Shown piece by piece: positions 1 to 64,000 of a stretch of DNA of 64,000 bases (position 1 is the stretch's first letter; every line of letters begins with the position of its first letter). The DNA is from Thermoplasmata archaeon (GTDB lineage Archaea; Thermoplasmatota; Thermoplasmata; GCA-020350865): the NCBI GenBank assembly GCA_020348445.1, contig CP070751.1, positions 3,463,551 through 3,527,550 on the forward strand, in the 5' to 3' direction. The notes beneath the pieces were generated by a model. It did not search any database and was not told the origin of the DNA. It saw only the letters and a list, made by a program, of their open reading frames with translations. A program made the translations under genes and the position numbers.

Positions 1-2436
1 TGGAGGAGGTGGAGGGGGAGGTGGTGGAGGCAATTTCTTTTCTGTTTTTGGTGGGGGTGGAGGGGGAGGTGATTTCGATTCTTTCTCCGAGGGCAAAGGA
101 GTTGGTGGAGGTGATTGAGCTTCAGACTCTGATGGTAGAGGAGTTGGTTGAGATGATGGCTTTGGCTTTGTAAATTTCGGTTTAGCCCTTTCTCTCTCTT
201 GAGAAGTATAGGGTCTTTCCTCCGAAGGCTCTGGGCTTACCTTTATGAGCTCCCCAAAAGGAACACCTTCCCATTCTGGAATTGGGGCCACCTTCGGTCT
301 ACTTGCCATCCTCCTCTTAACTAACACAGCAATGATGCAAATGATAACTGCAGCTATTAAAGCCGGCAATATCAGGCTCCAGTTCACATCTGGAAATTCT
401 TCTTTTTCCCACTTACTTGAGTCCAAAGGAAACGCATCCTCATCATCAGGGTGCCCGTCATTATCATCGTCGGTATCTGCATTGTTGCCCACACCATCTT
501 TGTCTGTATCCAGCCATTCTGTGGAATTCAAGGGAAAGTCATCCTCGTCATCCAAGTATTCGTCATTGTCGTCATCTGCATCCAATGAATCAGGGATGAG
601 ATCCCCATCGGTGTCTGTTGGTATGGAGCCGGAGTTAAGCGGATCAGAACCTTCGGATTCTTCTATTGTATCGCTATAGCCGTCATTGTCATCGTCCAGG
701 TCCGTGTTGTCTCCGATTCCATCGGAATCTGTATCCAGCCATTCTGTTTCGTTTAAAGGGAAATCATCGTTTACGTCCAGGTACCCATCATTATCGTCAT
801 CGCTGTCTTCAAGATCCGGAGTGCCATCATCATCTGTATCAATTAATAAATCAGTAGCATCCAGACTTTGGTCAAAGTATGCTTCAGAATAAGTCCCTGT
901 GTTTATATTAAGATCAATATAGATAAATGTCCAGGCACTTATTTCAAAATCTGTTTTATTATCGATAAATGAGAGCGGGATAATAATTCGTAATGTGGAT
1001 GTCCCAAAACCAAATGCGTCAACGTCCTGTATTTCTCCTGTAGCTTCATTTTCAATATCTGTTATACCCAGGCCACTGTGTACAATGTAGTCACTGTCCT
1101 CAGCGTCTTTTGGATCGTCTGTTTCATCCATATAAAGTCTCAGTGCATAAACGATATAATCGGAATCTTCTACATGGTCTTGTACAATCCCCACCACACT
1201 CATTTCATAAAGGAGATAATCACCAACCTTCCATATGGAAATATTGGTCATGTCAATATTTGGATATCCACCGACCTGCACTTCAGTTTCGTTCATGACA
1301 TCTTGGGTGCCATCCTCCATAGAAAAAAGAGTTTTCTCTGCTACATAAACTGTCATGGAATCCTGAGAATGATGGCCTTGCTTGGTTGTTACACTTAAAG
1401 TCACAGTGAAAATTCCTCCATTTGGGTAAGTATGTTTGGGGGCATCTCCCTGCGCATCTTCTTGTATCCCATCAGAATCATTAAAGTCCCACGATTTATT
1501 CACGATTGTTCCATAATCAATGGTTTCATCATATAAACCAAAATCGATTTCTTGATTTATTGAGATGAAAATGGTGCCATTTAGATCTGCCCTTTCCATA
1601 ATTAAAGGATATCGGTCTTCTGCCCCTCCTGATATGCCATAGGGAGTATCGCCAATACCGTCTTTATTTTCATCTTCTCCCGTATAATCTTCCCAGTAAT
1701 TACCCTTTGAACCGTTATCCCATTGATTTGAGCCTTCATCATATGCATTTAAGGTATTGTCACTTTGGATATTATTGTGAAAAATAGTGTTGTTGTTTGA
1801 TGAATCCTCTAGATAGATGCCATAATAATTATCAGAGACATTGTTTGCTAAGATGCTGTTATTTAATGCTCTCCAAAGATGAATTCCAGATCCTTTGCTT
1901 GATGTTATATTATTATTAATGATGTTGTTGAATGTGCATCTAAATACCGAGGTCCCTATCACTGAGTAACCATCAAAAAAGATTCCATCATTATTATTTG
2001 ATGAGATGTCGTTGTTTTTTATGATGTTGTCTGAGGATACATAAAAATAGATACCATGCTTGTTATTTGAAATGATCGAGTTCTCTACAGTTCCATTCTT
2101 AACACGGTGAAGGTAAATTCCATATTCTGATGATCCACCGTCATGCACATAACAATTTCTTATTATGAAATAAACATCGGTATCCCTGATTTCTATTCCA
2201 TTTGCACCTGAGGACGTAATATCGTAATCCTCTATAATATAGGGATCTCCCTGGCTTCCATCCCCAGTCCAACCTTCATTTGCAGCCTGTGCAGCAAAAT
2301 CACTATCTCCATTGATGAGTATGGGATCATGGAGAGTGTAGCCACTCACCACTTCCAAATCATATGAAATGGATCCGAGAAATCCAAAGAACGCCATCAA
2401 TGCTATAATGCATATCGATGACAACTTGCTCTTCAT
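1..2436 (-). CDS. Cell-surface protein (3' end runs off window): signal peptide, NosD/CASH parallel beta-helix, PKD-like domain, shared ~160-aa domain, TSP3-like Ca-binding repeats, one TM helix, Pro-rich tail
   Basis: Absent from the ORF track because there is no stop in the window. My translation from ATG at 2436 (MKSKLSSICIIALMAFFG...) stays open to base 1. Motifs: GNYWEDYTGEDENKDGIGDTPY, SWDFNDSDG...HTYPNGGIFTVTL, DTDDDGTPD/DDDNDG repeats, hydrophobic ILPALIAAVIICIIAVLV-KRR, then PPPPPPP runs. Confidence 0.9.
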   Translation of the reverse strand, partial: MKSKLSSICIIALMAFFGFLGSISYDLEVVSGYTLHDPILINGDSDFAAQAANEGWTGDGSQGDPYIIEDYDITSSGANGIEIRDTDVYFIIRNCYVHDGGSSEYGIYLHRVKNGTVENSIISNNKHGIYFYVSSDNIIKNNDISSNNNDGIFFDGYSVIGTSVFRCTFNNIINNNITSSKGSGIHLWRALNNSILANNVSDNYYGIYLEDSSNNNTIFHNNIQSDNTLNAYDEGSNQWDNGSKGNYWEDYTGEDENKDGIGDTPYGISGGAEDRYPLIMERADLNGTIFISINQEIDFGLYDETIDYGTIVNKSWDFNDSDGIQEDAQGDAPKHTYPNGGIFTVTLSVTTKQGHHSQDSMTVYVAEKTLFSMEDGTQDVMNETEVQVGGYPNIDMTNISIWKVGDYLLYEMSVVGIVQDHVEDSDYIVYALRLYMDETDDPKDAEDSDYIVHSGLGITDIENEATGEIQDVDAFGFGTSTLRIIIPLSFIDNKTDFEISAWTFIYIDLNINTGTYSEAYFDQSLDATDLLIDTDDDGTPDLEDSDDDNDGYLDVNDDFPLNETEWLDTDSDGIGDNTDLDDDNDGYSDTIEESEGSDPLNSGSIPTDTDGDLIPDSLDADDDNDEYLDDEDDFPLNSTEWLDTDKDGVGNNADTDDDNDGHPDDEDAFPLDSSKWEKEEFPDVNWSLILPALIAAVIICIIAVLVKRRMASRPKVAPIPEWEGVPFGELIKVSPEPSEERPYTSQERERAKPKFTKPKPSSQPTPLPSESEAQSPPPTPLPSEKESKSPPPPPPPKTEKKLPPPPPPPPPP

Positions 2437-2567
2437 TTTGCCCCATCCTTTTAAATCCTTATGGGATTTCTTCCTATCAATCTTTCGCTATTTAGGGATT
2501 TAACAATCACTTTCGATTGTGTCTTTAGCTTTGTAATCCTTTTTTGTGGGTCTTAATTAAAACGTCC

Positions 2568-5500
2568 TTATTGCGGTCCTATCGTGGTCAGCTCACCACA
2601 CATGGGACACCTGGCCACCATTGGCTGCTCAGGAATCGGTGCCGAAAAGGGATTCTGGCAATGTGGACATTTGTAGCTGAAAGCCACTGGTTGATAGGGA
2701 GGAACCTGCTCCGCTTCTCCAATTTCTGCTAAACCAACCTCCCCTTCAGGGGGCGCCTCCCCCTCCGTAACTATCCCTCCAAAAGCAACCTCACCTTCTG
2801 GGGCCAGGCCTTCTTCTGCGGCCTTACCTCTTTTCCTTTGTATCAATAATAAAACAACGATAACAACGATTACAACTGCCACGACAACCAATATAATCCA
2901 GATCATACCATCTGAGGGTTCCTCGTCTGCCTTTTTCCATTTGCTTGAATCCAAGGGAAATGCATCCTCAGTATCTGGATGCCCGTCATCGTCGTCGTCT
3001 GTATCTGCATTGTTGCCGATACCATCTCCATCTGTGTCGAGCCATTCAGAAGCATCCAAGGGAAAGGCGTCTTCATCATCCAAGTAGCCATCATCGTCGT
3101 CGTCGGTATCTGCATTGTTGCCTTCTCCGTCGGAGTCGGTGTCAAGCCACTCAGTAGAATCTAAAGGAAACGCATCATCTACATCTGAATATCCATCACC
3201 ATCATCATCAGCGTCTGCGTTGTTACCAATTTCATCGGAATCAGTGTCTATCCATTCTGTGTTATCCAAGGGAAATGCATCGTTATCATCCAAATGTCCA
3301 TCATTATCGTCGTCAACATCTTCCACATCCGGAGTGCCATCGTTATCTGTGTCTAATAGCAAATCAATGGCATCCAGGCTCGTATCAATGAAAGCTTCTT
3401 CATATGTTCCAGATATTAGATCGAAGTTAACATATATAATTGAGTTAGCATCTATCTTAAAGTCAGTTCTATCGTTTATGAATGAAAGAGGGATAAGGAT
3501 TTTTAAGGTTGAATTACCAAAGCCAAAGGCTTCAAGGGATTGTGATTCTTGAGAGGTCGTATTTTCAATGCTCACCATGCCTAAAATACAATTAATTGTG
3601 AAGTCAGCATCATCATTATTTTCAGGATCATCGGTTTCGTCCATAAAGAGATATAAGCCATAGTAGTAAATATCGGATTCCACAATCTGGTCCTGGATAG
3701 CCCCTACTACTTCCACTTCATATAGGAGGTAATCTCCAACTTTCCATATCGAGATGTTGGTCATATCGATATTTGGATATCCGCCAACCTGCACCTCATT
3801 CTCGTCCATGACGTCCCCGATCTCATCGATCAGTAAGATCAATGACTCGTTGATGATGTATACCTCAAACCAAATGATAGCATCATTTCCAAAGGTATCG
3901 TTTGCCTTGATATGTACCATAATCCGGCCATCGGACCACGAAGAGGTGTTGATAATGTACGGAGGTGCTAGTGTAGAATATTCTCCCCCATCTATCGAGT
4001 ACATTACAGCGTCCGTATCAGGATCCGTGATATCGAGTTGGATTAATTTCCCGATAGAAATAATGGAATGGTTAAGATCGGGATCAATTGTGATGGTTGG
4101 AGGTGTGGAATCAATTGTGAAGAAGAACCAGGAAGAATTTGAATTGTTTGTTATGTCTATAGCATTGATCAATACTGTGTAATCTCCAGACTCCCAGCCT
4201 GATGTTGGGATTTCAAAAGGATCTGAGAATGGAATGTCTACGCCTTGGTTTACAGAATAATTAGCTTGGAACAGATTTGGATCAACTACTGAAAAGTCCA
4301 GGAGTGTTCCTCCTCCAATGAGTGTGTTGTTCTCGGGTGAATTCAGAACGATTGCAGGTGGTGTCGAATCCACTGTAAAGACAAACCATAAAGAAACAGA
4401 GTTGCCCACCATGTCCAGCGCGTTAATTTGAACTATGTAATCATCATCTGTCCATCCAGTTGTAGTGATATTAAATGGATCGGAAAGTGAGATGTTGGCT
4501 CCCCCGTTAACAGAATAGTTGACTTGTAGTAGGTTTTCATCGACAATTAAAAAGTCTAAAACTGTTCCCTCATTTATAATAGCGTTGTCTTCGGGAGACA
4601 CCAAGATGATATCAGGTGGTATATCATCAATTGTAATATTATACCAGGAAGAATTTAAATTCCCTGCCAAATCCGTTGTATTGATTAGGATAATATAATT
4701 CCCATCTGACCAGCCTGAGGTGGAAATATTGAATGGATCCAAAAGGGGAGTTTCGACCCCTCCATTTACAGAATAGTTAACATGCAAAAGATTTGAATCT
4801 ATGATAGAAAAGTTAAGAACTGTTCCTTCATCTATTATTGAGTTGTTTCCTGGGGACCCAAAGATAATAATGGGTGGTGTGGAATCAATTGTAAAGTAAT
4901 ACCAAGAGGAATTTGAGTTTCCAGCCATATCCACTGCATTTATTTGGACAGTATAATCTCCGTCCGCCAAATCAAATATCGAGATGTTAAAGGGATCTAA
5001 TAAAGAAATGTTGACTCCTCCGTTTATGGAATAATTGACATGCACTAAATGTGGGTCGGAAATTGTGAAGTTTAGAATCGTGCTGTTATGTATGACTGAA
5101 TTATTTTCCGGTGTATTTAGAATGATAATTGGTTTGCTAGAATCGACTGTGAAGTTAAACCAGGAGGAATTTGAGTTTCCTGCCTTATCCAAGGCATTGA
5201 TTTGGACTGTGTAATTTCCATCTGCCCATCCTGCTGTAGAAATATCAAAGGGATCTGAGAGGGAAATGATAGAACCCCCATTTATAGAATAGTTTGTATT
5301 ATTAAAATTGGATTCATCAATAGAAAAGTCGAGGATAGTTCCATTTGGAATAACTGAGTTGTTTTCAGGACTGTTTAATAGAACCTGAGGTTTTGTGGAA
5401 TCTATAGTGAATGAAAACACTGAGGAATTAATATTGCCCGCTTCATCAATTGTATTTATTTGAATATTATAAACATCATCTGACCACCCTGTGGTGGGAA

Positions 5501-8500
5501 TATCATAAGGATCTGTAAGTGGGTTGTTTACTCCTCCGTTTACAGAGTAATTGACATGTGATAGATGCAAGTCTATTATAGAGAAGTCAAGAACCGTTCC
5601 CTCTGTAATCACTGCGTTATTCTCAGGAGTATTCAATATGATTTGAGGCAATGTTGTATCAACTGTAAAGAAATACCAGGATGAATTTGAGTTTCCTACC
5701 AAATCCACGGTATTGATTTGGATTGTATAATCTCCATCAAGCCAGCCAGAAGTGGATATATCAAAGGGATCTGAAAGAGGGATGTTAGGTTCTCCGTTTA
5801 TGGAATAGTTGGCTTGCATTAAATGAGGATCGGTAATTGAAAGGTCTATAATTGCCCCACTGAGTATAATTGAGTTATTTTCTGGTGAATTAAGCTGGAT
5901 TATGGGTTTTGTTGAATCAATGGTAAATAAAAAAGACAAGGAGTATCGATTTCCTGCTGCATCATCGGCAATTATTGTAATTATGTAACTTCCATCAGCC
6001 CAACCAGTAGTGGGAATATCATAAGGTGATGTAAGCGTTTGCTCTGATCCAAAATTAATAGTATATTTGGTTTGTGAGAGGTGAGGGTCGTCAATAGAGA
6101 AGTTCAATGATGTGCCACTGGGGATGATAGATTCATTCGCCGGAGAGTTCAAAATGATCGTAGGTGGTACCGAATCTATCGTAAAGTTATACCAGGAGAA
6201 AGCTGTGTTCCCAGCCGTATCTTGGGCATTAATTTGAACTTTGTAGACTCCATCTGTCCAACCGCTGGTGGTTATGTCATATGGATCAGAGAGAGGGGTA
6301 TCGACTCCTGCATTTACAGAATAATTGACGTGATCTAGATTTGAATCAGAAACCGAGAAGTCCAATAGAGTATCTGCAGGGATAATGGAGTTGTTAACAG
6401 GGGAATTGAGCTGGATTGTGGGTTTTGTGGAATCTATAGTAAAGAAGAACAAGGATGAATTTAGGTTTCCTACTATATCTTCTGCATTGATTAGTATAGT
6501 GTATCCTCCGTCTGCCCATCCCGATGTCGATATATCATATGGATCAGTGAATAAAACATCAGGTTCACCATTTCTGGAGTAGGTGACCTGACTTAAATTG
6601 GGATCTATAATAGAGAAGTCCAATATTGTGCCACTGGGAATGACTGAATTGTTAAACGGGCTGTTTAAAATAATTGTAGGTTTGGTTGAATCTATTATAA
6701 AGGAGTACCAGGAAGAGTTTGAGTTTCCTGCCTGATCTTGCGCATTAATTTGAACTGTGTAGTCTCCATCAGACCAAACGCCGGTGGAAATGTCATATGG
6801 ATCTGAGAGTGGAGTATCAACTCCTGCATTTACTGAATAATTGACGTGATCTAGGTTTGGATCAAAAACCGAAAAGTCCAAGATAGTACCAGCAGGGATA
6901 ATAGAGTTATTAACAGGGGAATTAAGCTGAATTATTGGTTTTGTGGAATCGATTGTAAAGTTGAACCATGAAATGGTTGAATTCCCTGCAATATCTAATG
7001 CATTGATCTGAACAGTATAGTCTTCATCTGCCCATCCCGATGTCGATATATCGAAAGGATCAGAGAGTGAAATATTCAATTCTCCATTTACGGAATAATT
7101 GACGTGATCTAGGTTGGGTTCAATTATAGAGAAATCTAAAATAGTACCAGCTGGGATGATTGAGTTATTTGCTGGGGCGTTTAAGATGATTATTGGAGAA
7201 GCAGAATCTAATGTAAAGAAGTACCAGGAAGAGTTTGAGTTTCCTGCCTCATCTTGCGCATTAATTTGAACTGTATAGCCTCCATCAGCCCATCCAACTG
7301 TTGATATATTATATGGAGCCGGGAGTGTGACATTCGAGCCGCCATTAACTGAATAATTGACGTGATCTAGGTTTATATCAATCACAGAAAAGTTCAAAAA
7401 TGTTCCACCAGGGATTAGGGAATTATTTGCAGGTGAATTAAGAGATATGAAGGGTTTAATTGAATCGATTGTAAAGAAGAAAATCCGAAGGATAGAATGA
7501 TTGCTAAGATCTGTGGCATTTATCGTTACGTTATGTAATCCCTCAATCCAACCTGAGGTTGAAATATCAAATGGTTCTGGGAAAGTCTGTTCTATTCCGC
7601 CATCTATGGAATAATTTACAATATCGAGATCCTCATCATAAACGAGGAAATCAAGGATTACACCTGGTTGGATTACAGAATTGTTTAAAGGATAAATCAA
7701 TTGAATTCTGGGACCTATTCCTTCAATTGGTCCCATTAATGGATAGTAATCATATGATTTTCCTGTTACATTGTCGATATCTACATACCAATCATCCACT
7801 ATCCCATCGCTGCCTTCTATATCCTGATTATGGCCTGTATAGTTATCATATGCTCCTTCAATGGGCTCGTCAAAATCGCTCCAATAGTTACCACCGATAG
7901 GATATGTCATGTTCCAAGTGTTATTACCATCCTCGTCATAAGCTTGGTACGTGTTGAACCAGAGGATATTATGGTAGATGAGGTTGTCACCAGATGTCAA
8001 GTAAATTCCATAATTGAAATTCATGGAGATGTTGTTCTTTGTGATGTTGTTGTCATGGGATAAGGTTTGTATATATATCCCATCGTTGTTGGAAAATATC
8101 CTGTTTGAAGTTATATTGTTGTTATCGCATAAAGATAAACGGATTCCCCACATACTGCCGGAAACGGTGTTGTTCTCGATGTTGTTCCCTGAAGAAGAAT
8201 AAAGGAATATACCTCGCCAGTAAAAATTATGACTGAATATGCTGTTGTTAGATATATCGTTTTTATCTGATTCGGAAAGCCATATACCATAATTGGTGAC
8301 ATTAGAAATTTCACAGTTTTGAATTTCATTTCCTGTGGATTGCTCGATGTAAATTCCGTTCGTGGCGTTGGTGATATTGCAGAATTTAATAGTGGCAAGG
8401 CCTGTTGAGTTTATTTGGATTCCGGTCCAAGTGAACGAGTCATTTGAATTTGTGAACTTAATCATGTTAGGTGGATTCCCCACGGCCTTGAGGGTTCCGT

Positions 8501-8759
8501 TGCCTATGTAAAGTCCATAACTACCGTTGAAAATAACCTCCACACCTGCCTCAATGGTCAGGGTTGCGTTGTTCTCCACATATACATCGCCCTGAATGTA
8601 ATATGGACTGTTTCCTATATCCCATATGTCATTGGATGTTATCTGGCCCCCAGGAATCTCTATTCCCGAGACTGTATTATTTGGTACTATGAGAAGCCCA
8701 CTCAAACACCCAATTACCAATATCCAAATGGTTAAAACCGACGAAATAGCCTTTTTCAT
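2568..8759 (-). CDS. 2063-aa cell-surface protein: signal peptide, beta-helix (NosD-like), 15 Ig-like repeats, shared domain, TSP3-like repeats, TM helix, C-terminal Zn ribbon
   Basis: N-terminal hydrophobic leader; GIxL/NNxI beta-helix repeats; DSTxP...DxAGN Ig-like units; DxDxDG repeats; IWIILVVVAVVIVVIVVLLLI-QRKRGK; CPHC...CPMC. Confidence 0.92.
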   Translation of the reverse strand: MKKAISSVLTIWILVIGCLSGLLIVPNNTVSGIEIPGGQITSNDIWDIGNSPYYIQGDVYVENNATLTIEAGVEVIFNGSYGLYIGNGTLKAVGNPPNMIKFTNSNDSFTWTGIQINSTGLATIKFCNITNATNGIYIEQSTGNEIQNCEISNVTNYGIWLSESDKNDISNNSIFSHNFYWRGIFLYSSSGNNIENNTVSGSMWGIRLSLCDNNNITSNRIFSNNDGIYIQTLSHDNNITKNNISMNFNYGIYLTSGDNLIYHNILWFNTYQAYDEDGNNTWNMTYPIGGNYWSDFDEPIEGAYDNYTGHNQDIEGSDGIVDDWYVDIDNVTGKSYDYYPLMGPIEGIGPRIQLIYPLNNSVIQPGVILDFLVYDEDLDIVNYSIDGGIEQTFPEPFDISTSGWIEGLHNVTINATDLSNHSILRIFFFTIDSIKPFISLNSPANNSLIPGGTFLNFSVIDINLDHVNYSVNGGSNVTLPAPYNISTVGWADGGYTVQINAQDEAGNSNSSWYFFTLDSASPIIILNAPANNSIIPAGTILDFSIIEPNLDHVNYSVNGELNISLSDPFDISTSGWADEDYTVQINALDIAGNSTISWFNFTIDSTKPIIQLNSPVNNSIIPAGTILDFSVFDPNLDHVNYSVNAGVDTPLSDPYDISTGVWSDGDYTVQINAQDQAGNSNSSWYSFIIDSTKPTIILNSPFNNSVIPSGTILDFSIIDPNLSQVTYSRNGEPDVLFTDPYDISTSGWADGGYTILINAEDIVGNLNSSLFFFTIDSTKPTIQLNSPVNNSIIPADTLLDFSVSDSNLDHVNYSVNAGVDTPLSDPYDITTSGWTDGVYKVQINAQDTAGNTAFSWYNFTIDSVPPTIILNSPANESIIPSGTSLNFSIDDPHLSQTKYTINFGSEQTLTSPYDIPTTGWADGSYIITIIADDAAGNRYSLSFLFTIDSTKPIIQLNSPENNSIILSGAIIDLSITDPHLMQANYSINGEPNIPLSDPFDISTSGWLDGDYTIQINTVDLVGNSNSSWYFFTVDTTLPQIILNTPENNAVITEGTVLDFSIIDLHLSHVNYSVNGGVNNPLTDPYDIPTTGWSDDVYNIQINTIDEAGNINSSVFSFTIDSTKPQVLLNSPENNSVIPNGTILDFSIDESNFNNTNYSINGGSIISLSDPFDISTAGWADGNYTVQINALDKAGNSNSSWFNFTVDSSKPIIILNTPENNSVIHNSTILNFTISDPHLVHVNYSINGGVNISLLDPFNISIFDLADGDYTVQINAVDMAGNSNSSWYYFTIDSTPPIIIFGSPGNNSIIDEGTVLNFSIIDSNLLHVNYSVNGGVETPLLDPFNISTSGWSDGNYIILINTTDLAGNLNSSWYNITIDDIPPDIILVSPEDNAIINEGTVLDFLIVDENLLQVNYSVNGGANISLSDPFNITTTGWTDDDYIVQINALDMVGNSVSLWFVFTVDSTPPAIVLNSPENNTLIGGGTLLDFSVVDPNLFQANYSVNQGVDIPFSDPFEIPTSGWESGDYTVLINAIDITNNSNSSWFFFTIDSTPPTITIDPDLNHSIISIGKLIQLDITDPDTDAVMYSIDGGEYSTLAPPYIINTSSWSDGRIMVHIKANDTFGNDAIIWFEVYIINESLILLIDEIGDVMDENEVQVGGYPNIDMTNISIWKVGDYLLYEVEVVGAIQDQIVESDIYYYGLYLFMDETDDPENNDDADFTINCILGMVSIENTTSQESQSLEAFGFGNSTLKILIPLSFINDRTDFKIDANSIIYVNFDLISGTYEEAFIDTSLDAIDLLLDTDNDGTPDVEDVDDDNDGHLDDNDAFPLDNTEWIDTDSDEIGNNADADDDGDGYSDVDDAFPLDSTEWLDTDSDGEGNNADTDDDDDGYLDDEDAFPLDASEWLDTDGDGIGNNADTDDDDDGHPDTEDAFPLDSSKWKKADEEPSDGMIWIILVVVAVVIVVIVVLLLIQRKRGKAAEEGLAPEGEVAFGGIVTEGEAPPEGEVGLAEIGEAEQVPPYQPVAFSYKCPHCQNPFSAPIPEQPMVARCPMCGELTTIGPQ
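3855..7721 (-). repeat. 15 tandem 86-aa (258-nt) Ig-like coding repeats
   Basis: Units counted in the translation, consensus DSTxPxIxLNSPxNNSxIxxGTxLDFSIxDPNLxHVNYSVNGGxxxxLxDPFDISTxGWxDGxYTVQINAxDxAGNSNSSWYxFTI; span about 15 x 258 nt. Confidence 0.9.
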
Positions 8760-8864
8760 ACCCCTGACACTCCTTTACGGCCAGAAATGTGGTTTTTCTT
8801 TATCAACGTTTCGCAAACAAATCCAGCTTTCTCTTAAAAAAACAAAGAAAAAGCATTTCGAACG

Positions 8865-9890
8865 TTATATTCCCTCTAAATCATCCTCAGTATTATTTTT
8901 AATCCTTCTCTCATACTGGGCAATGGCCACTCCGCATATAATAAGTGCAGCGAAAACCACGGTGCTTAGGGTAATTATCTCCCCTGGCCAGAAATATGAA
9001 ATCGCGCTAGCAAATACTGGTATGAGATAGATGAACAAAATTATCCTTGAAAGCTCGCTTGTCCTGAGTATCCAGTACCACACGAGAAGGGCAAAGGATC
9101 CGGGAAACAGCGCGAGAATTACGATGATATTCCATGAATAAAGGGAAATGGAAGGTACCTTTTCATGCGGAGACTCTAAAATTGAAAAAACAGCCAGAAT
9201 TACAGTACCAAGAAGCATACTTATTATGGCAACTGTCAAGGGATCATATTTTTCTAGTATCTTCTTGCTCATAATGGAAGAGAAGGCATATGAAATTGCC
9301 GACATCAAGATGAGGATGTTGCCCAAGAAGATCGAATCTCCTAGGCTCAAACCCCCTCCCGTTACAAGTAGCAATGTTCCAGACAAGGCGATCACGGTGC
9401 CTATCACCTTGTTTGCGCCCAAGGGCTCTTTTAGAATTAGAACTGCCATAATTATGGTGAATATTGGACCAGAAGCCTGTATTATGCTGCTCAGATGGGC
9501 AGAAGTCATGGTCATACCGTAGTTCTGAAACAGGTTTGGAAGTGTAATACCCACCAGACCTAGAATTAGGAAAAAGAAGAAGTCCTCTTTTAAAGATTTT
9601 ATTATTCTATTGGAATCTTCTTTGACTATTAAGAATAAAAAGAGGGGTATTATCGCGATCGTGTATCTTAGTACAGCCAAGGTTATTGGTTCAACTTCGT
9701 CCAAGGCGATCTTCAAAAGCGGAAAAGAAAGCCCCCAGCAGAAGACAGCAAAGAACATTCCCATCCATCCAAAATAGTTCAAAGGGCGATTTTTGGGTTT
9801 TTGGGATTCTGCATGTTCGCCAGATGCCTTTTGATTGGGCCCTGAGTCCACCAAATCTTGAATTTCAGAATCCGGGATTGTCTCCGCCAT
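8865..9890 (-). CDS. DMT/EamA family transporter
   Basis: About 10 TM helices, duplicated EamA pattern (WGLSFPLLK...LAVLRY; SAHLSSIIQASGPIFT; LIPVFAS...GEII). Confidence 0.9.
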   Translation of the reverse strand: MAETIPDSEIQDLVDSGPNQKASGEHAESQKPKNRPLNYFGWMGMFFAVFCWGLSFPLLKIALDEVEPITLAVLRYTIAIIPLFLFLIVKEDSNRIIKSLKEDFFFFLILGLVGITLPNLFQNYGMTMTSAHLSSIIQASGPIFTIIMAVLILKEPLGANKVIGTVIALSGTLLLVTGGGLSLGDSIFLGNILILMSAISYAFSSIMSKKILEKYDPLTVAIISMLLGTVILAVFSILESPHEKVPSISLYSWNIIVILALFPGSFALLVWYWILRTSELSRIILFIYLIPVFASAISYFWPGEIITLSTVVFAALIICGVAIAQYERRIKNNTEDDLEGI

Positions 9891-9976
9891 TGGCCCACAT
9901 AACCAACTTTATGGATTTAAAGAATTCGAACTTATTTTCTTGTATTCTTTTCCAATAACGGTGTTATTGGGTGTGA

Positions 9977-10075
9977 GCCCTTAGGCTTAAGATAACAGCT
10001 CTTTATTGCATAACCTAAGGGCTAAGTGGACTATGAAAAAATCATGTAGGAAATGGAATAGGCCACGAAGGAGGG
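9977..10075. repeat. Dispersed 99-bp structured intergenic element, copy 1
   Basis: 88/99 identical without gaps to 23246-23344; perfect stem GCCCTTAGG/CCTAAGGGC plus second stem GTGG.CTAT/ATAG.CCAC. Confidence 0.9.
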
Positions 10076-10172
10076 CGTCCTTGGGGGAGGGAAAAGGTAA
10101 TATCAAAGATAAAAACTGAAGAATGTCGTTTCTTTCAAAAACCTTCTTAAGGCTCATATCCATTCTGAATCC

Positions 10173-10754
10173 ATGCTGAGGGACAAGAAAGAAAGAATGA
10201 AAAAGTTGGACGATAAGATATGTGAAGGGGAGGTGGACAAGGAGATACTGCCGATTATCGAGAAGATAAACTCAAATCCCAATTACTTCACCACAAGCAG
10301 TTGTGCAGGAAGAATCGCAGTAATAGGGCTTTCAGAAATAGGCGATAAGGAAGGAGCTGAATTCCTGGGCAAATGGCATCGAGAAGTTGAAGTTCAGGAG
10401 GTAGTGAAGGCCTATTCAAAGGTCAAGGACTACAAAAACATCTTCCTTTTGGCTCAATCACCAATTATCCATGTGAGGTGTAGAACACTAGAAAGCGCTG
10501 TTGCACTGAGGAACCTCGCAGCAGAATCCGGATTGAAGTACTCAACCATAAAATCACTCACCCTTGATTCAAAAAATGATCCTCAGAAAATAGTGGTTGA
10601 AATTCTCAGTTCCGAAAATATTCATGTGCCAATTGCAAGGGATGCTAAGGTATACCCAGATGAGGATTACCTCTCTTTTTTGGTAGAAAACGCCAATTTA
10701 GCACTTAAAAGGGCAAGGCAAAAATTAATGAAATTCAAACAAAACCTGCCCTAA
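10173..10754 (+). CDS. taw3: tRNA wybutosine-synthesis methyltransferase Taw3/TYW3
   Basis: VDKEILPIIEKIN...YFTTSSCAGRI signature; FLGKWH; PIIHVRCR. Confidence 0.9.
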   Translation: MLRDKKERMKKLDDKICEGEVDKEILPIIEKINSNPNYFTTSSCAGRIAVIGLSEIGDKEGAEFLGKWHREVEVQEVVKAYSKVKDYKNIFLLAQSPIIHVRCRTLESAVALRNLAAESGLKYSTIKSLTLDSKNDPQKIVVEILSSENIHVPIARDAKVYPDEDYLSFLVENANLALKRARQKLMKFKQNLP

Positions 10755-11977
10755 AGTTCGAATTCCTCCATTAATTTTGGTAAATAAAAATTGTACGAAT
10801 CCTTGAGTTCCTCGTAAATGGCCTCCCTGTTGTCGCTGTGGCATAAAATGACATTCTCAGGCTCGCATCCATGAATGAAGTCCACAAGTTCCTTATGTCC
10901 AGAATGTGCAGAGAAGTCAAAGAAACATACCTCGCAGTTAACCTTCTGAGTCACGCCCTGTAGTCTTATTTTTCCCTCATCCATAAGTAACCTTCCATTG
11001 GTTCCCTCAACTTGAAAGCCCGTAAGAAGTATGGCGTTTTTTGGATCGCCCTTGAGCTTCTGAATGTAGCTTAAAACCGGACCCCCATCCAGCATTCCGC
11101 TTGTTGTTATTATCACCTCGCCTTTTAAAGCGTATTTTCTTCCTTTGAACGAGCGCACCATCTTGATTTTGTTCTTCATCCTCCTCAGTTCCTTGGGTGA
11201 TCTTATGAACTCGGGTTTATTCAGGTAAATATCTGTGATGGAGTTTCCCATGCCATCCACATATATCCTATGTTTCGAATGCTTGAGAATTAGCATGATC
11301 TCCTGGGTCCTTCCAATGGCAAAGGCTGGAATTATGACCTTTCCTCCACGGGAAACGACCTCATCGATTTTCTTTAGGAATTCGTATTCCAGCTTCACCC
11401 TGCTTGGATGATTTCTCCCGGCATAGGTCCCCTCGATTATCAGTGTATCACATTTGACAGGTTTGGTACCTAGAAGCAGATGGGTGTTTAGGGTGTTTAT
11501 GTCCCCTGTAAAAAGTGTTGTTTTCCCTCCTCTTAGCTCGAACATCGTGGCACCAGGGATATGGCCAGCATAGTGAAATTTGACCTCATAGGGACCTACT
11601 TCCCTCTCATCACCGAACTTCGCGGTATCAAAGCTTCGTTTCGCGGTTTTTATATCGTATTTGTCGTACATCTGGGGATATCCTTCTAGGTCACTTATCT
11701 TGAGGTTATCATCGAATAGGACCTCGCTGACCCGCTGGGTCATGACTGTTGAGATAACTGGAGTTTCATATCGACCGCACACCCACGGCACCATACCTGA
11801 ATGATCCAGATGGGAATGGCTCAAAAGAAGAAAATCCACAGGAGGGACCTCTACAGGATATTTTGGTGGATCTGTTGCTGAAAGGCCGTAATCGAAAAGG
11901 AGCCGGAATTTACCCTGGGAAACCAACATACCAAGTCTTCCGACTTCATCCGCACCACCAAGGAACTTTATACGCAT
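10751..11977 (-). CDS. MBL-fold beta-CASP ribonuclease (aCPSF2-like, no KH domains)
   Basis: HSHLDH, HYAGHIPG, TGD, EGTYA, PAFAIGRTQE, TTSGMLDGG, SAHSG motifs. Confidence 0.9.
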   Translation of the reverse strand: MRIKFLGGADEVGRLGMLVSQGKFRLLFDYGLSATDPPKYPVEVPPVDFLLLSHSHLDHSGMVPWVCGRYETPVISTVMTQRVSEVLFDDNLKISDLEGYPQMYDKYDIKTAKRSFDTAKFGDEREVGPYEVKFHYAGHIPGATMFELRGGKTTLFTGDINTLNTHLLLGTKPVKCDTLIIEGTYAGRNHPSRVKLEYEFLKKIDEVVSRGGKVIIPAFAIGRTQEIMLILKHSKHRIYVDGMGNSITDIYLNKPEFIRSPKELRRMKNKIKMVRSFKGRKYALKGEVIITTSGMLDGGPVLSYIQKLKGDPKNAILLTGFQVEGTNGRLLMDEGKIRLQGVTQKVNCEVCFFDFSAHSGHKELVDFIHGCEPENVILCHSDNREAIYEELKDSYNFYLPKLMEEFEL

Positions 11978-12137
11978 GCCACAGGTAATGAATTATGTTC
12001 TATTAATAGATTTGATGGGCTATTTATGTGAATCCTTGCCGTTTTGGATACTTTCTGGTCAAATAGGTGATAATTTCAGCGCTTAAAATAAATATAAGTA
12101 TATTGTATTATATTAACCGACAGAACAAGGGATTTGG

Positions 12138-12686
12138 ATGCAAACAAATGTTGAAAAGAAGGTCTGCCTTCTCGGTGATTGGGGAGTGGGCAAGACCTCG
12201 CTAATTCGGCGTTACGTTTACAATGCCTTTGATGACCATTATCTGAGCACTCTCGGCGTAAAGGTCTCAAAAAAGGGTTTTTTAATCAAGGATTTTAAAA
12301 AAAGGCCCTTTCTCAAGGTGAACCTCACCATGCTCATTTGGGATTTGGTGGGCCAAAGGGGCTTTCAATATCTGCAGGCTTCTGCATTTAAGGGTACAAA
12401 TGGAGCGCTTGTTGTATGCGATATTACACGGCCGGAAACAATTTCCGCCATGGAGAAATGGGTGTCCTCCATATTCGCCGAGACAAAGCCCATCCCCCTG
12501 ATATTCCTCGTCAATAAAGTTGATTTAACGGAAAATGGCGTGCCTTTGGAGTTGAAAGCCGATATAGAAAAGCTTGTGGATAAATATCACGGTCAATTCT
12601 TCCCCACAAGTGCTAAAACAGGTATGAATGTGGAAGAGGCTTTTCAAACCATTGGGAAGATACTCACAAGGAAATTTTTTGAATAA
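12138..12686 (+). CDS. Rab/Ras-like small GTPase
   Basis: G1 GDWGVGKT, G2 YLSTLG, G3 WDLVGQ, G4 NKVD, G5 SAKTG. Confidence 0.9.
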   Translation: MQTNVEKKVCLLGDWGVGKTSLIRRYVYNAFDDHYLSTLGVKVSKKGFLIKDFKKRPFLKVNLTMLIWDLVGQRGFQYLQASAFKGTNGALVVCDITRPETISAMEKWVSSIFAETKPIPLIFLVNKVDLTENGVPLELKADIEKLVDKYHGQFFPTSAKTGMNVEEAFQTIGKILTRKFFE

Positions 12687-12729
12687 AAGCAATTTATCGA
12701 TTGTCCTCAAATAAGAGGACGAAATGAAC

Positions 12730-14481
12730 TCACATCCCCCAGAACTGGTTATTCTTCCTCTTGATTTCACAGACCTTGTCTAAAACTTCCTTTTCGTCCA
12801 CATTCAACTCAGTCTCACAGAGGCATTTGTAGTCATCCCCAGGAATATCCACGTATAATATATCCTCGACACATAGTTGGCGGCCCACTGTGACACCATC
12901 AACAGAAATCGCGATTTCATCCCCGGAAATTGCCTCCTTTAGGCTCTTTCCTTCGCTTTGGATGCTTTTGATCCTTCCCACCACCTTCCCATCAGGTCTG
13001 AGAATCCCCTGACCAGGCCTGATTCTCCCTGCCAGTACCCTCACACCGATTATTGCAGGCTTGCTCACTCTAAAAACACAGTCGGGAAGAACCTTGAACA
13101 TCCCGGGATGGGGCCTCTCACCCCGTGCCTCCTTATCCAGTTCAATCTTCCTCTTCTCAGTCCACTCCTCATAATCTTTCATGAGCTTGTATATGATTGA
13201 GCTTTCGAAAACCACTGGACCAACACAGCGCTCGATCTCATCTTTTGCATCTGAAAGAAGCTTCACATTGAAGGCCAAAATCGCCTTTTTTAAAGGCTCG
13301 TTGGAGGTTGCAGCCTCGATTACATCCCGCTTGGACACATCACCAACCCCAGCCTTCTTAATTGGAATCCCCCTGTCTTTGAGCTCATATGCAAGGGCTT
13401 CCAAAGAACCGATGGCATCTGCCTTGACAACTAGGCCCTCATCTGCGGTTTCTATTTCGAGCTTCATCTCAGATTGTATCTCCTTTACTATTCCCTCTTC
13501 ATCCTCCACTGCAACCTTAAGAGGCGCCCCTGCAATGACGGCTTCAAGATCTGGGGCCGATATCTTTACACCTGCCGCTGCTGATATGCTGTCGCATAAA
13601 TCGAACTGATCTTTTGGATCCCTTATTTCGTCCAGGGGTCTTGGCCTAAGGAGCGCTTTTACCTTGGTGACCACAGCTTTCTGGGTTGTGCCAATCACGA
13701 TTTTGTCTCCCCTGTTTAAAGTTCCATGGTGGATTATTACATCGACTGTGGTGCCAAGGCCCTTTTCTTCCTTGACCTCAAGGATCGTACCTTCAGCAGG
13801 GCCTTCCTCTTTCTCAAGCTGTTTTTCAAGATAACGCTGTGCCAATCCTACTAATATTAACAGAAGGTCTGGAATGCCCTCTCCATACTTTGCAGACATC
13901 GGGACCAATGCGATTGTCTTTTGAAAGTCCTCGATTTTATCGTATCTTTCTGAAGGGAAGCCCTCGGCATATAGCTTGCCCACCAGATTGTATAGAATTT
14001 CATCGAGCTTTTCCTGAACCTGCTCTGATTGAGTTTCTAAAGACTCGTGAAAACAAATATCCTCCTGGGATCTCCATCCCGCCAATCTGTCGATCTTGTT
14101 CACGGCCACGACAAAGGGAGTTTTATATCGTCTCAGAATGTTTATGGATTCCAGGGTCTGAGGCTTTATTCCCTCCATTATATCGATTACCAATACAGCC
14201 AGATCGGCCAGGGCTCCTCCTCTGGATCTCAATGTGGTAAAGGAATAATGGCCTGGAGTATCGATGAAAAGCAAACCCGGGACAGTAAAATCCTTACCTT
14301 TCATCAATTTACCACAGATATGTTTTATCGTGTCAATGGGCACTTCTGTCGCCCCGATGTGTTGTGTGATCTTGCCCGCTTCTCGTGAGGCCACAGCGCT
14401 ACCCCTAATATTGTCAAGAAGGGTTGTCTTTCCGTGGTCCACGTGACCTAAGACCGATACTATGGGCTGACGGATTTTCAT
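12730..14481 (-). CDS. infB: Translation initiation factor IF2/aIF5B
   Basis: RQPIVSVLGHVDHGKTT, ITQHIGAT, FIDTPGH, NKID, SAKYGEG. Confidence 0.97.
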   Translation of the reverse strand: MKIRQPIVSVLGHVDHGKTTLLDNIRGSAVASREAGKITQHIGATEVPIDTIKHICGKLMKGKDFTVPGLLFIDTPGHYSFTTLRSRGGALADLAVLVIDIMEGIKPQTLESINILRRYKTPFVVAVNKIDRLAGWRSQEDICFHESLETQSEQVQEKLDEILYNLVGKLYAEGFPSERYDKIEDFQKTIALVPMSAKYGEGIPDLLLILVGLAQRYLEKQLEKEEGPAEGTILEVKEEKGLGTTVDVIIHHGTLNRGDKIVIGTTQKAVVTKVKALLRPRPLDEIRDPKDQFDLCDSISAAAGVKISAPDLEAVIAGAPLKVAVEDEEGIVKEIQSEMKLEIETADEGLVVKADAIGSLEALAYELKDRGIPIKKAGVGDVSKRDVIEAATSNEPLKKAILAFNVKLLSDAKDEIERCVGPVVFESSIIYKLMKDYEEWTEKRKIELDKEARGERPHPGMFKVLPDCVFRVSKPAIIGVRVLAGRIRPGQGILRPDGKVVGRIKSIQSEGKSLKEAISGDEIAISVDGVTVGRQLCVEDILYVDIPGDDYKCLCETELNVDEKEVLDKVCEIKRKNNQFWGM

Positions 14482-14603
14482 TGCCGTTCCTCTGTTTCTC
14501 TTGGAATATGGGATTGGATATATGTATTTTGTGGCAAATAAAAAAATTTATACCTCATAAGTCTTATATTAATTGATAGTGAAAGTCAGCAACCGGTGAG
14601 ATT

Positions 14604-15041
14604 GTGGGAATGTTACCCAATTCTCCTAACGTTTATGAAGGAGAAAACTACATTGAAGAAAATCCCAGGGAATTCAAAACACTTGCATTAACAGCAAGAA
14701 TAATATTAATTATATGGGGTGTCATTGTTATTATTATGGGAGTATACCTTCCAATAATGATATCTTCCAAATATTCAGGTTATACTGGGGCTGAGATGGC
14801 AAGCCAAGTTACTGGAACCGTCTTTCCTATTGTTGGAACAATGGTTGTGGTTCTTGTCATTACCTCATTTTATAGAGCCCAAGACAGCCAATGGACAAAT
14901 TCTGCGATCTTATCGGGGATATTTGCAAGTATTTTACTTTGTGACGGGATGCTCAATGTGGGGGTATTAGGTTTGGTATTATGTATAACTGCTCTTTTGC
15001 TTCTAATTCTTTCGAAAACACAGGGAGTGCATAAATTATAA
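14604..15041 (+). CDS. Hypothetical membrane protein (about 4 TM)
   Basis: GTG start behind GGTGA; four hydrophobic segments; no family recognised. Confidence 0.7.
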   Translation: MGMLPNSPNVYEGENYIEENPREFKTLALTARIILIIWGVIVIIMGVYLPIMISSKYSGYTGAEMASQVTGTVFPIVGTMVVVLVITSFYRAQDSQWTNSAILSGIFASILLCDGMLNVGVLGLVLCITALLLLILSKTQGVHKL

Positions 15042-15092
15042 GGCCTGATTCGATTTACAAAGGTGTTAGACCTTATTTAATTTGATACAACA

Positions 15093-16001
15093 TTAAAACC
15101 TATACCCAACATCGCTTACCAAAGCAGCCCAAGAGCCTTTTTTCTGTGCAGTAAGAGATGCAAAATACGTACCCATTCCAGCCGCTTTTTTGGCATCTTT
15201 TGAAATCAGATAATCTCCTAAAAAGCCTCCAATATAAGAATCCCCACAACCTGTGGTATCCACAACTGTAACTTCATTTGCATTCATGTAATGCATATTT
15301 CTACCATCGTAAACCAAGGAACCTTTGCTGCCCAGTGTGATTACTGCCAAATCCACACCTTCTGAATGGAATATCGAAGCCATATCCTCTGGTTTATCTA
15401 GACCCGTTAAGGTTCCGGCCTCTTTCTCATTGGCAAATACGAGGTCCAAGTACTGCCAATTGAGCTTGGCAAAAAAATCCTCCTTCTTGTAATCATCGAT
15501 AAAATACTCGGATAGGTTGAGGGATAGGATATCACTGTGTCCTTTCAACCTCTGTACCAATTCCATTTGTTCTTGCGGCTTTATAGGGCAAATGTGTATG
15601 CCTTCTGCTCTCGGCAGGATTTTAATGGCTAAATTCGAAGATACAGCATCGCTGCACTCAATAAGCTCTTTGTTTCCTTTTTCATCGTATATGATCTTGA
15701 CCTTTAAGCTCTCATCCTTATCTGATATTTCCACCTTTGAGATATCGATGCCCAGATTCTCGAGTACAGAGAGCCATTCTGATGAAAAATCCTTCCCCAC
15801 TTTGGAATAAATCGAAGTCACAACTCCCGTCTGAACCGAAGCAGTCGCCACAGCGGCTGCAGAACCTCCGGGTAGAGAACGAACCCCAAGGATCGGATGT
15901 ACAATCTCGTCTATTGCTAGATGACCTATTATTCCTAAAGAAGGCTTTGTTTCACTGGGTAACTCGGCTCTCATTAACGGATTAGGAGGTAATTGATGCA
16001 T
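15093..16001 (-). CDS. PfkB family carbohydrate/nucleoside kinase
   Basis: PGGSAAA, ANEKEA, VITLGSKGS, VVDTTGCGDSYIGGF. Confidence 0.88.
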   Translation of the reverse strand: MHQLPPNPLMRAELPSETKPSLGIIGHLAIDEIVHPILGVRSLPGGSAAAVATASVQTGVVTSIYSKVGKDFSSEWLSVLENLGIDISKVEISDKDESLKVKIIYDEKGNKELIECSDAVSSNLAIKILPRAEGIHICPIKPQEQMELVQRLKGHSDILSLNLSEYFIDDYKKEDFFAKLNWQYLDLVFANEKEAGTLTGLDKPEDMASIFHSEGVDLAVITLGSKGSLVYDGRNMHYMNANEVTVVDTTGCGDSYIGGFLGDYLISKDAKKAAGMGTYFASLTAQKKGSWAALVSDVGYRF

Positions 16002-16119
16002 ATTATCACTCTGGCAATGCTATTGTATCTATTAAGGATTATGCTTTTTACCTCGAAAGTTATTTTACTGGTCAAACCTTTGCAGTAAAGTTGTAATATA
16101 TCACTTACAGGGTTTTTCA

Positions 16120-16917
16120 ATGAGGCTCGGAGTCAAGGCAAGATTCACAGACGCTGAATCAATGGCAAGATTGGGTACAGATTTGATTGAGGTTTTTGTC
16201 GGTGAGAGGGATCTTTCTCAATATGAAAAGGAGATGGTAAAGACCTTTTGTGGAATTTCTGCGAAATTAAAAATAGAATATGTGATACACAATCAAGAGT
16301 ACTTTACTGATGATAAAAACTATCATCTTGTGGATTTGGCCTCGCAAGATGAGAACTTAAGGAAACAGGCCATTAAAATAGTCAAAAAGACCCTGGGTTT
16401 TGCAGAAAAAATCTATGCCTCATACGTCATTATTCATCCAGGTGGGATATCACCTGAAGTTGAGGATAAGCAAAAGCTCTTAAACACACTAGAAAAGTCA
16501 CTTGTAGAGATCGGGGATAAAAGATTAATTTTGGAGAACATGCCTTGGTTCTATATCATGCGCAATGGCGAGATCTGGAGAAGCAACATCTGTGTAGAAC
16601 CTGAGGATTTTTTTAATTTCTCGGATCTAGTCGGTGGTGTGACATTTGATATATGCCATGCTTACCTCTCCACAAAAGAAGGAGGAAACCATCATATTCA
16701 TAATATGAAACAAAACCTAAAAGATATGATACGTCATGTTCATATCGCCGATGCAAAACCTCCACATAACGAAGGAATACAGATAGGAGAGGGAAATATC
16801 GATTTCACCATGCTTGCTGATTTTAAAGTGGGAGTAGTACCAGAGATAATAGGCGGTCACGAAAATGACGGAGAGGGGTTTAAAATAGCTATTGCCAGGT
16901 TAAGTAACTATCAGTAA
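16120..16917 (+). CDS. Sugar phosphate isomerase/epimerase, AP-endonuclease-2 TIM barrel family
   Basis: IIHPG, LILENMP, TFDICHA, HVHIAD metal-binding pattern. Confidence 0.8.
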   Translation: MRLGVKARFTDAESMARLGTDLIEVFVGERDLSQYEKEMVKTFCGISAKLKIEYVIHNQEYFTDDKNYHLVDLASQDENLRKQAIKIVKKTLGFAEKIYASYVIIHPGGISPEVEDKQKLLNTLEKSLVEIGDKRLILENMPWFYIMRNGEIWRSNICVEPEDFFNFSDLVGGVTFDICHAYLSTKEGGNHHIHNMKQNLKDMIRHVHIADAKPPHNEGIQIGEGNIDFTMLADFKVGVVPEIIGGHENDGEGFKIAIARLSNYQ

Positions 16918-17048
16918 CTGGGTTGATTGCAGAATCACTTTGAACCCTGCCTTGCCTGCTGCCCTCGGCAACTTGATCAAATAGCATCCTTTGGAATGGG
17001 TGCCTCGCCAAATTACAGTGTGGATGCTGAGTTCTTCGTGTAATTTCT

Positions 17049-17372
17049 TTAACCGAAGAGTGCACCGAGACCTGCTGCAGCGTCCTCTTCTGATGCTTCT
17101 TCTTTTTCCTTCTTCTCTTCCTTCTTTTCGCCTTTCTTCTCCTCTTTTGCTGGGGGCTCTCCAGTTGCGGGTGCAGGAGCTGCGACAGCTGCAATCTGGG
17201 CGGGTGTGGCCATGGCCTCTTCTATGTTCACTCCCTCTAATGAGGCTGTTAAAGCCTTTACCCTGGCTTCGTCAGGTTTCACACCTGCTGCTTGCAGTAC
17301 CTTTGATATTCCCTGCTCCGTTATTTCCTTTCCAGCAGCGTGGAGCAACATGGCGCTGTATATATATTCCAT
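17049..17372 (-). CDS. rpl12: 50S ribosomal protein L12 (aP1)
   Basis: [19 protein letters not shown]... ending [13 protein letters not shown]; start set at the ATG at 17372. Confidence 0.96.
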
Positions 17373-17407
17373 CTTTCTCTCCTCCGTTTTATTAATCCTT
17401 AATATCA

Positions 17408-18334
17408 TTATTCAGATTGGGGGCTTTCTTCCCCCTTCTCCTTTGGTTTTTCTTGTTTCTTATCCTTCTTTTCTTTTCCACCCATGACCTCTGGTACATG
17501 GGATGCCAGCGATAAAGCCTGCATTTGAGCCTTTGAAAGCAACATTCCCATGGAATCAAGTGTGGGTATCTCGGCGTTAAATGTCAAGTTGAGCGCGTTT
17601 TGATGCGCATTTCGCAACATGAGGTGAATGTTCTGGGAAGTTGGATAACAGATGAACATGGATAAATTGAAAGCAGAGGAAGAGGCAATTTTCATGTTTC
17701 TGATGTAGCTTTGAACATCCACATCAAGAACATCCCTTAAAAAGACGGTATCAGCTTCAAATCCCGCCATGAGATTCAGACCCACGGTCATTGGATATAT
17801 CTCCAGTCTCGTGAGCATTTTGGCCACGTCCCTTGGAATGCGCTCACCCTTTTTTACCAAGGTCTTGTCCTTCTTTATGACGACCTTCCCCCTTTCGATA
17901 GCCGCAGGGAAACCAGCCTTCTGCAGCTCCCCTACAATTGGGCCGGGTTTAAAGGGTGTGTCCCCCTCCTTTATCTCGATGTCGTCGGGAGCAACCTCAC
18001 CCCCTTTTGCAGGGGCCTTTATCATAGTGGCTTCCATGGCCCGAAACAACCTGAAGGCATTGATTTCGGATGCTAAAAGACCTCTTTGACCATCCAGAGA
18101 ATCCATGAGTTTTTCGATGTTCTTCTTCTGCTCAGATGCCCTGTTCAATGCTATTCGAAGCAATGTGTTCTTCGTGACCACGAACTTGCTCCCAGAAGGA
18201 AGATTCTTCCTTATCTGCTGAAGCTGGGATGCAGGAATACCTTCGATGTCAACTATACCTATAACAGGATTTTCCAGGAGCATCTGGGTGAGTGCCTCGA
18301 CCTTGCTCTTTTTGTATTTTGCCACATGTGTCAT
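17408..18334 (-). CDS. rplP0: 50S ribosomal protein uL10/P0
   Basis: [33 protein letters not shown]; lies between rpl1 and rpl12. Confidence 0.96.
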
Positions 18335-18346
18335 ATTCTACACCCC

Positions 18347-18991
18347 CTACATCAGCCTAACAGATTTTCCCATAGTGGTTTTAATGTACACCGAGGCAAT
18401 GTTCATTTTTCCCCTCTCCAGTTTTCCAATGAGCCTTTTTATGATCTCATCAACATTCTCAGCCAAATCCTCGATGCTCATTTCTTTAGTTCCCACAGGT
18501 GCATGAAATGTTCTTCTATCCTTAGAGCGAATTCTAACAGTTCTTCTGAGATTATTTATGAGCGGTGCTGGATCGGCAGAAGGTGGTATGGGCTTTGGCA
18601 TCTTGCCCCTGGGACCCAAAACGACCCCGAGCTTCTTACCTATGACTGGCATAAGAGGTGCCTCAGCCACAAAGAAAACGTGGTCATTTGCCAGTTTCTT
18701 TGCCTGCTTTTTGTCATCAGCTAAATCATCCAGTTCTTCTGGTGTGATTACCAAATCCGCGACCTTTTTTGCCTTGATTGCCAGCTCGCCGCTACCAAAA
18801 ACCGCTATCTTAATTGGCTTTCCCCTACCATTGGGCAGTAAAACCTCGTCATCGACTCTATTTTTAGGAATAGACAAATCGATATCTTTTAAGTTTATAG
18901 CCAAATCCACACTTTCTGAAAATTTACGTGCCTTTGAGGTTTCAATGGCGTCTTTTACAGCCTTGAGGGTTTTTTTCTCAGCCAAATGCAT
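18347..18991 (-). CDS. rpl1: 50S ribosomal protein uL1
   Basis: RKFSESVDLAINLK, LPNGRGK, LGPRGKMP, YIKTTMG. Confidence 0.97.
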   Translation of the reverse strand: MHLAEKKTLKAVKDAIETSKARKFSESVDLAINLKDIDLSIPKNRVDDEVLLPNGRGKPIKIAVFGSGELAIKAKKVADLVITPEELDDLADDKKQAKKLANDHVFFVAEAPLMPVIGKKLGVVLGPRGKMPKPIPPSADPAPLINNLRRTVRIRSKDRRTFHAPVGTKEMSIEDLAENVDEIIKRLIGKLERGKMNIASVYIKTTMGKSVRLM

Positions 18992-18998
18992 TCCCCCT

Positions 18999-19032
18999 GT
19001 AGTTTTGCGAGAACAGCCGGGTTCTCTCCTAC
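18999..19032 (-). promoter_or_regulatory. uL1-binding autoregulatory RNA element in the rpl1 leader
   Basis: GUAG-GA-GAGAAC-ccggcu-GUUCUC-GCAAAA-CUAC: two helices around a GA/GCAAAA asymmetric loop, as I recall the uL1 site in 23S rRNA and Methanococcus L1 mRNA (GA/GCGAAA); immediately 5' of the GGGGGA SD. Confidence 0.8.
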
Positions 19033-19102
19033 ATGCGAGTTCTTTCTTTTTGCGGGTTTACCCTAATAATTCCCCTTGTTTATAAGGCTTTGCATTATCG
19101 AT

Positions 19103-19513
19103 CTAGTCCCATATTGTCCTTATGGTTTTATTTTTCCCTACCTCTTCATCATTGGTGATAACCTGGGCGTCTTTACTTTTTGCTATAGCACAGATCATCC
19201 TGTCATGAAGCTCGGGTATGTCCAAAGCTAAAAATTCCTCCCAAGCCGTATAATCCATACCAACAATATCAATATATTTTGAACTGTCCATTGAAATTAA
19301 AACTTCCATTATCAAGCTCTTTGGATTCGAGGTTTTCAATCTACCTTTTAAGGAAATATAGATAAATTCACCTATTACGATTTCCGGGATTAGCAATCTG
19401 CATTTATTTTGTTCAGCCAATTTAAATATCTTATCAGCGTTCGCTGGTAAATCATTTTGCAGATAACTTACCAATCCAATTGTATCAACCAAATATTCTC
19501 TCATAACACCCAT
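19103..19513 (-). CDS. vapC: PIN-domain toxin (VapC)
   Basis: LVDT, IPEIVIGEF, ELHDRMICA, ITND acidic tetrad; overlaps upstream AbrB-type gene. Start may be the ATG at 19504. Confidence 0.85.
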   Translation of the reverse strand: MGVMREYLVDTIGLVSYLQNDLPANADKIFKLAEQNKCRLLIPEIVIGEFIYISLKGRLKTSNPKSLIMEVLISMDSSKYIDIVGMDYTAWEEFLALDIPELHDRMICAIAKSKDAQVITNDEEVGKNKTIRTIWD

Positions 19514-19755
19514 TCCTTTCTCAGAGCTCTGATATCTTTATCAAATCCTTTGACATCGATCTTACCGGCTAACATCCCCCTAAGAGGTGTTTTTTTATGT
19601 TTTAACAGAATTCCTTCCTCTGTTGGGAGCATTATAACTTCCTCTCCTTCGAGTATATGATAACCGTCGCGAAATTCCTTTGGAAGGGTTATTTGGCCTT
19701 TTGAGCTGACAGTAGCCGAGCGAATTTTGATATGATCACCAAATAAAATATACAA
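19501..19755 (-). CDS. AbrB/MazE/SpoVT-family antitoxin (VapB)
   Basis: ATVSSKGQITLPKEFRDGYHILEGEEV AbrB motif. ORF-track start is TTG; the more likely start is ATC at 19731 behind GGTGA. Confidence 0.85.
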   Translation of the reverse strand: MYILFGDHIKIRSATVSSKGQITLPKEFRDGYHILEGEEVIMLPTEEGILLKHKKTPLRGMLAGKIDVKGFDKDIRALRKEWVL

Positions 19756-19760
19756 CTGTT

Positions 19761-19787
19761 AGTAAATAAACTTTACTATTGGTAAAG
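19761..19787. promoter_or_regulatory. Candidate vapBC autoregulatory operator
   Basis: Overlapping inverted repeats AGTAAA-N5-TTTACT and CTTTAC-N5-GTAAAG over a TTTATTTA TATA-like box on the minus strand. Confidence 0.5.
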
Positions 19788-19930
19788 AAGATATAGATAA
19801 TATGCTTGTAATTTGGAGAATTGAATATATGGGTGGTTATACCCTAATTAATTACATATTCTGTAATATAAATAGATGTTGAAATGTACTAATTACATGA
19901 TGTTTTTAATCTGCTTAATTTGATTTATAT

Positions 19931-20317
19931 TCAATCAAACTCTTTCCAATTGATAATCACGGCCCCAATCATTATGTTGTCGCCACTTTTTGCACCCACA
20001 ATTTGAATTGTGTTTCTTCCTTGCCTTAGGATTCCTTCAGGGATAACATCCGTGACATCCTGCCATTGGTTTTCACGAGTCCTTATTATGTCCTCACCTG
20101 GAAGGTCCTCTCCATTAATAATGATTTTATGTCCCTTGTTTTGAACATCATACACTTGTACAATAATATAGCCATTTCCCGTTGGAACTCCAGGAATGTT
20201 GAAGGTTCTTTTAGTGGTTTGATCTCCTACGTAGACGTACCAAGGTACATCGATTTCCCCTTCTTCATCACCAATTTGTTCATTGAAAATAATTATGTCG
20301 AAGTTAGCAATTGTCAT
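19931..20317 (-). CDS. Hypothetical beta-sandwich-like protein
   Basis: Strong GGAGGTGA SD and ATG; beta-rich, GxNTIQI-type motif; no family recognised confidently. Confidence 0.75.
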   Translation of the reverse strand: MTIANFDIIIFNEQIGDEEGEIDVPWYVYVGDQTTKRTFNIPGVPTGNGYIIVQVYDVQNKGHKIIINGEDLPGEDIIRTRENQWQDVTDVIPEGILRQGRNTIQIVGAKSGDNIMIGAVIINWKEFD

Positions 20318-20666
20318 TGTATATCACCTCCTTCTTATTGTTGATCTCATTCTTTAAAGTGGTAGGGGGCCGTCTATGAATATCTAATTTATGGGACAAA
20401 TCTTCAATAGAATTCACAATCCCCTTGTCAATCTTTCCTCGCTTATTTTCATTCTTCTCGGTTAGATGCGTTTTTCCCCTAGAAAGCGGGCTTAAACTTA
20501 GAATCCTCCCTATAATCTTACACCCCCCAACTATATTGGTTGATACACATCATTTTATTAATATTTTACCAAGATTCATGTAAAGTCCTCTAAATATCCG
20601 AATTGTATGGCTTTTATTAGAAGTAGACAAATATACTTATTTACCCTAAATTCATACCCAAATTTC

Positions 20667-21254
20667 ATGGGTTTGGCAGAGAGCATCATTGATATCCTAC
20701 AGGGGCTTCCCTCTTGGCTTATTATCATTTTTATTGCAATGATCCCCTTCATCGAACTTAGGGGAACCATATTGTTGTGGGCAGCCCAAGGAGGGGATTT
20801 CTCTTTCGCCGGTTTCCCGTACCCTGAAGGTTGGATCCCAATTTATATTGTCTCAGTGATAGGTAATATGATCCCAATTCCTTTTATCTTGCTCTTTTTT
20901 CCATGGGTTGAAAAGAAGCTTAGACGATGGAAGATTTTCGACCGCTTCTTCGACTGGCTCTTTGCCAGAACCCGGAAAAGGACAGGCAAGTCCGTGGAAA
21001 AATACGAAGAGCTGGCCCTTGTACTTTTTGTTGCTATACCACTGCCCATAACCGGAGCCTGGACCGGCTCACTTGTGTCCTACCTATTCGGACTGGATCG
21101 TGCCAAATCCATAATCTTCATTTTCATAGGTGTTTTAATTGCAGGAGCCATTATGCTTGCTTTGGTTCTCATATCCCTGTGGATTGCACTCGCGATAATA
21201 ATTGGGCTCACGATAGCTTTGATTTTACTTGGGCGAATTGAAACACGAGAATGA
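20667..21254 (+). CDS. Small multidrug export family membrane protein (COG2426-like)
   Basis: AMIPFIELRG, GNMIPIPFIL, LVLFVAIPLPITGAWTG; start set at the ATG at 20667. Confidence 0.85.
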   Translation: MGLAESIIDILQGLPSWLIIIFIAMIPFIELRGTILLWAAQGGDFSFAGFPYPEGWIPIYIVSVIGNMIPIPFILLFFPWVEKKLRRWKIFDRFFDWLFARTRKRTGKSVEKYEELALVLFVAIPLPITGAWTGSLVSYLFGLDRAKSIIFIFIGVLIAGAIMLALVLISLWIALAIIIGLTIALILLGRIETRE

Positions 21255-21316
21255 ATAAAAGGATACTAGGCTCCTTTGATTTGATCTGCCCGGGTCTAGC
21301 TGATAGTAAAAAAACC

Positions 21317-22234
21317 CTATCCCAAAGTGATATCGTATTCGTTCAGAATAAGAGATATTAACTGATGAGGATTCATGGTCCCAATATCCTGGGTTGTAAG
21401 ATCCTCAATCATGCTTTTTAGCTTATCTGCGTAATCTTTGGGCAATTTTTCGAACTTTTCAATTAATTTCTCTCTCAGATCATCTGGGAACTTCTTGCTC
21501 TCTATGCCTACATCCACGCCCTCTATGACGATGCCTATGCCCTTGAAAATCGAGTAAGGATGGGAGATTGTGGAGTGCCAGCTGCTTCTGGATTTGACTA
21601 TCCTCATCCTGGTGTCGACCTTTGCTATCCCCAATCCATCTAATCTCTCGATCGTCGAGGTTGTGGGGTGGGATATGTATCGAAGATGTATAACGGCATC
21701 AGAAAGATACATTGGTATGATTGTTTCCGGACCCGAGAGATCCCCGAAGGTGCCGTGCTCCTCAAGTGTCGCAATTACAGTGCCCACCTTCTTGGTTTCG
21801 TTGAACAGGGTTGATATGAGTTCTCTTTGCTTGTACTTGTCTTGGGCAGTCCAAACAATTGGAGTTAGTGGGTCTATTGCGATCCTCGCATGAATACCTG
21901 CCCATTCAGCCACAAATTCCGGCAACTCCTCTTTGATGAAATCAGAGAATTCCATTCCCCCTGCCTCAATAAACACAAGTTGACCATCTTCCAGGTAATC
22001 CTTCAAATCGGCCCATCCCATCTCTGCAGCTTCTTTTAGGATCTGATCCTTTTGCTCTTCCAAAGTGATGTATATCGCCTCTTCTTCTTCCTCAAGACCG
22101 CGGTGTAAGAATTGGGTTACAAATGTCGTTTTTCCCGTACCTGTCGCCCCAACTATTGTGGTAACAGAATTTTTGTTAATTCCATTATCGAGAAGGGGAT
22201 TTAATCCGTATACACCTGTTTTAATTTTTTCCAT
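21317..22234 (-). CDS. Single-domain KaiC/RAD55-like ATPase with C-terminal extension
   Basis: TGVYGLNPLLDNG, Walker A GATGTGKT, YITLEE, RIAIDP, IVKSRSSWH. Confidence 0.88.
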   Translation of the reverse strand: MEKIKTGVYGLNPLLDNGINKNSVTTIVGATGTGKTTFVTQFLHRGLEEEEEAIYITLEEQKDQILKEAAEMGWADLKDYLEDGQLVFIEAGGMEFSDFIKEELPEFVAEWAGIHARIAIDPLTPIVWTAQDKYKQRELISTLFNETKKVGTVIATLEEHGTFGDLSGPETIIPMYLSDAVIHLRYISHPTTSTIERLDGLGIAKVDTRMRIVKSRSSWHSTISHPYSIFKGIGIVIEGVDVGIESKKFPDDLREKLIEKFEKLPKDYADKLKSMIEDLTTQDIGTMNPHQLISLILNEYDITLG

Positions 22235-22369
22235 ATCATGGGCCTTCCTGTTTTGTATCTGGATTTTTTATCATTAATTGTCTGGGCTTTTAAGAATGGA
22301 TTAATGGGTTATATAAATTTTGGAAATATCTACGTTTTTTGATTTTGACATCTGGCATCAATTCAAAAC

Positions 22370-23104
22370 TTATGTTATATTCCCACCTTTTGGATGGGGT
22401 AAAAACCTGGGAACCAGATTCAAATTCACCTTCAATATCATCTTTTCCTTGCCTGATTCTATTTGGATTACGAGCACATCACCACGACTCCGTATGATCT
22501 CTGGTTTTGTACCATCCCTTTTTAATGCCCTTAAAAGGGTCTTTTTGAAGTGGTTCCTCCTCTTCCTGTCAGAGCGCAGAACCTTGTCCAGGTTTTCACT
22601 AATGTAGTAGTGCTTGTATTTTCCATCTCTTATGCAGTTGATAATCGCGTATTCAGTTAATTTGGAGGTGTACCACCCGCATTCCTGCTGGTACATCCCC
22701 AGCTTTTTGCAGAGCTTCTTTTGTGTGATACCGGGATTTGCGGCAATTGTGTCACAAATGAACCTTGCCTTATCACCGCTTAATAGCGCCAGGACCTCGA
22801 TATCCTCTGACTCGATCATCTCCGCGGGGTAGTAAATCCTGTTTTTACCCACTTTTTTTGTGGTAACTAGGCCTTTCTCCGTCATTTTCTTAAGATGCCA
22901 GTCTACAGTGGGGACTGCAAGGTCCAAAGTCCTTGCTATGACCCTCAATTTACTGCATGGATTCTTGCACAGATACTGGAATATCACCAGTCTAGTGGGA
23001 TTTAAAAGCAGCGATTCCTCACCCTTTTTGCTCTTCTCTACCTCACCCACGGCCCTTTCCTGTGCTATCGCCCTCTTTAAAGCATCGCCGATCTTCTCTG
23101 GCAT
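22370..23104 (-). CDS. Tandem winged-HTH transcriptional regulator
   Basis: Two HTH units: NPTRLVIFQYLCKNP...TVDWHLKKM and NPGITQKKL...YTSKL. Confidence 0.85.
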   Translation of the reverse strand: MPEKIGDALKRAIAQERAVGEVEKSKKGEESLLLNPTRLVIFQYLCKNPCSKLRVIARTLDLAVPTVDWHLKKMTEKGLVTTKKVGKNRIYYPAEMIESEDIEVLALLSGDKARFICDTIAANPGITQKKLCKKLGMYQQECGWYTSKLTEYAIINCIRDGKYKHYYISENLDKVLRSDRKRRNHFKKTLLRALKRDGTKPEIIRSRGDVLVIQIESGKEKMILKVNLNLVPRFLPHPKGGNIT

Positions 23105-23245
23105 GGACTTTTTCCTCGCAACGAGTATTGTATGGGTTGATATTTACCTTTTTTGTTTGATTTATATGAACAAATCCTTTTCATAGTTTTTTTAGTTCCT
23201 GGGTGGGTGGAGGGAGGTAGGTGGTGGGTAGATCTTTATGCGGGG

Positions 23246-23344
23246 GCCCTTAGGCTTAAGATATCAACTCTTTATCGCATAACCTAAGGGCAAAGTGGCC
23301 TATGAATTAATCATATAGGATATGGAATAGACCACGATGGAGGG
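23246..23344. repeat. Dispersed 99-bp structured intergenic element, copy 2
   Basis: Same orientation as 9977-10075, 11 substitutions; flanked by G-rich tracts. Confidence 0.9.
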
Positions 23345-23424
23345 GGGATGGTGGGAGGGATGAAGATGATAGATAAAAAACGATATCAAAAATATATTAT
23401 CACCCAAACCCAATTCCTTATGTC

Positions 23425-24177
23425 ATGAAACTCGAACCAATCCCAAATGAACCTGCTCTACTTCTAAAAGGCAAGAAAAATACCTTGATCGTGGCCGACC
23501 TTCATATTGGAATAGAAGCCGAGCTTAGAGAATCAGGGATAAACATTCCCAGCCAGACAGAGAAAATGGCATTGCACCTCATTGAACTTTGTAAAGAGCA
23601 TGAGATTCACGACCTGGTTATTGTGGGGGATGTGAAGCATAATGTTCCAATGACGAGCGGACAGGAGTACTTCGAAATCCCAAGGATTTTTGAGAGATTG
23701 AAAGAACATGTGGAAAAGGCCCACATCACGATGGGAAACCACGATGGGAATCTTAAAAACTATCTCCCGGATTGGGTAAAAATCCACGGAACCAAGGGTT
23801 TTACTTATAAAGGAATTGGGATTTTCCACGGCCATACATGGCCTAAAAAAGAAGTCATGCAGTGCAGCCAAGTAGTAATTGCCCATCAGCATCCCACGAT
23901 ATTGTTCGTAGAAACACTCGGGGAAAGGGATACCAGGCAATGCTGGGTGAAAGCAGATTTCATTACCAAGGTTACAGAAGAACGTTATCCCAAATCAAAT
24001 CCAAAGCTCATAATCATGCCCACTTTCAACGATCTTTTAGGAGGAATCGCGGTAAACGAGAGGGATTCTGAGCTTCTAGGACCAATTATGAAAAACAAAC
24101 TCGTGGATTTGGATAATGCCGAAATTTACCTACTAGATGGTACATTTTTAGGGAAACTTAGTGATTTGAGGGTGTAA
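23425..24177 (+). CDS. Metallophosphoesterase (COG1407-like, Lhr-associated)
   Basis: ADLHIG, GDVKH, GNHDG, FHGH, AHQHP motifs. Confidence 0.9.
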   Translation: MKLEPIPNEPALLLKGKKNTLIVADLHIGIEAELRESGINIPSQTEKMALHLIELCKEHEIHDLVIVGDVKHNVPMTSGQEYFEIPRIFERLKEHVEKAHITMGNHDGNLKNYLPDWVKIHGTKGFTYKGIGIFHGHTWPKKEVMQCSQVVIAHQHPTILFVETLGERDTRQCWVKADFITKVTEERYPKSNPKLIIMPTFNDLLGGIAVNERDSELLGPIMKNKLVDLDNAEIYLLDGTFLGKLSDLRV

Positions 24178-24178
24178 G

Positions 24179-26920
24179 ATGAGTTTTGATATGCTTTCTC
24201 CTGCTATTATAAAAGCTATTGAAAAGAAGGGATGGGGAGAATTAACTGAGCCTCAAAAAAAGGCCATTCCAGTGGTTTTAGATGACAAGGATCTGCTTCT
24301 TATCGCTCCCACAGGTTATGGAAAGACCGAGGCTGTAATGTTACCGCTTTTTCACAAGATTCTAAAAGAAAAACCAGAGAGAATCAGCCTTCTTTACATA
24401 ACACCATTAAGAGCACTTAACAGGGACATGCTGCAAAGAATGCTATGGTTCGCCAACGAACTGGATATTAAGGTTGCGGTGCGTCACGGCGACACTCCCC
24501 AGCATGAAAGGGCAAAAATGTCAAAGTCACCACCTGACATCCTCATCACCACTCCTGAGACGTTTCAGATCATGTTCACTGGCAAGCACCTCAGAAGGCA
24601 TTTAAGTAATGTGAAATGGGTGGTAATCGACGAGATCCATGAACTTGCCCAGGATGAAAGAGGTGCCCAGCTTGCTGTAGCAATGGAAAGGTTATGTCAA
24701 TTAACAGGAAGGGAGGTTCAGAGAATTGGATTATCAGCAACAGTGGGCAGCCCTTCGGAAATAGCACGGTTTTTAGGAGGAGTACAAAGAAAGGTGGAAA
24801 TCATAAGAACCAGGCTCCCAAAGGATATCAAAATACAGGTGGAGAGCCCCATTCCAAAAAAAGAGGATGAGAAGCTTGCAATGGAACTTGGCACAGAATC
24901 CAAACAGGCCGTCTGTCTAAGAAGGGGAAGGGAACTGGTGGAAGAACATAGGTCAACCCTATACTTTGTAAATACAAGGGATACTGCAGAGACCCTTGCC
25001 ACAAGATACCATCTATGGGACAGTGCCTTTCCAGTTGGAGTACATCATGGCTCACTATCCAAGGGTGTTAGGGTCCAGATGGAGGAGGATTTCAAATCCG
25101 AGAAATTAAAGGGTCTGATATGCACATCCTCACTGGAACTTGGAATAGATGTGGGTAGTGCAGATTTCACAATACAGTACAACTCCCCGAGACAGGTGAC
25201 CAGACTGGTTCAGAGAGTGGGAAGAGCAGGTCATGCAGTTGGAGAGGTTTCCAAAGGAACTATCATAGCCATATCCAATGATGACGTACTAGAGAGCTGT
25301 GCAATTACAAGAAGGGCACTTGCCGAGAAAATCGAAGCCTTTAAAATTAGGGAAAATCCACTATCTGTCTTAGCCAATCAGATCCTCGCAATCGCCGTGA
25401 CCTCCAAGGACAATACCCTTAAAAGCTGCTATTCACTGATTAAAAAGGCCTACCCATTTCGAAATTTGAAACAAAAAACGTTCCTGGATGTTGTGGAACT
25501 TTTAAGGGATGAAAGGGTCCTGTGGATTGAAGATGAAAGATTTGGAAGAAAAAGACCCTCATTCAACTACTTTTATGATAACCTATCCATGATCCCTGAC
25601 GAGAGAACTTTTAAGGTCGTTGATATAACAACCAGGAAAACCATTGGAACCTTGGACGAAGGATTCACAGCCAATTACATTCAACCTCATGCACGAATCA
25701 TTATTAAGGGTCGACCATGGGAAGTTGTGGAGTTCGAGGAGGATATACTTGTTACCCCCTCAGCACTTGTTGGTGCAGTGCCAAATTGGGTAGGAGAGGA
25801 GATTCCTGTTCCAATAGAAGTGGCCCAAGAGGTGGGAAGGATAAGAAGAATGGGGGACCTAGGGGGATATCCTATTGATGATGGTGCTAAAAAAATATAC
25901 TTTGATACCCTAAAAAAACAGAAAAAGCAACATCCAGTGCCTACTGATAGACTGATCACAATCGAATCTGACAAGCGAACGATCATAGTAAATGCATGTC
26001 TTGGAAGCAAGGTAAACGAGACAGTGGGAATGCTGCTTTCAACTCTTCTCGCGGCAAGGGTGGGAGAGAGCGTTGGTATGAGAACAGACCCTTACCGAAT
26101 CATTCTGGATCTGCCAACTCCCATGAATCCTGATATCGTAAAAGCAATTCTTCTTGAAACAGAACCAGAGGGAGTTGAAGATATCATTCGAATGGCTCTG
26201 AAACACTCCTCATATCTGAGATGGACATTAATTAATGTGGCTAAGAAATTCTGTGCACTTGAAAAAGAAGTGGATTACAAGAGGATCTCCATCAAGAGAC
26301 TAGCTGCCGCTTTCATGGACACACCTTTATATTCAGAAACAGTGGATAAAACAATCTGGGAAAGGATGGATATTCAAAAGACAAAGGAGGTCCTTCAGAG
26401 CATACAGGACAGGGAAATAGACCTTCGAGTAACTAGCCTTTCACCCATTGGACTAGAGGGTGTGGAAGCTTTCAGAAGACTCGTTGCTCCCCAGAAACCT
26501 GATCGGGCAATTCTAATGACCTTGAAACACCGGCTCGAGGACGAGAGAGTCAAACTTTTGTGCCTTTCCTGCAAGAGGGAATACTTGAAGAGAATAAAGA
26601 ACATCCCAGAAAAGATAACTTGTCAGAACTGCGGCGGAAAGATGATAGCCGCCGTGCCCACCTACGAGGATGCAGGGCCCATTCTTCGAAAAAAGAAACC
26701 CAAGGAAAAAGAGAAAAGGACTATAAGGAAATTATTCACAAACGCAAACCTGATTCTGAGTCACGGTAAAAAAGCAATTCTGGCAATGAGGGCAAGGGGA
26801 GTCGGCCCAAAGACTGCCGCTCGAATCCTTGCCATGCACTACGAGACCGAAGAGGAGTTTCTAAGGGAGATTTTATCGGCAGAGATTCTGTATGCAAGGA
26901 CGAGAAGGTTTTGGGATTGA
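24179..26920 (+). CDS. lhr: Lhr-family DEAD/DEAH helicase
   Basis: APTGYGKT, ITPLRAL, DEIH, GLSAT, HHGSL, SLELGID, QRVGRAGH; C-terminal Cys motif and RTRRFWD end. Confidence 0.93.
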   Translation: MSFDMLSPAIIKAIEKKGWGELTEPQKKAIPVVLDDKDLLLIAPTGYGKTEAVMLPLFHKILKEKPERISLLYITPLRALNRDMLQRMLWFANELDIKVAVRHGDTPQHERAKMSKSPPDILITTPETFQIMFTGKHLRRHLSNVKWVVIDEIHELAQDERGAQLAVAMERLCQLTGREVQRIGLSATVGSPSEIARFLGGVQRKVEIIRTRLPKDIKIQVESPIPKKEDEKLAMELGTESKQAVCLRRGRELVEEHRSTLYFVNTRDTAETLATRYHLWDSAFPVGVHHGSLSKGVRVQMEEDFKSEKLKGLICTSSLELGIDVGSADFTIQYNSPRQVTRLVQRVGRAGHAVGEVSKGTIIAISNDDVLESCAITRRALAEKIEAFKIRENPLSVLANQILAIAVTSKDNTLKSCYSLIKKAYPFRNLKQKTFLDVVELLRDERVLWIEDERFGRKRPSFNYFYDNLSMIPDERTFKVVDITTRKTIGTLDEGFTANYIQPHARIIIKGRPWEVVEFEEDILVTPSALVGAVPNWVGEEIPVPIEVAQEVGRIRRMGDLGGYPIDDGAKKIYFDTLKKQKKQHPVPTDRLITIESDKRTIIVNACLGSKVNETVGMLLSTLLAARVGESVGMRTDPYRIILDLPTPMNPDIVKAILLETEPEGVEDIIRMALKHSSYLRWTLINVAKKFCALEKEVDYKRISIKRLAAAFMDTPLYSETVDKTIWERMDIQKTKEVLQSIQDREIDLRVTSLSPIGLEGVEAFRRLVAPQKPDRAILMTLKHRLEDERVKLLCLSCKREYLKRIKNIPEKITCQNCGGKMIAAVPTYEDAGPILRKKKPKEKEKRTIRKLFTNANLILSHGKKAILAMRARGVGPKTAARILAMHYETEEEFLREILSAEILYARTRRFWD

Positions 26921-27188
26921 TAGGTAGAAGATTTTAAAAACTTTTTAACATTTTATTACGTTATTTTATTATTTTCAAGTTAACACTGTTATACAAATCC
27001 AGACTGACGTTTTATTCAATAAAATAGTATCAATATCTGACAACTTTTAAATATCTTTATATTATTCCCCCCAATGCCCAGATTTAAAAAAATGGAAATA
27101 TGGGAAAAATACCGTATTTGGGGGTATCAATAATAAAGAATGTTATGGTTAATAGTGATTTTTTAAAAATATATAAGGAGGTAAGAAT

Positions 27189-28535
27189 ATGAGTAGCTCA
27201 GAAACAAATCCATTTAAAATTGCACAGAGTCAATTGGATAATGTAGCAGATCGGTTGGAACTAAAAAAGGGGATCCATCTATTTCTCAGGACCCCGCGAA
27301 GAGAGCTTTCAGTAAATTTTCCTGTAAGGATGGATAATGGTGAAATAAAGGTTTTTCAAGGATACAGGGTGCAGCATAACATGGCTAGAGGACCTTGCAA
27401 AGGTGGCATCAGGTATCACTGGAACGTTTCACTGGATGAGGTCAGGGCCCTGGCAATGTGGATGACATGGAAATGCGCAGTGGTTAACATTCCTTATGGT
27501 GGTGCAAAAGGTGGAATAATATGCAATCCAAAGGAAATGTCTCAGGCCGAATTGGAACGCATGACAAGAAGGTTTACCACAGAAATATCCATCATTATCG
27601 GACCTGAAAAGGATATCCCAGCACCTGATGTCTATACAAATGCCCAGACAATGGCATGGATAATGGATACATACAGTTCAATTAAAGGTTATTCGGTACC
27701 AGGGGTGGTCACAGGAAAACCCATCCATGTAGGCGGGTCCCTGGGTAGAAACGAGGCTACTGCAAGAGGTTGTATGTTCACAATACGAGAAGCCTTAAAA
27801 CATTTTGATTTAAAGGTTATTCCACCCGAACAGTGGCGAAAGGAATGTTCGGAAGAAGAATTGGACAAAGATATTTGTGATGGTGATGAGGGAACAGGAT
27901 ACAAGCTAAATAAGGCGACCGTTGCCATACAGGGTTTTGGAAATGCGGGTTCCATATCTGCAGCACTGTTATCAGCCAAGGGAGCGAAGATCATTGCAGT
28001 AAGTGACAGCAAAGGAGGAGTTGCGAATAAAGAGGGATTGGACATTCCAAAGCTTATAGAGCATAAGAGTAAAACCGGCAGTGTAATAGGATTCGAAGGT
28101 GCAAACGATGATCTTGGTCCAAAACAGGTTCTTGAATTTGAAGCCGATGTGCTGGTCCCCGCCGCCCTGGAGAATCAGATAACGGATGAGAATGCAGACA
28201 ATATAAAGGCGAAAATAGTTGCCGAGGCTGCAAACGGTCCCACCACTCCAGAGGCAGATAGGATTCTTCATGAAAAGAATATCTTTCTAATACCTGACAT
28301 TCTCGCAAATGCTGGCGGTGTAACTGTTTCATATTTCGAGTGGGTTCAGGGCTTGCAGCAGTTCTTCTGGTCTGAGCGTGATGTGAACGTTCAGCTGAGG
28401 GAAATCATGACAAAGGCCTTCCATGAAGTGTTACAAATAAGCGAAAAGGAAAAGGTGGACATGAGAACCGCAGCTTATATGGTAGCTGTGAAAAGGGTGG
28501 CAGATGCAATTGAGCATCGCGGGATATTTCCGTAA
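27189..28535 (+). CDS. gdhA: Glutamate dehydrogenase (Glu/Leu/Phe/Val family)
   Basis: GPCKGGIRY, GGAKGG, DIPAPD, TGKP, QGFGNAG, EAANGP, NAGGVTVSYFEWVQ. Confidence 0.96.
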   Translation: MSSSETNPFKIAQSQLDNVADRLELKKGIHLFLRTPRRELSVNFPVRMDNGEIKVFQGYRVQHNMARGPCKGGIRYHWNVSLDEVRALAMWMTWKCAVVNIPYGGAKGGIICNPKEMSQAELERMTRRFTTEISIIIGPEKDIPAPDVYTNAQTMAWIMDTYSSIKGYSVPGVVTGKPIHVGGSLGRNEATARGCMFTIREALKHFDLKVIPPEQWRKECSEEELDKDICDGDEGTGYKLNKATVAIQGFGNAGSISAALLSAKGAKIIAVSDSKGGVANKEGLDIPKLIEHKSKTGSVIGFEGANDDLGPKQVLEFEADVLVPAALENQITDENADNIKAKIVAEAANGPTTPEADRILHEKNIFLIPDILANAGGVTVSYFEWVQGLQQFFWSERDVNVQLREIMTKAFHEVLQISEKEKVDMRTAAYMVAVKRVADAIEHRGIFP

Positions 28536-28604
28536 AATATCATGTTTTTTATTGCTACATCCAAGAATAAATTGACTATATTTAAGGCTGTAAAATCAGA
28601 TTAA

Positions 28605-29135
28605 CTAGGGTACAAAATCCCTAAGTTTTTCTAATTCAGGATTTATCTTACCCTCGGAAACGAGACAGAAATTCAAGTCGATCATAACAGGTTTCTCAAG
28701 AAGATATTCATCGTATAGATATCGTAAGGTCTCGTAATATCTCCTTGCAGTGGGGTGATCCGGGGCAGAGAATCTCAAAACCCAGTCATATTCGCCATTT
28801 ACGATCCATAGATCTTGCAGTCTCACATTCTGCTTCTCCTGCTCCTTCCCATGTAACCTTAGTAACATAAGGTCCACCAATTCTTTAGTCATGGGTTTCA
28901 TTTTAAGTAACATTACATATGATACATGATTCAGTTTTCTTTCATCAACAACCGCGGTATATCCCCATATTATATGTTCTTCCTCCAGCTTTCTCTTTTC
29001 ACGCCATATTTTTTGTCTATAACTTTTTAGCTCTTTTGCTATGATCCTTAAACTCTTTGTAGGATCATCTAAAAGCGCGTGTAATATTTCATTGTTATAT
29101 ATGTTTTTGTTACTTTTTGATGCTTTATTAGACAT
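28605..29135 (-). CDS. Lrp/AsnC family transcriptional regulator
   Basis: N-terminal HTH, KLEEEHIIWGYTAVVD, GEYDWVL RAM-domain motif. Confidence 0.85.
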   Translation of the reverse strand: MSNKASKSNKNIYNNEILHALLDDPTKSLRIIAKELKSYRQKIWREKRKLEEEHIIWGYTAVVDERKLNHVSYVMLLKMKPMTKELVDLMLLRLHGKEQEKQNVRLQDLWIVNGEYDWVLRFSAPDHPTARRYYETLRYLYDEYLLEKPVMIDLNFCLVSEGKINPELEKLRDFVP

Positions 29136-29255
29136 TTTTTTACCACCTGTAACATATAGTTATAACATATCTCTATGTTGTTTTAGATATATAATGATAT
29201 TGAAGATAATAAATATTTCACTGGATGAGACATCATAAAAATAGGAGGCCTGTGA

Positions 29256-29648
29256 ATGGTAAAAAAATGGAAAGGAATAAAAGAAATCGTAGAAAAGGCG
29301 ACTAAAGAACTGATTGAAACGAAAGAGGATGGCTATTTATTTTACTCAGCACCAGAAGGTCAAAAACTAATCCTATTAGTTGATATTAAAGATCTACCAG
29401 CTTGGAGAAAGGAAATAAAGGATTTTGGTATCCCAATAAATGGAGAAAAGAATCGGATTTTCTGTCGAGGTTTTTCAGATGAAGATGAAGGAATTGTAAC
29501 GGAAGGCTATAATCCATTACTTGAATTGGTAGAGGAAGAAAGAATGGGTGCGGATGAAATTAAAAAAAGGATTAAGGAAGAATGGAAAGAATCAAGATTA
29601 CGCGTTCAAGGAAGAAAGTTTCCAAGGACATTTGAGGAGGAAACATGA
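29256..29648 (+). CDS. Hypothetical protein
   Basis: GGAGG SD and ATG; ATGA overlap with next gene. Confidence 0.7.
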   Translation: MVKKWKGIKEIVEKATKELIETKEDGYLFYSAPEGQKLILLVDIKDLPAWRKEIKDFGIPINGEKNRIFCRGFSDEDEGIVTEGYNPLLELVEEERMGADEIKKRIKEEWKESRLRVQGRKFPRTFEEET

Positions 29649-29857
29649 CTGTATATAAACGAGGATCCATGTATCTTATTTGTCTGGTGTGTGGAAATAG
29701 GGATTTTGACATCGTTAAGCATTTCTCTGTGGGAGACAAAGTTCTGAGGTGTAAAAATTGCGGATTTATGATTAAGGAAAGCGGGTATTTCAATATAATA
29801 TCTGGAAATACACTTGAATCTCCAGATGAACAACCGTTACCTGCTGTGAAGAAGTAG
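29645..29857 (+). CDS. Small Zn-ribbon protein
   Basis: CLVC...CKNC; start overlaps upstream stop. Confidence 0.65.
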   Translation: MTVYKRGSMYLICLVCGNRDFDIVKHFSVGDKVLRCKNCGFMIKESGYFNIISGNTLESPDEQPLPAVKK

Positions 29858-29888
29858 GAATGGGGGATTCAGATAAGGAGGTGATAAA

Positions 29889-30116
29889 TTGGATGTACAA
29901 ACGAAGATACTCAATGAATTCAACACAAAATATGATGAAATAAAAGAGAAAGTTGCAGATATAAACAAACTCTTCCTTGAACTGACAAATCAACACATGA
30001 CGCTCAACGAATCGTTTTACATTGTTAAGAAGGACTTAAATTTGCTCCATAACGAAATGGATTCCATCAGAAAGTTTAGAGATCAACTTAAGCGAGAGTT
30101 AGGCATCGTTGATTGA
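29889..30116 (+). CDS. Small coiled-coil hypothetical protein
   Basis: GGAGGTGA SD and TTG; heptad-like charged/hydrophobic pattern. Confidence 0.7.
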   Translation: MDVQTKILNEFNTKYDEIKEKVADINKLFLELTNQHMTLNESFYIVKKDLNLLHNEMDSIRKFRDQLKRELGIVD

Positions 30117-30320
30117 GAGGTAAGTCACTTTCGGATATAAGGGCTAAAGGCATAACTTTGGGAGCGTCTTCCAAGGGCGACAATGGGTAACGGAATTAAA
30201 CAGTATCTGGAAAATAATGCTATTGCTACAATAAATTTGTTGTTCATGAGACCAGTATATTCGAGAATAAAAGCATGTGTTCTGAATGTATATAATCTAA
30301 ACAACCAAGAGGTAGAAAAC

Positions 30321-30491
30321 ATGTTAATGAAGGTTAATGTTGATTGATGCGACGGATGCGGTGCATGTGTGGAGGTATGCCCAAATGAGGCGATCATTCT
30401 CAATGAATATGCACACGTGGATGGGGAGGAGTGTGCAGAATGTGAGGCCTGTATAGATGAATGTCCTAATGATGCAATATCGATGGACTGA
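30321..30491 (+). pseudogene. 2x[4Fe-4S] ferredoxin interrupted by in-frame TGA at 30345-30347
   Basis: MLMKVNVD*CDGCGACVEVCPNEAI...CAECEACIDECPNDAISMD; GAGG SD upstream; not in ORF track. Confidence 0.85.
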
Positions 30492-30556
30492 CTCCCATTA
30501 CTTGGTACAATTGAACGTTGATTAGAAAAAAAGATACATGAGGAAGTTGATGAAAC

Positions 30557-31855
30557 ATGATAATAAAAGAAGCTAAGGAAGGGTATTTATCACCAGAGTT
30601 TTTGGCCGCTGCGAGACATGAGGGTATAGACCCAGAAAGATTGAGACGGTTGGTAGCCTCAGGTCGTGCTGTCATACCTAAGAATGTAAATCATCACTTC
30701 AGCGAGATAAGAGCTATAGGCGAGGGGCTAAAAGTCAAAGTTAATGTGAATCTGGGCACATCAAAAGATTATATCAACCTTGATGAGGAACTTGAAAAAT
30801 TAAGGATAGCTGAGAAATACGGTACCGATACGATAATGGATCTCAGTACGGGGGGCGACCTACGAGCCATAAGGAAGCGTATCATAGGAGATAGTAATCT
30901 GACGGTCGGTACTGTACCAATTTATGAGGCGGGTATATCTAAGGCCAAGCTACCAAGCAAGGCTGTTGTGGATATGACCGAGGACGATATGTTCAATACA
31001 TTAGAGCAACATGGAAAGGATGGTGTGGATTTCATCACGGTACACTGCGGGGTCAATAAAACTAGTATTAAGCGCCTGAAAAAGCAGGGCCGAAGCACAG
31101 GTGTTGTGTCCAGAGGTGGTTCCTTCCTTCTAGCGTGGATGCTACATAACGATGCTGAAAATCCGCTGTACGCAAATTACGATTATCTCCTTGAAATCGC
31201 AAAGGAGTATGAGATGACAATTAGCCTTGGTGACGGTCTGCGGCCAGGTGGTATTGCAGATGCAACTGACAGGCCTCAGATAGAGGAGCTCATTACACTT
31301 GGAGAGCTCGTGGACAGGGCTAAGGCGGCTAATGTACAGTCGATGGTCGAAGGACCAGGACACATACCTATCCATCAAATAGCCACAAATGTCCAGATTC
31401 AGAAATCTCTATGCAGGAATGCTCCATTCTATGTTCTAGGTCCGATTGTGACCGACATATTCCCGGGATACGATCATATAACCTCTGTAATTGGTGCGGC
31501 GATAGCAGCCATGACAGGTGCAGATTTCCTTTGTTATGTAACACCTGCGGAGCACTTAGCTCTCCCAACTGTTGACGACATCAAGGAAGGGTTAATTGCG
31601 ATGAAGATAGCTGCACATGCAGTTGATATCTCAAGGGGAATTGATATACACCTCGATCATGAGATGGATATTGCCCGATATGCTTTAGATTGGGATAAAC
31701 AGTTTGCATTGGCTGTGGACAAAGAAAAGGCGAACATGTACCGGAATCAGAGAAGACCAAGAACAGATGAAGTTTGTTCCATGTGCGGTGATTTCTGTGC
31801 TATAAAGATGACCAAAGATTATCTCAATAGTGATATTAAAACAGTAGATGTATAA
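30557..31855 (+). CDS. thiC: Phosphomethylpyrimidine synthase ThiC (or a Bza-type paralog)
   Basis: KVNVNLGTS, DTIMDLSTGG, VSRGGS, SLGDGLRPG, EGPGH, CYVTPAEHL, CSMCGDFC. Confidence 0.88.
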   Translation: MIIKEAKEGYLSPEFLAAARHEGIDPERLRRLVASGRAVIPKNVNHHFSEIRAIGEGLKVKVNVNLGTSKDYINLDEELEKLRIAEKYGTDTIMDLSTGGDLRAIRKRIIGDSNLTVGTVPIYEAGISKAKLPSKAVVDMTEDDMFNTLEQHGKDGVDFITVHCGVNKTSIKRLKKQGRSTGVVSRGGSFLLAWMLHNDAENPLYANYDYLLEIAKEYEMTISLGDGLRPGGIADATDRPQIEELITLGELVDRAKAANVQSMVEGPGHIPIHQIATNVQIQKSLCRNAPFYVLGPIVTDIFPGYDHITSVIGAAIAAMTGADFLCYVTPAEHLALPTVDDIKEGLIAMKIAAHAVDISRGIDIHLDHEMDIARYALDWDKQFALAVDKEKANMYRNQRRPRTDEVCSMCGDFCAIKMTKDYLNSDIKTVDV

Positions 31856-31990
31856 GAAAGCCCTTTGTCATGGCTTTCCTCAGAAGTGAACAAACCGTGT
31901 GCACTAGTATAAGGAATTAAAAGACATCAATCCAAGTATAAGAGCCCTTGTCAAAATAATTGGAGATGCAAGCTTCGGGGTGAATAAAAA

Positions 31991-32443
31991 ATGAAATTAA
32001 CTTTCGAACAGGTTGTATTTGACGAAAATGGCAACTTAAAGCTCATGCCTGATGAGAGATTATTGGCAAAAAAGATGCTCTCGTGTTTTATTTATCTAAA
32101 GGGGCTTCAACTGAAAAGGGGCTCCGCTCCAGCCGCGATTTTCTTTACAGATTCAGGGATTATTTATAGAACAGATCAAAGAATTATATGCACTAAAATC
32201 CTGGACGAAGGGGTTGTGGAAGATGATGTATGTATCGAAGTGCCCCTTGATGAGATTATAGCATGTAGGAGGAGTCTATTCCGTCTAACGCTCGTTTGCA
32301 GGGAATCGAATGGGGATATATATTTCATCGACCTGATTCCTCGAAAATCAGCCAAGGAATTTTTGGGTGAGGTGTTAAATATAAACATGAGGTGTAAAGT
32401 TGAGAGAGAAATTTTCGTGCCAAAACCCTCAAAAAGGAGTTGA
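31991..32443 (+). CDS. Hypothetical protein
   Basis: GGGGTGA SD and ATG, 150 aa; no family recognised. Confidence 0.65.
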   Translation: MKLTFEQVVFDENGNLKLMPDERLLAKKMLSCFIYLKGLQLKRGSAPAAIFFTDSGIIYRTDQRIICTKILDEGVVEDDVCIEVPLDEIIACRRSLFRLTLVCRESNGDIYFIDLIPRKSAKEFLGEVLNINMRCKVEREIFVPKPSKRS

Positions 32444-32472
32444 AAGCTGCAGGACTTCCATAAATTATCGCT

Positions 32473-33021
32473 ATGGCGGACGTTAGCATGATGAATTTAA
32501 GAATACATAATCTCGTTTGTACAACAATAATAGCTGAGAATCTCAATTTAGAGCGTATTCACAATATGATGAAGGAGGTAAAATACAATCCTAAGACATT
32601 CCCGGGACTAATTCTACGTTTAAAAGATCTGAAAACCACCCTGCTCATTTTTAAAAGAGGACGGGTTGTATGCACTGGTGCAAAGGACATAGAAGATGTT
32701 AATCGAAGTATACGAACTCTAATCAAAATTCTTGAGACTGCAAACTTTGAGGTGAATAAAAATCCGAAGATTACAATTCAAAACATCGTGGGAACATACA
32801 ATTTGGGCATTTGGTTGAATCTAAATAACGTTGTAGTTAGACTGGGCTTGGAGAATGTAGAATACGAACCCGAGCAATTTCCGGGTCTCGTGTACCGTAT
32901 TGATGAGCCCAAAACCGTTCTATTGCTTTTCCAAAGTGGAAAAGTCATTTGCACCGGTGCAAAACAAATCGAGGACCTAGAAATCGCTATAAATAAACTC
33001 AAAAATAACTTATTCATATAA
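32473..33021 (+). CDS. tbp: TATA-box-binding protein, divergent
   Basis: Two TBP repeats: YNPKTFPGL...LIFKRGRVVCTGAK and YEPEQFPGLVYR...LLFQSGKVICTGAK. Confidence 0.93.
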   Translation: MADVSMMNLRIHNLVCTTIIAENLNLERIHNMMKEVKYNPKTFPGLILRLKDLKTTLLIFKRGRVVCTGAKDIEDVNRSIRTLIKILETANFEVNKNPKITIQNIVGTYNLGIWLNLNNVVVRLGLENVEYEPEQFPGLVYRIDEPKTVLLLFQSGKVICTGAKQIEDLEIAINKLKNNLFI

Positions 33022-33022
33022 C

Positions 33023-34045
33023 TTGAGGCTGAAGTTCATGAACATAAGAAGGAAGATATCTATCTCGATAATAACGATCATCAGCATTTTTATAATAGGG
33101 TTCTTACTTGGAGCAACTATCTTTACAGGATATCTTGAATACTCGGAACATAGCTTCATTCCCGGTGAAATCTCTGCTCCTACTTGGGAAGCTGGAAAAT
33201 ACTGGACATATTCTTTCAAGACTCCGGAGATAGAGGATGTAATATCAAGAATCGTTGTCGCTTCCGATGATGGGGTAGATTATCTGGTTGGCGTGGCGTC
33301 TCGCCTCGATGCGCAGCGGCATGCTGTTCTGAACTACAACCCTATGCTCGGCAGAATAGCGATGAGGAACCTTTCTATCTACGAGAAAGGGATACCACAG
33401 CCCCTCTTCTCATTTCCTTTGAAGAAAAACTCCCAATGGACTTTCTCAATGTTTGACGTAGAGGAGTTTAAAGCCAAGGTGATTTCAATAAGATCTGTCA
33501 ACCTGCCCATTAATGGGAGCACTATCCTTGTCGATATTGAAGCTACTGCACCAAGTGGAGAATTACTCACTTATTCATATGATACCTCCGCAGAGTGGAT
33601 ACGCTCATTAATGTTTGAAGATTCCTCAGGAAACGTTATTCTTGATATGACCTTAGTTTCATATGGTATGGGTTTTGCTGGCGAAGTTTACTTCATTCGC
33701 GCACAAGATCTTTTTAACGAAACTTACACCTCAGAGCGAGGTTCTCCTGCCATGGATTTTTATAATAGCTTCTATGATCTGGGCCATCCGAATTGGGGAC
33801 CGTGGGATTATCTTGTCTACTACTATGAGGTCATTACTGGGGAAAATTCTGGGGAAACAATAACAGTGACCGACCCATTATCAAAGGAGACTATGAGACG
33901 TATTATTAGTCCAAACACCTTTGAAAGTACCTTGGGCACCATCCCAAGTGAATCCGGAGAATGGAAGGTTTCAGTGGTTCTTGGTGGTGAATCTTATCTC
34001 AGATTACGAATTGCCGGAGGAATTGAATATATCTGGACCGTGTAG
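33023..34045 (+). CDS. Hypothetical membrane-anchored/secreted protein
   Basis: N-terminal basic plus hydrophobic segment, then beta-rich soluble domain; start may be the ATG at 33038. Confidence 0.75.
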   Translation: MRLKFMNIRRKISISIITIISIFIIGFLLGATIFTGYLEYSEHSFIPGEISAPTWEAGKYWTYSFKTPEIEDVISRIVVASDDGVDYLVGVASRLDAQRHAVLNYNPMLGRIAMRNLSIYEKGIPQPLFSFPLKKNSQWTFSMFDVEEFKAKVISIRSVNLPINGSTILVDIEATAPSGELLTYSYDTSAEWIRSLMFEDSSGNVILDMTLVSYGMGFAGEVYFIRAQDLFNETYTSERGSPAMDFYNSFYDLGHPNWGPWDYLVYYYEVITGENSGETITVTDPLSKETMRRIISPNTFESTLGTIPSESGEWKVSVVLGGESYLRLRIAGGIEYIWTV

Positions 34046-34313
34046 TTGGATTTACAAATCTTTAACATATTGTCTAAAAATCTTGAGTTCTTAAGTATTT
34101 AACCTCATAATTTAATATAAAATCTTTTAGCAGAATTTATTATATTATTTTATTGAAACAAGAATATGTTACTATTTGATGTTATTTTAAATATTTATTA
34201 ATCATATGTAACAAAATGTTATTACCAACCTCTATACTGTCTCAAATACATTAGGTTGACGAGAGCAATAGAAATGAAATAAAAAGATGGGGGAAACTTT
34301 GTTATGAAATAGA

Positions 34314-34862
34314 ATGGAGTTGCGCATCGATATGACAGATGAAGTGGAAGTAGTGGAGAAAAAAGCGAAATTGGTAAACCCTGAGTTTGTTGAGGAGGTG
34401 ATCAAAGCCGGTGCTGTGAGTGTCAATCTGTGTTGGCAGTGTGGGACGTGCACCGCTAGTTGTCCTTCAGGATTGCATACTGCTTTTCGAGTAAGAAAAT
34501 TGATCCGTAGAGTCCAATTGGGGTTCATGGACGAAGTCCTGCCAGCGGATGATATGTGGATGTGCACAACCTGTTATACATGCCATGAGCGCTGCCCCCG
34601 CGATGTGAAAATCCCAGAGATCATATTCACTTTACGAAATATGGCAGTTAAAATGGGCTACATGGCTGAAACGCATAAAAAGGCTGCGACTTTGTTAGTA
34701 AAAACAGGTCATACTATACCCTTGGATGATAAAGCAAAGGCGCTCAGGAAAAAGGTTGGGCTGATTGAGACGCCATTAACAACACTATCCAATTCAGAAG
34801 CATTAGAAGAGGTGCAGAAGATCCTCAGGCATACCGGTTTTGACAAAATAGTAGGAGCGTGA
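34314..34862 (+). CDS. hdrC: Heterodisulfide reductase subunit C
   Basis: CWQCGTCTASCP and WMCTTCYTCHERCPRDV. Confidence 0.92.
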   Translation: MELRIDMTDEVEVVEKKAKLVNPEFVEEVIKAGAVSVNLCWQCGTCTASCPSGLHTAFRVRKLIRRVQLGFMDEVLPADDMWMCTTCYTCHERCPRDVKIPEIIFTLRNMAVKMGYMAETHKKAATLLVKTGHTIPLDDKAKALRKKVGLIETPLTTLSNSEALEEVQKILRHTGFDKIVGA

Positions 34863-34867
34863 TATAG

Positions 34868-35728
34868 ATAGTCAATTATACCTTCTTTCCAGGTTGTGTG
34901 GCCCCATTACGTTACCCGGGCATCGAGAGTGCAGCTCGTGCTGTGTTGAGTGCATTGGATGTACAATTCTCGGATTTAAAGGATGTGTCATGCTGTCCTG
35001 CACCTGGAGTTTTTCGTTCATTCGATCAGCAAACTTGGTTGGCGATTTCTGCAAGAAACCTCGCGCTCGCAGAGGTGCAAAATGCGGATATCATCACGAT
35101 ATGTAATGGTTGTTTTGCCTCCCTATTTGAGGTAGCATATATATTAAATAATGATAGAGAAAAGTTGGATGAAATCAATGCAATTCTCGCTGATATAGAT
35201 CTTGAATATAATTGCACTACCAATGTTAAACATTTTGCAGATATACTTTTTAAGGATATAGGCGTTAAAAAAATCGCCGATTCGGTAAATTATCCATATA
35301 AAAATTTAAAAATCGCGGTGCATTATGGCTGTCATTTTCTTAAACCTTCCAATGTAAAAAATATTGATGATCCCGAAAGACCGATGATTCTTGATAAACT
35401 TGTTGAAGCTGTAGGTGCCACAAGTGTCGATTATATGGATAAAAACCGCTGCTGTGGTGCCGGCGGGGGTGTGAGAGCAAGAGCGAAAGAAGTAGCATTA
35501 AAAATGACTGCTGATAAATTAGAAAATATTGAAAAGGCAGGAGCGAACTGCATAGTCGACATCTGTCCATTTTGTCATCTCCAATTCGATATGGGAGCAA
35601 TGGAGTTAGGTAAAACAAACATCCCTGTGGTTAATCTAGCGCAGTTATATGGATTAGCATTTGGAATTGATAAGAGTAAATTAGGATTGGATATACAGGC
35701 GGTACCAATAAAATTAGACAAGGGGTAG
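34868..35728 (+). CDS. hdrB: Heterodisulfide reductase subunit B (apparent ATA start)
   Basis: YTFFPGC...RYPGIE, SCCPAPG, HYGCH, RCCGAGG, CPFCHLQFD. The conserved N-terminus lies 5' of the ORF-track GTG (34898), bounded by TAG at 34865. Confidence 0.9.
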   Translation: MVNYTFFPGCVAPLRYPGIESAARAVLSALDVQFSDLKDVSCCPAPGVFRSFDQQTWLAISARNLALAEVQNADIITICNGCFASLFEVAYILNNDREKLDEINAILADIDLEYNCTTNVKHFADILFKDIGVKKIADSVNYPYKNLKIAVHYGCHFLKPSNVKNIDDPERPMILDKLVEAVGATSVDYMDKNRCCGAGGGVRARAKEVALKMTADKLENIEKAGANCIVDICPFCHLQFDMGAMELGKTNIPVVNLAQLYGLAFGIDKSKLGLDIQAVPIKLDKG

Positions 35729-35732
35729 TTAT

Positions 35733-35906
35733 TTGATTGGTAAATTGAAGGAAAGAAAAGAAGATGCGAAGGATCTTTGGAGGATGCTCGATGCTGATAT
35801 AAAACACGTTAACCTGGATTGGATATCAGCATCAGAAGGCGAAAAATTTGTTGAGGTCATGACCGAGTTTGTCTATAAAGTTAAAGGGTTATACATGAGC
35901 CCCTAA
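35733..35906 (+). pseudogene. mvhD: C-terminal remnant of an MvhD-type subunit
   Basis: KLKERKEDAKDLWRMLDADIKHVNLDWISASEGEKFVEVMTEFVYKVK aligns ungapped with the end of MvhD at 40128; none of the Cys ligands present. Confidence 0.8.
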
Positions 35907-35935
35907 ACCACCATAAAGACTGGGGAGGTAAGTTA

Positions 35936-37108
35936 ATGACCGATGGATACCCTCCTTTGATATTGGAAAATAAGGCTTACTATTGCGTAGAATGTGGAAA
36001 ATGCAGTTCTATATGCCCGATGAATAGAGGAGAACATGGGATATCTCCCAGGAGGATCGTCAAGAAAATACTTGAAAATTATGAGATTGAGGTAATCGAG
36101 GATCAATGGCTTTATTCATGTCTTATTTGTGGTCTTTGCGATGAGGTTTGTCCGTCTATGATTTCCTTTTCGACGCTTATAAGGGAACTGAGGCATAGAG
36201 CACTACAAAGCGGGAATAGAAAGCTCTGCTCTAAATCAGGGTTACTTTTACAGGTTGGGGGCATAATGATGCGCCCCTCTCTGAAGCAAAACCGCCTTGA
36301 CTGGCTGCCGAAAGACACAAAGATTTCGGAAAAAGGTGATATAATGTATTTCGTAGGTTGTCTGCCCTTTTTTGATGTGATATTTAAGGATATCGATCCA
36401 AAAACTATTGACATAGCAAAGGGAACCTTAAGGATGCTAAATGCAGCAGGAATTGAGCCTATTGTTTCTAATAATGAACGGTGTTGTGGACACGATCAAC
36501 TTTGGTCTGGTGATATTGTAGAATTCGAATTTTTGGCCAAGCTTAATGTCGAACATTTCAAGGAGCTTGGAATAAAAAAGCTGCTAGTTTCATGTCCGGA
36601 ATGTTATGAGACTATAAGCAAGTACTATCCTAAATATATCGGTGATTTGGACTTTGAAGTCATTTACACCATGGAATATATCTCAGAGCTTATTGATGAA
36701 GGTAAAATAACAATGAAAATCGATGAGATGAAGGTAACATATCATGATCCGTGCTCGCTGGGCAGGCATCTAAACATATATGAACCTCCGAGGAATGTAA
36801 TTGCAAACATAGAGAATTTATCATTTATTGAGATGCCGCAAAATAAGGAATCGGGACCGTGTTGCGGTGTCAGTGCTTGGATTACCTGTGATAGAACCTC
36901 TAAAGAAATGCAGATTAACAGATTGAAAGAAGCAATAAGTACAGGGGCAAGCAAAATGATCACAACCTGTCCAAAATGCCTTATTCACTTCCTGTGTTCG
37001 CTTAAACAAAGACCTGAAGAAGAGAAAGATACAATGGGGATAGATGTTATTGATCTATCTACATTGGCTTCAAAAGCCTTGGAAATTCCGCAAAGGGAGG
37101 GACAATAA
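35936..37108 (+). CDS. HdrD-like Fe-S oxidoreductase (2x[4Fe-4S] plus two CCG domains), copy 1
   Basis: CVECGKCSSICP, CLICGLCDEVCP, YFVGC, RCCGH, SCPEC, YHDPC, CCGV, TCPKC. Confidence 0.88.
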   Translation: MTDGYPPLILENKAYYCVECGKCSSICPMNRGEHGISPRRIVKKILENYEIEVIEDQWLYSCLICGLCDEVCPSMISFSTLIRELRHRALQSGNRKLCSKSGLLLQVGGIMMRPSLKQNRLDWLPKDTKISEKGDIMYFVGCLPFFDVIFKDIDPKTIDIAKGTLRMLNAAGIEPIVSNNERCCGHDQLWSGDIVEFEFLAKLNVEHFKELGIKKLLVSCPECYETISKYYPKYIGDLDFEVIYTMEYISELIDEGKITMKIDEMKVTYHDPCSLGRHLNIYEPPRNVIANIENLSFIEMPQNKESGPCCGVSAWITCDRTSKEMQINRLKEAISTGASKMITTCPKCLIHFLCSLKQRPEEEKDTMGIDVIDLSTLASKALEIPQREGQ

Positions 37109-37110
37109 CT

Positions 37111-38415
37111 TTGCATGGCAGCGCTTTGGTATTAGGAGGAGGCGTAGCAGGTATTCAATCCTCATTAGATTTGGCAAATAAAGGAATCAAAGTGTACCTC
37201 GTTGAGAAGGAGCCTAGCATCGGCGGGGTCATGGCTCTTCTTGATAAAACTTTTCCGACAAATGACTGTTCAATATGTATCCTGGCACCGAAAATGAACG
37301 AATGCTTTGCCCATTCAAATATAGAAGTCATGACTTATTCTGAGCTCACCTCCCTGGAAGGAGAAGCTCCCAATTTCCAGGTAACAATCCTTAAGAAAGC
37401 CAGATTTATTGACGAAAAAAAATGTACAGGTTGTGGTGACTGTACACAAAAATGCCCCACAAAAGTCCCGAACAAGTACAACATGAATCTGGATGAAAGG
37501 AAAGCCATCTATCTGCCATTCCCTCAATCGGTGCCAAGAATTATGACTATAGACAAGGAACTATGCTTAAAATTCACGAAGGATAAATGTGGGAACTGCA
37601 GTAAGGTTTGTAAGGCTAAAGCAATAGATTATGAGCAGAAGGATGAGGAAATCGTGTTGCAAGTGGGTGCAGTGGTTGTAGCTTCCGGTTTCGAGATTTA
37701 CAAACCAATCGAGATGTTCGAGTATGGTTATGGTAAATATCCAAATGTGAGAACAGCTATTGAGTACGAGCGCTTGATATGCGCCTCTGGACCTACAGAA
37801 GGTAATCTTCTCGTTGAGCCAAATGGCGAGCATCCGAGCCAGATAGGATTCATTCAATGTGTCGGCTCAAGGGATTTCCGTAGAAAAAATCCGTATTGTT
37901 CCAGTGTATGCTGTATGTATGCTACAAAAGAGGCGATGCTAGCAAGAGAACATTACGAAGATATCGAAGCCTATATTTTCTATACGGATTTAAGGGCTGT
38001 GGGCAAGAATTTCCAGCAGTACGTTGATAGGGCAAAAAAGGATTATGATATAAAATATATAAGAGCGAGACCTGGCCAGATAGTTGAAAACCCCGATACA
38101 AATAAATTAACCATCTGGTACGACGATTTAATCAATCCAAATGTTCAATCATTAGAGGTGGATATGGTTGTGCTCTGCACCGCTTTAATGCCATCCACGA
38201 CAGCAAATAGGATTGGAGAAATCCTAGGTATAGAGCTTGATGACAATGGCTTCTTTAGAGCAAAAGATCTTCTGGGCGATCCTGTTAGCTCCACGAGAGA
38301 TGGCATATTCATAGCCGGCTACTGCGCAGGGCCCAAGGATATCCCTGAGAGTGTGACACAGGCCTCAGGAGCTTCGGCTAGGGCCTCAGAGGTTATTGCT
38401 CAGGCAGGAGGGTAA
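37111..38415 (+). CDS. hdrA: HdrA-family flavoprotein, first unit (no N-terminal domain, has inserted ferredoxin domain)
   Basis: GGGVAG, LDKTFPTNDCSICILAPK, CTGCGDCTQKCP, QCVGSRD, YCSSVCCMYATK, GPKDIPESVTQAS. Confidence 0.9.
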   Translation: MHGSALVLGGGVAGIQSSLDLANKGIKVYLVEKEPSIGGVMALLDKTFPTNDCSICILAPKMNECFAHSNIEVMTYSELTSLEGEAPNFQVTILKKARFIDEKKCTGCGDCTQKCPTKVPNKYNMNLDERKAIYLPFPQSVPRIMTIDKELCLKFTKDKCGNCSKVCKAKAIDYEQKDEEIVLQVGAVVVASGFEIYKPIEMFEYGYGKYPNVRTAIEYERLICASGPTEGNLLVEPNGEHPSQIGFIQCVGSRDFRRKNPYCSSVCCMYATKEAMLAREHYEDIEAYIFYTDLRAVGKNFQQYVDRAKKDYDIKYIRARPGQIVENPDTNKLTIWYDDLINPNVQSLEVDMVVLCTALMPSTTANRIGEILGIELDDNGFFRAKDLLGDPVSSTRDGIFIAGYCAGPKDIPESVTQASGASARASEVIAQAGG

Positions 38416-38416
38416 C

Positions 38417-40135
38417 ATGAGCACTGAGCAAGAACAACCGAGAATAGGGGTCTCTGTTTGCCATTGCGGCACAAACATCGGCGGGTTTTTAGATGTACCC
38501 GCTGTTGCAGAATATGTGAAAACATTACCTTACGTAATTTACTCAGAGCACAACCTTTACACATGCGCTGATGACGGCCTAACATCCATAAAAAATGCGA
38601 TCAAGGAACATGATTTAAACAGGATAATTGTTGCATCATGTACGCCTAGAACGCATGCACCATTGTTTCAATATACTTGCGAATCGGCTGGTCTTAACCC
38701 GTATCTTTTCGAATTTGTCAACATCAGAGAGCAATGTTCTTGGGTCCATATGAAGGAGAAGGAGGAAGCTACCCTCAAGGCAAAGGATTTGATCAGAATG
38801 GGTGTTGCAAGGGCAAATCTACTTGAACCACAAACCGAAAAGAGGGTTGATGTGATTTCAAAAGCATTGGTTATAGGTGGAGGGGTTGCAGGGATGAGCG
38901 CAAGCCTGAGTTTGGCCGATCAGGGTTTTCAGATATATCTCATTGAGAAGGAGGAAGAGTTGGGCGGGATGGTTCGAAAATACTATAAATTGACTCCATC
39001 GAATATCGATGCTTTGGAGTTCATCGATAACATGGTGAACAAAATAAAGATACGTGAAAACATAAAAATTTACAAATCAAGTATTGTAAAAGATGTTAGA
39101 GGTTATATTGGGAATTTTAAGGTCACCATTGAAGGGAAATCAAACGAGAATCTTGAAGTCGGTACAATCATCCTGGCTACAGGAGCTCAAGAATTTAAAC
39201 CAAATGGATTTTATGAATATGGCCAGGATGAACGTATTGTTACAACGATAGAGCTTGAAAATAAGATGAGGATAAAGGAATTGGATGGAGTAATAAATGT
39301 GATCATGATTCAGTGTGTCGGTTCAAGAGAGGAGCGGATTCCATATTGCTCGAGAATATGCTGTATGACAGCCATCAAAAATGCCATTTACTTGAAAAAG
39401 GAATTCGATATATCTGTAAATATACTGCATAATGAAATCCGCGTATATGGCGACTATTACGAAGCTCTTTATAGAAAAGCCCAGGAAATAGGGGTTCATT
39501 TTAATAAATTTGGCGAAAATGATAAACCAAAAGTATTGAAAGAAAATGGAACGCTGAATGTTGAGATATTTAACGAGGGACTGGGAAGAATAGAAAAATA
39601 CCCCGCCGATCTCATTGTGGTTTCAACCCCCATGGTCAACATCTCCGATGCCGAAAGTTTGTCAAAAATGTTAAAGGTCCCCTTAGGACAAGATAGATTC
39701 TTTTTTGAAGCCCATGTAAAACTTCGCCCCTTGGATTTCGCTACCGATGGCATTTTTCTTTGCGGTGCGGCACATGCTCCAGCTACGATACCAGAGGTAA
39801 TAACCCAAGGTTATGGTGCAGCATCAAGGGCAGCTATTCCACTCGCGAGCGGGTATGTGCAGGTTGAAGCAATAACCTCGCATGTAGAAGAGGCAAAATG
39901 TCGAGGATGCGGAAGGTGTGTGGAGGTATGTGAATACAAGGCATTGGAGCTCGCTGAATTGGAGAATGGGAGGCGAGTATCAAGAACGAATGAGGTGCTG
40001 TGTAAGGGGTGTGGAACATGCGTTGCCACGTGCTGTAATGGCGCGATATCTATGATGCACTATACATCTGAGCAGATAAACGCCATGATAGATGCCGCAC
40101 TATCAGAGAAAGTTGGAGGTGGAATTGTTGGATAA
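38417..40135 (+). CDS. hdrA: HdrA-family flavoprotein, second unit (N-terminal domain plus C-terminal ferredoxin)
   Basis: RIGVSVCHCGTNIG, ASCTPRTH, NIREQCSWVH, GGGVAG, YCSRICC, FFFEAHVKLRP, CRGCGRC, CKGCGTC; own SD GGAGGG and ATG. Confidence 0.9.
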   Translation: MSTEQEQPRIGVSVCHCGTNIGGFLDVPAVAEYVKTLPYVIYSEHNLYTCADDGLTSIKNAIKEHDLNRIIVASCTPRTHAPLFQYTCESAGLNPYLFEFVNIREQCSWVHMKEKEEATLKAKDLIRMGVARANLLEPQTEKRVDVISKALVIGGGVAGMSASLSLADQGFQIYLIEKEEELGGMVRKYYKLTPSNIDALEFIDNMVNKIKIRENIKIYKSSIVKDVRGYIGNFKVTIEGKSNENLEVGTIILATGAQEFKPNGFYEYGQDERIVTTIELENKMRIKELDGVINVIMIQCVGSREERIPYCSRICCMTAIKNAIYLKKEFDISVNILHNEIRVYGDYYEALYRKAQEIGVHFNKFGENDKPKVLKENGTLNVEIFNEGLGRIEKYPADLIVVSTPMVNISDAESLSKMLKVPLGQDRFFFEAHVKLRPLDFATDGIFLCGAAHAPATIPEVITQGYGAASRAAIPLASGYVQVEAITSHVEEAKCRGCGRCVEVCEYKALELAELENGRRVSRTNEVLCKGCGTCVATCCNGAISMMHYTSEQINAMIDAALSEKVGGGIVG

Positions 40136-40571
40136 TATGTTCAAACCCAGGATAATAGCCTTCTGCTGTAATTGGTGCTCTTATGCTGGGGCTGATCTAG
40201 CTGGGGTGAGTAGGTTTCAGTACCCCCCAAACGCAAGGATCATTAGGGTGATGTGTTCTGGTAGAGTTGAACCACGCTTCGTATTTCGGGCCTTTGAGAA
40301 GGGTGCTGATGGCGTTATAGTGACGGGCTGTCATATTGGGGATTGTCATTATATATCAGGCAATAAAAAGGCTGAAGAAAGGATGAAATTGGTTAGGTAT
40401 TTGATTGGTATTTTAGGGTTGGAAGAAGATAGATTCAGATTAGAATGGATATCTGCCTCGGAAGGCCAAAAATTTGCCCATGTCATGACTGCATTTATTA
40501 ATAAGATCAAAGAATTAGGACCAAATCCTATGTTCGGAAAGATAGAGGAGGGGACAGAATGTCAGCAATAG
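40128..40571 (+). CDS. mvhD: MvhD-type [2Fe-2S] adaptor subunit
   Basis: FCCNWCSYAGADLAG, VMCSGRV, GCHIGDCHY, WISASEG; start TTG 40128 or ATG 40137. Confidence 0.93.
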   Translation: MDNMFKPRIIAFCCNWCSYAGADLAGVSRFQYPPNARIIRVMCSGRVEPRFVFRAFEKGADGVIVTGCHIGDCHYISGNKKAEERMKLVRYLIGILGLEEDRFRLEWISASEGQKFAHVMTAFINKIKELGPNPMFGKIEEGTECQQ

Positions 40572-41701
40572 ATGATCTGATAGATGATACCGGTGCATAT
40601 GATTGTGTTGAGTGCGGTAAGTGCACGACCGTATGTCCTGTGGCAAAGTTGGATTCGAATTTCGCTCCTAGATTGATAGTAGTGAAAGCATTGGAGGGTG
40701 TTGATGGAGGACTTGCCCAGAATAAGGATATATGGCGTTGCACAACATGTGCGATATGTAGCAATATGTGTCCTTACAAAGTGGATTATACAGAGTTTAT
40801 CAGGGGATTAAGGGGTGAGGCCATAATTGATGGGTTTGAACCCATATGTTCACAAGGAGGATTCATGCACACTATCGCTCGAATACTAAGCAATCAGCTA
40901 CATCAAGACAGATTAAACTGGGTCACCGATGATTTAAAGGTGGCTAAAAAAGGTGAGGTGTACTACTTCTCGGGCTGTCAGGCCCATCTCAATAAAATTT
41001 TTAAAGAAAAGAATGTTAAAGTAATAGATATTGCTAGAAACTGCATCAGAATTTTGAATAAGGTAGGCATCACACCTGCAATGAGTAATAATGAGGTATG
41101 TTGTGGTCATGACCTCAATTGGATAGGCGACGAGGCGACTTTAAAAAAACTTATGGAAATCAATATAAAAGCCATAAAAACCGCAGGCGCTAAAAAAGTG
41201 TTGTTTTCATGTCCTGAATGTATGCGGACCTTCGACTTCGATTATCAGGGTTTTGCAGGAGATTTGGATTTTGAGCTGGTCTACATAACAGATTTTCTCA
41301 TGGATTTGGTGGACGATGGAAAACTCGAATTTAAGGACAAGGGTAAAGAGAAGGTTACCTATCATGATCCTTGCAGACTTGGAAGACATTTAGGCATCTA
41401 TGATAGCCCGAGAGAACTTATTGAGGCAGCAGGCTTTGAGTTGATTGAAATGGAAAACATATGTGAGAATGCCACTTGTTGCGGGGTGAATGCTTTTGTC
41501 ACGTGTGAAGCACTTTCCAAAACAATGCAGATAAATCGTCTGATAGAAGCAAAGAATACCCAGGCAGATAAACTTGTTACCGCTTGTCCCAAATGTCTGA
41601 TTCATTTTAGTTGTGCGGTATGGAAAGAAATACCTGTTGAAAAGGAGAAAGTGGATATTCCAATCATAGATCTAATATCGGTTGTGACAGAGAGGATTTA
41701 A
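40559..41701 (+). CDS. HdrD-like Fe-S oxidoreductase, copy 2
   Basis: CVECGKCTTVCP, CTTCAICSNMCP, VCCGH, SCPEC, YHDPC, CCGV, ACPKC; paralog of 35936. Confidence 0.88.
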   Translation: MSAIDDLIDDTGAYDCVECGKCTTVCPVAKLDSNFAPRLIVVKALEGVDGGLAQNKDIWRCTTCAICSNMCPYKVDYTEFIRGLRGEAIIDGFEPICSQGGFMHTIARILSNQLHQDRLNWVTDDLKVAKKGEVYYFSGCQAHLNKIFKEKNVKVIDIARNCIRILNKVGITPAMSNNEVCCGHDLNWIGDEATLKKLMEINIKAIKTAGAKKVLFSCPECMRTFDFDYQGFAGDLDFELVYITDFLMDLVDDGKLEFKDKGKEKVTYHDPCRLGRHLGIYDSPRELIEAAGFELIEMENICENATCCGVNAFVTCEALSKTMQINRLIEAKNTQADKLVTACPKCLIHFSCAVWKEIPVEKEKVDIPIIDLISVVTERI

Positions 41702-41754
41702 TAGAAAAAATATTGAAAGTGAGTCAATTATGAATTTTGTAGCAGGTGAACAAT

Positions 41755-41940
41755 ATGCAAATAGATATGGATGAAGTGGAATACATTTCGGAAACTAGCC
41801 TTACGATTAGGGGCTCGAGGAGACGAACTACTATGCCAAAACCCCTCGTTGACAAACTTGGGCTGAAGCATGGCGACAAAATAAGATGGATACTCTTCAA
41901 AGATGATAGCATATTAATTGCAAAGGTGAGAGGAGCTTAG
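41755..41940 (+). CDS. Small AbrB/SpoVT-type DNA-binding protein, copy 1
   Basis: MQIDMDEVEYISETSLTIRGSRRRTTMPKPLVDKLGLKHGDKIRW; GGTGA SD then ATG at 41755. Confidence 0.8.
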   Translation: MQIDMDEVEYISETSLTIRGSRRRTTMPKPLVDKLGLKHGDKIRWILFKDDSILIAKVRGA

Positions 41941-41942
41941 AT

Positions 41943-42024
41943 GTGGAACCATCTAAATTGATAAGATATAGCGAAGTTCTCGTTAATGTGCGTATATATA
42001 GATAGTTCACATGGCATGGATTAA
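41943..42024 (+). pseudogene. Degenerate 5' fragment of a TauE gene
   Basis: gtggaaccatctaaattgataag matches the start of 42272 (gtggaaccatctatattgataag); then encodes AYIDSSHGMD* versus EYLDSSLGMGY. Confidence 0.7.
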
Positions 42025-42271
42025 ATTATAATTCAAACCATTATTCAATAGTTACGATATAGGTCTATATCTTATCGAATATCGCCATATTCTATAATAT
42101 TATATAGTAAATTAGGCTCAAGAGTAACGAATATAGTTATATATGACGGACTACAATATATGTAATATAGGACAGATATTGAGTTGAAATAATGATAAGC
42201 TTCGATAAAATATGGTTTAATCTCTTCAAAGAAAGCGGTATTGCTCTCAGGCAGGGAAAAAAGGGATTAGA

Positions 42272-43576
42272 GTGGAACCATCTATATTGATAAGTATAGT
42301 TGCATTAGCATTTGTCTGCGAATACTTAGACAGCTCCTTAGGGATGGGTTATGGAACGATACTTACCCCGATTCTGATTATTTTTGGATATGAGCCTATA
42401 TTAGTTATTACATCTATATTATTTTCACAAGCATTAGCGAGTTTTTCAGCAGCAATATTTCATCAGAAATATAAAAATATAAATTTATTTAAAAAAGAAG
42501 ATGATACTAGGATAACATTTTTTATTGTGGGTATAGGTATACCGGCAATTATCCTTGCCGTACTTATTTCCTTTGAGCTCTCAGTAACCCTACTGGAAAT
42601 TTATATAAGTTTAGTAGTTATAGCAATGGGTATTATTCTATTAAGTAAGAAATTATTTATTTTTTCTTGGAGGAAGCTTTCTATTATTGGTATTTTCAGT
42701 GTATTCAACAAAGCCCTCACAGGGATAGGTTTTGGTCCTGTATTTACATCGGGACAGATAATTTCAGGTAAGAAACCAAGAAGCTCAATAGGTATAACAA
42801 CAGTGACAGAGGCTCCGATTTGCTTATGTGCATTTCTTGCGTATTTCCTCTTAAATAGATCCGTCGATTCCACGCTCTTAATATTATTAAGTATAGGAGC
42901 GCTTTTGGCAACGCCATTTGGACCATATATAACAACGGAATTGAAGAACATGACTGGTCGGATAATTGTCGGCATTCTAACCGTTACATTGGGTTTATTT
43001 ATTATAGTCAAAATTCTAATATGGCCTTATGTTACAACACTTGTTACCGAGCCCTTTTTCTGGGCATTTATTAGTTTGTTCGCATTTATCGGTTCCAGTA
43101 CGACATTATGTAGTAAACGCTTGGGGAAGTTCGTCCGATTCAATATTGCCATGGTAGCAATCTTCGCTTTGGGGCGTTTTATACTTGTTTTACCTTTTTG
43201 TCAACAACCTCGTTTTGAAATGGGTGGGTGGCATTATGTTGTTGGTGGTATCATCTTTGTTATCGGTTTGATATTCCTAATACCTCTGTTTTATATCAAT
43301 CCTTTCCCCGCACCGGATGAGAAGACAAAACTAGTAACTACAGGGTTCTATGGTATTATCAGGAACCCAATCTACCTTGGTGAAATCCTTTGGAGTCTGG
43401 GTTGGGCAATTATGCTCCGCTCAGTCATTGGTGTCGCTTTGGTTCCTTTTTGGTGGGGAGGCCTTCTTTTCCATGTAATACTTGAAGAGGAAGATCTAGA
43501 GCGGAAGTTAGACCAAAAATATCTAAAATATAAGACAAGAGTCCGGGGCCGCATTTTCCCAGGGTTGCCTATATAA
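42272..43576 (+). CDS. TauE/SafE sulfite-exporter domain fused to ICMT/PEMT-like methyltransferase domain
   Basis: EYLDSSLGMGYGT and GIGFGP TauE motifs; C-terminal LVTTGFYGIIRNPIYLGE...EEEDLERK...YLKYKTRV. Confidence 0.85.
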   Translation: MEPSILISIVALAFVCEYLDSSLGMGYGTILTPILIIFGYEPILVITSILFSQALASFSAAIFHQKYKNINLFKKEDDTRITFFIVGIGIPAIILAVLISFELSVTLLEIYISLVVIAMGIILLSKKLFIFSWRKLSIIGIFSVFNKALTGIGFGPVFTSGQIISGKKPRSSIGITTVTEAPICLCAFLAYFLLNRSVDSTLLILLSIGALLATPFGPYITTELKNMTGRIIVGILTVTLGLFIIVKILIWPYVTTLVTEPFFWAFISLFAFIGSSTTLCSKRLGKFVRFNIAMVAIFALGRFILVLPFCQQPRFEMGGWHYVVGGIIFVIGLIFLIPLFYINPFPAPDEKTKLVTTGFYGIIRNPIYLGEILWSLGWAIMLRSVIGVALVPFWWGGLLFHVILEEEDLERKLDQKYLKYKTRVRGRIFPGLPI

Positions 43577-43665
43577 CAATCCATAAACAAGGTATATGAA
43601 TTTGAACGTCCAACTTCCTTATTTCGCAAGTTTGTAAATTTTTAAATAATATACACCAAAGGTTA

Positions 43666-43680
43666 TTGGCTTTACACCAA
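43666..43680. promoter_or_regulatory. TTGG-N7-CCAA operator-like palindrome
   Basis: ttggctttacaccaa directly 5' of TTTAAATA; right half-site 21 bp upstream. Confidence 0.7.
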
Positions 43681-43709
43681 ATTTAAATAGTGAAAATACC
43701 TTTATCGTT

Positions 43710-43901
43710 TTGGGTGACAAAACGCAGATAGATATGGATGATGTGGAGCACATAACTGAGACAAGTTTAACTATTAGAGGGTCAAGGAGACGCACAACAG
43801 TTCCAAAATCCATCGTAGACAAACTCAAGCTGAAGGATGGCAATAAAATAAGGTGGATACTATTTAGGGATGGAAGTATAGTTGTTACAAAGATTAAATG
43901 A
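43710..43901 (+). CDS. Small AbrB/SpoVT-type protein, copy 2
   Basis: ITETSLTIRGSRRRTTVPKSIVDKLKLKDGNKIRW; the position homologous to the start codon of the other copies is ACG (43722). Confidence 0.8.
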   Translation: MGDKTQIDMDDVEHITETSLTIRGSRRRTTVPKSIVDKLKLKDGNKIRWILFRDGSIVVTKIK

Positions 43902-44029
43902 TAATCGCCGTGTTGGGACTATAGATGATTTTAACGGCCCTACATAAAGGTTTAGGAGACATTTTCTTTTACCTTCCCAAGTAATGAATCTAGACATTAT
44001 AAAAATATACCCGCCATGTCATCTATTAA

Positions 44030-44416
44030 TCAATGTCCTATTTCTCCTCTTCTCCATACTTCATTGGATAACTCATTGTATATTTTATCATAATTGTTAT
44101 CTTGTTCAACTTCATTATGGAGTCTCGAAAGCCTCAATATCTCTTTTTTTCTCAACACCCAATAATGTATGCGCCACAGTTTACCCTTTTTTATTCTTAT
44201 TTGATCCTGTAATGTAGTCAGTAATCCCGCATCCTGAAGGGTATAGAACACATCTCTGTCTTTTGCTTTTAGCAGATTATCAGTAATTGTGTCACTAAAA
44301 CCAAAGAAGTTCATCACATATATTGCCAACTTCTTGATTTTCTCCTCTTCAATACCTTTTTTACCAAGCGTGTTTTTAAGGGCAAGTTCAACATCGTATA
44401 CAGTTATGGTGACCAT
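44030..44416 (-). CDS. DUF6015-like protein
   Basis: VMNFFGFSDTITDNLL..DRDVFYTLQDAGLL...WRIHYW pattern, recalled from conserved Thermoplasmata proteins. Confidence 0.65.
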   Translation of the reverse strand: MVTITVYDVELALKNTLGKKGIEEEKIKKLAIYVMNFFGFSDTITDNLLKAKDRDVFYTLQDAGLLTTLQDQIRIKKGKLWRIHYWVLRKKEILRLSRLHNEVEQDNNYDKIYNELSNEVWRRGEIGH

Positions 44417-44568
44417 ATTTATATCTCTTTGATGATCAGTTAATAAATTTTTCTTCCTCAGATATACTCAATACCAAAACACCTAATCATGAGGTTGTTA
44501 ATGTATCTTTCGACGTAAGAATTACATTTTTTTGTTCTAACTACAAAGTATTTTGATTTTACAAAGAA

Positions 44569-44604
44569 TTGGTTTGATACCAATACATATTGGATTGAAA
44601 CCAA
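44569..44604. promoter_or_regulatory. Tandem TTGG-N7-CCAA palindromes (21-bp spacing)
   Basis: ttggtttgataccaa (44569) and ttggattgaaaccaa (44590) followed by TTTTATATA. Confidence 0.75.
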
Positions 44605-44703
44605 TTTTATATAGTGAAAGGGCCATTATAGTACTTGCCTACTGAACTCAATTATTCAGGTAAACGGCTATTGCTAAATGTTGTAACTTAAAGAGGATTT
44701 AAA

Positions 44704-44781
44704 ATGAGCAATTATTGGCTCAGAAAAATCGCAAAAACCCTTATCGAGATATTACAGGGGCTTTATAATTATAAGGTTTAG
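44704..44781 (+). other. 25-aa small ORF, possibly vestige of a fourth AbrB copy
   Basis: AGAGG SD then MSNYWLRKIAKTLIEILQGLYNYKV*; IAKTLIEILQGL resembles MPKPLVDKL-GL. Confidence 0.4.
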
Positions 44782-44792
44782 GTGGTTTATTA

Positions 44793-45545
44793 ATGATATA
44801 CATCTGGATATTCATCATGGTCCTGTTGGCTCTTTTAATGGAAGTTATTGATTCCTCACTTGGAATGATGTATGGAACTTTATTAAGTCCTATTTTAATT
44901 GGATATGGTTTCGAGCCATTGGTCGTGGTTCCTGCTATTCTGATATCTCAAGCTGTTGGTGGCATTGGTGGTACGATATCCCATCAGAAGTTTAGGAATG
45001 CCGATTTTAATGGTTTAACCAATGACACCAAGATAGTACTTGCCATGGTAATTCCAGGTTTGCTTGTGGTATTTGTTGGTGTGTTTGCTGCTACCAATCT
45101 ATCAAGTTTGTGGGTGAAAACTTATATCGGTATCTTGGTAATTATAATGAGTGCCTTGTGTTTATCACCCCTCAAGTATAAGTTTGCGTGGTGGAAACAT
45201 TATGCAGTAGGCGTATTGGCCGCTTTTAACAAAGCGTTGACTGGCGGAGGTTTTGGTCCTGTAACGAGTACCGGAGGTATTCTCGGCGGCCTGGAATCAA
45301 AAGTTTCTATTGCCACTACGACTTTCGCTGAGGTCATTATTTGTCTCGCAGCGTTTGTCGTATACCTATTTTTTGTTGGCAACTTATATATGGTCCTTGT
45401 AGGATCATTGTGTTTCGGCGCAGTTGTCGGGGGCATCATCGGCCCGTATATTAGCAGTAGAGTCAGTCATACTCGACTTAGGATATGCATAGGCATTCTT
45501 GGTATAGCATCAGGAATATGGTTGCTGTGGAGGGTGCTGTTATAA
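44793..45545 (+). CDS. TauE/SafE sulfite exporter family protein
   Basis: EVIDSSLGMMYGT, FNKALTGGGFGP; about 8 TM helices. Confidence 0.88.
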   Translation: MIYIWIFIMVLLALLMEVIDSSLGMMYGTLLSPILIGYGFEPLVVVPAILISQAVGGIGGTISHQKFRNADFNGLTNDTKIVLAMVIPGLLVVFVGVFAATNLSSLWVKTYIGILVIIMSALCLSPLKYKFAWWKHYAVGVLAAFNKALTGGGFGPVTSTGGILGGLESKVSIATTTFAEVIICLAAFVVYLFFVGNLYMVLVGSLCFGAVVGGIIGPYISSRVSHTRLRICIGILGIASGIWLLWRVLL

Positions 45546-45627
45546 TAACTCGTTTGGCGTTCTCACGATTATATTAGGAACATTCGCCACAATTAAAACT
45601 CTCATTTGAACATGAACGAGGATTATA

Positions 45628-46746
45628 ATGAAATATCAGGATAAATCAAATAAGTGGCCGAATTTTAGATTTAATTTAGAAGAGGTTTCTGGTGCAGTCG
45701 GAGATTATGGAACGTTAATTCCTATTGTTCTTGGAGTGGCTTTCGTTTCAAATGTTAATTTAGGCTACATGTTGCTGTTTTTTAGCATTTGGTATATAAT
45801 CACAGGCATATACTACAAAATGCCTGTCCCGATAGAACCTATGAAAGCGATTGGAGTTATAGTTATTGCAGGGGGCTTGAGCGGCGGTGAGATTGCTGCA
45901 TCAGGAATAATTTTGGGAGTGCTTTTTTTAGTTTTAGGATTTTGTAAAGCAATGAAATTCATTTAAGAAAAAGTTCCTTATAGTGTTGTAAGGGGAATAC
46001 AATTGGGTTTAGCATTACTTTTAATTAAAACATCAATTAACTTTATTATTGGAGATTACATTTTACCCATTATCTGTGTAATTATTGTCATTCTATTTTT
46101 ATTAGCCAATAAATTTTACAAAATCCCAGATGTTTCTGCAATACTTATTCTATTAATCGGTATAATTGTTGGTTTTTCTATATTTGGGATTCCTAGTATT
46201 AGCATTATATCGTTACCAAACACCATTATCCCAACAGTACAAGATTTTCTAAAAGGTGGATGGTTTTTGGCTATTCCTCAAGCACCATTGACTATTACCA
46301 ACGCAATACTTGCCACCACATTATTAATGCAGGATCTTGTTCATAGAGATATCGACCCTGATAAATTATCAAAGAGTATTGGTCTCATGAATATAACATC
46401 TGTTCCTTTTGGAGGCTTTCCTATGTGTCATGGCGCAGGTGGTCTCGCAGCACAATACAGATTTGGAGCAAGAACTGGAGGGTCAAATATCATTAGCGGC
46501 TTGATATTATTACCAATCGCTCTGTTTTTTGCTAGCCCAGAATTTGTCGCAATTATTCCTCTTGGCGTTTTTGGAGCATTATTGGTTTTTTTTGCGATTG
46601 AGTTAGGAAAACATAGTTTGAAAACAGACTCTTATATTGTTACGGGTATCATGGCAATATTAGCGCTAATAATTAATATAACAATTGCTTTCATTATTGG
46701 GATGATATTAGCATACGGATTGACGAAAATACACAAGCATCCATAA
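45628..46746 (+). pseudogene. MOT1-type molybdate/sulfate transporter interrupted by in-frame TAA (45964-45966)
   Basis: EVSGAVGDYGT, PVPIEPMKAI, KFI*EKVPYSVVRGIQLG, PMCHGAGGLAAQYRFGARTG; both track ORFs share one frame. Confidence 0.85.
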
Positions 46747-47032
46747 GGGTCTAGGAATGAGATAGGCATATGGTGGGCTAACGCATAACGACCTTGGCAG
46801 GGATAAGCATTTTCTACCTCCTCCCCTTGGAATCCCCCCTTTGACCTATTTAGTGCTATTGCACTCATCTAACGTGGGTTATGAATTTAAGATTGAAAAA
46901 CCCGTCGAAATTTTTCATTGTAATCGACAAATTTTAGAATCCTCCAGAATGTTAAGTGAAATCATGGATTCAACCATCCTAAGCTTTTAATACAAAGCGA
47001 CTAATCATAAATCATTTCGACACCAAAACGCA

Positions 47033-47047
47033 TTGGTTTAAAACCAA
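47033..47047. promoter_or_regulatory. TTGG-N7-CCAA palindrome
   Basis: ttggtttaaaaccaa with acaccaa half-site 21 bp upstream. Confidence 0.7.
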
Positions 47048-47088
47048 GTTTTATTAGACTATATATCATAATTAGTCTTGGTGATTAT

Positions 47089-47271
47089 ATGCAAGTAAAT
47101 ATGGATGATGTGGTACATATTACTGAGACCAGCCTTACGATTAGGGAGTGAAGAAGACGCGCTACAATTCCAAAATCCACCGTAGACAAAATTAGGCTAG
47201 GGAAGGGTAATATAATAAGATGGATACTATTCAAGGATAGAAGCATGGTTATTACGGAGGTTAAAAGATAA
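47089..47271 (+). pseudogene. AbrB/SpoVT-type protein, copy 3, with in-frame TGA (47149-47151)
   Basis: MQVNMDDVVHITETSLTIRE*RRRATIPKSTVDKIRLGKGNIIRWILFKD; TGA replaces the Ser codon of the paralogs. Confidence 0.85.
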
Positions 47272-47290
47272 AGACTCTAATGTCAAAGTA

Positions 47291-47440
47291 TCGATAATGT
47301 TAGCAGCGATTTATGTTGCCATCATTGATACATCCCTTGGAATTTGTTATGCTATTACTCACACACCTTTCCTATAGAAATTCACCAAGCATTTAATCTC
47401 TTTCTCAATGTTTCCCTTCATCCCTATTCTATATCTCATT
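47291..47440 (+). pseudogene. Second degenerate TauE 5' fragment
   Basis: SIMLAAIYVAIIDTSLGICYAITHTPFL* aligns ungapped with SIVALAFVCEYLDSSLGMGYGTILTPIL; ctattct.atatctca matches 44936 ff. Confidence 0.65.
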
Positions 47441-47534
47441 AGATAAGTAGTTCTAGATACTCCTAGACTCATTATTTATTTAATCCTCATCCTTGAGGGC
47501 TGCTAGCCTCAATATCTCGTTCTTTTTCAATACA

Positions 47535-48029
47535 TTATAATATATACGGCAAATCCTGCCTGTCTTGAAAGGTATTTGACTTTAGGACGTGGTGAGTATT
47601 CCGAGATCTTTCAAGATTTAATAAAAGGCAAACCCTGATAAACTCCTCATTCTCGCAAGCCTTAATTGTTGTCTTTCCCACGTTCTTTGTGGCCACGATA
47701 TCTACTTCTAGACCAACTACATTTTCAACAAGAACATCTCCAATTTCAATAGGTGCATGAACTTCAAATTCTGCGATGGCATCCATTACAACAAATATCT
47801 TATCCTTGGGTATGGGCTTGTTGCTTTTTACGCTGACCAATGATAATTCTCCGTCCTTGACAATCAAGGTTGTGGTCAAGGTCCTCTTTGGATCAAACAG
47901 CTCCTCTTTTGCGTATCCTATCCCTTTTTTACATTGATGACCCTCGATCTTTGTGATTAATCCTTCCTTATGATGAATTGTCATCTCGCATCCGATTGGG
48001 CATATGATGCATGTGATTTTGGATTCCAT
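47535..48029 (-). CDS. DUF1667-like small Fe-S protein (third gene of G3PDH-type operon)
   Basis: MESKITCIICPIGC, EGHQCKKG, DPKRTLTTT, VSVKSNKPIPK. Confidence 0.82.
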   Translation of the reverse strand: MESKITCIICPIGCEMTIHHKEGLITKIEGHQCKKGIGYAKEELFDPKRTLTTTLIVKDGELSLVSVKSNKPIPKDKIFVVMDAIAEFEVHAPIEIGDVLVENVVGLEVDIVATKNVGKTTIKACENEEFIRVCLLLNLERSRNTHHVLKSNTFQDRQDLPYIL

Positions 48030-48030
48030 T

Positions 48031-49266
48031 TTATTCCACCGAAACGGTAATTTCCTTTGCCCCTTCAATCTCGTTCTTTTTCAGCTTGATTTTGATCATC
48101 TCGGGAGGTGCCACTCTTTTGAATTTCTTTGATTTCAAAACCTCTTGACCATCCATGATTATTATGTTCTTATCGAACCCAGGCTCTAATACCCTCATGT
48201 AAATATCCACATCCTCTAAGGCGATTTTCTGGGGGACCATAAATCTTATGCCTGGCCCAGTTTTTATTTCGATCTTAGGCTTTTTAATCAACTCATCCTT
48301 CACATATAATGCAGCATTCTTTCCCGCTAAATATGCATCCATGGTAACATAATCCACGACATCGTGGACTAGAAGAACATTTCCGCAGGCAAAAATTCCA
48401 GGACAGGAGGTCATGAAATTCTCATCTACAATTGCACCCCCGGTTTTTTCATCCATGGCAATCTTCGCCATTTTTGAAAGCTCGTTCTCTGGTATGAGAC
48501 CTACTGATAAAAGGAGAGTGTCGCACTCGATCTTCCTTTCAGTTCCTTCGATAATATCCCAATTATCATCAACCTCGGCTATAGTTACAGATTCCACCCT
48601 CTCTTTTCCCTCAATATCAACCACTGTATGTCTTAGTAAAAGGGGAATTCCAAAATCTTCCAGACACTGCACACGATTCCGAATTAAACCACTGCAGTAG
48701 GGTAATATCTCAACCACACATGGAACCTCTGCACCCTCCAAAACAAGCCTACGAGCCATAATCAGGCCGATATCTCCGGACCCGAGAATCACAACTTTTT
48801 TTCCTATCATATAATTTCTTATATTGATAAAATGCTGGGCTTCCCCTGCCTTGAAAATACCCGCAGGCCTATCCCCTGGGATGCGGATCATCCCTCTGGT
48901 TCTTTCCCTGCAACCCATGGAAAGCACCACAGCCTTGGCCTCTATTTGGTGGAGCCCTTCTTCATTAGATACAATTAATTCTCTTTTGTCATTCAATTCC
49001 ATTACCATGCTTTTTAGCATAACTGGTATGCCAAGCTCCTTTACCTCATCTATGAATCTCTGGATGTACTCGGGCCCAGTTAGTGCTTCTTTGTAAATCT
49101 CCAATCCAAAGCCCTCGTGGATGCACTGGTTCAGAATTCCTCCCAGATGTTCATCCCTTTCAATGATGAGCAGGTTATCTATTCCCTCCGTTTTTGCAGA
49201 TATGGCTGCAGCAAGGCCTGCTGGACCTGCTCCGATTATCGCAATATCAACTTTCTTCTCTATCAT
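48031..49266 (-). CDS. NAD(P)/FAD-dependent oxidoreductase (G3PDH-type operon partner)
   Basis: GAGPAG, GGILNQCIHEGFG, LTGPEY, GCRERTRG, GSGDIG, GIFACGN. Confidence 0.85.
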   Translation of the reverse strand: MIEKKVDIAIIGAGPAGLAAAISAKTEGIDNLLIIERDEHLGGILNQCIHEGFGLEIYKEALTGPEYIQRFIDEVKELGIPVMLKSMVMELNDKRELIVSNEEGLHQIEAKAVVLSMGCRERTRGMIRIPGDRPAGIFKAGEAQHFINIRNYMIGKKVVILGSGDIGLIMARRLVLEGAEVPCVVEILPYCSGLIRNRVQCLEDFGIPLLLRHTVVDIEGKERVESVTIAEVDDNWDIIEGTERKIECDTLLLSVGLIPENELSKMAKIAMDEKTGGAIVDENFMTSCPGIFACGNVLLVHDVVDYVTMDAYLAGKNAALYVKDELIKKPKIEIKTGPGIRFMVPQKIALEDVDIYMRVLEPGFDKNIIIMDGQEVLKSKKFKRVAPPEMIKIKLKKNEIEGAKEITVSVE

Positions 49267-50728
49267 TTCCCCTCAAATCCTTTGTCCTACCAATAAATAG
49301 ACGAGAATCACCACTCCGGAATGTGATATCTTGAACCCCCATCTTGTACTGCTCCTCCATTATCTGGACTATCCTAGCTCTACAGAATCCTCCCTGACAC
49401 CTGCCCATTGTGGCTCTTGATCTATACTTTATTCCGGCTAAAGTCCTTACCCCAAGGGGATTATCCAGAGCATCCGTGATCTCCTTTTCAGTCACATTCT
49501 CGCATCTGCAAATTACATGGCCATGTTTTGGATTTGTCTCTATCTGCTTCGATTTACCCTTTATATCCAACAAACCAAATCTTCTTCCTGTCCTTCGTGT
49601 TTTAAATTCATCTTTAGGTTTTAGGGTCTCCCTTGATTTAATAATATCAACGACCATCTGGGCAATGGCAGGGGATGCAGAAAGACCAGGGGATTCGATA
49701 CCCATTAAGTTGATGAAACCTTCAACCTTTTCATCTTCCTCGATTACAAAATCACCAGAGGCTTCACATCCTTTAGGAATAAGCTTACATCTAACACCTG
49801 CATAACTTTGTATGTATGCATCTTTGGGCAGCTGTTTTAAGAAGTTGGCTGCTTGGACATTCAGTTTATCCATGGCTTCCTTTGTCGTTCTAATGTCATC
49901 CTTTTCATCAATATATTCGGCGCTGGGTCCAATGAGGATGTTCCCTTCCATCGTGGGCGTTAGGTGAACTCCCAAGCCTCCCGAACCGTTCTCTGGAGGA
50001 GGATATATGAGATGGTTAATCAGATGGTCATAACTCTTGTCAAGTACGAGGTACTCCCCTCTACAAGGGTACACCTTGTGCCTTTCAATTCCCAGCATAT
50101 TTGCTATTGTATCGCAATAAAGGCCGGCACTGTTAATTAACCACCTGGTTCTGAAAGTCAAATTGTCATTTTTTACGTCAAAGTAATTTTCCTTTTTAGA
50201 AACATCTGTCACTTTTGAATTCAAAAAAACCTTAACACCATTTTCCCAGGCGTTCTCAGCCAGGGCGATGGTGAGCTTGTAGGGGGATACGATTCCTGCC
50301 GACGGAACCAGCAAAGCGCATTGCGCCCTGATGTTGGGTTCCAGCCTCCTCACTTCTTCTACATCTATTAATTTTAGGCCTAAAACTCCATTTTCCTTCC
50401 CTACCTTCTTCAATTTCTCCAATTCCTCTATCTCTTTATCGCTTCTTGCAACCACCAGTTTACCTATTCTCTGAAGCTCAACACCAATTTCCTGGGTGAA
50501 TTTGGAAAATAAATCATTACCTTGAACACATAATCGCGCCTTTTGGGATTTTGGAGCAGAATAGATCCCAGAATGAAGAACTCCGGAATTGGCCTTGCTG
50601 GCACCGCCGCAGACATCACTTTCCTTTTCCAAAAGGGCTACTTTCAATTCATACCTGGAAAGCTCCCTGGCAACAGCACATCCTATTACACCAGCTCCAA
50701 TAACCAGTGCATCATAATCATTATCCAT
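49247..50728 (-). CDS. FAD-dependent glycerol-3-phosphate dehydrogenase-like protein with C-terminal BFD-like [2Fe-2S] domain
   Basis: GAGVIG, SKANSGVLHSG, GPSAE, GIESPGLSASPAI, ICRCENV, RATMGRCQGGFC. Confidence 0.82.
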   Translation of the reverse strand: MDNDYDALVIGAGVIGCAVARELSRYELKVALLEKESDVCGGASKANSGVLHSGIYSAPKSQKARLCVQGNDLFSKFTQEIGVELQRIGKLVVARSDKEIEELEKLKKVGKENGVLGLKLIDVEEVRRLEPNIRAQCALLVPSAGIVSPYKLTIALAENAWENGVKVFLNSKVTDVSKKENYFDVKNDNLTFRTRWLINSAGLYCDTIANMLGIERHKVYPCRGEYLVLDKSYDHLINHLIYPPPENGSGGLGVHLTPTMEGNILIGPSAEYIDEKDDIRTTKEAMDKLNVQAANFLKQLPKDAYIQSYAGVRCKLIPKGCEASGDFVIEEDEKVEGFINLMGIESPGLSASPAIAQMVVDIIKSRETLKPKDEFKTRRTGRRFGLLDIKGKSKQIETNPKHGHVICRCENVTEKEITDALDNPLGVRTLAGIKYRSRATMGRCQGGFCRARIVQIMEEQYKMGVQDITFRSGDSRLFIGRTKDLRGNDREES

Positions 50729-50836
50729 GCTCCTTGGAAATGCACAGCCATATTTATGGGTTTTGTGAAGAATCAGTTTTTATTCTATCAGTAAAGTTTA
50801 TTGAACTTGTCTCCATTACCAAATAAAAGTGATACA

Positions 50837-51877
50837 ATGAATGAAAGGGATCCAAAGTTTGCCGCCGAAAGAAAAAAGCTCATGCAGACACCTGTAAATC
50901 AAATTCAATTGCATGACAAGATGTCCCTAAGGGAACTTGTCGATAACTTCTCCACAATGTCCATCCAGGCAAGGAATCTAGGAAATGCCGCTAAAATATG
51001 GGAAAGGATGCTTACTGACGAGGAAAGACCCACCATATTCCTAGGTTTAACAGGCCCTCTGATCGCTGCTGGTTTAAGGAATATCCTTTCAGATATCGTA
51101 AAAAAGACCATGGTTGATGTTGTCGTTTCCACAGGGGCCATTGTGTATCAGGATTTATTGTACGCAAGGGGCGGTCTGCACTATCACGGAAGAAGTGCAA
51201 ATATTGACGATAAAAAACTCAGGGATCTGAGAATAAACAGAATATATGATGTGTTTTCAGATGACATTTTATTCTTTGAAACCGATGATTTCGTTGATAA
51301 ATATACGCAAAATAACATGGAACCTGGCAATTATTCTAGCAGGGAGTTTTTAAGAGAGTTGTCAAAAGATATTACAGATGACAATTCCATATTGAAAGCA
51401 TGCTACGATAACGACACACCCTTATTTGTACCGGCGTTAAATGATTCCTCCATAGGCATAGGTCTTACCAAATATTGGGCAAACAACATGGGCAAACCCA
51501 TGGTAACAATAGATTCCATCAAGGATAACTACGAAATGGTGCAGATCATCATCAACTCAACGAAGACGGGAGCCGTTTATATAGGAGGGGGCGTACCCAA
51601 GAACTTCATAAACGATGCAATAGTTATGGCGAATTTCGATTTTGGAGCCGCTGTAGAGGGCCATAAATACGCTATCCAGGTCTCCACGGCAATACCCATG
51701 GATGGTGGTTTATCAGGAAGTACACTTGGCGAGGCCATTGCTTGGGGAAAGGTAGAGGGCGATGCAAGAAAGGCCATGGTATATATGGAGGCATCAGTGG
51801 GATTACCCCTGATTTTTGGTTATCTTGTAGTTAACAATAAGATGCAAAAAAGGACAAGAATGAATTTTCAGTTTTAA
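50837..51877 (+). CDS. Deoxyhypusine synthase family protein
   Basis: GLTGPL, STGA, PALNDSSIG, IGGGVPKN, DGGLSGSTLGEAIAWGK (catalytic Lys position present). Confidence 0.88.
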   Translation: MNERDPKFAAERKKLMQTPVNQIQLHDKMSLRELVDNFSTMSIQARNLGNAAKIWERMLTDEERPTIFLGLTGPLIAAGLRNILSDIVKKTMVDVVVSTGAIVYQDLLYARGGLHYHGRSANIDDKKLRDLRINRIYDVFSDDILFFETDDFVDKYTQNNMEPGNYSSREFLRELSKDITDDNSILKACYDNDTPLFVPALNDSSIGIGLTKYWANNMGKPMVTIDSIKDNYEMVQIIINSTKTGAVYIGGGVPKNFINDAIVMANFDFGAAVEGHKYAIQVSTAIPMDGGLSGSTLGEAIAWGKVEGDARKAMVYMEASVGLPLIFGYLVVNNKMQKRTRMNFQF

Positions 51878-51942
51878 TGATTTATAATGCAATTTCTTCC
51901 AAAAAAGCTATTTTAAGTGCTAAAGCTACAAAAAACAAGGAA

Positions 51943-52563
51943 CTAGGCGAACTGATAGTTAGAAGCCGTGATGCGTTCTGGGCGTTTTGGTTTATCACCG
52001 GGTAGAGAAAAGGCGTTTTTAACAATCATTTGGTTTACAAGCATCTCTGCCAAGATCTGAAATGCCCTTTCCACATTCTCTCCTGTCTTGGCACTGGTTA
52101 TTAAAAAGGGGGAGTCATTGGTTGAGGCCACACTTTCTAACTCCGCTGCTCCAAAGGTATGCTGGTCCTTAAGATCGCATTTATTGGCAACAAAAACAGA
52201 GGGGATCTGCTGCCCCCCCATTCTCAGTGATTCTATCCACTCATTGAAATGCTGCAATGTCTCTTTTCTTGTTAGATCGCACACTATAATGGCACCTTTT
52301 GCACCTTTTAAATAGGTGGGATGTAGTAGTTTCCTAAAGCTCACCTGACCCATGATATCCCAGATGATAAGCGTGAGGTGAATGTTCAAATTCATCTCGG
52401 GTTTTTTTATGATGATCCTCTTCTTAGTGGTCTTTGTCCCTATTGTGAGAAGATAATCGTCGTTGAACATATCCTCTACGAACCTGCGAATTAAGCTTGT
52501 TTTTCCCACTGCACCGTCTCCCAGGAGACAAACTTTGAATTTAACATTCACAGGCTGATCCAT
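51943..52563 (-). CDS. Rab/Ras-like small GTPase, second copy
   Basis: GDGAVGKT, YLLTIG, WDIMGQ, NKCD, SAKTG. Confidence 0.9.
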   Translation of the reverse strand: MDQPVNVKFKVCLLGDGAVGKTSLIRRFVEDMFNDDYLLTIGTKTTKKRIIIKKPEMNLNIHLTLIIWDIMGQVSFRKLLHPTYLKGAKGAIIVCDLTRKETLQHFNEWIESLRMGGQQIPSVFVANKCDLKDQHTFGAAELESVASTNDSPFLITSAKTGENVERAFQILAEMLVNQMIVKNAFSLPGDKPKRPERITASNYQFA

Positions 52564-52834
52564 AGGCTATTCCTCACTTCTCTGATTAATGTAAAGATTA
52601 TATTTATCGCGCATTCCCAGTTAGACTCCCTTCCCTACATATTCGAATGATGACTATAAAACCGTTGGGTTTGGATTATCATGCCTGATAATTCTTTTTG
52701 CCTAAAAGTGACCAATTAATGGCAAAAAATGGGTTTTTAACGGTCTTAGTTCTCTTAAATATGGCGTCTATATTCGGTTTTAAAGTGACAAATCATTATA
52801 TGGCTCTATACCATTCAGGAGCTAAAATACCCAA

Positions 52835-53863
52835 ATGGAGGACAAATCCCCCATGGAATTGGTAATTAGTGCAGTTCTATTCGTCATTGGACTAACCATC
52901 CTGATAAAGGGCAGTGACTTCTTTATAAGTGGTGCTGCATTTATGGCCAAACATTTTGGCGTAAGCGAACTGATTATTGGCCTTACACTGGTCTCAATGG
53001 GCACCTCTTTACCTGAATTAGGAGCATCTGTATACGCCTCTGCAACTGGAAGCGGAGGTGTGGCCGTGGGAAATGTTGTGGGGAGCAATATCGCAAATAT
53101 TGCATTGGTTTTGGGTGCCTGTCTCATACTGGGCCCTATTGCCGTAAAAAAGAAGATGTTAAGAAGAGACGGACTTGTGATGCTTGGTGTATCTCTGCTT
53201 TTTACTCTTTTCGTGTTTGCAGGATTTGTAAGATGGGAAGGTTTTGTACTAATGATTATTTTTGTTGCCTACATCATTTTTTTATACAAACAAAATAAGG
53301 CCGAAAGAGAAAATAATGGGAAAAATGAAGAGAAGTGTGAAAAGGAAGATGAGAATAAAGAGGAAGATGAGGTTGAAAAGGAAGATGAGTTGAAAAAACC
53401 CAGGATTGAAAAACAAAAGGGACTTGCCAAACAAATCCTTTTCCTGATTGTGGGCTGCGCTGGCGTCTTTATCGGTGCAAAACTGTTGGTGGATTCGGCA
53501 ATTGATATCGCAACAATTTTCGGGATATCTGATACAGTCATTGGCTCAACCCTTGTGGCTTTTGGAACCTCTGTCCCGGAGCTGGCTGTTTCAATGACAG
53601 GAATATTGAAAAAACATGAAGAAATCTCCCTGGGCAATGTCATCGGAAGCAATATATTCAACATACTTTGGGTCATAGGCATTTCAGCAATGGTACAGGA
53701 TTTACCTGTGGATTACAAGCTCCTTTATATCAACATACCCATCATGCTCTTTGTGTCCGCTCTTCTTCTCATATTCATGGCCACCAAGAAAAGACTGACA
53801 CCTTGGGACGGAGTTATTTTCATAACCATGTATACATGGTTTTTGGTTTTCAATTACTGGTGA
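52835..53863 (+). CDS. CaCA family Ca2+/cation antiporter (YrbG-like)
   Basis: GTSLPEL and GTSVPEL alpha repeats, GNVVGSNI / GNVIGSNI; acidic central loop. Confidence 0.92.
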   Translation: MEDKSPMELVISAVLFVIGLTILIKGSDFFISGAAFMAKHFGVSELIIGLTLVSMGTSLPELGASVYASATGSGGVAVGNVVGSNIANIALVLGACLILGPIAVKKKMLRRDGLVMLGVSLLFTLFVFAGFVRWEGFVLMIIFVAYIIFLYKQNKAERENNGKNEEKCEKEDENKEEDEVEKEDELKKPRIEKQKGLAKQILFLIVGCAGVFIGAKLLVDSAIDIATIFGISDTVIGSTLVAFGTSVPELAVSMTGILKKHEEISLGNVIGSNIFNILWVIGISAMVQDLPVDYKLLYINIPIMLFVSALLLIFMATKKRLTPWDGVIFITMYTWFLVFNYW

Positions 53864-53962
53864 ATTCATCTATAATAAATGAAAATTAGGGAGTTTTTTA
53901 AAAACAAGTTGATATAAAATCCCCAAAACCTTCACATACGAGAATTTCTATAACCCCCCTCT

Positions 53963-54889
53963 ATGCTTAAGGTCGTAATTAACATACAAGAGCTCGCCAA
54001 GCATTTCGGTGAGGTCAAGGCAGTTGACGGTGTAAGCCTAAAAATCTATAAAGGCGAGATATTCGGCTTGCTGGGCCCCAATGGAGCTGGAAAGACAACC
54101 ATAATTAGGATGTTATGCGGATTGGCAAGACCCGCCGGCGGGAAAGCCGAGGTTGCCGGATTCGATATTGTAAAGGATTCTGTCAATGTTAGAAAGTTGG
54201 TGGGTGTTGTGCCGCAGTCCAATGTTCTGGATAGAGAACTTACCGTTGGTGGGAATCTGGTCTTTCATGCCAAACTCCACAGAATGAAAAAGAGCAGGTA
54301 CGAAAGGACCATAGAAAGCGCCCTGAAACTCGTGGGATTGCAGGATAAAAAGAACTCAGACCCCATAACACTATCAGGGGGTATGAAAAGGCGTCTAACC
54401 ATAGCAAAGGCCCTTGTCCACGAACCTGAAGTCCTCTTTTTGGATGAGCCCACCACGGGCCTAGATCCCCAATCCAAGAGAGCCTTGTGGGATCGCATTC
54501 AGGCGTTAAGTGAGAAGGGCATAACAATGATCCTCACAACCCATTACATGGAGGAAGCTGAACTGTTATGCGACAGGATAGGTATCATTGACAAGGGAAA
54601 GATCATCGCACTGGATTCACCCTCTGAACTGAAGAAAATATTGAAGGGGGAGGCGATAATTGATGTCACGCATGATGGCAGTCTAAGCCCAGAAGCCCTT
54701 ATGGATCTTGAATTTGCAGGTAAAATCGACCCAAAACATGATAGGATGCGCATTTACACCTCAAAAAAGAAGGAGGCTATCTCGTTTCTTTTCACCAATT
54801 TCTCTGAAAATATAATTTCTGTGGACTTCCATGAGCCCACATTGGAGGATGTGTTCCTTCATCTAACTGGCAAGGAGCTGGGAGGCTGA
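53963..54889 (+). CDS. ABC-2 exporter ATP-binding subunit
   Basis: GPNGAGKT, LSGGM, LDEPTTG, TTHY. Confidence 0.93.
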   Translation: MLKVVINIQELAKHFGEVKAVDGVSLKIYKGEIFGLLGPNGAGKTTIIRMLCGLARPAGGKAEVAGFDIVKDSVNVRKLVGVVPQSNVLDRELTVGGNLVFHAKLHRMKKSRYERTIESALKLVGLQDKKNSDPITLSGGMKRRLTIAKALVHEPEVLFLDEPTTGLDPQSKRALWDRIQALSEKGITMILTTHYMEEAELLCDRIGIIDKGKIIALDSPSELKKILKGEAIIDVTHDGSLSPEALMDLEFAGKIDPKHDRMRIYTSKKKEAISFLFTNFSENIISVDFHEPTLEDVFLHLTGKELGG

Positions 54890-54893
54890 TGAT

Positions 54894-55655
54894 TTGAATC
54901 CTGCACTCAGGGTCGTTGAAAAGGAGATGTATGTCTACTTCAAGACCTACTATACAGAGTTGACCTACGTCATCCTTTTTCCTTTTCTTTTGGTTTGGGC
55001 AATGGAATTAGGTATAGGAGGGGATATTAAAATAATAATAGAAAATACAGAGATACCATACATGCACTTTATAGCGCCTGGTATAATCATAATGAGCGTT
55101 GTCACCACCGCCTTTTTCAATACAGGCTTTATCATGCTCTTTGAGAAGGAGTACCAGGGGTCTTTTGAAGGCGTGATAACATGCCCCATAAGTGTTGAGG
55201 AGATGGTCCTCGGAAAGATCCTTTCAGGAACCATCAAAAGCGTCTTAAATGGCAGCATAATCATCGTTATCCTTCTCTTGGTAATCGGCTATACGCCCCC
55301 CTGGTCAATAATCCTTTCACCTTTGATTCTGTTTGTAACTGGCCTTTTTTTCTCCACAGTGGGGCTCATGCTGGGAGTTATTATTAAAAGAGGCTATCAA
55401 CTTGGTTCCATAGGAAACCTAGTGGTGTTTCCCCCCACATTTCTCGGAGGAATATTCTTTGATGTGAATATCCTACCATCCGGGGTAGCCAGCGCTGTCA
55501 AGCTCTCACCTGTTACAATGATGATAGACGGCCTTAGAAAACTCATGGTTTTTGGTGATGCAAATATCGCGCAAGAAATGATAGTCTGCCTTCTTACATC
55601 CATATTACTTTACTTTTTAGCCGTTAAAATCTTCGAGAGGCAGGTCATACTGTAA
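54894..55655 (+). CDS. ABC-2 type permease
   Basis: FIAPGII, EMVLGK, PTFLGGIFF, SPVT; about 6 TM. Confidence 0.88.
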   Translation: MNPALRVVEKEMYVYFKTYYTELTYVILFPFLLVWAMELGIGGDIKIIIENTEIPYMHFIAPGIIIMSVVTTAFFNTGFIMLFEKEYQGSFEGVITCPISVEEMVLGKILSGTIKSVLNGSIIIVILLLVIGYTPPWSIILSPLILFVTGLFFSTVGLMLGVIIKRGYQLGSIGNLVVFPPTFLGGIFFDVNILPSGVASAVKLSPVTMMIDGLRKLMVFGDANIAQEMIVCLLTSILLYFLAVKIFERQVIL

Positions 55656-55666
55656 AAAAAAAGAAT

Positions 55667-56704
55667 TCAGTCTAAATCCTCATCCTCTTCCAGCTCGATC
55701 CCGTTCTCCTCTTCTTCTCCCTCTTCCCCTTCCTCCTCGATATCTACATCAAACTCGTCATCGAGGTCCTCCTCCTCTGATAATTTCTTTTGGTTTAGAC
55801 CTTTTGGCTTTCTTAAACTTACCAGGAGTATCAGGACGATAATAAAAACCAAGGCTATTAGGGCGTATATTGAAACCATGGTATAATCCCTCTGCCTGTC
55901 CGCGTCCAGGGGAAAATCATCGTATTTATCAGGCACACCATCATTATCATCATCCTTATCTATGGAATCAGGTACATAATCCTCGTCTGTATCCTTGGGG
56001 GTGGATGCGGAATCTTTTGGATCGCTTCCACATAAGTTCTCTGTGTCGTCCATGTAGCCATCATTATCGTCGTCAGAATCAGTTGTGTCGGGATTTAAAT
56101 CCCCATCAGTATCCAGCACTATTGTAGAGTTTTCAGAGCAGATGCAAAGGTAAAATTCAATATCCGCATTTTCCTGAGTCTCGATATAATCTTCATTTGG
56201 AATGTCTATCCCTATAGTTCCTTCCATGGTTGAGTCACTTGATATGCTCAAGGCCACCAATAGGGAAAGGGGTTTTTCTGGTGTTATCGTCAATTGAATG
56301 GGAAACTCGACCCTTCCAACCTCAAAATTTGCGGATCCGACTTTGGTATCCTTGTCCAGGTTCAATTCCCTATTGAAATCGGTATCGTTGTACAAAATAA
56401 CACTTTCAACATTTGCGTCCGAGTAGGAGCCGGTTCGGTGAAAGGTAACTTTACTGAGGGTAACACCCCCAGAATAGGTGGTATTCAATGATACCTGTAG
56501 CATGAGTATGTTATCCATCTCTTCAGCATGCGGACCGCCGAGGTAAATGATCCCAGGTGCCAAATCATTTCCAGAAATCCTCAACATGGGTGTTTCAGAA
56601 GATACAGGCAAAACCCAAAGGGCAAGAAAGGTCAAAATCAAAATTAAGGCCATTGTTGTTATCTTGGTGTTACACCCATGAGTTCTCCTAAGGAGGGTTG
56701 ACAT
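55667..56704 (-). CDS. Cell-surface protein: signal peptide, beta-sandwich, TSP3-like repeats, TM helix, acidic tail
   Basis: DTDGDLNPDTTDSDDDNDG repeats; IYALIALVFIIVLILLVSL-RKPK; Glu/Asp-rich C-terminus. Confidence 0.88.
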   Translation of the reverse strand: MSTLLRRTHGCNTKITTMALILILTFLALWVLPVSSETPMLRISGNDLAPGIIYLGGPHAEEMDNILMLQVSLNTTYSGGVTLSKVTFHRTGSYSDANVESVILYNDTDFNRELNLDKDTKVGSANFEVGRVEFPIQLTITPEKPLSLLVALSISSDSTMEGTIGIDIPNEDYIETQENADIEFYLCICSENSTIVLDTDGDLNPDTTDSDDDNDGYMDDTENLCGSDPKDSASTPKDTDEDYVPDSIDKDDDNDGVPDKYDDFPLDADRQRDYTMVSIYALIALVFIIVLILLVSLRKPKGLNQKKLSEEEDLDDEFDVDIEEEGEEGEEEENGIELEEDEDLD

Positions 56705-56796
56705 TCTACCTTACCTCTGAAAAAATGAAATTGATTAGACTGTTATATACTTTTGGATATTGTCCGAAAGTACCCACGACTTATTTTTAAAGGGAT

Positions 56797-59700
56797 CTAA
56801 GGGGGTGGCGGAGGTGGTGGAGGTGGTGGAGGTGACGGTGGTGCTGTTGGCTCCTCTTCTTCATATTCAACCTCTTCTTCTGGAGTCTCTTCGTATTCTA
56901 CCTCTTCTTCTGGAGTCTCTTCGTATTCTACCTCTTCTGTTGGCTCCTCTTCATATTCAACTTCTTCTTCTGGAGCCTCTTCGTATTCACCCGGGGCTTC
57001 CTCGTATTCCTCTTCAGCATATTCCTCTTCAGCATATTCCTCTTCTGGAACCTCCTCAGGTGGTGCCGCGGCAGGTGCCGCTGCTGGAGGCATCTCCTCT
57101 TCTGCTTTTTTCCTCCTCTTGTACATGATGTATACCAGAAGCAGCACTACGATGATTATAATAAGGAACAGAAGGATCCAAAGCCAGGGGGATTCCTCCT
57201 CAGGTTCAGTTGTGGCGGAGGCAACCTCCGAGAACGGTGATTCATTACCATCCTCATCGACAGCTGTGACTGCATAATAATACTTGGTATCTGGTTTTAG
57301 GCCGCTGTGAGTGTATGTTGGTGGATCGTCGGGACCTATTTCCGTTAGCAATTCCCAGGGGTCGTCTGGCGATTTTCTGAAATATATCTTGAAACCTATA
57401 ACATTTGGATCAACAACTGGATCCAAAGTTATCTCGATTTTATTCGGCCCTTTGACCTTTAAACTCGGTTTTCCTTGTGTTGGTAGTGTGACACCTGATA
57501 CTGTTATATCGCCTGAAGAAGCAGTTACTGTGACGCTATCGTTTGTATAACTTACAGTTATGGTTCCAGTTCCTACTGTGGTGGCTGTGAATGTGGTTGA
57601 AGCGCCGGTTGTTGGTGACACTGAACCGATGCCTCCTGTTACTGTCCATGTGGCCTCTGAAACATCCCTAAGATAACCTCCTGTGGTGGTGTTATAACCT
57701 GCTGCATAATATGTATCTGTATCATCAACATAGAAGGAGGCAGTAGTGAGAATATCCCCATCACCGGATGCTGCGTCACGAATCTTGATTTCATCTACTC
57801 TGGGTGCTAGCACCAAAAGGAATCCTGTGCTGTCTTCATAATCAATACCATATGATGCAGTTACCGTGCAGGCGGTGTTGGCATCCACTTCCTGCGCAGT
57901 GAACTTCCCTGGGTCTATTAAATAGCCAACGGTACCTACATCTGTATCGTCGCTAAACCAGGAAGCACTAACATTATAAAGAAAACCAATTGTATTGTTG
58001 ATAGCTGCTGCGTAGAATTGATCTATCTCGTTTACTATGTATATTCTGTCCAAGACCTCAATACCATCTGCGTCGCGAATCATTATGTCATCCATTGTCG
58101 GTGCAAGCACAGTTAGGATGCCTGTGTAATTGCTGTAGCTTCCATAAGTCGCCATAACCCTGCATGTATCGTCAATACTTACCTGTCGGGCCGTAAAGGT
58201 GGTTGATGCGGATGAGGTAGTAGGAATCACCCTTCCAACAGTATCATCTTCGCTGTACCACACTAAAGCCACCAGATTTTCCACAAAAGCACCAGTGGTG
58301 GAATTTATACCAACCAGATAGAACACATCCGTGTCCTCAACTCCATAAGTCATGTCACCGACCCAGTTTGTACTGCCGGCTTGACTCACTATTCTTATGC
58401 TATCTGTTATCGGTGTAGTTGCTATGATGGAATATACGACGTTATCGATATGGCCTCCGAAGCTGGCGTTCAACCATACTGTGAGTCCACCTGTTGACCC
58501 GACATCGATTTGAATCGAGACAGCAGGTGTTGCACCGACCAGAGATGCATCGCCGCCTCCTGCCTCCCAATCTGCACTCACTTCATATAGGAAATCGGCT
58601 GTGTTATTGTAAGCTGAGCAGTAACCAGTTTCCTGATAATTCACATCTACTGAGCCGCCTGCAAGTGGTGTCCCGCCGGGAGTGTCTGTTATCTCAATAT
58701 AATCCACAGTTGGCAGCGGAACCCAATATTCAACTGAATCTGTCATTCCGCTATAGCTTGCGTTCAACCACACATAGTCTCCGCCTATTAGTCCCACATC
58801 GATTCCGTTCATGACACCAGGTGTTGGGTCAAGTCTTGAAGCACCAACGCCCTCCACTGTCCATGCAGCACTCACAACTCCGATGTAACCAGCGGTATCA
58901 TTATAAGCTGAGCAGTTGCCCCAGATACGGAAACCTACTGGCACTGTATCATCCTGAAGCTCCAATCCATCAGGGGTGTCCGTGATATCGATGTGGTCAA
59001 TAGTCGGTGGAAGCACAATATACTCCACACTGTCTTGCATACCAGCAGTACTGACATTCCAATACACCTTAACTGGTGTCCACCATATGATCCCCACATC
59101 GACTCCGTTCATGACGGCTGGTGTGGTGTCAAGCAGGGTTGCGTTGCCATATTCAACCTCCCAATCACCACTCACTGTACCCAACCAACCAGCGGTATTG
59201 TTGTACAAGGAGCAATAACCCCATTTCTCAAATTCCACAGGCACATTATCGTTTGGTATTGGCGTGTCGCCTGCTGTTTCAGTTATTTCGATGTAGTCAG
59301 GTGTGGGTAGAGGCACAGTATAATTGATACTATCAAAATGTATCCCGAAACTTGCGTTTAAGTATACTCTAACTCCTCCCGTTAATCCCACATTGATTCC
59401 ATTTTCGAGGGCGGGAGTGGAGCCAAGCATTGAAGCGCCAAGGCCTACCACTGTCCAATCTGCACTGACAAGGCCAATGTACCCTGCAGATTTGTTGTAT
59501 GCGGAACAGTTACCCCATTTAATAAAGCCTACAGGTACTGTGTCGTTTGAGAGCCGTATCCCGCCTGGGGTATCGGTGATGTTTATCCAATCGATTTTGT
59601 ACAAACTCACAGTAAATTCCACGGAATCTGAAAATGTCTGATATGTGGCATTCAACCATACAGAAACTGTCATATTGCCAACATGAATTCCGTTCATGAT

Positions 59701-62454
59701 CGCAGGTGAACCTCCAAGAAGTTTCGCATCACCGCCCCCAACCAACCAATCTGCATCTACTGTGCTGATGTAATCTGATGTATAATTGTAGGCCGAGCAG
59801 TAACCCCAAATTTCAGATTCATTGAGCTTCACACCACCTGGAACCGGTGCACCGTCGGGAGCATCGGTAATAAGAATGTAATCAATAGTTGGCAGCGGAA
59901 CCCAATATCTTACTGAATCATTCATTCCACTATAGGTTGCGTTCAACCACACATAGACCCCACCTGTCAGTCCCACATCGATTCCGTTCATCACGGCAGG
60001 TGTGGATCCGAGCAAGGAAGCACCAACGCCTTCTACTGTCCATGCAGCAGTCTCAACACGGATGTAGCCTGAGGTGTCATTATAAATTGAGCAGTTGCCC
60101 CAGATACGGAACCCTACTGGCACTGTATCATCCGCAAGTTCCGTTCCGTCGGGTATATCTGTAATCAGAATATAATCAGGTGTTGGCGGAATGATATCAT
60201 ACTGGACACTGTCTGAATGAGTTCCAAATGTAGCGGTCAGCGTAACTGAAATCCCGCCTGTTAACCCAACATCGATTCCATTTGTAATAGCAGGTGTTGC
60301 CCCAAGAAGTGCTGAATCACCACCACTTGCAACCCATTCTGCGTTCACTGTATCTATATAACCTGAAGTATCGTTGTATGAAGATGCATAGCCACTCTCC
60401 TGGTAGCCCACAGGCACTAAGCTATCTTTAAGTTCATCGCCATCTGGTATATCTGTGATTAAAATGTAGTCCACAGTTGGCAGGGGAACCCAATATTCTA
60501 ATGTATCTGTCATTCCACTAAAGCTTGCGTTCAACCAGACATAGACTCCACCTGTTAGTCCCACATCGATTCCGTTTAACACGGCGGGTGTGGATCCAAG
60601 CATCGAAGCGCCAACGCCTTCCACTGTCCATACAGCGCTTACAACACCGATAAAGTCTGTGGTGTCATTGTAGGCTGAGCAGTTACCCCAGATACGGAAG
60701 CCCACTGGAACTGTATCATTCAGAAGTTCATCTCCATCGGGTAAATCTGTAATTAGTATGTAATCAATCGTTGCTGTGCTCACAGTGTATTTAACACTTG
60801 TGTAGTGTGTGAGTCCGGTCACTACATCAAAATATGAAGCGTTCAGCCATACATCGACAGTTAGTGTGCCAACATTGATTCCGTGTTCGACAGCAGGTGT
60901 TGAACCAAGGGGAAATGCATTCCCACCACTAACCTCCCAATCAGCACTCACAGTATACCCAAGATATCCTAATGTATCATTGTAAGCCGAGCAGTTACCC
61001 CATTCCCAGAATCCATCAAGTACAACTCCACCACCCAAAGGCGTTCCCCCAGGTATGTCGGTTATTAGTATGTAGTCTATAGTCGCGGTACTGATCGAGT
61101 AAACAACACTATCTGTGAAGGTTAAATAGCTCGCATTCAGGTAAACGTCGACTCCGGTCATCGTACCCACATTGATGCCTGCCATAACATCTGGTGAGCT
61201 ACCAAGACGGCTTGCATCACCTCCCGCGACTTCCCAATCAGCGGATACAGTATACAGGTAACCGACTGTATCATTGTAAGCGGAGCAGTTGCCCCATTCA
61301 ATATGGCCTACAGGCACTGAGCCACCTAATAGTTGTGTTCCATTGGGGATATCAGTGATCTCAATGTAGTCCACCTCTGGCAGCATTATATCGTACTGCA
61401 CACTGGCTGTCAACGTGCTGTAACTTGCGTTCAACCAAGCAAATACTCCGCCCGTTAATCCCACATCGATTCCACCTGTGATATCAGGAGTGGATCCCAA
61501 AAACGAAGATAAACCGCCCTGTGCAGTCCAATCTGCACTCACTACACCTAAAAAGCCTGCAGTATCGTTATATGCAGAACAGTAGCCCCACTCTGTAAAA
61601 CCTACTGGTACTGGGCCCCCTCCAAGAGGTGTACCATCTGGGAGGTCAGTAATCAATATATAAGCAATCCTAGGTGCCTGAAATTGTCCGGAGCCCTCAC
61701 CAAGATACTGGCATTCGTAATTGTTTACAGTCATTGATTGGGGATCAGTGTATCCCTTGAAAACTACCTTTAGTGCATAATAATACTCATCTGATGGCAA
61801 ACCTGTATCATTGAAATACGGGTCCGTTATGGGAGCGTCTTTGGAGATCCCGGATACAATGGACCAACTGCCAGCGCTGTCATTTGTCTCGCTTCTATAA
61901 AGGGTATATCCCACAATCAGATTATAAGGATCAGGCAGAGGAGTCCAAGAGACGTTGATATAATCTGTACCATTGACGGTTATAGTCGGCACAGGTATCT
62001 TCTGTAATTCACAGGTGGGATAATAATCAGGATTGTCCCAAATGCCTGTTGTATGAGCTACATATCCTACTCTGTCCCCTCCGGCGTAAGTTCCATCCTC
62101 TCTGTTGATTACGATAACGGTGGGGTCATTCTGGTTATCTGGCCACCAGTCAATATCATTCCCGGCATTCCAATAATAAAAATCAGTTGTCCCGGCAGTG
62201 ATATTTTCCCAAATTGCACTGGTGGAAGTGCCGTTGTTCCTCCAATCCTGTCTGTAGCAAACGGCATTCCCATTTTGGGTAGCATCCCAAGCCCTCACTC
62301 CTGTTACAGAGTTTGGCTCCACATACCCCTCAACATAATTTGGGAAATAATCCGCCTTCGTGACAACGAGCATTGAGACAATTGTTGTCATAACTAGAAG
62401 GCTGGTTACTATCGCGCTAAATACAACTCGTCCTTTTCTTATTCTCATATTCAT
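56797..62454 (-). CDS. 1885-aa cell-surface protein: N-terminal and FN3-like domains, 11 ~99-aa repeats, 3 related repeats, FN3, TM, Glu/Tyr-rich and polyPro tail
   Basis: Signal peptide; GLKPDTKYYYAVTAVD FN3 motif; WLWILLFLIIIIVVLLLVYIMY-KRRKK; ends PPSPPPPPPPPPP. Confidence 0.92.
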   Translation of the reverse strand: MNMRIRKGRVVFSAIVTSLLVMTTIVSMLVVTKADYFPNYVEGYVEPNSVTGVRAWDATQNGNAVCYRQDWRNNGTSTSAIWENITAGTTDFYYWNAGNDIDWWPDNQNDPTVIVINREDGTYAGGDRVGYVAHTTGIWDNPDYYPTCELQKIPVPTITVNGTDYINVSWTPLPDPYNLIVGYTLYRSETNDSAGSWSIVSGISKDAPITDPYFNDTGLPSDEYYYALKVVFKGYTDPQSMTVNNYECQYLGEGSGQFQAPRIAYILITDLPDGTPLGGGPVPVGFTEWGYCSAYNDTAGFLGVVSADWTAQGGLSSFLGSTPDITGGIDVGLTGGVFAWLNASYSTLTASVQYDIMLPEVDYIEITDIPNGTQLLGGSVPVGHIEWGNCSAYNDTVGYLYTVSADWEVAGGDASRLGSSPDVMAGINVGTMTGVDVYLNASYLTFTDSVVYSISTATIDYILITDIPGGTPLGGGVVLDGFWEWGNCSAYNDTLGYLGYTVSADWEVSGGNAFPLGSTPAVEHGINVGTLTVDVWLNASYFDVVTGLTHYTSVKYTVSTATIDYILITDLPDGDELLNDTVPVGFRIWGNCSAYNDTTDFIGVVSAVWTVEGVGASMLGSTPAVLNGIDVGLTGGVYVWLNASFSGMTDTLEYWVPLPTVDYILITDIPDGDELKDSLVPVGYQESGYASSYNDTSGYIDTVNAEWVASGGDSALLGATPAITNGIDVGLTGGISVTLTATFGTHSDSVQYDIIPPTPDYILITDIPDGTELADDTVPVGFRIWGNCSIYNDTSGYIRVETAAWTVEGVGASLLGSTPAVMNGIDVGLTGGVYVWLNATYSGMNDSVRYWVPLPTIDYILITDAPDGAPVPGGVKLNESEIWGYCSAYNYTSDYISTVDADWLVGGGDAKLLGGSPAIMNGIHVGNMTVSVWLNATYQTFSDSVEFTVSLYKIDWINITDTPGGIRLSNDTVPVGFIKWGNCSAYNKSAGYIGLVSADWTVVGLGASMLGSTPALENGINVGLTGGVRVYLNASFGIHFDSINYTVPLPTPDYIEITETAGDTPIPNDNVPVEFEKWGYCSLYNNTAGWLGTVSGDWEVEYGNATLLDTTPAVMNGVDVGIIWWTPVKVYWNVSTAGMQDSVEYIVLPPTIDHIDITDTPDGLELQDDTVPVGFRIWGNCSAYNDTAGYIGVVSAAWTVEGVGASRLDPTPGVMNGIDVGLIGGDYVWLNASYSGMTDSVEYWVPLPTVDYIEITDTPGGTPLAGGSVDVNYQETGYCSAYNNTADFLYEVSADWEAGGGDASLVGATPAVSIQIDVGSTGGLTVWLNASFGGHIDNVVYSIIATTPITDSIRIVSQAGSTNWVGDMTYGVEDTDVFYLVGINSTTGAFVENLVALVWYSEDDTVGRVIPTTSSASTTFTARQVSIDDTCRVMATYGSYSNYTGILTVLAPTMDDIMIRDADGIEVLDRIYIVNEIDQFYAAAINNTIGFLYNVSASWFSDDTDVGTVGYLIDPGKFTAQEVDANTACTVTASYGIDYEDSTGFLLVLAPRVDEIKIRDAASGDGDILTTASFYVDDTDTYYAAGYNTTTGGYLRDVSEATWTVTGGIGSVSPTTGASTTFTATTVGTGTITVSYTNDSVTVTASSGDITVSGVTLPTQGKPSLKVKGPNKIEITLDPVVDPNVIGFKIYFRKSPDDPWELLTEIGPDDPPTYTHSGLKPDTKYYYAVTAVDEDGNESPFSEVASATTEPEEESPWLWILLFLIIIIVVLLLVYIMYKRRKKAEEEMPPAAAPAAAPPEEVPEEEYAEEEYAEEEYEEAPGEYEEAPEEEVEYEEEPTEEVEYEETPEEEVEYEETPEEEVEYEEEEPTAPPSPPPPPPPPPPP
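56871..56990 (-). repeat. Four tandem 30-nt units encoding EEEVEYEETP-like repeats
   Basis: 56871-56900 and 56901-56930 are identical; the next two units are degenerate. Confidence 0.9.
58405..61668 (-). repeat. 11 tandem ~99-aa coding repeats
   Basis: Consensus xDYIxITDxPxG...VPVG...WGNCSAYNDT.G....VSADW...GG.AS.LGSTPA..NGIDVG..GGV.VWLNAS. Confidence 0.88.
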
Positions 62455-62539
62455 TCACCTCAATTCCATTACCTACGGGTATCGTAGGTTTCCCCTTATC
62501 TAATTGATTCTGAGATCGTGAATACGAAAGCCGACAGTC

Positions 62540-64000
62540 TTAAGGTGGTGGCGGTATGCCTCCCTCATCCGGCGGTACATCCTCCTCTGGGGGTGGCACA
62601 TCCTCCTCCGGTGGTGCCTCTTCCTCTGGTGGGGGGACCTCCTCCTCCGATGGTGCCTCTTCCGAGGGCACTTCTTCCTCAGGAGGCATCTCTTCCTCAG
62701 GTGGTGCCTCTTCTGGGGGTAATTCTTCCTCTGGAGGCGGTACCTCTTCTTCAGGCGGTGCCTCTTCTGGAGGCATCTCTTCCTCTGGGAGAGGTGGAGC
62801 CGCTGGTTTGCGCTTCTTTAAGAGCACGAACAATAATATCAGTATTATAATAATTATTATAGGTAATATTAGGAGTGCTACCGGGAATTCCTCCTCCTCT
62901 TTCTTCCATTTGCTGGCATCCAAGGGATATTCGTCCTCTTTGTCGTTGTGACCATCGCCATCGGTGTCAGGATTTAGAGGATTGGTCTCTGTTCCTTCAT
63001 CCCAAACACCGTTGCCATTTTTGTCCTCCTCTGCATCGGTTAAGCCGTCATTGTCATCATCTGGGTCCGCGAGGTTGAAGGTATTGTCGCCATCTGTATC
63101 TGCATCACAGGTGGCTGATGCTGTATCTGAATGATCTGAATAATTTGGTGTTGGAGCATTGTCCACGGCAACGATGTAGTAGTAATATGTGGTTCCATCA
63201 ACACACCCCGAATCCGTATATGCTGCATCAGTTACCAGAGCGTCAGTGTTCACCAATTCGAATCCAGTATCGGCTGAGGTTGATCTATAGATATTGTATC
63301 CTGCCAAATCAGTCTCTGTATTAGCGGTCCATGATAGATCCAATGCACCTCCGGCAGCAACCTGAGCAACGGTAAGACCAGTTGGTTTTGCAGGCGGGAT
63401 TGTATCAGTGACAGTTATTGTAACGGTTTTGGTCATTCCACCAAAGGTGGCATTCAGATATCCCGATCCTGCGGTTGTGGCCTCAAATTGTGTCGATGTT
63501 CCTGTTGGTGGGGTAACAGTGCCCACCACAGCGCTCTCTACTGTCCATGTCGCCTCTCCGGTGCCAATATAAACTCCAGTTCCCGTGGCGTTGTAACGTG
63601 CACAATAATAATTTCTGGTTCCACCTGGTGCAAAGGAATCTGTGGTGATTTCATTGGCATAACCGCCTGCTGCATCTTCTATTCTGAAATAATCGAACGT
63701 TGGAGCCAACACAGTTAAATCACCAGTTGAGAAATCAATACCTGGTGCATAAGTGGCAGTTACAGTGCAAGTACCAGTGGTTGATATGCTTTGTGCAGTG
63801 AATGTCGTGGACGATCCAGTGGGAGTCACCGTACCCACTCCGGGTGTATCGCTTTCCCAGTCAACACTTCTTACTCCAATATTATCTGCTGTATTGTTGA
63901 AACCAATGGCAAAAAATGTATCTGTTTCTAGAATTCCGTAAGTCATTGTATCAATGACATTACCACTCACAGCTGCATCGTGTATCTGGATGTAATCCAC
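62540..64000 (-). CDS. Cell-surface protein, C-terminal part (5' end outside window): Ig-like repeats, FN3, TSP3-like repeats, TM, Glu/Pro-rich tail
   Basis: PPAKPTGL...DLAGYNIYRS...TYYYYIVAVD; DTDGD repeats; ALLILPIIIIIILILLFVLL-KKRKP; EEAPPEEE repeats. Confidence 0.9.
   Translation of the reverse strand: MDYIQIHDAAVSGNVIDTMTYGILETDTFFAIGFNNTADNIGVRSVDWESDTPGVGTVTPTGSSTTFTAQSISTTGTCTVTATYAPGIDFSTGDLTVLAPTFDYFRIEDAAGGYANEITTDSFAPGGTRNYYCARYNATGTGVYIGTGEATWTVESAVVGTVTPPTGTSTQFEATTAGSGYLNATFGGMTKTVTITVTDTIPPAKPTGLTVAQVAAGGALDLSWTANTETDLAGYNIYRSTSADTGFELVNTDALVTDAAYTDSGCVDGTTYYYYIVAVDNAPTPNYSDHSDTASATCDADTDGDNTFNLADPDDDNDGLTDAEEDKNGNGVWDEGTETNPLNPDTDGDGHNDKEDEYPLDASKWKKEEEEFPVALLILPIIIIIILILLFVLLKKRKPAAPPLPEEEMPPEEAPPEEEVPPPEEELPPEEAPPEEEMPPEEEVPSEEAPSEEEVPPPEEEAPPEEDVPPPEEDVPPDEGGIPPPP

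Follow-up and report, generated by a model that had tools for sequence, protein, structure and literature searches.

A strand-asymmetric two-hairpin element set at a fixed point of a dispersed G-rich box in one genus of uncultured Thermoplasmata archaea

The window analysed here, a 64,000-nucleotide stretch of a Thermoplasmata archaeon genome, carries two copies of a two-hairpin element that is multi-copy, genus-restricted, covarying and strand-asymmetric, has a fixed insertion point and orientation, is missing from most orthologous sites in sister genomes, and groups genome by genome. It is apparently undescribed and confined to one genus of uncultured archaea. We give about an even chance to its being a non-autonomous single-strand-hairpin module for mobility or recombination, which resembles REP and IS200 ends in its working and lies outside the known families. 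In the proposed mechanism, the element would be the ~96-nt core of a gene-less repeat whose two hairpins would work on a single strand, most probably as single-stranded DNA that folds while the repeat inserts, excises or recombines. A putative enzyme would set the core down 3' of a top-strand G-run, always at one point and facing one way. In the two-hairpin subfamily this point falls between G9 and G10 of a G-rich box, 16 nt long, which is itself repeated at dispersed sites immediately 5' of promoters; in a sister subfamily it is the G-rich reverse complement of a tRNA gene 3' end.

The two copies in the window, copy A (9977-10075) and copy B (23246-23344), are identical at 88 of 99 positions in an ungapped, co-oriented alignment, and the match (blastn E = 4e-31, whole 5.2-Mb assembly) places their likeness far past chance. 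The 11 differences, at element positions 19, 22, 31, 47, 54, 62, 63, 70, 76, 86 and 93, spare the stems, except for a paired change at 54/86, the mismatched position of hairpin 2, which is A.G in copy A and C.A in copy B. Both copies sit in divergent intergenic regions between unrelated genes: copy A between an EamA transporter gene (-) and TYW3 (+), copy B between a gene for a winged-helix (wHTH) regulator (-) and a metallophosphoesterase-Lhr helicase pair (+). Identity, orientation, intact stems with 54/86 changing together and genomic setting had all been described in the initial annotation, and the recomputed alignment, position list and neighbouring genes bear it out. The metallophosphoesterase gene and, directly after it, the Lhr-type helicase gene (DEAD, DEAD_assoc and WH_Lhr domains) occupy 23425-26920 (+) and are the known Lhr-MPE pairing. 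Elsewhere in the window, 2568-8759 (-) encodes what is probably a large surface protein, 2063 aa long, whose domains include NosD/beta-helix, PKD and numerous Ig-like ones. The features of the two sites are as follows.

9969..9976, +: left half of the split G-box of copy A, GGGTGTGA, read directly and preceded by T-rich TTATT; the next G (9977) opens hairpin 1
9977..10022, +: hairpin 1 of copy A, from the consensus fold and pair counts
10026..10066, +: hairpin 2 of copy A, GTGGACTAT / ATAGGCCAC, with a single central A.G mismatch
10067..10097, +: linker GAA of copy A, then right half-box and G-rich tail, GGAGGGCGTCCTTGGGGGAGGGAAAAGG
23201..23231, +: solo (complete, unsplit) G-box just 5' of copy B, GGGTGGGTGGAGGGAGGTAGGTGGTGGGTAG, orthologous to the box at the same site in sister genome G004
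23240..23245, +: left half-box of copy B, degenerate, GCGGGG
23246..23291, +: hairpin 1 of copy B, from the fold and the A/B comparison
23295..23335, +: hairpin 2 of copy B, GTGGCCTAT / ATAGACCAC, with a central C.A mismatch
23336..23360, +: linker GAT of copy B, then right half-box and G-rich tail, GGAGGGGGGATGGTGGGAGGGA
23385..23402, +: promoter-like box of the metallophosphoesterase gene, 3' of copy B, ATCAAAAATATATTATCAC, from comparison of orthologous regions

Hairpin 1 consists of a 9-bp stem (GCCCTTAGG/CCTAAGGGC), a one-base bulge (C) and three invariant pairs, UUA/UAA; in copy A its loop starts with AGAUA and ends with CA. Hairpin 2 has a 9-bp stem, GTGGnCTAT/ATAGnCCAC, with a central mismatch, for which other copies carry the covarying alternatives GTGTTCCTT/AAGAGGAACAC and GTGCTCC/GGAGCAC, and its loop in copy A holds the conserved motifs GAAU and GGAAAUGGA. 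Both hairpins covary. Among the 14 copies of the same genome, 90.5% of the cells are paired and both sides of a pair have changed in 14 cells (0/500 shuffles). We built a covariance model, R1, as the initial annotation had proposed; in an alignment of 36 matches from five genomes, where the structure is favoured by construction because the alignment was fitted to the covariance model, both-side changes affect 16 of 21 pairs in 84 cells (0/500 shuffles), and slid controls are 33-41% paired. The unpaired motifs CUUAAGAUA, CAUAAC, CAAAGUG, GAAU and GGAAAUGGAAUAG are kept across species while the loop interiors drift, and this conservation would suit a functional RNA or a protein-binding site just as well as a mobile module. 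Three copies are decayed or rearranged: one (L011, G000:C1:2969887-2970099, G000 being this assembly) has an insertion of ~90 nt within the hairpin-2 loop, one (G000:C1:205032-205100) lacks the segment from the hairpin-1 loop to the hairpin-2 loop, and one (G000:C1:2155509-2155579) is a remnant that has kept no more than the 5' arm and the beginning of the hairpin-1 loop.

Good folding is confined to one strand. In the 29 two-hairpin copies, the non-Watson-Crick cells comprise 29 G.T/T.G in nine columns versus three A.C/C.A in two columns, counts that are not independent of one another because the copies are related. A tandem G.A/A.G (CTGAGG/CCGAAG) stands in place of two A-T pairs in 18-20 of the 29 copies, and on the complementary strand it would read C.T/T.C. 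When energies are computed for DNA, eight of ten copies fold better as the element strand than as the complementary one. Strand-biased cytosine deamination, and not selection, could be behind part of the G.T excess; it cannot account for the tandem G.A, which is conserved. A K-turn or L7Ae-binding hairpin was considered for the tandem G.A and rejected by eye: the tandem lies in a symmetric 2x2 loop with Watson-Crick pairs on both sides, and the only bulge near it is a single base two pairs away.

The family was searched with BLAST, nhmmer and R1 (from alignment A2) in this assembly and in relatives, which are public metagenome-assembled genomes labelled Thermoplasmata or Methanomassiliicoccales. 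G000 is made of 354 contigs joined by 100-N runs (353 runs) and is not a closed chromosome, and the window is located in a 155-kb piece of it; G001 (CP070739.1) is likewise an N-joined scaffold, whose skew merely follows the local gene strand. For these two genomes, therefore, no meaning attaches to distances over long ranges of coordinates or to any analysis by replichore. G000 contains 14 full two-hairpin copies, each above 90 bits and at 74-91% identity, together with ~35 weaker matches to R1, many of which are single hairpin-1 modules arrayed beside tRNA genes; all copies in this genome are intergenic. Among 41 genomes of the class (G000 and 40 relatives), the five members of one genus were all matched by R1, and the remaining 36 yielded nothing but a single 22-bit fragment. 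One extra true copy with the same layout was found in a metagenome contig (L171), and a loop-pattern scan of metagenome and viral contigs returned matches that were nearly all due to chance, with no viral copy that had a stem. Rfam 15 gave no match at the gathering score in the 64-kb window, and in five loci holding copies it gave nothing on the element at E<=1, the sole real match being a neighbouring tRNA. The initial annotation had suggested counting copies by BLAST and scanning Rfam, and had staked its reading on there being more than two copies, covariation in relatives and no known family; the copies number 14 or more, covary strongly and match nothing in Rfam. No two copies are identical and the closest pair reaches just 96%, so that recent activity is not demonstrable.

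The core is set in a separate dispersed repeat, the G-box, an intergenic sequence composed of a T-rich patch, GGGTGGGNGGAGGGGG, four nucleotides and GGATGGAGGG. Solo boxes occur at ~33 intergenic sites in G000 in the form ttATT-GGGTGGGNGGAGGGGG-nnnt-GGATGGAGGG. They frequently come as tandem pairs, spaced 50-90 nt, and the nearest gene end is usually 60-125 nt away; beyond the box at 23201-23231 of the window, examples lie at G000:C1:235458, 674968, 834769, 3936467 and 5018512. The solo box has the unsplit joint GGGTGGGAG|GAGGGGG, and filled sites read tttATT-GGGTGGGAG-core-GGAGGGGG-taagg, with the left flank GGGTGGGAG present in 10 of the 14 own-genome copies. Excising the 96-nt core (CCCTTAGG...CCACGATG) from a filled site gives the solo consensus exactly, and we propose that the solo boxes are either targets or excision products of the element. 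The weaker similarity that had been noted on the 3' side of the two copies is the right half of this box, itself a repeat. Having at least four G-runs, the G-box could form a quadruplex.

The point and direction of insertion are fixed with respect to the G-rich strand. All 29 copies of the core are oriented alike relative to this strand. A second subgroup, like the copies of G002, has the core one G-run further on, behind a complete box. The left flank ends in a G-run in all copies (GGGAG, GGGTG, AGGAG and similar), with no single tetra- or pentanucleotide target; both flanks are G-rich on the same strand, and their left and right variants are uncorrelated. Neither terminal inverted repeats nor target-site duplications were found among the copies, the latter in keeping with what had been seen at the first two. 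Two further candidates were discarded: TGTCAAC, which lies ~45 nt upstream of the copies in G001 and G002, is not enriched at solo boxes (3/35 versus a 9% background), and an origin of hairpin 2 or the G-box as a copy of a tRNA end was rejected, as no tRNA with a matching end was found.

Hairpin 1 also occurs as a module behind tRNA genes. Its design, a variable stem of 8-10 bp, a loop YUUAAGA...AUAA and then CAAAG, is shared by every one of the 29 two-hairpin copies and by ~40 modules that are tRNA-linked or stand in arrays, and R1 matches the tRNA-linked modules at E 1e-12 to 1e-5. In the tRNA-linked arrays (G000:C1:4082932-4083428, 644614-644845 and 4783840-4784176; loci L028 and L029), each unit runs from the reverse complement of the tRNA end through hairpin 1, CAAAG and a sense copy of the tRNA end to an AT-rich spacer that begins with GAAT, and the last 'unit' is the tRNA gene itself. 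The G-run that these modules follow is the reverse complement of the tRNA acceptor and T stems, and hairpin 2 is represented in the arrays by the sense copy paired with the tRNA gene's own end. Their hairpin-1 stems are wholly different (GTGTTCGAG, GTCTTTCAG, GCCATTAAG and others), whereas the CTTAAGA...ATAA loop ends and CAAAG are fixed.

The two-hairpin element thus shares with the tRNA-linked modules the hairpin-1 design, the bulge, the UUA/UAA pairs, the CAAAG linker, a G-rich 5' flank and the restriction to one genus. The two differ in their flanks, which are a direct and an inverted copy of the neighbouring tRNA 3' end in the tRNA-linked modules and the G-box halves in the two-hairpin element, and in hairpin 2, which is a fixed part of the latter. 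For most two-hairpin copies, the nearest tRNA is 16-220 kb off in the concatenated, N-joined coordinates of the assembly. The split G-box, the ~35 further relatives and this kinship with modules behind tRNA genes were overlooked in the initial annotation. At G000:C1:4640736-4643566, 15 tRNA genes are densely packed on a single strand; several have atypical ends, and the group looks to have been acquired as a tRNA island, not to be native.

Orthologous sites are mostly empty in the sister genomes, where a search for empty sites had been advised at the outset. Six filled loci of G000 were set against four sister genomes in 20 locus-by-genome comparisons, and a two-hairpin copy fills the site in just one of the 20, the TP_methylase site of G003. 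At the TYW3 (copy A) and metallophosphoesterase (copy B) loci, no sister carries the element (R1 <=13 bits, filters off), and the flanking genes are conserved and syntenic; G004 has an unsplit G-box at both, reading AGGGTGGGAGGAGGGGG at the site of copy A. Three sister genomes are empty at the archease locus. In G001, the ThyA-like and cyclophilin-like loci have conserved flanks on both sides with neither box nor core, which corresponds to an indel of ~190 nt. An empty orthologous site cannot by itself separate insertion from precise deletion.

Grouping of the copies follows the genome and not the locus. A copy from the same genome is the nearest neighbour for 28 of 29 copies, and support for the genome-specific clades is 97-100%; the G000 and G003 copies at one shared locus match at only 75% and fall each among the other copies of the respective genome. 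As judged from these sequence relationships, the grouping would reflect lineage-specific spread, possibly by re-insertion at a favoured site, or gene conversion among copies. In G002, the similarity of a near-identical pair (96%) stops exactly at the outer edges of the box and the tail, which marks the bounds of the duplicating unit.

The filled and empty sites, the fixed and oriented insertion point, the genome-wise grouping and the lack of a promoter or terminator favour a mobile module over a small structured ncRNA family or a cis-acting RNA, which would be transcribed from the element strand and read by a protein or target RNA, its gene copies spreading with whatever moves the G-box unit. 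We regard such an RNA as unlikely. Strong covariation in both helices, G.U wobbles and tandem sheared G.A on one strand only, conserved unpaired motifs beside drifting loop interiors and the intergenic position of every copy all suit it; however, no Rfam family was matched, the core splits a sequence that is also found intact, and of six orthologous loci compared, five lack the element in sister genomes. Within 70 nt upstream, the 29 copies have no TATA or BRE at a fixed position, just a short A/T patch that abuts the box, so that a transcript starting 22-25 nt past the patch would begin inside hairpin 1, and no oligo-T terminator was found within ~100 nt downstream; a promoter and terminator of the element's own were thus rejected. 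A promoter within the hairpin-1 loop was also rejected, as TTAAGA/TCTTAA is not enriched 15-60 nt before start codons. A riboswitch or leader is unlikely because the downstream genes (TYW3, metallophosphoesterase, ThyA-like, archease, TP_methylase, cyclophilin-like, radical SAM and GT2) have no common function. Furthermore, the promoter-like box ATCAAAAATATATTATCAC, located between copy B and the start codon, is conserved in all four sister genomes whether the element is present or absent, which suggests that copy B lies upstream of its neighbour's promoter and outside the mRNA leader. Under the mobile-module proposal, the folded strand would be DNA and not RNA.

A promoter-like box of TYW3, CAAAAC(C)TTCTTAAG, was observed at 10133-10160 of the window and at the orthologous sites (L062-L064), conserved in four genomes. 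This box, CTTCTTAAG, resembles the hairpin-1 loop motif and contains the reverse complement of the loop start (CTTAAGAA); since the loop motif is not enriched in promoter zones, the likeness is probably a coincidence.

If the element is a mobile module, it would be moved by an enzyme. In bacteria, REP, BIME and REPIN palindromes are mobilised by RAYT (Y1 HUH) transposases (PMC3116915, PMC3733652, PMC3337134), and the REP is a palindrome of 20-40 nt with a conserved 5' GTAG or CGTC tetranucleotide (PMC3733652). A search for Y1 genes with similar ends, as the initial annotation had suggested, found Y1 transposase genes (PF01797) in all five carrier genomes and no copy of the element within 1.5 kb of the six loci examined (R1, filters off; best 9.6 bits). 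A 661-bp IS200-like element present in two identical copies has hairpins unrelated to the family, and the region around paired Y1 genes has no family hairpins. The latter pair, two divergent IS200-type genes ~260 nt apart (G000:C1:4214534-4215446, with equivalents in G001-G003 and none evident in G004), is followed by a long-range inverted repeat, AAGTCACGTAC...GTACGTGACTT, and makes up an IS-like unit that shows no connection with the hairpin family. A RAYT link was rejected on the lack of copies near the examined Y1 loci, TnpB with omega-RNA for want of a real TnpB match, and an IS110 bridge RNA because PF01548 occurs in G000 only and is absent from the four other carriers; guide loops of the bridge-RNA kind were rejected as well, the variable loops matching the flanks no better than shuffled controls. 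Altogether, no enzyme tied to the element was found in the search of six Y1 loci, TnpB and IS110.

Comparison with known systems revealed likenesses in working together with differences in build. Like REP and REPIN, the element is short, gene-less, intergenic and lineage-specific, its stems are kept by compensatory change, and it would act as a folded single strand. It lacks the GTAG/CGTC tag, its stems beginning with GCCC or GTCC (hairpin 1) and GTGG, GTGT or GTGC (hairpin 2); unlike a REPIN, which is made of two inverted REPs, it has, in each of the 29 copies, two different hairpins that follow one another on the same strand; and whereas REP and REPIN are bacterial and number hundreds of copies, it is archaeal, numbers tens, lies inside a G-rich box and flanks none of the examined Y1 genes (six loci). 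To our knowledge, hairpin repeats of the REP/REPIN type, well studied in bacteria, have hardly been described in archaea. With the ends of IS200/IS605, the element shares a hairpin near each end and apparently also strand- and orientation-specific insertion 3' of a short target without duplication, its own target being a G-run of varying sequence. IS200/IS605 excision is precise and would leave the target intact. The differences are that hairpins 1 and 2 are mutually dissimilar, that no full-length parent element and no TnpB were found, and that the sole IS200-like element with definable ends in G000 has other hairpins than the two-hairpin family. The initial annotation had left the choice between an ncRNA and an ssDNA-hairpin element; in function the evidence leans towards the second option, whereas membership of the REP/REPIN or IS200/IS605-end families does not hold. 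Correia/NEMIS-type repeats have terminal inverted repeats, a TA target duplication and DDE enzymes. The element resembles them in being intergenic, ~100-150 bp long, promoter-proximal and hairpin-forming, and differs from them and from classical MITEs of the DDE type in having neither terminal inverted repeats nor target duplication.

A single-strand-folded recombination site for a tyrosine or other recombinase, similar to integron attC or a hairpin att, in which the G-boxes would be junctions of exchangeable gene or promoter cassettes, seems to us quite improbable. Like attC, the element has imperfect, strand-specific hairpins with conserved mismatches, keeps structure over sequence, lies at gene junctions and has a fixed orientation relative to a G-rich junction repeat, and the G-boxes are often tandem and beside promoters. 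However, the attC core sites R'' (RYYYAAC) and R' (GTTRRRY) are seen at neither hairpin foot (alignments A2 and A5, read by eye), and the genes flanking copies A and B are conserved housekeeping genes, syntenic in the sisters, and not cassette-like.

Least probable, and in our view very doubtful, is a regulatory or architectural site in duplex DNA, for example one at which a cruciform or palindrome is recognised by a transcription factor or chromatin protein and two divergent genes are tuned from upstream of their promoters: it would suit the 10 of 16 own-genome copies that lie in divergent regions 79-118 nt before a co-oriented start codon, the three of four G001 copies 82-84 nt before one and the 10-65 nt by which the unit ends short of promoter-like boxes, yet 5 of the 16 copies face a gene's 3' end, orthologous genes in sister species work without the element, the stems covary freely while the loop ends are fixed, most copies lack arms that are true inverted repeats (G.A/A.G is kept in CTGAGG/CCGAAG in place of complementarity), and the wobbles are one-sided, neither they nor G.A mattering for duplex binding.

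Returning to a mobile hairpin module as the preferred reading, a wider and more tentative proposal, which we think possible though rather doubtful, is that the core and its tRNA-linked relatives represent a new class of archaeal mobile hairpins. These would insert orientation-specifically 3' of G-rich single-stranded runs, namely G-boxes or the antisense of tRNA 3' ends, through an enzyme, or through a mechanism tied to replication, that has no kinship with RAYT/IS200, integron or DDE systems. The family might instead be a structured RNA of a new class, borne on such a unit. With the covariance model R1, further metagenome-assembled genomes can be annotated for the family. Being compact, strongly structured, strand- and site-specific, and found in one genus in two host contexts, promoter-side G-rich boxes and tRNA gene ends, the family offers a tractable case for a new archaeal transaction of single-stranded DNA (or RNA). 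Since the copies, which lie 40-65 nt ahead of promoters, are present or absent between sister species, they may contribute to regulatory differences between these species.
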